From NCBI GenBank assembly GCA_964430885.1, contig CAYSHM010000032.1, positions 1-27,870 of the forward strand: a stretch of DNA of 27,870 bases. The letters run 5' to 3'. This document shows, in pieces, positions 1 to 27,870 of the stretch. The notes beneath the pieces are model-generated. The model was not told where the DNA came from, did no database searches, and saw nothing but the letters and a program-made list of their open reading frames with translations. This DNA is from an uncultured archaeon (GTDB lineage: Archaea > Thermoplasmatota > Penumbrarchaeia > JASLWR01). Made by a program: the position numbers and the translations under genes. The stretch's first letter is position 1; each line of letters starts with the position of its first letter.

Positions 1-52
1 CCTGGGTGGATTGAAATTGCCCGAATTTCTGCACAAATTTGTGTGAGGAGCC
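1..52 (+). mobile_element. Right end (IRR) of a probable ISL3-family insertion sequence, including the last codons of the transposase
   Basis: The reverse complement reads GGCTCCTC-ACACA-AATTTGTGCA-N13-TTTCAATC, matching the opposite window end (27818 onward: GGCTCCTC-GTAAG-AATTTGTGCA-N14-TTTCAATC). Frame 2 (2..46) reads LGGLKLPEFLHKFV-stop, like ISL3 transposase C-termini that run into the IR. GGCTC-type termini and AT-rich flanks fit ISL3. Confidence 0.65.
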
Positions 53-56
53 AAAG

Positions 57-64
57 TTATAAAA
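57..64 (+). promoter_or_regulatory. Candidate archaeal TATA box (TTATAAAA) for the 141..1205 gene
   Basis: TATA-like octamer upstream of ATG 141, with a GAGG SD-like motif at 130-133. Motif only, no transcript evidence. Confidence 0.35.
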
Positions 65-140
65 CCCATCACTGCTCTTAACTCAAGCGGAATTGTAAAA
101 ACCAGAGTAGAATTATCACAGGGATTCAAGAGGAAAATCT

Positions 141-1205
141 ATGAGTTATGAAAACGGAACAATACCTAGAAGAATCATATCTAAAAGACAAAAGGCTTCT
201 ACTTTGTCTGAAAAAATTGCTGCTAATATTGCTATAAGCAGATTTCTGATAGAGAATGGTGAATTGGAAAAAGCAGGGATATATTTGGATGAATCCGTGG
301 ACATGTTATCGAATAGCAGTGAGAGCCATGCAGCATTATGTCTTTGGTTAGCATTACTGTATCATAGGCTGAATCATCCCAATCAGGGTATTCATCTAGT
401 CAAAACCGGTCTTAGAGAAGAGAAAGAGAAAAATAATTCAATCGGGAAGAAGTTCAAAAACGGCATAGTTATTGGGGCCCTTTACAAACTTCAAGGTGCA
501 ATATTATTCGATCAAGGCAGGTATGATAGGTCAGAGGATTCTTTTAACAAGGCAAAGATACGTTTTCACAGATCAGGGCTTGAATATCAGGAAGCAGATT
601 CAATGCTTTGGGAGATAAAGGCAATATTAAAGAGGGAAGGATTATTGGATATGATAATGAATACCTCTTTTAAGAACCCAAATGATCTGGATCGGGATGA
701 AATTGATGTGATAGATGACTGTTTGAGTAGATTGAGGCAAGCCGTAAAGGTCATGAAGGACAGTTACCGCCCCCAGAATTTGATATCCCGTTTAATATTC
801 GGTCCCCGATTATCACTGAGCAGAATCTGGTTTTGGCATAGACTGCTCTTTTTTGAATGTTCCATGGAATGGAACTGCGGTTATTACTTGATGGTCGCCG
901 AGAGCGCCCAATCCATGATCGACCTTGGATTTAATGTTAAGCAGCGAAAATTGATAGTGGAAGGAAGAGTTATCAGGGCCAGATCCCTAACCATGATGGG
1001 TAAGAGCAATGAGGCCGTGAAATTGCTTGGAGATGCTCTTAATTGGCTGAAAAGATTAGAGGTGGAAGAGAAAAGGGTGATATCTCATACCTTAGAACTG
1101 ATAGGTGATGGTTCATTGAAGCCAAATGAATCTCAATTAGATGATAATAATTCCAATGAAGACTGGGATGAGGACTTCAATGATGCGGATTTGACCGAAT
1201 GGTAA
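141..1205 (+). CDS. TPR-like alpha-helical repeat protein with an acidic C-terminal tail
   Basis: 354-aa ORF with TPR-like helical pairs (GELEKAGIYLDES, GAILFDQGRYDRSEDSFNKA, ARSLTMMGKSNEAVKLLGDAL) and a D/E-rich tail. Confidence 0.65.
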   Translation: MSYENGTIPRRIISKRQKASTLSEKIAANIAISRFLIENGELEKAGIYLDESVDMLSNSSESHAALCLWLALLYHRLNHPNQGIHLVKTGLREEKEKNNSIGKKFKNGIVIGALYKLQGAILFDQGRYDRSEDSFNKAKIRFHRSGLEYQEADSMLWEIKAILKREGLLDMIMNTSFKNPNDLDRDEIDVIDDCLSRLRQAVKVMKDSYRPQNLISRLIFGPRLSLSRIWFWHRLLFFECSMEWNCGYYLMVAESAQSMIDLGFNVKQRKLIVEGRVIRARSLTMMGKSNEAVKLLGDALNWLKRLEVEEKRVISHTLELIGDGSLKPNESQLDDNNSNEDWDEDFNDADLTEW

Positions 1206-1323
1206 TGTAAAGTGAGGTTTCAGGGCTGACAGGAAAAAATTTCGATTTGAAAATAATAATAATGAAAAATTATTAAAAAAGATAATTTTACACTCCCTGC
1301 AGTATCTTTATTTTATTTCTGCA

Positions 1324-3120
1324 TCATCTGGAGGTGGCATCTGATTCATCCACCCATAAAAGGTCCCTTTTCCTTTTCAAAAATCCTCCGGTAAAAAGAG
1401 AAACGATTCCAAATCCCATAGTTGAGTAGGGCACTATGGTCGAGCCCAGCAGAATCAGAAAGCTCATTTCTTCTGCATTATCTACCAATTCTTTCTGGGA
1501 TGCTGAACTGAGCTCCAGTGTGCCTGTGAATACCATCAGCCTTTTTTCAGAGTAGGGGAAAAACCCTCTGGCTTGATTAATAAAATTCCTCGATTCTTCG
1601 ATGCTGTTCGAATCCATGATGACATCCACAGATGCAATTAGTGTTTTGTTCTCATAGTCATAAGGATCGTTAACGCTTAATATGCTTAGGCTGAAATTGA
1701 GATGTATATCATATATTATTCCGGTCTCTGCATCGGCCCAGTATTCCTGATATCCGTCGTAGATCATGACCATGTTTTCCACTTTAGAATCCAGTGGTTT
1801 CATGTTGTAGTTTTCAGCAGCTATCATGAATTTATATGTATTCATTCCCCTGTGTTCCTCTTGGCCCTGGAAAATGCAGTCCATAGTGGTATTTGTTACC
1901 TGATTGAACCAATCGAATTTCTTCGGTTTCTTGCTCATGTCACCGAAAGGAAACATCCAGTTTCCTTCTCTCCGGTCATAAAGATTGGTCCCTTTCAATC
2001 TAGGCTCATAGACATGCTCTGCAGTGTTCTGGTTAATGGAAATCTTTCTTTTATACACCGGTAATTGATATACCTCCGGAAGTTTTTCACCTGTATTGGA
2101 ATCATATCCTGTCATATTCTCCCACATTACCAGAGTGCTGCCCAGCTGCAGTGTGGTGGTTATATTGTAAGGGACCTCCATGTCCACATTTACTTTCTTG
2201 GTGGTATCGACCATGTCCACTAACAGGGCTTTTCCTATAAGCAGCCTGTTCTGCACCAATCCGTCGGGAACCTTAAGGAGATCCGGAAGGTCCGAGTGAA
2301 GTGTCATCTGTCTATCAACGTCAACGGGAATTCCAGTCCTCTTCTCAAACCAGTAGTTGGTATTTCCTGTGAAATTTATGATTATGGGGGGAACAGGTCC
2401 CATTGCCTCATATTCTCCCAGATATTCATTGTTCATCTTCATCCTGTATTCCAATGTGTCCAAACCTTTGATCTCTTTCTTACCTTCGTAGCTGATCAAT
2501 CCGATAGAGCTAGTATCCAGATTGAAAAAGGGATATTCATCTTCATCAATACTGTTCATTGGCAGTAAAAGCTGTCCGCCCCCACCGCTCAATATTTCGC
2601 CGGTTCTTCTGTCGACATTCATTTCCTTGGATTCCTCAATTATGCCCTCGTACTTGGATATGAGGTCAACATTGTTATCTTCGTCCATGAGGGACACGGT
2701 TTGATTCACGGGAATCTCATTTCCTTGTGACTTCCCGAATTTGGTACTGATGGAAGCGGATATGTTGATTGATTCCCGAGCACCGTTGGATTCGTTGATC
2801 ACATTGGCTTTACCTACAAGAGAAATGGTCATCTCCATATTATCAGGGATCACAGCCATTTTTGGGAAGATCACTACACTCCAGATGAATGAGAATGCCA
2901 GCAGAAGTATAGCAAATGTAATCAATATCAAAGGCAGATAGCGGGCTTTGGTATGTCTTTCCTTTGTGACCTTGAAAAGCTTTTTCAAATTTGCCCGGTT
3001 GAATTCTATTTCCTTCAGGTTGATGGTTCTGGATCCAACTTTGATTATATGCCAATTACTGTCCTTATCAGTCTTTTTGCCGGATGAACCTTTGCCTTTG
3101 TTTACCTTTGACCTGCCCAT
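1324..3120 (-). CDS. DUF3068 / 'porin PorA family'-like membrane protein with two domain copies
   Basis: 598 aa. Basic N-terminus, N-terminal TM (YLPLILITFAILLLAFSFIWSVVIFP) and C-terminal TM. Duplicated motifs: VDRRTGE/INQNTAE, YPFFN/FDWFN, GLDTLEY/GMNTYKF, YWFEKRTGIPVD/YWADAETGIIYD. Confidence 0.65.
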   Translation of the reverse strand: MGRSKVNKGKGSSGKKTDKDSNWHIIKVGSRTINLKEIEFNRANLKKLFKVTKERHTKARYLPLILITFAILLLAFSFIWSVVIFPKMAVIPDNMEMTISLVGKANVINESNGARESINISASISTKFGKSQGNEIPVNQTVSLMDEDNNVDLISKYEGIIEESKEMNVDRRTGEILSGGGGQLLLPMNSIDEDEYPFFNLDTSSIGLISYEGKKEIKGLDTLEYRMKMNNEYLGEYEAMGPVPPIIINFTGNTNYWFEKRTGIPVDVDRQMTLHSDLPDLLKVPDGLVQNRLLIGKALLVDMVDTTKKVNVDMEVPYNITTTLQLGSTLVMWENMTGYDSNTGEKLPEVYQLPVYKRKISINQNTAEHVYEPRLKGTNLYDRREGNWMFPFGDMSKKPKKFDWFNQVTNTTMDCIFQGQEEHRGMNTYKFMIAAENYNMKPLDSKVENMVMIYDGYQEYWADAETGIIYDIHLNFSLSILSVNDPYDYENKTLIASVDVIMDSNSIEESRNFINQARGFFPYSEKRLMVFTGTLELSSASQKELVDNAEEMSFLILLGSTIVPYSTMGFGIVSLFTGGFLKRKRDLLWVDESDATSR

Positions 3121-3498
3121 GCTGATGACCTGCTGAAATGGATGAATTAGGTATTGAAGATATTATTATATCAATTCTTTAAATGGCATTTCGATTATTT
3201 ATAACCCTACTGTGTTTATTCATGCCACCGCTTAAAAGAAATGATCATACAACCAACAATCACTTTGTTCATTCGGATGTTTTATTTTCTAAAAACCCTA
3301 TCCCTTCCGAGATTGAACCCATTGAAGAATTTCAGAAAAACCCTTAAGTTTGAAATACATAGATTATCAGTTAATATTGACAAAGGAATATTTTAATGAA
3401 TTTGCTTTGAAAAAACTGTGAGGTACTCATGAAATAAACACCTTAAAACCTTGATTTTTATATCAATAAATTGTATTGTGTTCTTACGGAGATATTGT

Positions 3499-6400
3499 AT
3501 GAGAAAAAAATACATCGTCCGCTGCATTGTTTTGTTGGGTATTATATTTCTATTAACAGGCCAACATATCGGAGGTGTTTTTTCAATAAAAGAAGAATCC
3601 AAATCGCTAAATGCATCTTGCCCAGTCAAATCCTCTCTGATATATGCGGCCAATAATAATAATAATAATAATAATAATAATCCAGACCTAAGAAATGGCG
3701 GTCCAAGCTATCACGCCACACCATGGCAGTCCTTTACTGTTGATGACAGATTCGGTGTAGGTACATATACTTCATTGGCCGCTGATGATGAGGGTGCTCT
3801 GCATATCAGCTATTATGATTCTTTCTCCGGTTCTCTCAAATACGCATACCGCCACTATGGTGATTGGGAATTAAGCACCATTAAGAGTGATGAGGATCTA
3901 GGTCAGTATACTTCAATAACCATTGACAATTCAAGGCACCCCCATATTAGTTATTACGATTCGGCCCACGGAGATCTCCGTTATATTCACTGGGACGGCA
4001 ATAATTGGCATGATCATCTGTTGGATTCACAGGGTGATGTGGGTATGTATTCCTCTATAGATATTGACCGGAACGGTTTTCCTCATCTATCATACTATGA
4101 TTCGACCAATGGGGATCTGAAGTATTATATCCTCGGCAACCAGTGGTATTATTACACATTGAAATCCATAGGGAATGTGGGAAGGTATTCTCAGATAGAA
4201 ATAGACAGCAGCGGACGCCCACATATTGTTTATCTGAACGTTGACACGGGTGAACTGCACTATACTTGGTGGAGCGGCGAGATTTGGGTGAATGACACAA
4301 TAACTTCTCAGGTAGGAGGTCATGTATCATTTGTTCTAGATGGGAATGATATGCCCCATATCAGCCATTATGATATGGTTGATCACTGTTTGGTTTACTC
4401 ACACCATAACGGCAATGGATGGATATCAACCATAATCGATCAGCAGGGATTTACCGGAACCTACACTTCCATCACAATAGATCGGTTTAATCGTCCTCTT
4501 ATAAGCTATTACGATCAAACCAGCAAGATACTGAAGTTTGCTTATGATGAAGGTCACGGATGGAATACGACCAGTGCGGATGACCAACCGCAGGTAGGCA
4601 CCTTTACTTCTATCGATGTTGCGGGGGATGATTCCATTTTTATCAGCTATTATGATGAGACCCGCTCCTCTCTAAAATGCGCGGTCCTAGATATGGCGGA
4701 TCCGGCCTTCATATCAAATTATGTCACCCAGCCTACGACCGGTGATGAATGTCAATTTACCGTCAATGCAAGGGATAATATCGAAGTGGTTCTGGTCAGG
4801 GTTAATTATACCTATGACGAAGTGCATTATCATGCCCAGAATCTCCTATACCAAGGGAATGAGGTTTGGGAAGGTTCCATTCTGATTTCCAATTATTCCT
4901 CGACGATCATATTCAGTTTTCTATTGATGGACCTCGCCAATAATTATCATTTGACTGACACCCATCTCCGCACGGTCCAGGATAACGACCCTCCAGTATA
5001 TCACGGATCTTATTCCAACGACACCCCTGCAACCGGTGATCCGTTTCAGCTGATGATAAACTCATCGGATAACATCGGAATATCATCGGTTAATGTGATT
5101 TTTGATTTTGATCATGGCAATATCCTTAATGTTTCCATGACCGAGACTGAAAAGGATATATGGGTAAGGCGCATAGATATACCCAAGAACGCCCGCAGAT
5201 TGTTCTACAGTTTTCTGGTCCGCGATCAGAATTCCAATAATCTTCAGGTAAGGGATGACGAAGATAATGGTTTTGTATTGAACATAACCGATGATATTTC
5301 TCCTGATGCTGGCAATTATGAGGATATTTATGTGGATCAGGATGAAGAAGTGATCTTCAATGCTGATTCCAGTCATGATAATAGGGGAATATCTGATTAT
5401 ATCTGGAGTATTGAATTGGTTTCCGAGACCCATGTTGTTCATGGGCAATATGTGGCTTACACCTTCGGTGATCCGGGGTGTTATTCGGTTACCCTGACGG
5501 TCAGGGATGAAACAGGCAATTCAGACAATGCTACCTTTCAGGTCTATGTCAAGGACACGGTAACACCCTTGATAAAACTGGGTGATGATCGAACCATCTT
5601 CCAGAACGATACAATTACTCTAAATCCTTCCAGGACCTGGGACAATGTAGGGATCAAGGATTATGAATGGACCTTCACATATGGCGGCAGTGAAAGAATA
5701 TTCCGTGAACGGACCCTTGTGTTCAGGTTTGAAATACCTGGTCTATTCAATATCAGCTGCAGGGTTAATGACAATGCTTCAAATTTTGATGTGGATTACA
5801 TTTTAATCAAGGTCTTGGATACGGCTCCTCCACTGGCTTTTATCTATGCGGATACCTCGCAGGATGTGATTTCTCCGGGTGCTGTTATCAAACTTTTCGG
5901 TGATGGATCAATAGACAATGTCGGAATTGTCAATTATACCTGGATTTATGAGGGCGGAGGGACCAGCGGGAAGGAGTTTGGTGATATTATCACTTTGAAA
6001 TTCATCAATACTGGAATATACAATATAACCCTCACAGTAAGAGATCTTGAGGGTAATTTGGATACTGATAACCATATCATCAGGGTAATGGACAATGTCC
6101 CTCCTGTGATCATCATTAGAATGGGTGATGCAAAGATATCAAACGGCGGTTTTTATAATATCGAGAAAGACACATTTCCGGTCTTGGATGCCTCTCGTTC
6201 ACACGATGAAGGCGGGATACATAATTACTCATGGTTATTGGAGCATCAGAGCGGGGATGAATTGTTATACGGACCTATGATCCAGCCGTCGCTTCAGGAA
6301 CCAGGGATCTATATAGTGACATTGACAGTAGAGGATGTCAGCGGTAATAAGGAGAAATGGGAGTTCTTCTTGGAGACCGGGGGAATTTCCGGTATTTCAG

Positions 6401-7143
6401 ATAAGGGATTGGAACTGCCGTTGCCGTACTGGATAGTTGTCACTCTATTATCATTTCTTTTTGTATTGCTGGTGGTTTTCATAATCATAGTTCTTCTCCG
6501 CCGAAGCATGAAAAATATAAAGGAGGGGTCCCGGCGAAAGACCATTAGAAAGTCCCTGAAGTGCAATCTCTGCTCCGAATTTATTGAATATTCCTTCTTT
6601 GCGTACAAATGCAGCTGCGGTCTCGTTTATCATATGAATTGTATAAGATCTCGGGGAGAATGCACCGGATGCGGTATGGACCTGGAATTGGATATGGATT
6701 ATTCAATGGATGATACATCTTTGGCCGACACGTCCTCTTCGGTATATGCTGCTTCAGCCTCGGTCCATGCCAGTCATGGAAGAAGGGAATCATCGGGAAA
6801 TGGTATTACCGGTCAGGAGCAGCGTGGGGATTACAGCAACAATTATGGAAATAATGTTGATTATGATGCTAAGAAACCCAGGCGAAACATATACTTCAGA
6901 AGGGCGCCTTTTTCCTTTGAGCATATGGTAATGGAAGCTTGTGATTTCTACAATCTCCTCTTGGATAAATCAAATTCCGATCTGCGTTTAGATTACAGTG
7001 CTAACCCCACAGAACTAAAAAAGGCCCGCAGGATCATTATTAAATATTACCATCCGGATATATCCAAGAAGAACAAGGAATCTGCAACCCGGATAATGCA
7101 GCAGGCAAATGCCGCCTGGGAGATACTTAAAAATGTGAAATAG
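3499..7143 (+). CDS. Single-pass surface protein: 7-bladed beta-propeller, Ig-like and 4 PKD domains, TM helix, C4HC3 RING-like finger, C-terminal DnaJ (J) domain
   Basis: The ORF track starts at TTG 3451, but ATG 3499 has a GGAGA SD (3488-3492) and gives a signal peptide (MRKKYIVRCIVLLGIIFLL). Seven GxYTSIxID..PHISYYD..LKY repeats, PKD motifs (SxDNxGIxxYxW..PGxYxVTLTVxD), TM at about 6427-6498, Zn finger at 6562-6672, J-domain ELKKARR..YHPD..QANAAWEIL. Confidence 0.85.
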   Translation: MRKKYIVRCIVLLGIIFLLTGQHIGGVFSIKEESKSLNASCPVKSSLIYAANNNNNNNNNNPDLRNGGPSYHATPWQSFTVDDRFGVGTYTSLAADDEGALHISYYDSFSGSLKYAYRHYGDWELSTIKSDEDLGQYTSITIDNSRHPHISYYDSAHGDLRYIHWDGNNWHDHLLDSQGDVGMYSSIDIDRNGFPHLSYYDSTNGDLKYYILGNQWYYYTLKSIGNVGRYSQIEIDSSGRPHIVYLNVDTGELHYTWWSGEIWVNDTITSQVGGHVSFVLDGNDMPHISHYDMVDHCLVYSHHNGNGWISTIIDQQGFTGTYTSITIDRFNRPLISYYDQTSKILKFAYDEGHGWNTTSADDQPQVGTFTSIDVAGDDSIFISYYDETRSSLKCAVLDMADPAFISNYVTQPTTGDECQFTVNARDNIEVVLVRVNYTYDEVHYHAQNLLYQGNEVWEGSILISNYSSTIIFSFLLMDLANNYHLTDTHLRTVQDNDPPVYHGSYSNDTPATGDPFQLMINSSDNIGISSVNVIFDFDHGNILNVSMTETEKDIWVRRIDIPKNARRLFYSFLVRDQNSNNLQVRDDEDNGFVLNITDDISPDAGNYEDIYVDQDEEVIFNADSSHDNRGISDYIWSIELVSETHVVHGQYVAYTFGDPGCYSVTLTVRDETGNSDNATFQVYVKDTVTPLIKLGDDRTIFQNDTITLNPSRTWDNVGIKDYEWTFTYGGSERIFRERTLVFRFEIPGLFNISCRVNDNASNFDVDYILIKVLDTAPPLAFIYADTSQDVISPGAVIKLFGDGSIDNVGIVNYTWIYEGGGTSGKEFGDIITLKFINTGIYNITLTVRDLEGNLDTDNHIIRVMDNVPPVIIIRMGDAKISNGGFYNIEKDTFPVLDASRSHDEGGIHNYSWLLEHQSGDELLYGPMIQPSLQEPGIYIVTLTVEDVSGNKEKWEFFLETGGISGISDKGLELPLPYWIVVTLLSFLFVLLVVFIIIVLLRRSMKNIKEGSRRKTIRKSLKCNLCSEFIEYSFFAYKCSCGLVYHMNCIRSRGECTGCGMDLELDMDYSMDDTSLADTSSSVYAASASVHASHGRRESSGNGITGQEQRGDYSNNYGNNVDYDAKKPRRNIYFRRAPFSFEHMVMEACDFYNLLLDKSNSDLRLDYSANPTELKKARRIIIKYYHPDISKKNKESATRIMQQANAAWEILKNVK
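3652..3681 (+). repeat. Perfect (AAT)10 microsatellite encoding poly-Asn
   Basis: 30 nt of uninterrupted AAT, in frame, giving N10 between the signal region and the propeller. Confidence 0.95.
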
Positions 7144-7179
7144 GACCTGGACGTAATGTCTTATCGTGAATCAGCTATT

Positions 7180-9297
7180 TCATTGAAATTTTATGATCAA
7201 TTCAACGACATCCGGAAAATCTATCCCAAGTTCTCTGACCTTATCCAGGGTTGGAACCCCGTCATTGGTCCATCCTCTCCGCTTATAGACCGCATCTTTC
7301 AGATGTTCGTACTGCTCTTCCCTGTATTTTCTTAATTGATCCAGTTTATACTGGGTGGACTTTCCATCTGTAGCAATCCCTATCTTCTTGAGCTGGCCGT
7401 CATATCTGTCTGAACGGGATTCGTATTCCTCAATGCTTACTGGGCCCACAGACCTGTAGGGAATGTCATCATGTTGTCTTCTGCCCTTTCCCAGGCGGAG
7501 ATTGAATATTCTCTGGAAATTGTAAACCTTTTCACTCATTGAAATCAGATCGTCAGGGGTGACCTCCCGTCCAGTCACTGAACTGAAGAACTCAGCGTAC
7601 CATTTCACATGTTTTATGACCTTAGCAGGTTCCGGGGTGTCCTTGTTGTCGGTAGGGACGATGTCGTTCCACGGAAGTTTGCACAGCCCGTTCAATCCGA
7701 ACCAGGTCCTCCACATTGGGAACCAATGGAGTGCTTCAGCCTTCTGTTCAAAGGTAGGCATGAAATTATGGACCATATCCAGAAAGATCAGCCATGCCTC
7801 GTCATGCTGTGGCCCTTTCAAAGCCAGCCCGTATCCTCCCTGCTGGGCAAGGGATTCCTTGGTAACATATTCACTATACTCCAGCCCTTTGCATTCCATC
7901 CCTATATCCCACATGAGCTTACGGTCAGCACCTAACTCTTTCTCAAAATATTTCTTCATGTACCGGACGCCCTTTCCCACTATGGCTCCGAATCCCTCAC
8001 CTTTGGCCATCTGGTGAACTATCTCAAGGGCAGCTTCCTTGTTGCCGAATGTTAATTGAATCCCGCCAGTAGCATCCTTGTTGATAAGACCTCTCTCATA
8101 GCATTCCATGGCAAAGGCGGTGGCAGTCCCTACGGATATTGTGTCCAATCCATAGGTGTCGCAGTAGAAATTCATCTCGATGACATGATCTGGATCGAAA
8201 ATACCGCAGTTGCTTCCGCATCCGGCAATTGTCTCGTATTCTGGTCCATCAACAAATACTGGCTGGTCCTTGAACTTGCCGGTCTTGGGTATGAAGTTTT
8301 TAACCCCGTGTGCACATGCTACCGTACAGCCAATCCAGCATCCGTCAAAACCCTTATCGAACCTTTCCCTGTAGGATTCCCTTCCCATTTTCGGGGCGTC
8401 AGGATGACTGCCGTACTGGAAATTATTGGTGGGCAGCAGGTCATAGTCATTCATTATCTCGGTAAGATGCGCTGTTCCCACCTGGGCCATTTCGTTCTGA
8501 AGGGCGTCAAGTTCTCTTATCTCGCTGGAGTGCTGCTTAGCCACAGTTCTAAGTCTTTCTTGGTCATGAGGATTGTTGAGTGCTACATTCACCTTCGGGG
8601 AGCGGACAACTATTGCCTTGATCCCCTTGTCTCTGAAAACGGTTCCCGCCCCCCCCCTTCCCGCCTGCTTGTATCTCGCTATCTTTCTACCTATGTCGTA
8701 CCAAGAGAAATTGAGGCAGCCCATGTTGGAGTTTTTGGCGCCTGGACCTGCAGCTACCACTGAAATGCTTCTAGGCTCTTCCTGCCCGAAATGCTGGGTG
8801 CATTTCTCGCATATCAGATGCCCCTCGTCGGGAAGCCATGTTCCGTCCTCAATGGTTACCTTGTTCCCAACTCCGTCAATGAAGATTATTACATCCTCCT
8901 GTACCTTTCCCTGGACCTCCAGAGCATCGAAACCTGCAAACTTCAGGTAAGGTCCGAAATATCCTCCGACATTAGAATCTATCACAATATCAGTAAGGGG
9001 AGAGATAGTTGTAACAATGCTTTTTCCGCTTCCGGGATAAATAGGGGTTCCTCCCAGAGGTCCCGAGGATATACAGATTTCATTTTCCGGGTCATCCCAG
9101 CGGGTATCATCATTCACGGCCTGCCATAGCAGCCAGAGATCAAATCCTTTTCCTCCAATAAACTTCTCTTTCATCTCATCTGTGACATCTTTAGTTTTCA
9201 TTTCTTTTTTCTGAATGTCAATGTGAAGAGTTCGATTGGCATATCCCTTTTTTATTGTTCCTTTGTCATATTCAAATATCTTTATTGGGTTGGACAT
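7180..9297 (-). CDS. aor: Aldehyde:ferredoxin oxidoreductase family protein (tungsten-pterin, 4Fe-4S)
   Basis: 705 aa with family motifs FIGGKG, SPLT..DSNVGG, AGRGGAG, CWIGCTVAC, GPEYET, CDTYGLDTIS, RGWTNDGVPT. SD AAGGTGG upstream. Substrate subfamily cannot be determined by eye. Confidence 0.92.
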   Translation of the reverse strand: MSNPIKIFEYDKGTIKKGYANRTLHIDIQKKEMKTKDVTDEMKEKFIGGKGFDLWLLWQAVNDDTRWDDPENEICISSGPLGGTPIYPGSGKSIVTTISPLTDIVIDSNVGGYFGPYLKFAGFDALEVQGKVQEDVIIFIDGVGNKVTIEDGTWLPDEGHLICEKCTQHFGQEEPRSISVVAAGPGAKNSNMGCLNFSWYDIGRKIARYKQAGRGGAGTVFRDKGIKAIVVRSPKVNVALNNPHDQERLRTVAKQHSSEIRELDALQNEMAQVGTAHLTEIMNDYDLLPTNNFQYGSHPDAPKMGRESYRERFDKGFDGCWIGCTVACAHGVKNFIPKTGKFKDQPVFVDGPEYETIAGCGSNCGIFDPDHVIEMNFYCDTYGLDTISVGTATAFAMECYERGLINKDATGGIQLTFGNKEAALEIVHQMAKGEGFGAIVGKGVRYMKKYFEKELGADRKLMWDIGMECKGLEYSEYVTKESLAQQGGYGLALKGPQHDEAWLIFLDMVHNFMPTFEQKAEALHWFPMWRTWFGLNGLCKLPWNDIVPTDNKDTPEPAKVIKHVKWYAEFFSSVTGREVTPDDLISMSEKVYNFQRIFNLRLGKGRRQHDDIPYRSVGPVSIEEYESRSDRYDGQLKKIGIATDGKSTQYKLDQLRKYREEQYEHLKDAVYKRRGWTNDGVPTLDKVRELGIDFPDVVELIIKFQ

Positions 9298-9433
9298 CTG
9301 TGACCACCTTGTTATTTCGTTTTTTCTTACTAGGTATTTCCCTAAGCATATGTAAAATTGGAAGTGAGATCAAGACATATCAATGTCATTTCCCAACTGC
9401 TCACTTCAATTAATATCGGCCATGGTTGGAAAA

Positions 9434-9441
9434 ATATAAAA
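9434..9441 (-). promoter_or_regulatory. Candidate TATA box (TTTTATAT) for aor, implying a leader of about 110 nt
   Basis: TATA-like motif on the minus strand about 137 nt upstream of the aor ATG. Motif only. Confidence 0.3.
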
Positions 9442-9521
9442 ATGTTATTGAAATATAGGCTGGCCTATTGAAGATGCTCTATTAATCAGCGGGATTCTGG
9501 TAGTAAATAAGGATTCGGTCA

Positions 9522-12500
9522 TTAAACGGCCATATTGCAGTTATCGCACCAGTAGCAATTTTCATCCGGTTTGAAGGAGGCCAATGTACCGCAGTTCTCG
9601 CAGGTTCTTGTTTTTTCCAATTTTGAATCACCTTGAAGGTGAGCTGGGAGATCATTTTGGTCCACGGCCACAACTCCTTTTTTTCCGGATTTTGCTACAG
9701 GAGGCGGCGGTAAAGGTTTTCTCTTTTTCCCGGCAGAAGAATCGCCCTTTCCTTTTTCTACCTCCTCGTCATCGAACTCGATATCTCCATCTTGCTTCTG
9801 CTCACCCGCTCCTCCTTCTCCAATATCACCATCGTGGATCAATTCTCCTTTCTCATCATATTTGAACTTGTCCCGTTTTTTATGGGCATCCAACATAGGG
9901 TCCGCCCACATCGCGTAAGCTTTTTGTTCATAGCTGAGTTTTTTTCTGCGTTTTACCAGAACGGTTGCTATAACAGCCGCAGCAGCAATTATTATGATGA
10001 CCACCAATATGATCATTATGATAGCAAAGTTTTTACCTGAGAGAAACCCCCCGTCTCCTTTTCCATCATTGAGTTTGATATCGGGATATGAGTTCCGGTC
10101 AGTGGGGTCGGATGAATCATTACCGCCAGAAATTCCATCATCCCCGAGGTATTCATCAATATTCGGATACTTATCCCTGTCGGGGTCAACCTGGCTGTCA
10201 TCTTTATTCCAATTCAGGCCGTACTTTATTTCCCACCAATCAGGCATTCCATCCTGATCAGTGTCTGTGGAAATGGTGATGAAATCTACCTTTGTCTCCG
10301 CTACTATGCTCTTGTCCTTGATGTCCGTGACCCTGATGTAGACGCTTACAGTTCCTTCATTGAACCCCGCATCCGGCCATTCATGCTTCCACAATCCATC
10401 TGTGAGATTGTCGGAAATATCCTTCCATTCACCATTGCTTATCTTGATCTCCAGGGATTTCAGTTCAACATCATCCCAAGCGCTTCCGTTAATCCATACG
10501 GTTTCTCCTATCAACTTGGGATTGGGATACAGGTTTGTGACCGATATCCATTCCTCTTCAATAATGATATGATATTCGAAATCACCGTCTGTGATCACCC
10601 ATTTTTCATTGTTTTTCTTCTCGATTTCCGCCTTTGCTGATAATGTAATTCCATGATCTGAGAAGGCTTCTTTTATGTCCATATTTATCTCATCATCATC
10701 CAACTTCTTCTCGTAATCCCGATCCAATGAGAAATCAAAGAATATTATCTCCGGGTCTAGAGCATCTATGGTCACATATAGGGGATGTGAAATCACTTCC
10801 AAACCCACCAGATCCCTTACAACAACATTAATTCTATGGGGTCCTGAACTAAGTTCAAATATTTCCAGATCCTTGGGATCGTAGTCAAACTCCCATTTTC
10901 CGTCATCTAGAAGATCTGCAGTAATATTGAGGACATATGCTCCTTCTAAAACCTGGCTCTCCTCAACCTGCAGTTCCATATGGGAAATGGCATGGTCATC
11001 CCAAACAAAACCTTCCAAATGTATTATCTCTCCGGAAGCATAGATAGTATGGTTCTCAGGAGTGGATATGTTGCATTTAGGGGGTGTGGTATCTATCCAG
11101 AAGTTAACTGAGCTCTCCATATCATTACCTGCAGCGTCAATAACCCTAATGAGAACCGAATGAACACCTTCTTCAAGGTCATGCTCATCAGCTTCCAGTT
11201 CAACCGACCAGTCAGGAGGATAGTATCTATTCATCAGGTCTATTGGATGATCTTCATCTCCATCCAAAATAGCTTCCAGGATCGCTACTTGTCCGTTATC
11301 CTCAACAGTTCCTTCTATGGTAATATCATCATCTAAGGGGAAAACCGAATTGTTCAGGGGTGAAACGATGTCCAGGAAGGGTTTGGCACTTTCCAGGATC
11401 TCAATATAGATCGAAGAGGTCACAGTGTTGCCGGCAATGTCAGTTGCAATAAGGTGAATATCATATTCCCCTGAGAACTCATTGCTGGTATTCCACACAT
11501 AGGACCATGCGGATGCGTTAATTTCAGATGTTATATCCTCGGGAAGATGATTCTCAATATCAATAATTAGAGAATCAAGTCCTCCTGAATCATTCACCTC
11601 TCCGTGGAAGACAACGATCTCACCTTCCTTGAAGGAGGTCAGATTCTCAGGTGATTGAATATTAAGAATGGGCGGCGTGTTGTCGAACAGTGTGATGTTC
11701 ATCCATTTTATCATCTCATCAACAGTATAATTAACCTTTACCCTTATGGAATGAGCACCGAGATTAAAACCCTGGGTGTTCCATTGATATTCCCAGTTAA
11801 CCAGACTGGATCTGCTCATTCTATTTCCATTGCCTGAGTTTCGGCCTGTGACATCCTCGGCAGCCGTCCATTCACCACCGTCGATTGAAACAGCGATCTC
11901 CTGAACATCGAATGGGCCTTGGGTGGTTCCTTCAATAACCACCGTATCTCCAAGGGCAATATCAGATTGATCCGCCGGGGATATGATTTCGAGGGTCTGT
12001 CTCTGGTACAGTGCCACGGATATTTCAACCATCTTGTATGTTCCCAAAGTGTCTTCGTTGGAGACCACCGCAAACCAATCATCATCCTGAATGAAATGAT
12101 GGCTCAAGTTCAAGCCGCTGCTGTCCAATGTGACCTCGTAGGAATCAAAACTGTTTCCAGCGGTAAATCGTTGGAAATTGGACCCGTTGCATAGGTAGAA
12201 GTCCACATTCTTTGCCATATCGTTCTGTTTGAAATATATATCATCCGTAAATAGATTCTGGCCGGTATTATAGCCGTCGATCACCTCCATCTGAACATCC
12301 ATCTTGAAGGAGCTCTTGGGGAAAGGATCATTGTTCTTCGCCCGATGGTCAGGTATCTGTATTGCTCCAGGAACGGCAAAAGTATAATCGTAGAACTGAC
12401 TAGCTATGCTGCTTTCGGCGATTCGGTCCACCATCTCATTACCGCCCTGATCCGCCGGGTCTTCTCCAAGAGAGCTGTCCACGCAGGAATAGATCGCCTT

Positions 12501-13904
12501 GTGGTCACCCAGTTTGATCATGAACTGTCCGTTGGAATCGGAATGTCCCCAGGCAGTCATAAGGAGCTGCTGGGGATTGTTATACAGTCCTGTTACAACC
12601 CAAATTACCCCGTCATCCACATCCCTCCCGTTGCTGTCATGAACAGTCGCTCTGAAGGTGCATGTATCGGTATACCTTTCGGTAACATCTACAATGTAGC
12701 CGTCTCCTCTCCAGGCCCAGGCAGAAGTGATGTTACGGCCCCAACCTCCTTCGGACCTATCGTATATTCTCGGATCGTCAATGTATGGATTCACAGGTTC
12801 CCAGTGGACCCAACGCCCCTCCCAAAATTCATTCCAAACATGATCTTCGGTTATTATATTAACGTTTGTGGAAGGTATCAGGACAGTTCGTGCCACAGCA
12901 CATGAGATGTCACCGTGCTCGCCGCAAAAGCCCATGTGTTTATTATATATTGCCACAGGCTGAATGGGTCTGTTTCCCTGAACCTGGAAATCCATTACAT
13001 CCTGGATCCATTGAGTAAGATTACCGATGACGCCGTTGTTTGTCTTGTTGTTAACCCGTTCTTTCCAAACTCGGTCATCATTTGACAGTGCATCTTTCAA
13101 GAGCGGATAGCCTGGATCGTTATGATTGAAAAGGTAATCCCTCCAGAACTTGCCGTTAGGCGGCGCAGTGGGAGTTCCGGTGGCGGGGTCTACGAAAGCC
13201 GGGAGTTCATCGCTTATCTTGGGATGGACAACGTACCAGTAATAGATGTCCTTTGGTATTTCCATGCTTGCCCCTGAGCTGTTGGTATATGTCAGAGTGG
13301 TGTATTGTCCGAGGACCGGATCGTTCTTCTCAGTCACTTCCACGTAATCCAATTCCAGGTCGTTCAGATAGATGTACTCTGCGTTTGTGACAAATACTTG
13401 GGGTGATACACCGGGATTCTGGAGAACATTGGTTGCAGTATGGGTGACGGCGAAAACAACTTCATCCAAAAGATCTGGGTCGTTGAGGTTTAGTACAAGG
13501 TTCCCATAAGTTGTTGCTAGATTTGTTCCCATATTGATGAGTTTGGTTGTAAAGTTGTTCTTCAGCCAGACCGGGACCAGATCAATGGCATCGCGGGCCG
13601 CTTGAGGCAGTGAAGATATCTTGTATCCTACATCTTTTTCCACAAGTATCTCGTTATCCTCATCCAGATAGATATAATATGACTCCGAAGGCGGTATCAG
13701 GATGGTTCTGTTTATATATGAGATGGCTCCGAAGGTGTCAGTTCTAGTATCATCCATAACATATTCATTAAATTTTTCTAACTTAGAATGCTCGTCAAGT
13801 CTTAAAACTTCTTGGGAATCCAGGGATTCCTTCATTGTTACCGATTGGGGTGCTATCAATGCAACCAAGGTAAACGCGGTTAAGATTTTCCAGAATAATT
13901 TCAT
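9522..13904 (-). CDS. Large membrane-anchored surface protein with a transglutaminase-like (Png1/PNGase-type) core, multiple Ig-like domains, Ca-binding DxDxDG repeats, TM helix and C-terminal Zn ribbon
   Basis: 1460 aa. Signal peptide; GFCGEH..EDHVWNEF..RWVHWEP triad region; repeated IxSPxN..GxVxD..W..G.H..I...D.AGN Ig units; DTDQDGMPDWWE; TM FAIIMIILVVIIIIAAAAVIATVLV; PLPPPP; CENCG..CYWCDNC. Confidence 0.85.
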   Translation of the reverse strand: MKLFWKILTAFTLVALIAPQSVTMKESLDSQEVLRLDEHSKLEKFNEYVMDDTRTDTFGAISYINRTILIPPSESYYIYLDEDNEILVEKDVGYKISSLPQAARDAIDLVPVWLKNNFTTKLINMGTNLATTYGNLVLNLNDPDLLDEVVFAVTHTATNVLQNPGVSPQVFVTNAEYIYLNDLELDYVEVTEKNDPVLGQYTTLTYTNSSGASMEIPKDIYYWYVVHPKISDELPAFVDPATGTPTAPPNGKFWRDYLFNHNDPGYPLLKDALSNDDRVWKERVNNKTNNGVIGNLTQWIQDVMDFQVQGNRPIQPVAIYNKHMGFCGEHGDISCAVARTVLIPSTNVNIITEDHVWNEFWEGRWVHWEPVNPYIDDPRIYDRSEGGWGRNITSAWAWRGDGYIVDVTERYTDTCTFRATVHDSNGRDVDDGVIWVVTGLYNNPQQLLMTAWGHSDSNGQFMIKLGDHKAIYSCVDSSLGEDPADQGGNEMVDRIAESSIASQFYDYTFAVPGAIQIPDHRAKNNDPFPKSSFKMDVQMEVIDGYNTGQNLFTDDIYFKQNDMAKNVDFYLCNGSNFQRFTAGNSFDSYEVTLDSSGLNLSHHFIQDDDWFAVVSNEDTLGTYKMVEISVALYQRQTLEIISPADQSDIALGDTVVIEGTTQGPFDVQEIAVSIDGGEWTAAEDVTGRNSGNGNRMSRSSLVNWEYQWNTQGFNLGAHSIRVKVNYTVDEMIKWMNITLFDNTPPILNIQSPENLTSFKEGEIVVFHGEVNDSGGLDSLIIDIENHLPEDITSEINASAWSYVWNTSNEFSGEYDIHLIATDIAGNTVTSSIYIEILESAKPFLDIVSPLNNSVFPLDDDITIEGTVEDNGQVAILEAILDGDEDHPIDLMNRYYPPDWSVELEADEHDLEEGVHSVLIRVIDAAGNDMESSVNFWIDTTPPKCNISTPENHTIYASGEIIHLEGFVWDDHAISHMELQVEESQVLEGAYVLNITADLLDDGKWEFDYDPKDLEIFELSSGPHRINVVVRDLVGLEVISHPLYVTIDALDPEIIFFDFSLDRDYEKKLDDDEINMDIKEAFSDHGITLSAKAEIEKKNNEKWVITDGDFEYHIIIEEEWISVTNLYPNPKLIGETVWINGSAWDDVELKSLEIKISNGEWKDISDNLTDGLWKHEWPDAGFNEGTVSVYIRVTDIKDKSIVAETKVDFITISTDTDQDGMPDWWEIKYGLNWNKDDSQVDPDRDKYPNIDEYLGDDGISGGNDSSDPTDRNSYPDIKLNDGKGDGGFLSGKNFAIIMIILVVIIIIAAAAVIATVLVKRRKKLSYEQKAYAMWADPMLDAHKKRDKFKYDEKGELIHDGDIGEGGAGEQKQDGDIEFDDEEVEKGKGDSSAGKKRKPLPPPPVAKSGKKGVVAVDQNDLPAHLQGDSKLEKTRTCENCGTLASFKPDENCYWCDNCNMAV

Positions 13905-14161
13905 TCATATCCCTCAAATAAAAAAAGCGGTCTATTGTTCTGAATTCGGAGAGTTCATGATCGAATCGATGCGCAGGTTTCTTTGCGGTTAATTATCAGT
14001 TTAACGGATATTTATTCCTATCATATTAGTTGGCTTCAACAGCTATGATGGAATTACGGAAAGTATTGTCCCGAACATAGATAAAGGTATTCTGATTATT
14101 GAATTTTGGTGAAAATACCTGCTGAACTTAAGCAAAGGTTTTTATTGTCCCCACTGCAGGG

Positions 14162-15052
14162 TCAGAATGATATGATATCATTCACAATGTCCAATTTCCC
14201 GTATAGGATCAGTATTACAGTTAATCCCCATAGCAGTATTGTTGCAACCATATATCCGTTCTGGAACATCTTTTCAGGCTCCGCACCGAGATTATGTATA
14301 TGCATCAGCTGCATGTATTTCAATATCCCGAATATCACAAATGGGATAGTTAGTAACATACCGTTATGAACTGATGCTGCAGCGTATAGGCAGTATACCA
14401 CTAACGTTGCTCCTGCTGTCAGGGTTATCAGATGATCCAGTAGGAATATGCTGTAATGGGAATATACCGATCTGTAATTCTTTGCCCTATCTCCAAGCTT
14501 TATTAGGTCTGCCCTTCTTTTCCCAAATGCCAGGAACAAAGCCAGGAGAAATGCACAAATGATCAGCCACCAAGATAAGTGGGCATTATCAACAGCCAGA
14601 ACCCCGGCCATGGCACGAAGTACAAATCCGATCCCTATGGTGAAGGCATCCAGTATGACAATATATTTCAGGACGAATGAATAGATTATGAAGAGTATGA
14701 AGTAGCTGGCCAAAATATATGTGACCCCTGGAGAAATAAGAAAATAGGATGCAGCAGGACATCCTATGACTATGAAAAGCATGATTGCAAAAGCGGATTT
14801 CGTACTCAGCTCGCCCGAAGCTATGGGTCTCTTGCCTTTGATGGGGTGGCCTCGGTCCTCCTTTTGGTCCAGTATATCATTCAATATGTAGACCGCTCCG
14901 GACATCAGACAGAAAAAAACAGCACCCAGTAGAACAGGAAGATAATGCTCTTGTCTGGAGAGATTGTTGGAAAAGATCAAACCCACGAAGAGCAGCAGGT
15001 TCTTGTACCACTGATAAGGGCGCAGGGTTCTGATCAATCCTTTCAATAACAT
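14162..15052 (-). CDS. ubiA: UbiA-superfamily decaprenyl/polyprenyl-phosphate phosphoribosyltransferase (DPPR-synthase-like)
   Basis: 296-aa multi-TM protein with subfamily signatures RPYQWYKNLLLF, YILNDILDQKEDRGHPIKGKRPIASG, GFVLRAMAG, LAFGKRRADL. Confidence 0.88.
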   Translation of the reverse strand: MLLKGLIRTLRPYQWYKNLLLFVGLIFSNNLSRQEHYLPVLLGAVFFCLMSGAVYILNDILDQKEDRGHPIKGKRPIASGELSTKSAFAIMLFIVIGCPAASYFLISPGVTYILASYFILFIIYSFVLKYIVILDAFTIGIGFVLRAMAGVLAVDNAHLSWWLIICAFLLALFLAFGKRRADLIKLGDRAKNYRSVYSHYSIFLLDHLITLTAGATLVVYCLYAAASVHNGMLLTIPFVIFGILKYMQLMHIHNLGAEPEKMFQNGYMVATILLWGLTVILILYGKLDIVNDIISF

Positions 15053-15284
15053 ATGACGGGATAGGCCCTGAACATCATAAAAACATAACGCTAGAATTGC
15101 TCTCAGCAGGATAAATATAACAAGATCTATGAAGTCAGTATTCTCGCGGGATTGAATAATTGAGGATAATATGAGCTAGCTTTTAATATCGAATATGACC
15201 TTGAGGATATTGATTCCCCGTATTGTAATAAGATATTCATTAACCCTATTGTTAATTTTATTAAATTGAAAATGGCGTGAGAAA

Positions 15285-16589
15285 ATGGACCGAACCTACA
15301 GGATCCTTCAGGTGCTTGTAATATTATGTATAATATCGCTCTTACTGCTTACAGCTACACTTTTATATATTCTTTATACCAAAGAGGATGTTGAAAGGGT
15401 TCCGGGAAGATCGTGGTACACTTTGGATGATTTCTCCACTCCCATAGACTCACCCAATCTGGAGCCTGCGGTCATGGCCGGCTGCTATCTTGTGAATTGT
15501 CAGCTTTCCGACGGGAGTTTCAATTATCAATATGACCCTCTGGATAATGACTATTCCAGCAAGAACAATCTTCTCAGACAGCTTGGAACCACCTACTCGG
15601 TATTGCTGCTTTACAGACATTATCCCGAACCCATTTTTCTGGAAGCAGGGGAATTGGCAATGGAGTATATCGAGGACAATCTGGATTATATAGATGAAGA
15701 TGTGGCCCATGTCGAGCTTAACGGGGATTCAAAGTTGGGCGGGGCGGCATTGGCAGTCCTTTGTTATGTGATATATGAAAAGGTTGCGGATGAAAAATAT
15801 TCTACCTCAATGGAAGCTTTAGGTAATTTTTTTATATACATGCAGAAGGATTCAGGTGAGTTCCATAACTACTACAAGTGGGATGGGAAAGTGCTTGAGG
15901 AGGGTGACGAGAAGTATAACGAGCATACCGACTACTACCCGGGTGAGGCAATGCTTGCCCTTTCATTTCTTTACGAACATACCGGAGCGGAAAAATACAA
16001 GGACTGCTGGGATAAGGCCTTTGATTATTACTATGATTTTTACGGTGGTGCTCATTCCTATTACAGTCCATTCAGTCCCTGGGCAGTGGGTGCTGCCCAG
16101 ATAATGTATATGCTTGATCAGGACCCCCGATATGTGAACATGTCCAGAGCTATGTCGGATAGTGTTCTTTACGGCCAGGATCAATATCCGTCGGATTTCA
16201 ACGTATCAGAATATGTAGGAGGTTTCTATTACAGAAGTTATTTGAGGTACATGGCCAACCCTGACGGAGACCCCGATTATTATCCCCGGGCCAATACCGC
16301 ATCCAAGATCGAACCTCCCTGTGATTTCTACTGGCTGGTAAAGAAATATGACGCACCCGGAGATGAGTCCCTTTTGGAAGAAAGAATAATATTGGCCTCT
16401 GAATTTCTAACTAACCTTCAGTACAACAGCAGTGAATCAGAGAACATGCCAAGTCCAAAGAGAACCTATGGAGGGGTTCCGGGAGGTGTCGAGGATCCAG
16501 AGGTCCGAATTGATTATAATCAGCATGCCATTGTTGCCTGGTTAAAGGTATATGATTATGTGGAAAAAGATAGACCTCTGCTGTTCTGA
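15285..16589 (+). CDS. N-terminally anchored alpha/alpha-toroid (six-hairpin glycosidase-like) protein of unknown function
   Basis: 434 aa with an N-terminal TM. Helical hairpin repeats (NCQLSDGSF, YMQKDSGEF) and motifs NNLLRQLGT, KLGGAALA, YYPGEAMLAL, VRIDYNQH, typical of an uncharacterised toroid family. Confidence 0.65.
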   Translation: MDRTYRILQVLVILCIISLLLLTATLLYILYTKEDVERVPGRSWYTLDDFSTPIDSPNLEPAVMAGCYLVNCQLSDGSFNYQYDPLDNDYSSKNNLLRQLGTTYSVLLLYRHYPEPIFLEAGELAMEYIEDNLDYIDEDVAHVELNGDSKLGGAALAVLCYVIYEKVADEKYSTSMEALGNFFIYMQKDSGEFHNYYKWDGKVLEEGDEKYNEHTDYYPGEAMLALSFLYEHTGAEKYKDCWDKAFDYYYDFYGGAHSYYSPFSPWAVGAAQIMYMLDQDPRYVNMSRAMSDSVLYGQDQYPSDFNVSEYVGGFYYRSYLRYMANPDGDPDYYPRANTASKIEPPCDFYWLVKKYDAPGDESLLEERIILASEFLTNLQYNSSESENMPSPKRTYGGVPGGVEDPEVRIDYNQHAIVAWLKVYDYVEKDRPLLF

Positions 16590-16835
16590 TATATGAGCTA
16601 GAATTTGATTTGAAGAAGGTATTCTCAACAAGAAAATCTGATTTATTTTTAAAGCTGCAAGATGGATATTAGTATTTACGGCTAATATTTTAAGCGAGTT
16701 ATTGAGAGAATAGAATATATGAATAAATCCAAATAATTGAAATACGGTATCAGGAGAAATTGTTTTAATAAAGCATTTGAAATTTAAAATATAACACTGA
16801 TGAAAATTGATGAAAAACAAAATAGGGGTGATGAT

Positions 16836-17312
16836 GTGACGATCAAAATGGGACATGGAATGGATGAAAACAAGAAGCAGATCTATGGTGCCAATCTATT
16901 AGAGGAAAAAAAGACAGAAGATGATAAATCTGCCGAAGTGGAGGAATCGAGATATCTTTCCAAATCCGACATTCTGTTGGGGAAGGATCAGCGGGAGACA
17001 GTATTTCTCGATAAGTACGGCAAGGATGCAATTATCAGACCCCTCACAGATGGAGAACTGACGCTGGTTTTTGAACTGATAGGAAAGGTTCCCCTTAATG
17101 AGCACGGCATACCAGATCTGAACCTTGTAGATATATCTACCAATCTGAGGGCACTCAGAAAAGTGGCGTCCATGGGTCTGGTTGAACCAAAGTTAACAGA
17201 GGAAGAAATCGGTAATATGAAGTTCGGGGTTCCTGGGTTTCTGGCAAAGCGGATATTAGAGATGAGCGGTCTAACTGGTACGGCAGGTGATGACGCTAAA
17301 AACTTTCGCTAA
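16836..17312 (+). CDS. Phage tail assembly chaperone-like protein (lambda gpG / XkdN-like)
   Basis: Motifs LSKSDILLG, IIRPLTDGE, GLVEPKLTEEE, ILEMSGL and the ending AKNFR resemble tail chaperones. The start is uncertain: ATG 16800, GTG 16836 (after SD GGGGTGA at 16825-16831), ATG 16848 or ATG 16860. Confidence 0.6.
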   Translation: MTIKMGHGMDENKKQIYGANLLEEKKTEDDKSAEVEESRYLSKSDILLGKDQRETVFLDKYGKDAIIRPLTDGELTLVFELIGKVPLNEHGIPDLNLVDISTNLRALRKVASMGLVEPKLTEEEIGNMKFGVPGFLAKRILEMSGLTGTAGDDAKNFR

Positions 17313-17505
17313 GACCGAGGATGGACAAGAACTAGCAGTTCTATGCCTTGATCTTGGTTATAAACTTGCCAATAGCCCTTCGGAACTGACCCGAAATCAG
17401 ATTAATTTTCTTATGGCTTCCCTCAACCGCCGCAATAGGATCAGCAGTATCAGTTCAAAGATGTCCGAGTTTGGTTCTGGCAGTACATCGTTCATATTCG
17501 AATAG
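17287..17505 (+). CDS. gpT-like extension of the tail chaperone, probably expressed by +1 ribosomal frameshift
   Basis: Overlaps the previous stop in the +1 frame. ELAVLCLDLGYKLANSPSELTRNQINFLMA resembles T-part sequences. Junction AAC TTT CGC TAA. Weak SD for its own start. Confidence 0.55.
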   Translation: MMTLKTFAKTEDGQELAVLCLDLGYKLANSPSELTRNQINFLMASLNRRNRISSISSKMSEFGSGSTSFIFE

Positions 17506-17607
17506 GACCGAATAAAACAGCGCAGGTTATTGGAGTTACAACTTAGCATAAGGTTGATAACTTTCCTTTCGATCAAAAATTTGAATCTATCCCGAAATGG
17601 TGTGTTA

Positions 17608-19272
17608 ATGTTCCGAAATATATTTTTCCCTATGAAGCTTCTACTGGCTCTATTTGTAATAGGTCAGGTTCTAATGATGGCCAGCCCCGACTTCATGACA
17701 AAGCAATCCCATGGGCATGAATGTCGAAGCGAGAGCACCGTGATTACAGTAGAGCTTAACGGGACTGGCAATTTTAAAGATGTCAAAAGTGCAGTTGACA
17801 GTGCGGATCCGGGAGATACTATTATATTAATGGAAGGTGAATTCTCGGGCAACATTACCATAGATAAACCCTTAACAGTAATAGGCGCAGGTCCGGACAA
17901 GACAATTATCAACGGACATGGCGGTGAGTTCAGTTTAAAGATAACCGCTGATGACGTTTTCTTGAGCGGGCTCTCGGTTTTCAATTCTTCCAAAGGAATT
18001 GAACTGGCAAGTCACAGATCAAACCTGGGGGACATCAATGCTACATACAATTGGAACGGCCTTCTTATCACTGGAGGCGGATACAATAATATCAGCAACT
18101 GCAATTTCAACGGAAATATTGTAGGCATTTACATTTCCAACACCACCCATAATAGATTGACAGAATGCAATGCGGATTACAATTATCAATACGGCATTTA
18201 TACCTTCTATGCAGAACACAATATTTTTAAAGGCGGAGGAACCAGTTTTAACGGTGATTACGGAATGTATGTCTACTGGTTCTCGGACCATAACACAATC
18301 CGCGATTATCAGGCTAACAACAACAGTCACGGCCTCTATATTCTGGACTGTGATGATATAGATATAATCAATGTCAGCTGTACAGGCAACGGAGGCGACG
18401 GCCTTTATGCCATGGTCAGGGGCAGCGAGCTTGTAAATATCACCGCTGGCAAGAATGCTCTCTGCGGAATAAATCTATATCATACCGAAAATACATCGAT
18501 CACCGATTCTCTGGTGTATACCAACGGGGAGTACGGGATAAAGGTAAGGTATTCAAGGAACAATGAATTTAAAAGAAATGTCATGATGGGGAATTATTAC
18601 GGAATCAAGTTGGGGTCCACTAGTAAGAATAATCTTGTATCCGCCAACATATTTCATGATAATTTTGCAGACATTCAATGCAGGGATGACGGGGAGAATA
18701 TATGGAACACATCGAAATCCGGTAATTACTGGTCCGATCATAATGCGATTGATAAAGATGGTGATGGATTATTGGATTCTCTTTATATCATAGGTATTGG
18801 TGGGGCCCCTTCGGACATGAAACCTCTTTCTTCCCCCCCTGTTGATATCTCCCAATATGATCCTCTCTGGGAACCGGACTATTCAATGATGAGAGACTCG
18901 GATAATGACAGTTACTGGGACATAGAGGAGATTGTGTTCACCAGCGATCCCTATAACGCTGTCTCCATTCCGGATGATTGGGATGGCGATGATTGGAACA
19001 ACACGGATGAAATTGATATCGGAACAGATCCAAGGGTGGCTGCGTCTTACCCAAAGGACAATGACGGTGATGGTACATTTGATACCTTGGACAATGATAT
19101 TGACGGCGACGGAGTCCCAAATGAAAAGGACCTATATCCATATGATAAGGGGCAGTGGAGTATTGACCTGGGTGATGAAGATTCGGTTCTTGATCCCGAT
19201 CTGGCAATGCTGATATCCTTCATCATGTCCGTTCTGCTGATTTTCTTTTATATCATTGACCGTTTGGAATAA
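17608..19272 (+). CDS. Right-handed parallel beta-helix (NosD/CASH) surface protein with thrombospondin-type-3-like Ca repeats and a C-terminal TM anchor
   Basis: The ORF track starts at TTG 17530; ATG 17608 gives a signal-like N-terminus. AVDSADPGDTI, repeated N..GIY..N.I coils, GNYWSD, DNDGDG/DIDGDGVPN repeats, terminal hydrophobic helix. Confidence 0.8.
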   Translation: MFRNIFFPMKLLLALFVIGQVLMMASPDFMTKQSHGHECRSESTVITVELNGTGNFKDVKSAVDSADPGDTIILMEGEFSGNITIDKPLTVIGAGPDKTIINGHGGEFSLKITADDVFLSGLSVFNSSKGIELASHRSNLGDINATYNWNGLLITGGGYNNISNCNFNGNIVGIYISNTTHNRLTECNADYNYQYGIYTFYAEHNIFKGGGTSFNGDYGMYVYWFSDHNTIRDYQANNNSHGLYILDCDDIDIINVSCTGNGGDGLYAMVRGSELVNITAGKNALCGINLYHTENTSITDSLVYTNGEYGIKVRYSRNNEFKRNVMMGNYYGIKLGSTSKNNLVSANIFHDNFADIQCRDDGENIWNTSKSGNYWSDHNAIDKDGDGLLDSLYIIGIGGAPSDMKPLSSPPVDISQYDPLWEPDYSMMRDSDNDSYWDIEEIVFTSDPYNAVSIPDDWDGDDWNNTDEIDIGTDPRVAASYPKDNDGDGTFDTLDNDIDGDGVPNEKDLYPYDKGQWSIDLGDEDSVLDPDLAMLISFIMSVLLIFFYIIDRLE

Positions 19273-19341
19273 TGTGTAAAATTATAATTACAGACCGTGG
19301 CCGATCAGATACCCCGGTCATATTGGGTAAATCATGATCCG

Positions 19342-22050
19342 CTAGCAATTAGATATTCTATCTTTTCTAGTGAATATTAATTGGATCAAACCGAATAGGT
19401 AGAAAAGAGCTATGCCTGTAATCGATAACGGTTTCAAGGATGTGAGTTCATCGGGGAAATCCATTCTGTTCATACTCTTTTGTCCCTGTTTCTGGAGTAG
19501 GTTATTCTTGCTATTCTGAGACTGCTGTTCATCAGGTGGCTGCTGGCCTGGGGGTTGCTTACCTGGAGCTTGCTGCTGCCCTATGATTCTAACATGTTCA
19601 ACAGGATGCCCAATAGATCCTCTGCTAGATGTGGATTCTATATCATCGTCCCCGCTAATTGATAATACCCATTTATCGGGTTTTTCCTTGTCCTTAAGGA
19701 ACCTGCCGGTAACCATTGCCGCATTACCGACCTCCAATTTCCCGATTTCCGTTTGAGATATTACCGGCAGCTGTTCTTCATTATTTTTATCATCCCTTAT
19801 AACAAAGACCTTCTCATTGATGATCTCATGGATCTCGCAGTGGATAACTTTTACAGTCTGCCCGGCAAAGGAGTCCGGCTGCTGAAGAAGAAGGGGTATG
19901 GGAACTTCCGATCCTGAATTCCCATTATCTGGACCATTAGGCCCACCGTTTTGAGGCGGTTTGTTTGATCCCCGGTTCATTCTCGTCTCAATTGCATAAT
20001 CCCCTGCTTGAACACTTGATAATATCATTAGTAAAATACCGATGATTATCATTATCCTGCAGAAGCAAATGATGCCCAATTTCTTCCTTTTACCTCTTAT
20101 ATCTTTGACCTTTTGGGGATCTGAATTACCAGTATTATCCAGAAATCTATCTTCTTCCGGTCCTTTGATTCCCAGGAGCTTCACAAGCAGCACAGAGCTC
20201 ATTATTGATGCAGGCGGTATGAGGGGTATGTAGTATCTGATATCCTCAACCGTTCGTTTTAGGACCCATCCTTGGGAAAGGTAGATTATGAGCGTGAGCA
20301 GTATCAGTGATAACATAGCGTAAATTATAGGTTCCTTTCTCAGTACCCAAATTGCAGGTATACATATGAAAAGGAGCGGAACGAAAACCAGGAGATATTC
20401 GAAAATGTAGGGAGCATTTTCTTTATCATCCTCTCCCCAGTTGAAATAGGAATCGAAGAACGAAGCTGAAGGTTCAGATACCTCTAGGGTCATATTTCCA
20501 GCGGTATCGCTTGAGACGACTGCCTGGAGGTTCTGGGCCTGATATCCTGAATTGAAGGGCCCGCCGAAATAATTGGCGTTATAAGCCAGCAGTATCCCTC
20601 CTATCAATCCCAAGCCGATACATAATGGCAGCGTTAGGCCTAATACCTTGAGGATGTTCTTCTTGGAAAACAATCTTTTGATGAAATATAGGGGCTTATT
20701 TTTATCCATTCCCTTTTGACCGGCATCCTTTATAAGGACTCCGAGAAGGAATAGGGCCGGCATGAAACAAGCTACCGCTGTGGAGTACCTCATAGTAACG
20801 GCCGAACCAAGCATTATTCCGCCGATAAAGGATATGATTATAGGCAGAACAAATCGGGTCATTTTTCCTATAAGGTCATATCTTTCATCCCACTGATCAA
20901 GTGCGATCATGAACAGCCAAAGGCCCAGAAAAGCAAGGGCGACCGAAGCCAATCCCCCCATCCATTGACCGAAGTACAGCTGTAGCGTTATACCTCCGGT
21001 CATTGTAAGGAATGTGGCCAGGGTGGCACCCTTCCAGTCAAATGTCCTGCAGGTGATTCCCCAAACACTGAGGGCGAGGATGACAACCATCAATGTCCCG
21101 AACAGACCTTCGAGACCTATGTACATTAACCACGATATGATAACCGATGGGCCTGGAGGCCAATGGTTAACATAGTGATATTCCCCATCCAGTTCAGCTA
21201 CACCCGAGGCAAGGGGCGGTGTGGGTCCTTCAATGATCTTGTTAGCCATTACCGTGTGCTGTCCTTCTTCCAATTCCCCGGTGTATTCAGTTTTTCCCGA
21301 AGCATCCGTGAGGTCCAGTTCAATTGTATTTCGTTCACCTTTATCTATGATGACCTCCACCCCTTCCAAAGGTGCACCCAACATATCCAATACAGTGATG
21401 CTTAATTGATATTCCTCACCTTTGCTTTCAACATCGACCTCCGCATATATGTTATAGCGCCCTTCTTTGGTCTCAGCTTCCAGTACTTCCTGTATGATAG
21501 TCACCTTACCTCCCTGTTCCGGGGGGATGGCGATTATTGCAGGTATCTTGCCGAATGGTATATTGAACAACCTGCATTTACCAGAAGTATCGGTGGTATT
21601 TTCCCATACTCGGGATGAGTCTTCTACCCTCTTATCTATCTTGAGTGTTATATTAGCCCCTGCAACCGGATTATTATCTGAATCTGTTACCTGAAATTCA
21701 ATATCATTATTTTCTCTCTCGCCGTCAAAACTTCCGTATTCGAAATCCACGCTGTATTTCCCTTCGCTGATCTCGGTTGAGAAGACGCTCTCGTAAAAAT
21801 AGCGCCCTTCAGCTTCATCCAGTGGAATAGAATAGTATCCATCAGTATAGAGTTCAGCCCATCCGTAATATCCCTCTTCATCCTTTAGATGGGGCTGACT
21901 GCTCTCCACACCGTGCTCTATTGTATGAATGTACATGGAGATTATTACAAAAGTTAGTATCACAAATAAAATGCATCTTTCTTTATTGATAGCCCTTCCT
22001 CTTGGGTCCTTTTTTATATTGCTGAAAAATCCATTTACCGCTTTCTTCAT
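19342..22050 (-). CDS. GT-C fold (ArnT/PMT, GT39/83-like) membrane glycosyltransferase with inserted Ig-like domains and a C-terminal OB-like domain
   Basis: 902 aa. DEEGYY after TM1, NHWPPG, roughly 12 or more hydrophobic segments, AVTMRY, YNANYFGGPF, RYYIPLIPP. Confidence 0.7.
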   Translation of the reverse strand: MKKAVNGFFSNIKKDPRGRAINKERCILFVILTFVIISMYIHTIEHGVESSQPHLKDEEGYYGWAELYTDGYYSIPLDEAEGRYFYESVFSTEISEGKYSVDFEYGSFDGERENNDIEFQVTDSDNNPVAGANITLKIDKRVEDSSRVWENTTDTSGKCRLFNIPFGKIPAIIAIPPEQGGKVTIIQEVLEAETKEGRYNIYAEVDVESKGEEYQLSITVLDMLGAPLEGVEVIIDKGERNTIELDLTDASGKTEYTGELEEGQHTVMANKIIEGPTPPLASGVAELDGEYHYVNHWPPGPSVIISWLMYIGLEGLFGTLMVVILALSVWGITCRTFDWKGATLATFLTMTGGITLQLYFGQWMGGLASVALAFLGLWLFMIALDQWDERYDLIGKMTRFVLPIIISFIGGIMLGSAVTMRYSTAVACFMPALFLLGVLIKDAGQKGMDKNKPLYFIKRLFSKKNILKVLGLTLPLCIGLGLIGGILLAYNANYFGGPFNSGYQAQNLQAVVSSDTAGNMTLEVSEPSASFFDSYFNWGEDDKENAPYIFEYLLVFVPLLFICIPAIWVLRKEPIIYAMLSLILLTLIIYLSQGWVLKRTVEDIRYYIPLIPPASIMSSVLLVKLLGIKGPEEDRFLDNTGNSDPQKVKDIRGKRKKLGIICFCRIMIIIGILLMILSSVQAGDYAIETRMNRGSNKPPQNGGPNGPDNGNSGSEVPIPLLLQQPDSFAGQTVKVIHCEIHEIINEKVFVIRDDKNNEEQLPVISQTEIGKLEVGNAAMVTGRFLKDKEKPDKWVLSISGDDDIESTSSRGSIGHPVEHVRIIGQQQAPGKQPPGQQPPDEQQSQNSKNNLLQKQGQKSMNRMDFPDELTSLKPLSITGIALFYLFGLIQLIFTRKDRISNC

Positions 22051-22280
22051 CGATTGAGAATATAGATATTCAATGTATAAAAATATTGGTCAACTCTCTT
22101 GAGATTTGTAATATAATAAATATGCTGGCCATCACAGATTCAGACCGGTATCCTATTCTTTTACCTAATACAGCTATTAAATCAGTATTTTTAAATACAT
22201 ATAAATAAATGTTTATTGACTAGGTTATGATATAAATTGTATTTGTATTGCACTAGAATCCTGTACGTGGAGATGAAAAA

Positions 22281-23744
22281 ATGATAAATGTAAAACGAAC
22301 TTTAGCTTTGTTGATCGGGGCTTTCCTGATAGCAATTTTAATGCCGTCCATAAATGCTGAAACCCCTTTGGCTAAGATGGATTTTGAAGACCTGGCCTTG
22401 GTAAGCGGAGATGTGGAATGGGAAATTGATTGGACCCATAGTTCGGACCCTTCCGGTGAGAAACGTGAATTCAGTTATCCCCAGATATCGAAAGATACAT
22501 CTTTCCATTTGCAGGGTAACCTTGAAGAGCCCCTCACCGCCCCTCTTGTCTCTGAAAATCCTTCAGGGGCAGTACTTTGGTCCTTTGATTCTTACATTGG
22601 ATCGGGAGAAATAAATTTCCTAAAGGTGCAGGATAGCAGTGCACATTGGAATTCCAATGGATATATTGCCGTACACGATTGGAATTCAGGGGCACCAAGG
22701 GTTCAGCTGAACAGAAGAGATGGTGAGAACAGTGTGAACCTGATAACTGTTGATTCGGTATCCGGCGGGGAATGGCATACCATTTCCATGTCCCTATCCC
22801 CATCTGGAGAATGGAAGCTGACAGTTGACGGTGCAGACTCCAACTCCACCAATGATACAACTTACCTAGCATTGACACATATCAGCATAGGAAGATACGG
22901 TAAGTACGACAATATACTGATCAAGGATCAAGCTGGCGGATTGCTGGCAAGTTCGGATTTCGAGGATGTTATCATGCGGACTGGCGGAAAGGATATGCTG
23001 ATGGATTGGACACACAGTTCCGATCCCACCGGTGCTGCAAAGGGATTCAGCTATCCTATCATCAATGTTGATAAAACGGTATATCTGGAAGGAAGTCTGA
23101 AATCACCTGTTACTGCCACATTGTTCACATCCAATCCATCGGATGCGACATCATGGTCACTGAGATCATCATCCAAGGTAGGAGGATATAATTTCATAAA
23201 ACTCCAGGAAACTGAAAACCACTGGAATTCCAACGGATACATACTTTCCCACAAGAAGAGCGGTGAAACGGAGCTTTTATCATTGGATAGAAGGGACGGC
23301 ACTTCACCATCAACTCTCATTTCCCTAACCATAAACGGAACGGATTGGGTCAACCTTACCCTCTTGAGGAGTTCCTCGGGAGAATGGCAGATAGATGCTG
23401 ACGGAATCCTATCGGAATCAGTTGCCGACACCACCTATGATTCTCTTCCTTTTATCAGCATAGGAAGATATGGTAAATTTGATGACTTTGTGATCGATGA
23501 TAAACCAGTTGCCGGAGATGACAACACCACTGGGGATGATGACACAACTGGTGATGACGACACAACCGGGAACGATGATACAACCGGAGATGACAACACC
23601 ACCGGGGATGATGATACGGGTACCGATCCTGAAACAGATAATGAAGATGAAGACGATACTCCTGGTTTTGCCATTGTTTTGATCATCCCAGCATTGGTGC
23701 TGGCTTTACTGCATTATAGAAGACGGGAATCCAATGGATCTTGA
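22281..23744 (+). CDS. PGF-CTERM-anchored surface protein with two tandem 192-aa beta-rich (ConA/lectin-like) domains
   Basis: Signal peptide; duplicated DFED..DWTHSSDP.G..FSYP..HWNSNGYI..RRDG..ISIGRYGK; acidic Thr linker; DTPGF, TM and RRR form the archaeosortase A sorting signal. Confidence 0.85.
   Translation: MINVKRTLALLIGAFLIAILMPSINAETPLAKMDFEDLALVSGDVEWEIDWTHSSDPSGEKREFSYPQISKDTSFHLQGNLEEPLTAPLVSENPSGAVLWSFDSYIGSGEINFLKVQDSSAHWNSNGYIAVHDWNSGAPRVQLNRRDGENSVNLITVDSVSGGEWHTISMSLSPSGEWKLTVDGADSNSTNDTTYLALTHISIGRYGKYDNILIKDQAGGLLASSDFEDVIMRTGGKDMLMDWTHSSDPTGAAKGFSYPIINVDKTVYLEGSLKSPVTATLFTSNPSDATSWSLRSSSKVGGYNFIKLQETENHWNSNGYILSHKKSGETELLSLDRRDGTSPSTLISLTINGTDWVNLTLLRSSSGEWQIDADGILSESVADTTYDSLPFISIGRYGKFDDFVIDDKPVAGDDNTTGDDDTTGDDDTTGNDDTTGDDNTTGDDDTGTDPETDNEDEDDTPGFAIVLIIPALVLALLHYRRRESNGS
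23514..23621 (+). repeat. Six imperfect 18-bp tandem repeats encoding G(D/N)D(N/D)T(T/G)
   Basis: GGAGATGACAACACCACT, GGGGATGATGACACAACT, GGTGATGACGACACAACC, GGGAACGATGATACAACC, GGAGATGACAACACCACC, GGGGATGATGATACGGGT. Confidence 0.92.
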
Positions 23745-23827
23745 ATGTCCTCTCAGGGTCAAGTTTTGTTGTTTTCCAGTAAAAATCATGATAGGTTTTA
23801 TGAAATAATATTTCCATCAGCAGGTAT

Positions 23828-24346
23828 ATGATCCGTGATTATTCATTCTGTCCCTTTTGCAAAGGAGAGATGTTCCCCCGATTGGAGGAAGGTGTCCATA
23901 GGAACAGCTGTCAAGTATGCAATTTCATTCATTATCGTAATCCAACCCCTTCAGCTGCAGGTCTGCTATTCAGAGAAGAAAAAGTGCTGCTTATCAAAAG
24001 AGGTGTTGAACCGGGTTATGGTGAATGGTCCCTCCCGTCGGGTTTTATAGAAGAGGACGAAACCCCTGAAGAAGGATGTATCAGGGAGATTATGGAAGAG
24101 ACCGGATTGACCACATCCGTTGATGAACTTCTTCACATTTTTACAATGAGGACGGAAGTATATGGTTCCGTTATGATCATAGTGTATAAATTGAAGGAAG
24201 AGGGGGGCGAACTCAGACCGGGCAGTGATGTATTGGATGCTAAGTTCTGCTATGTTGAAGAGATGCCGGATCTCCATCTCGATCAATTATCAGACCTGAT
24301 AAAGATGGCTCATAATTCCGAATTCAGGTCCAGTGAACCGACTTGA
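23828..24346 (+). CDS. Nudix hydrolase with an N-terminal zinc ribbon (ADP-ribose pyrophosphatase-like)
   Basis: FCPFC..CQVC..YRNP and a complete Nudix box GFIEEDETPEEGCIREIMEETGL. The 3' end overlaps the convergent clostripain gene by 23 bp. Confidence 0.9.
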   Translation: MIRDYSFCPFCKGEMFPRLEEGVHRNSCQVCNFIHYRNPTPSAAGLLFREEKVLLIKRGVEPGYGEWSLPSGFIEEDETPEEGCIREIMEETGLTTSVDELLHIFTMRTEVYGSVMIIVYKLKEEGGELRPGSDVLDAKFCYVEEMPDLHLDQLSDLIKMAHNSEFRSSEPT

Positions 24347-25664
24347 TGAATTCATCCCACTGTGTATCCTTGGCAAAAAGGATCTCCTCATATTGACTGT
24401 TATAAACCGAAGAGCGGTACGGGATGTATATAGATATGCCGTGGGCATCAGGATGACCTGGTTTGGAGTTAATCTTCCTGCAGCCCATCACCACCTGGTT
24501 AATAAGATCCATCACTTCCTGGGAATGTGGATTCTTGAGGGTTCCGGCCTTTTCCTTGGAAAGCATATATGCAAAATCATAAAGGTCATAATTCGTGTAG
24601 GTTGCGATCCCCAGCCAATCCATCTGGGCAGAAAAGAATTCTGTGTATAGTTCTTCTGGCAGTTCGGGATGGCCTATTACATTGTTTATTAGATTGGCCT
24701 GCCTTATTGTCTGTCCGATTCCAGTCACCTTGTTGAGTACATCGCCGGCAAGATTGTCAACAGCGACCCCCAGATCTTCGATCAGGGATAGGTTATATCC
24801 TGCCATGACGTCGGAATAGGTTTCTTTGGGTATGAAAACCCCTCCAGTCCACGGTCCGTAGGGTTCAAAAGTATCGATCATTGTATGGGTGAACTCTTCG
24901 GGATTCATGTCCGGGTTTGCAACAAGTTCATTCCAGCAGGTATCATACTGCCAATTCCCAGCTTCCCATATGTCATTTTCGGGTTCAGCTTCGGCCCCCC
25001 ATCCGTAGGTTGATCCCCCTACGAAATAATCCACACAATCCTTAAGTTCGTATCCGAATTCCATCATGCCGACCAGACAGCCTTCGGTGGATAATATTTC
25101 AACATTCCTTCCTACCTTCTCCTTGAAACTCTCGCATACTTCTCTTATTTCTGGCAGGGAAAGGTGATCTTCCGAACTCTCATCCCAGCACATTCCCCTC
25201 CATCCGCCACCGTGGTTGACTAGATGAATATTGTAGTATTTGGCCGGATATGCATCTATACCCCAAAGAAGGAACTTCTCAAGATGGGCCGGATCTCCCA
25301 GATTCAATTCACTATCGGTCCAGGTTTCATCTATCAATGTGATGGGCATTTCAGTGGAATTGCCCTCTTCTATTTTCAATAATTTAGTATCCCCTGGGTC
25401 TTGTCTATCCAGTATTCCTATTAGATTGACCTTGTCAGAGGTATTGACCATCTCGAGATAATGAATATTGCAGAGCATCATATTCCAGTCTGCCAGATTC
25501 CCATCACCGCAGAACCAGAAAAAAGAGGTCCATAATGCTTCAGTCTGCATTTCATCAAGCTCTTTTTTACCCTTGTCTTCCCGATAGATAAAAAAGATAG
25601 TGGACGTTACTATCAATAGAGCTACCACACATGCTGATATCAGTTTGATGGTTTTTGATTGCAT
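24324..25664 (-). CDS. Clostripain-family (C11) cysteine peptidase, N-terminally anchored or secreted
   Basis: N-terminal TM, GDGNL, ELNLGDP..L..F..W..YPA..Y, NHGGGW (His151), TEGCLVG (Cys196), YDLYDF, GISIYIP, TQWDEFI. Confidence 0.88.
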   Translation of the reverse strand: MQSKTIKLISACVVALLIVTSTIFFIYREDKGKKELDEMQTEALWTSFFWFCGDGNLADWNMMLCNIHYLEMVNTSDKVNLIGILDRQDPGDTKLLKIEEGNSTEMPITLIDETWTDSELNLGDPAHLEKFLLWGIDAYPAKYYNIHLVNHGGGWRGMCWDESSEDHLSLPEIREVCESFKEKVGRNVEILSTEGCLVGMMEFGYELKDCVDYFVGGSTYGWGAEAEPENDIWEAGNWQYDTCWNELVANPDMNPEEFTHTMIDTFEPYGPWTGGVFIPKETYSDVMAGYNLSLIEDLGVAVDNLAGDVLNKVTGIGQTIRQANLINNVIGHPELPEELYTEFFSAQMDWLGIATYTNYDLYDFAYMLSKEKAGTLKNPHSQEVMDLINQVVMGCRKINSKPGHPDAHGISIYIPYRSSVYNSQYEEILFAKDTQWDEFIKSVHWT

Positions 25665-25728
25665 ATTTTAGCACCGTTTCAATATATTTGGATGTTTAGG
25701 ATCACTATTACTGGCAACTGCATACTGT

Positions 25729-27057
25729 TCAATGGTACATATTCAAATTATTCTTGCTCTGAGAGGATAAATCTTCACCCTTGGAAGCTTTAATCTTCTC
25801 AATTGCCTTGATGAAATGATTGACTGTTACTCTTGTTCCTTCTTTCCTCACAGTATTCATTCCGGCTTCTCGGCATATGTTCTGAATTTCGGCGCCGGAC
25901 ATTCCTTCGCATATCAGGGCGAAATTTGGGATCATCTTCTTGACCCGCCAGTCTAGGTTGAGTTTGCTGGAATGAATCTCGAGGATTTTTTCTATTCCTT
26001 CCAAATTGGGCGGAGGTATCTCAATTATCCTATCGAACCTTCCAGGTCTTAGAAGGGCTTTGTCTAGTATGTCAGGCCTATTGGTAGCAGCAATAATAGA
26101 AACATTCTCAAGGGGTCTGAAACCATCCATCTCTGCAAGCAGCTGCATCAATGTACGCTGGACCTCACGGTCGCCGGAGGTGTTCAGACCCATTCTTTTT
26201 GCACCTACTGCGTCTATTTCATCTATGAAAATTATGCTAGGGGCCTCTTCCCTTGCTAGTTGGAACAGTTCCCTGACCAATCTGCTTCCTTCTCCAATAT
26301 ATTTTTGGACGAGTTCGGAGCCTACCAATCTAATAAATGCCGCTTTGGTCTTGTTAGCCACCGCTTTCGCTAACAATGTTTTTCCATTTCCCGGAGGACC
26401 AACAAGCAGAATCCCTTTAGGCGGTTTTACACCTACTCTCTTGTAGAGTTCGGGTCGAGTCAGAGGAAGCTCCACTGTTTCCGTCATCCTCTGGATCTGT
26501 TCATCCAGTCCTCCAACATCATCATAAGTAGTGGCTGGTCTTTCCAGTATTTGGGCGCATGATACAATGGGATCTTTGGAAGAGTTCAATGGTTCCATCA
26601 CATTGAGATTCTTATAGTCAAGCATGACTCTTTTTCCCGGACTCCAATCATTATCGTAATCCCTGCTTGCCAAGTTCTTCACAACATAAATATGACCCAC
26701 ACCATTTTTCACTACGAAGCGTCCGTCGGCCAATTCCTCCATGATCTCCGCAACAACCAGGGGCGGTTCTCTGAACTCTTTCAATTTGGCAATAAGCTTG
26801 TTCACACGTTTTTTTAGTTTGTTAATATCATTATTCTTTCTCCGCAGTGTGTGCTCGAGTTCTGCTTTTTCAATCATCAATGAATAGTTTTTCTCCATAA
26901 GATCTGCATTGAGCCTGTTCAAATGGGAAAAGGTGGTATTGCTTGACCGGATTATCCTATAATCGTCTGAATCAGTTAGGTTCTTGGAGGCGTCTACGTC
27001 CGAATTGTTGTCTTTTTCCGGCTCTCTTCTTTTAGATCCATCTTCAGAATTTGACAT
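25729..27057 (-). CDS. pan: Proteasome-activating nucleotidase (AAA+ ATPase)
   Basis: Coiled coil followed by EPPLVVA OB domain, Walker A GPPGNGKT, pore loop QKYIGEG, Walker B IFIDEID, SGDREVQRTLMQLLAEMDGF, SRH ALLRPGRFDR, C-terminal HbYX motif MYH. SD GAGGAG. Confidence 0.95.
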   Translation of the reverse strand: MSNSEDGSKRREPEKDNNSDVDASKNLTDSDDYRIIRSSNTTFSHLNRLNADLMEKNYSLMIEKAELEHTLRRKNNDINKLKKRVNKLIAKLKEFREPPLVVAEIMEELADGRFVVKNGVGHIYVVKNLASRDYDNDWSPGKRVMLDYKNLNVMEPLNSSKDPIVSCAQILERPATTYDDVGGLDEQIQRMTETVELPLTRPELYKRVGVKPPKGILLVGPPGNGKTLLAKAVANKTKAAFIRLVGSELVQKYIGEGSRLVRELFQLAREEAPSIIFIDEIDAVGAKRMGLNTSGDREVQRTLMQLLAEMDGFRPLENVSIIAATNRPDILDKALLRPGRFDRIIEIPPPNLEGIEKILEIHSSKLNLDWRVKKMIPNFALICEGMSGAEIQNICREAGMNTVRKEGTRVTVNHFIKAIEKIKASKGEDLSSQSKNNLNMYH

Positions 27058-27100
27058 TTGAGCTCCTCGGAATTTTTAATTTTTTTTTTAACTAAACAAC

Positions 27101-27289
27101 CTATTCATTTTTTTCTTCTTCCAGGAAAAATAATTTTCCATCTTCATCTCTGAAAATATCAATTATCTGTATTGTATCCTTTATTTTCTGAGTGCCGACC
27201 TCATCATTGATTTCCTCAAAATAATCCATAGCCTTATGGCACCACAGTTCAAAGTGGGTCAATGAATATTCCTTCAATGTTTTTCTCAT
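27101..27289 (-). CDS. Small hypothetical protein
   Basis: 62 aa, strong SD (GAAGGTGG), co-oriented between the wHTH gene and pan. Confidence 0.6.
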   Translation of the reverse strand: MRKTLKEYSLTHFELWCHKAMDYFEEINDEVGTQKIKDTIQIIDIFRDEDGKLFFLEEEKNE

Positions 27290-27319
27290 GTTAAATCCAC
27301 CTTCTTATCCGATATTCTT

Positions 27320-27541
27320 TTACCGTTCAGCGGATATTCTGATTCCGCCGTCCTTATAGTGAATGTAAATGTTATCCCTGACCTTGCTGGAAAGATTGGA
27401 CAAGGACTCATAGACTGTTAGTTCATCAAGGCCGAGAGCCTCTGCAGCTTTGGCAGTTGACCATTTAATGTTCTCAAAATCGTTTTCAGCAATATAGTTG
27501 AATAATTGATTCTCCACATCGGTAAGTTCTTCAAAACCCAT
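27320..27541 (-). CDS. Small winged helix-turn-helix-like protein
   Basis: 73 aa, SD AAGGTG. Pattern LTDVENQLFNYI..STAKAAEALGLDELTVYESLSNL followed by a beta hairpin (IYIHYKDGGIRISAE). Confidence 0.7.
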   Translation of the reverse strand: MGFEELTDVENQLFNYIAENDFENIKWSTAKAAEALGLDELTVYESLSNLSSKVRDNIYIHYKDGGIRISAER

Positions 27542-27817
27542 ATATTACACCTTGATGACCGGGATTAATATTCCTTTTTTTAATCAAATAACTAGGTCTC
27601 TAACGATATTTATTAATTTTCTACAAATTAATTTTCTGATAAAGAAAAGCCTCTGTAAAAACTGTAAAAAGATAGTGTTCAGAATGAAGTCTGAGCTATA
27701 CCATGATGGGAATGATAAAATATAATGTCCATTTCTCTTCTTCAAAACTCTTATTAATAACCAATAATATCCCCTATGGAAAATTTCCAGCGGGTTTAAC
27801 TTATCAGAAATAATATT

Positions 27818-27870
27818 GGCTCCTCGTAAGAATTTGTGCAAGTTCTTGATTATTTTTCAATCGATATAAC
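27818..27870 (+). mobile_element. Left end (IRL) of a probable ISL3-family insertion sequence
   Basis: GGCTCCTC-GTAAG-AATTTGTGCA...TTTCAATC is an imperfect inverted copy of positions 9-52. The 8-bp flank ATAATATT is AT-rich. No transposase is visible within the window. Confidence 0.6.

Follow-up and report, generated by a model that had tools for sequence, protein, structure and literature searches.

A putatively frameshifted tail assembly chaperone pair and scattered contractile tail genes in a marine archaeon of the Thermoplasmatota

Introduction

Phage-tail-like weapons are normally recognised as contiguous gene clusters. The stretch of DNA analysed in this work (27,870 nt, referred to as the window) originates from a marine archaeon under Thermoplasmatota and has a small pair of overlapping genes that resemble the G and T genes of a phage tail. 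The conserved G-T frameshift of long-tailed phages is exemplified by gpG/gpGT of lambda (Xu, Hendrix & Duda, 2004, as described in PMC5009743). The question raised by the locus is what such a pair does among cellular genes, and how its two reading frames are joined.

Results

The gene pair and its surroundings

ORF1 was listed at 16800..17312 on the forward strand, from an ATG at 16800 to a TAA stop at 17310-17312. The GTG at 16836 is the more likely start because the N-termini of the homologs align there and a full Shine-Dalgarno match lies just upstream. The resulting G ORF (16836..17312, + strand) encodes 158 aa. The Shine-Dalgarno element GGGGTGAT (16825..16832, + strand) is located 3 nt before the GTG and fully matches the 16S 3' end of the same genome (GGATCACCTCCT), in which the 4-mer core is found upstream of 559 of the 1076 long ORFs. 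ORF2 (17287..17505, + strand) is in the +1 frame relative to ORF1. The +1 frame is open from 17275, so the two ORFs overlap by 38 nt. A preliminary description of the pair had not noted this frame: the pair is joined in +1 and not in the classical -1.

The same description had credited the pair with an AT-rich upstream region of its own, an intact junction, and cellular neighbours, and had found no tube, tape-measure, or integrase genes beside it. These observations hold. The GC content of positions 16501-17000 is 0.334, against 0.32-0.50 elsewhere (mostly at least 0.40), and a BRE/TATA-like element read from the sequence, GAAATTTAAAATATAA (16779..16794, + strand), is located in the AT-rich spacer as a putative promoter. 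Logan contigs of three DNA runs, two of which may be the source of the assembly, have exactly this junction, as does one RNA-library contig (n = 1) that spans 17276-17549 and may be carried-over DNA; Logan contigs are unable to reveal rare slipped forms. The neighbours encode a UbiA prenyltransferase, a 434-aa protein with GH127-like matches that are all sub-threshold, a NosD/beta-helix protein, and an Ig-domain protein of 902 aa whose sequence suggests to us a membrane protein. Genes for giant PKD/Big proteins, AFOR, NUDIX, a C11 peptidase, and an AAA ATPase (25729-27057) lie further away. Profile HMMs of tail genes match nothing else on the contig of the window, and no integrase is among the Pfam matches of the 15 scanned ORFs (of 16 retained in the window; the 85-aa ORF at 27584-27841 lies outside the scan).

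Identity of the pair as a tail assembly chaperone

ORF1 and ORF2 are a G/GT-type tail assembly chaperone, and their family is a tail-chaperone family by sequence, fold, and gene position. The two window ORFs themselves have no significant Pfam or PHROG match (E <= 0.01), and they are therefore named by family and by fold. PHROG 344 'tail assembly chaperone' is matched by 71 of the 91 family members (best E 3.4e-7) and PHROG 14268, with the same annotation, by 11. The 75 distant relatives identified by profile search match PHROG 344 (46), PHROG 14268 (10), PHROG 4976 (7), 'XkdN-like' (2), and Pfam PF08890 (2). The predicted structure of G has the chaperone fold. The best matches of its AlphaFold core are the HK97 chaperone (TAC) and YqbN, with a model pTM of only 0.59, and the chaperone models of Halobacterium phage ChaoS9 and HHTV-2 also match the predicted G model.

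Direct sequence searches returned little. The G-family profile found nothing among PDB sequences but influenza M1 noise (E about 1), and window G had no tblastn match in 50,697 phage records. A Methanocella homolog gave one weak match (E 0.01) in the same records, to ORF20 of Methanobacterium virus PhiF3, which sits just before a 1537-aa protein; this is suggestive only. Two truncated loci from a metagenome scan with the window protein were excluded.

The usual gene order in archaeal loci is sheath, tube-like, G, T, long protein, c3, c4, spike (Phage_base_V), gp25-like, and Baseplate_J. The sheath gene is located at most 2 kb upstream in 67 of 71 archaeal loci, a tube-like gene precedes G in 55, the T segment directly follows G in 69, and T is followed by a protein of 400 aa or more in 56. 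Minus-strand ORFs that overlap the tube and G genes (one cluster, 29 loci) were taken as shadow ORFs and set aside. About 50 archaeal clusters have a homolog placed between tube and tape-measure genes; the window pair has no such position.

The G/T junction

The putative +1 shift site is TTT CGC (17304..17309, + strand), where the P-site tRNA on Phe UUU would re-pair on UUC with the rare Arg codon CGC in the A site. The motif AAN TTT CGY is present at the junction in all six genomes of the window's clade. Conservation within this clade (n = 6) changes frame at F: it is in frame 0 before F and in the +1 frame from F on. The T segment (17308..17505, + strand) encodes 65 aa in the +1 frame (AKTEDGQELAVLCLDLGYKLA...TSFIFE) and terminates at a TAG stop (17503-17505). 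The residues G, L, L, Y, T, R, Q, and F are invariant in the alignment of 38 T sequences. The predicted GT fusion product (16836..17505, + strand) consists of 222 aa, namely 157 aa in frame 0 through Phe and 65 aa in frame +1, and its predicted junction peptide is ..DDAKNFAKTEDGQELAVLCLDLGYK. A natural in-frame fused homolog (P0094 / L015:7689-8486) reads ..AGNDAIEFAKSPEGKELA.. over the same point and is joined exactly at Phe. One genome has a separate G-only gene and an in-frame GT gene in place of the frameshifted pair.

CGC accounts for 5.9% of the Arg codons in this genome, where CGC and CGT are the rarest Arg codons and TTT is the minor Phe codon. The tRNA genes include one tRNA-Arg(GCG) and one tRNA-Phe(GAA). 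TTT-CGY codon pairs occur at 0.29 of expectation and TTT-AGG pairs at 0.28, so the avoidance of TTT-CGY is not specific. In E. coli, a spacing of 12 nt between an SD-like element and the shift codon favours -1, not +1. An internal SD-like AGGTGAT (17285..17291, + strand) is located 12 nt before the shift codon here; GGTGAT is kept in five of six frameshifted relatives and is missing from the in-frame fused copy.

The frame of T was compared in 68 archaeal loci, where it is -1 in 47, +1 in 21, and frame 0 in none, and where the T frame is open ahead of the G stop in 67. The junction of locus L088, which has a masked N run, was left out of the interpretation. The C-terminus consists of FR and 0-12 further residues (mostly 0-4) in 40 of the 75 distant relatives. 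Of 36 viral contigs, 17 have T in +1, four have it in -1, and none has it in frame 0. An in-frame TTT CGN is present in 15 of 28 distinct viral junctions and, further upstream, in four additional loci, and several viral relatives of the chaperone have TCC TTT CGY. The family variants comprise -1 on poly-A, +1 on poly-A, +1 on UUU_CGY, in-frame fusion, and a G-only gene. No published description of the UUU_CGN motif in tail chaperones was found in literature searches.

T in the +1 frame, a conserved motif, the absence of frame 0 in all 68 loci, and a natural fusion together form the sequence signature of a frameshift into an overlapping ORF. The chaperone is probably made as a short form and a frameshift-extended form. 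T might otherwise be an independent protein of 70-72 aa that starts at GTG 17287 or ATG 17290 without any frameshift, for example by re-initiation after TAA 17310, which we regard as unlikely. T could start independently because a +1-frame start codon is present within the overlap in six of six clade members (ATG in five and GTG in the sixth), and some archaeal relatives have an ATG at or just ahead of the T segment. However, the ATG falls inside the SD-like GGTGAT with zero spacing, and the residues conserved ahead of Phe are those of frame 0 and not those of the +1 frame. Many archaeal loci have no start codon near the start of the T homology, and two have none at all in the T frame. The lack of any frame-0 T in the family, the natural joint exactly at Phe, and the recurrence of the TTT_C motif in viral relatives also argue for the frameshift and against an independent T.

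Tail genes elsewhere in the genome

Genes for sheath, tube, tape measure, hub, spike, PAAR, gp25-like, J, and I-like proteins are all present at five other loci of the source genome (G000; its contigs are denoted by C). All nine are intact ORFs with strong profile scores. The sheath gene (C6:21001-22428) matches PF04984 and PF17482. The tube-like gene (C1:175850-176251) encodes 133 aa and matches the cluster HMM with an E of 1.6e-32. The hub-like gene (C1:67197-68888) lies on the same contig as the tape measure (TMP) gene (G000 C1:68967-72497), which encodes 1176 aa and matches PHROG 4200 with an E of 1.6e-29. The gp25-like, J, and I-like genes are located at C12:63670-66845, and the spike and PAAR genes at C18:55763-57662. 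The 1176-aa protein, with strong TMP PHROG matches, is one of two tape-measure candidates; its 1124-aa rival is P/S/G-rich, follows the tube gene, and has one weak match. Sheath, tube, baseplate, spike, and tape measure genes are hence found in one genome.

The tail genes including G/T occupy six loci on five contigs and do not form a single cluster. Each locus sits among unrelated, mostly housekeeping-type genes, and every module is at least about 14 kb from any other, as judged from contig extents and positions. Two modules are located 108 kb apart on one 251-kb contig (C1), beside archaeal ribosomal protein and NOG1 genes. Elements of the GGAAAC/TTTATATA type, similar to the BRE/TATA-like element of the G/T pair, precede the other tail modules; inspection by eye of the upstream regions of the six modules revealed only such generic elements as a common motif. 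The search for head, portal, and packaging genes covered Terminase_6N, TerL_ATPase, Phage_capsid, and Phage_portal (PF03237, PF03354, PF05065, and PF04860) and gave 0 matches for each of these four families in a genome that is 91.6% complete.

Distribution, inheritance, and selection

Most tail genes co-occur, again scattered, in eight related genomes of five families. The sheath and J genes are carried by the same eight relatives, and none of six parts was found in eight others. The tail set is close to all-or-none among the 16 relatives searched with every component. Within the class, the set is present in eight of 37 genomes including the source genome, and it is found in none of a family of 24. 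The tube profile matched nothing in five sheath-bearing relatives (completeness 83-93%), a result that had no positive control and shows little. G/T, tube, and hub were not found with these queries in one genome of the same family (93% complete). The J gene and G/T are located 51 kb apart on one 343-kb contig in a related genome. The genes that flank any given module vary among three genera; the modules have therefore relocated more than once.

The window clade groups together in the tree with weak support, roughly follows family groupings, and is split from the other 67 rows by a branch with an SH-aLRT of 94. Five further genomes retain the two overlapping frames at 58-66% protein identity and with saturated synonymous sites, which is more than chance would give. 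The values of pS (0.61-0.97) and pN (0.13-0.30) are alike for G and T, and dN/dS is 0.06-0.19 for the seven of 30 pairwise comparisons in which dS was estimable. These codon comparisons indicate that G and T are under strong purifying selection.

Discussion

The most probable reading, to which we assign a probability of roughly 0.7, is that the locus encodes the G and frameshift-extended GT chaperone pair of a headless PBSX/diffocin-like contractile tail machine, the genes of which have been broken up and spread over the chromosome of this Thermoplasmatota lineage. The preliminary description had inferred a host-encoded tail-like machine with scattered genes, for which it looked to a chaperone fold and to tail genes elsewhere in the genome. 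The match of the AlphaFold core to HK97 TAC and YqbN and the nine part types at five other loci support that inference, and the missing capsid that it had noted near the pair is also missing from the genome by the Phage_capsid search.

In the proposed mechanism, most ribosomes would stop at TAA 17310 and release G (158 aa). A minority would stall with tRNA-Phe(GAA) on the UUU at 17304 and the rare CGC undecoded in the A site, slip +1 onto UUC, and read GCU next to give GT (222 aa). If lambda gpG/gpGT is a guide, the tape measure protein (C1:68967-72497) would be coated by G and by the G portion of GT, whose T portion would bring in the tube protein (C1:175850-176251). Polymerisation of tube and sheath on the baseplate to a fixed length would follow, with the chaperones left out of the mature particle. 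A puncturing and delivery function for such a particle is suggested by the spike and PAAR genes.

The pair and the other tail genes could instead be decaying, functionless remnants of one or more myovirus proviruses that were scattered by rearrangement, which is very improbable. The patchy presence in the class (eight of 37 genomes and none in the family of 24), the failure to find tube, hub, or G/T in some relatives, and the non-syntenic flanks are compatible with such debris. The nine intact part genes with strong profile scores, the dN/dS of roughly 0.06-0.19 despite saturated synonymous sites, the shift motif kept in six of six genomes, the near all-or-none presence over 16 relatives, and a clade that holds together, if weakly supported, and roughly by family all argue against it. 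The decaying distribution that the preliminary description had named as the mark of a provirus remnant was not seen.

Its alternative, in which the chaperone has taken on a cellular filament, need not be invoked. A chaperone that serves any other long protein, such as a nearby giant surface protein, has as small a chance of being correct as provirus debris. The pair does sit singly, with a promoter-like region to itself, amid genes for envelope and surface proteins, and the tube was not found in five relatives. However, genuine tape measure and tube genes are present in the same genome, G/T co-occurs with sheath and baseplate genes and was not found in eight genomes without them, and its neighbours differ in each genus, so no fixed new partner is visible. 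A binning or assembly artefact, in which the dispersed genes come from different organisms or from a mis-assembled cluster, is the least credible reading: the genome is a 44-contig metagenome bin (91.6% complete, 1.4% contamination) and two wider-family loci are in bins labelled bacteria, but two modules share the 251-kb contig with archaeal ribosomal protein and NOG1 genes, J and G/T share the 343-kb contig of a relative, all modules are at least about 14 kb apart, and the same junction is present in Logan contigs of three DNA runs.

Orphan hcp/vgrG islands are found with bacterial T6SS. Such islands and the gene transfer agent (GTA) of Rhodobacter are precedents for a domesticated phage-derived machine at several chromosomal loci. 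GTAs differ from the dispersed tail machine proposed here in that head genes are kept, DNA is packaged, and most structural genes are in one block; here, sheath and chaperone each stand alone. PMC5026251 describes the Rhodobacter GTA as having a multilocus 'genome'.

Like lambda gpG/gpGT, as outlined in PMC5009743, the pair has a small chaperone gene and, behind it, an out-of-frame extension without its own start (probable here), and the two products (predicted here) have a common N-terminus. Homologs of window G also lie just before the tape measure gene, and the fold matches the HK97 chaperone. Unlike lambda, the putative window shift is +1 at UUU_CGC and not the lambda-type -1 at a heptamer, and the window gene lies away from tube and tape measure genes and belongs to a cellular genome instead of a viral one. 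Lambda G and window G had no detected sequence similarity. PBSX-like elements with XkdN/YqbN chaperones and contractile tailocins such as diffocin are single contiguous clusters in bacteria, whereas six loci are found here in an archaeon, and the matches to the tube proteins are weak.

Among haloarchaeal tailed viruses, passages of PMC5009743 give the G-T shift as -1 in HVTV-1 and HCTV-1/2/5 and as very likely +1 in the myovirus HSTV-2. As in those viruses, one of them with a +1 shift, GT is proposed here to be made by a frameshift on the archaeal ribosome; unlike the window locus, theirs is viral and their tail modules are contiguous. According to PMC5052127, influenza A PA-X (UCC_UUU_CGU) and plant amalgaviruses use UUU_CGN, which is thus an established +1 motif. 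The same two codons and the same proposed mechanism, where tRNA-Phe slips from UUU to UUC with a rare CGN Arg codon waiting, would apply here, whereas those are eukaryotic RNA viruses and the present cases are an archaeal chromosomal gene and prokaryotic viral contigs.

The proposed machine also resembles archaeal contractile injection systems (CIS), where a phage-tail-like machine of sheath, tube, baseplate, and spike is encoded by an archaeon without head genes (PMC11566945, and the eCIS surveys of PMC8213781). The haloarchaeal T6SS-like CIS is a plasmid cluster of two subclusters, for which passages of PMC11566945 report that no tape measure homolog was found and mention no chaperone. Unlike it, the window genome has a tape measure and a G/GT chaperone, and its gene set is phage-like, not Afp-like, and dispersed. 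Literature searches found no published description of dispersed tail or CIS genes in Thermoplasmatota. Makarova et al. reportedly surveyed archaeal CIS loci in mBio in 2019.

A broader proposal is put forward tentatively, at somewhat less than even odds. A contractile injection machine may have been wholly taken over by a Thermoplasmatota lineage and be vertically inherited as at least six separately promoted modules, with sheath and chaperone stand-alone. In addition, a UUU_C(GN) +1 signal, so far unremarked, may be widespread in a large XkdN-like chaperone family of prokaryotic viruses and archaea, alternating in evolution with poly-A slip sites for -1 or +1.

Conclusions

A gene set that is dispersed yet selected is a strong sign of domestication. 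Cluster-based surveys would overlook a machine whose parts, from sheath, tube, baseplate, and spike to the chaperone, are encoded far apart, and may by mistake score archaeal lineages as devoid of tail-like machines. The dispersal also prompts one to ask how the expression of six loci is coordinated and how the stoichiometry of their products is maintained. To our knowledge, very few cases of +1 ribosomal frameshifting are known in Archaea. The chaperone pair offers a clean, testable, putative case with the same motif as influenza virus, and the natural variant series of its family could serve to examine what determines the G:GT ratio.

The G/T locus and its neighbours

G and T are best read as an orphan chaperone gene pair belonging to a headless contractile tail machine that the host has kept and whose genes lie scattered. 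The preliminary description had inferred an orphan chaperone of a host-encoded, dispersed tail machine, and this is borne out by the identity of G and by the tail parts at other loci. G (ORF1) is listed on the forward strand at 16800 (ATG) to 17312 (stop). T (ORF2) is listed on the same strand at 17287–17505, in the +1 frame relative to G. Both ORFs overlap by 38 nt, the frame of T being open from 17275. The residues V-T-I-K-M-G-H-G at GTG 16836 align with the homologue N-termini M-T-I-R-M-G-E-G, and GGGGTGAT at 16825–16832 is complementary to the 16S 3' end GGATCACCTCCT of the same genome. The start of G was therefore taken as 16836, and the start originally proposed agrees with both the alignment and this Shine-Dalgarno-type match.

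The spacer upstream of G is AT-rich (GC 0.334), as first described, and contains a BRE/TATA-like element. The junction sequence is identical in Logan contigs from three DNA runs (two are possible sources of this assembly) and in a 277-nt metatranscriptome-library contig that spans 17276–17549. Thus, the junction that had been described as intact is not an assembly error. The RNA-library contig is weak evidence of G/T transcription.

The genes around G/T in the window are cellular. They encode a UbiA prenyltransferase, a 434-aa protein with sub-threshold GH127-like matches, a NosD/beta-helix protein, a 902-aa Ig-domain protein that was taken as a membrane protein, giant PKD/Big proteins, AFOR, NUDIX, a C11 peptidase, and an AAA ATPase. 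The AAA ATPase (442 aa, AAA and AAA_lid_3, 25729–27057) lies 8 kb from the chaperone and, by its size and predicted domains, looks like a proteasome-activating nucleotidase. The Thermoplasmata G proteins have an extra N-terminal stretch of about 45 residues (16836–16990) with a conserved Y-G-x-x-L-L-E-E, which has low model confidence and is absent from the 117–128-aa forms of other archaea.

Identity of G

Neither ORF matched Pfam or PHROGs (phage protein families) when searched alone, and the 199 database relatives of ORF1 at E <= 0.01 are all unnamed. The genome scan for ORF1 identified 71 loci across Archaea (identity 43–68%), including Methanocella, Methanosuratincola, Bathyarchaeia, Methanoperedens, Methanomicrobiales, Nitrososphaeria, Hadarchaeota, Thermococci, and others. 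A tail sheath gene is present within about 2 kb upstream of G in 67 of these loci, and an ORF2-like segment directly follows G in 69. Neighbour clustering gave the recurrent order of sheath, 132-aa protein, G, T, long variable protein, two conserved proteins, Phage_base_V spike, gp25-like sheath initiator, Baseplate_J, and second baseplate protein, which therefore places G at exactly the tail assembly chaperone position. The best solved sequence matches of the 132-aa protein before G are the diffocin tube and XkdM, both weak (E 0.02–0.09). The archaeal clusters travel without a head module since every other neighbour cluster is confined to at most seven of the 71 loci. Terminase_6N and HK97 capsid were not matched in four of five near-complete genomes with such a tail cluster; in the fifth, the matches are on other contigs or about 0.75 Mb off, if the cluster contig is rightly taken.

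PHROG 344 'tail assembly chaperone' was matched by 71 of the 91 family members and PHROG 14268 of the same name by 11. The profile search of 1.84 billion representatives gave 163 relatives of the G family. Three chaperone PHROGs were matched by 46, 10, and 7 of the 75 distant relatives scanned, among which two have an 'XkdN-like' match and two a Pfam PF08890 match. The AlphaFold model of G has a confident core at residues 55–158. Its top match in the viral model library (E <= 1e-3) is a protein of Methanobacterium virus Drs3, and the remaining named matches at this cut-off are phage chaperones (Arthrobacter, Halobacterium, and uncultured phages). The predicted fold agrees with the tail chaperone identity that had been proposed.

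ORF20 of Methanobacterium virus PhiF3 (5995–6402), annotated as hypothetical, is a weak chaperone homologue (E 0.01). It is probably the unannotated G/GT chaperone of that virus because it stands 170 nt before the gene of a 1537-aa protein. The chaperone genes of two contigs in bins labelled Patescibacteria and Krumholzibacteriaceae (L024 and L031) are near-identical to those of Bathyarchaeia (branch lengths 0–0.03), and both are probably mis-binned archaeal contigs.

The G/T junction

Of 68 archaeal loci, 47 have T in the -1 frame and 21 in the +1 frame; T does not occur in frame 0. T homology begins at about the G stop. The T frame is open ahead of that stop in 67 loci, and the remaining locus has a masked N run. 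A start codon near the beginning of T homology is missing in many loci, and two have none anywhere in the T frame. At the sequence level, this pattern is the signature of the phage G/GT frameshift. Most archaeal junctions exhibit an A8–A11 run irrespective of the T frame. Among the poly-A junctions of loci L019–L089, T is in -1 in 45 and in +1 in 16, and both forms have swapped at least six times on the G protein tree. Transcriptional slippage at such a run may provide for either frame.

The window falls in a distinct Thermoplasmata clade with eight rows, of which six are frameshifted, one is an in-frame fusion, and one is G-only; the junctions of this clade lack the long A run. All six frameshifted members have AA(A/C) TTT CG(C/T) at the junction. 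Frame 0 is conserved up to Phe (A-G-D-D-A-x-K/N-F) and is followed by one to four unconserved codons to the stop. In the +1 frame, conservation sets in only after Phe (F-A/V-K-T/S-E/P-x-G-x-E-L-A). The chief alternative to recoding is that T starts independently at an ATG or GTG inside the overlap; such a codon is present in the T frame in 6/6 clade members, and we consider this origin of T unlikely. In the window's genome, CGC is the least used Arg codon (5.9% of Arg) and CGT the second least (7.3%). TTT is the less frequent Phe codon (37%), and the genome has a single tRNA-Arg(GCG) and a single tRNA-Phe(GAA). An SD-like AGGTGAT (17285–17291) precedes the shift codon by 12 nt, or by 15 nt in one relative, in five of the six frameshifted genomes and is missing from the fused in-frame copy; the genome-wide frequency of GGTGAT is 0.48 per kb.

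The clade junction shares the UUU_CGN motif, at which influenza A PA-X (UCC_UUU_CGU) and plant amalgaviruses shift +1; the mechanism proposed there is a slip of tRNA-Phe from UUU to UUC as the ribosome waits for a rare Arg codon (PMC5052127). The C-terminus S/N-F-R plus a few residues is present in 40 of the 75 distant relatives. In 36 viral-contig loci, the T profile is in +1 in 17, in -1 in four, in frame 0 in none, and not detected in 15. Of 28 distinct viral junctions, 15 carry an in-frame TTT CGN among the final ten codons, often as TCC TTT CGY, which holds the exact nine bases of the PA-X site. Four further viral loci have TTT CGN more upstream, at the onset of +1 homology, and three keep TTT_C with a different next codon. 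The motif thus reaches beyond the Thermoplasmata clade. TCC TTT CGY just before the G stop, with a T-like segment in +1, was observed in the IMG/VR viral contigs L109, L111, L113, L127, L128, L130, and L138. A +1 G-T shift was already thought likely in haloarchaeal myovirus HSTV-2 (PMC5009743).

One locus of a related genome (L015, G005:C59, 3916–8486) consists of a sheath (535 aa), a G-only gene (143 aa), a second sheath (463 aa), and a GT fused in frame (265 aa). Here the two chaperone products are naturally divided between separate genes, next to a duplicated sheath. No T segment follows the 143-aa gene in any frame, the in-frame GT reads A-I-E-F-A-K-S-P-E-G across the junction point, and a tube-like gene lies 1.7 kb beyond it. 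These separate genes argue that both the short and long chaperone forms are needed. By analogy with lambda, from which the mechanism steps are drawn, G and GT would coat the tape measure protein (TMP), the T part would recruit tube subunits, and a low-efficiency +1 slip at UUU_CGC would fix the G:GT ratio.

Tail parts elsewhere in the genome and in relatives

The window's genome was searched with profile HMMs from archaeal tail clusters, Pfam, and PHROGs. The scattered tail genes that had been postulated were all found, at five loci outside the window. The sheath stands alone at C6:21001-22428. Downstream of a tube-like gene at C1:175850 come genes for a P/S/G-rich protein of 1124 aa and a conserved protein of 426 aa, and this block is flanked by ribosomal protein genes and a NOG1 GTPase gene. 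C1:67197-72497 encodes a hub-like protein of 563 aa and a TMP of 1176 aa (PHROG 4200, E 1.6e-29). The gp25-like, Baseplate_J, and second baseplate genes occupy C12:63670-66845, with the CTP synthase gene about 140 nt away. The spike, a 279-aa protein, and a PAAR protein are at C18:55763-57662. With the window, there are six tail loci, two of which are on the same contig, 108 kb apart; the minimum spacing is about 14 kb in contig coordinates. Terminase (two families), HK97 capsid, and portal were searched and not found in this genome, an incomplete metagenome bin. A chaperone repurposed for another role is unlikely beside this tail set.

The 1124-aa protein (C1:176453-179827; 6454–9828 of locus L090; P 11%, S 11%, G 10%) directly follows the tube gene at the expected tape-measure position, with one weak TMP PHROG match only; in related genomes this place is taken by a long gene that does not align. 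The 279-aa protein between the spike and PAAR genes (C18:56459-57298; 5460–6299 of locus L094) has no family match and could be an adaptor or a cargo protein of this machine.

Each of the six parts was searched in 16 related genomes, which are likewise incomplete metagenome bins. Sheath and Baseplate_J are present in the same eight genomes, spread over five families; seven of these carry G/T, seven the spike, and six the hub. None of the six parts was found in the other eight, and G/T was not found in a family of 24 genomes. The tail parts are again on separate contigs, and one relative has Baseplate_J and G/T 51 kb apart on a common 343-kb contig; a binning artefact is an unlikely source of the dispersal. 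The sheath adjoins G/T without a tube gene in between in four more distant families, whereas both are apart in the window's family, among three genera of which the module flanking genes differ. The tube was found in three relatives only, its profile having no match in five sheath-bearing genomes (completeness 83–93%), and one same-family genome has no G/T, tube, or hub match with the queries used. These absences count against a complete machine everywhere. For G and T, pN is 0.13–0.30 against a saturated pS of 0.61–0.97, and dN/dS is about 0.06–0.19 where estimable; decay of a provirus is an unlikely account of genes with such values.

Relation to known systems

Tail chaperones and their frameshift are already known, and so are contractile systems in archaea, the UUU_CGN motif, and domesticated phage machines spread over several loci, of which gene transfer agents are an example. 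The literature search identified no publication linking tail chaperones to a PA-X-type motif. Within the literature searched, the use of a PA-X-type +1 motif, as suggested by the junctions, by an archaeal gene and a wide chaperone family appears new, as does the evolutionary alternation of slip-site types. A contractile tail set that is broken up as far as single genes and is conserved in several families of archaea also appears new within that literature.
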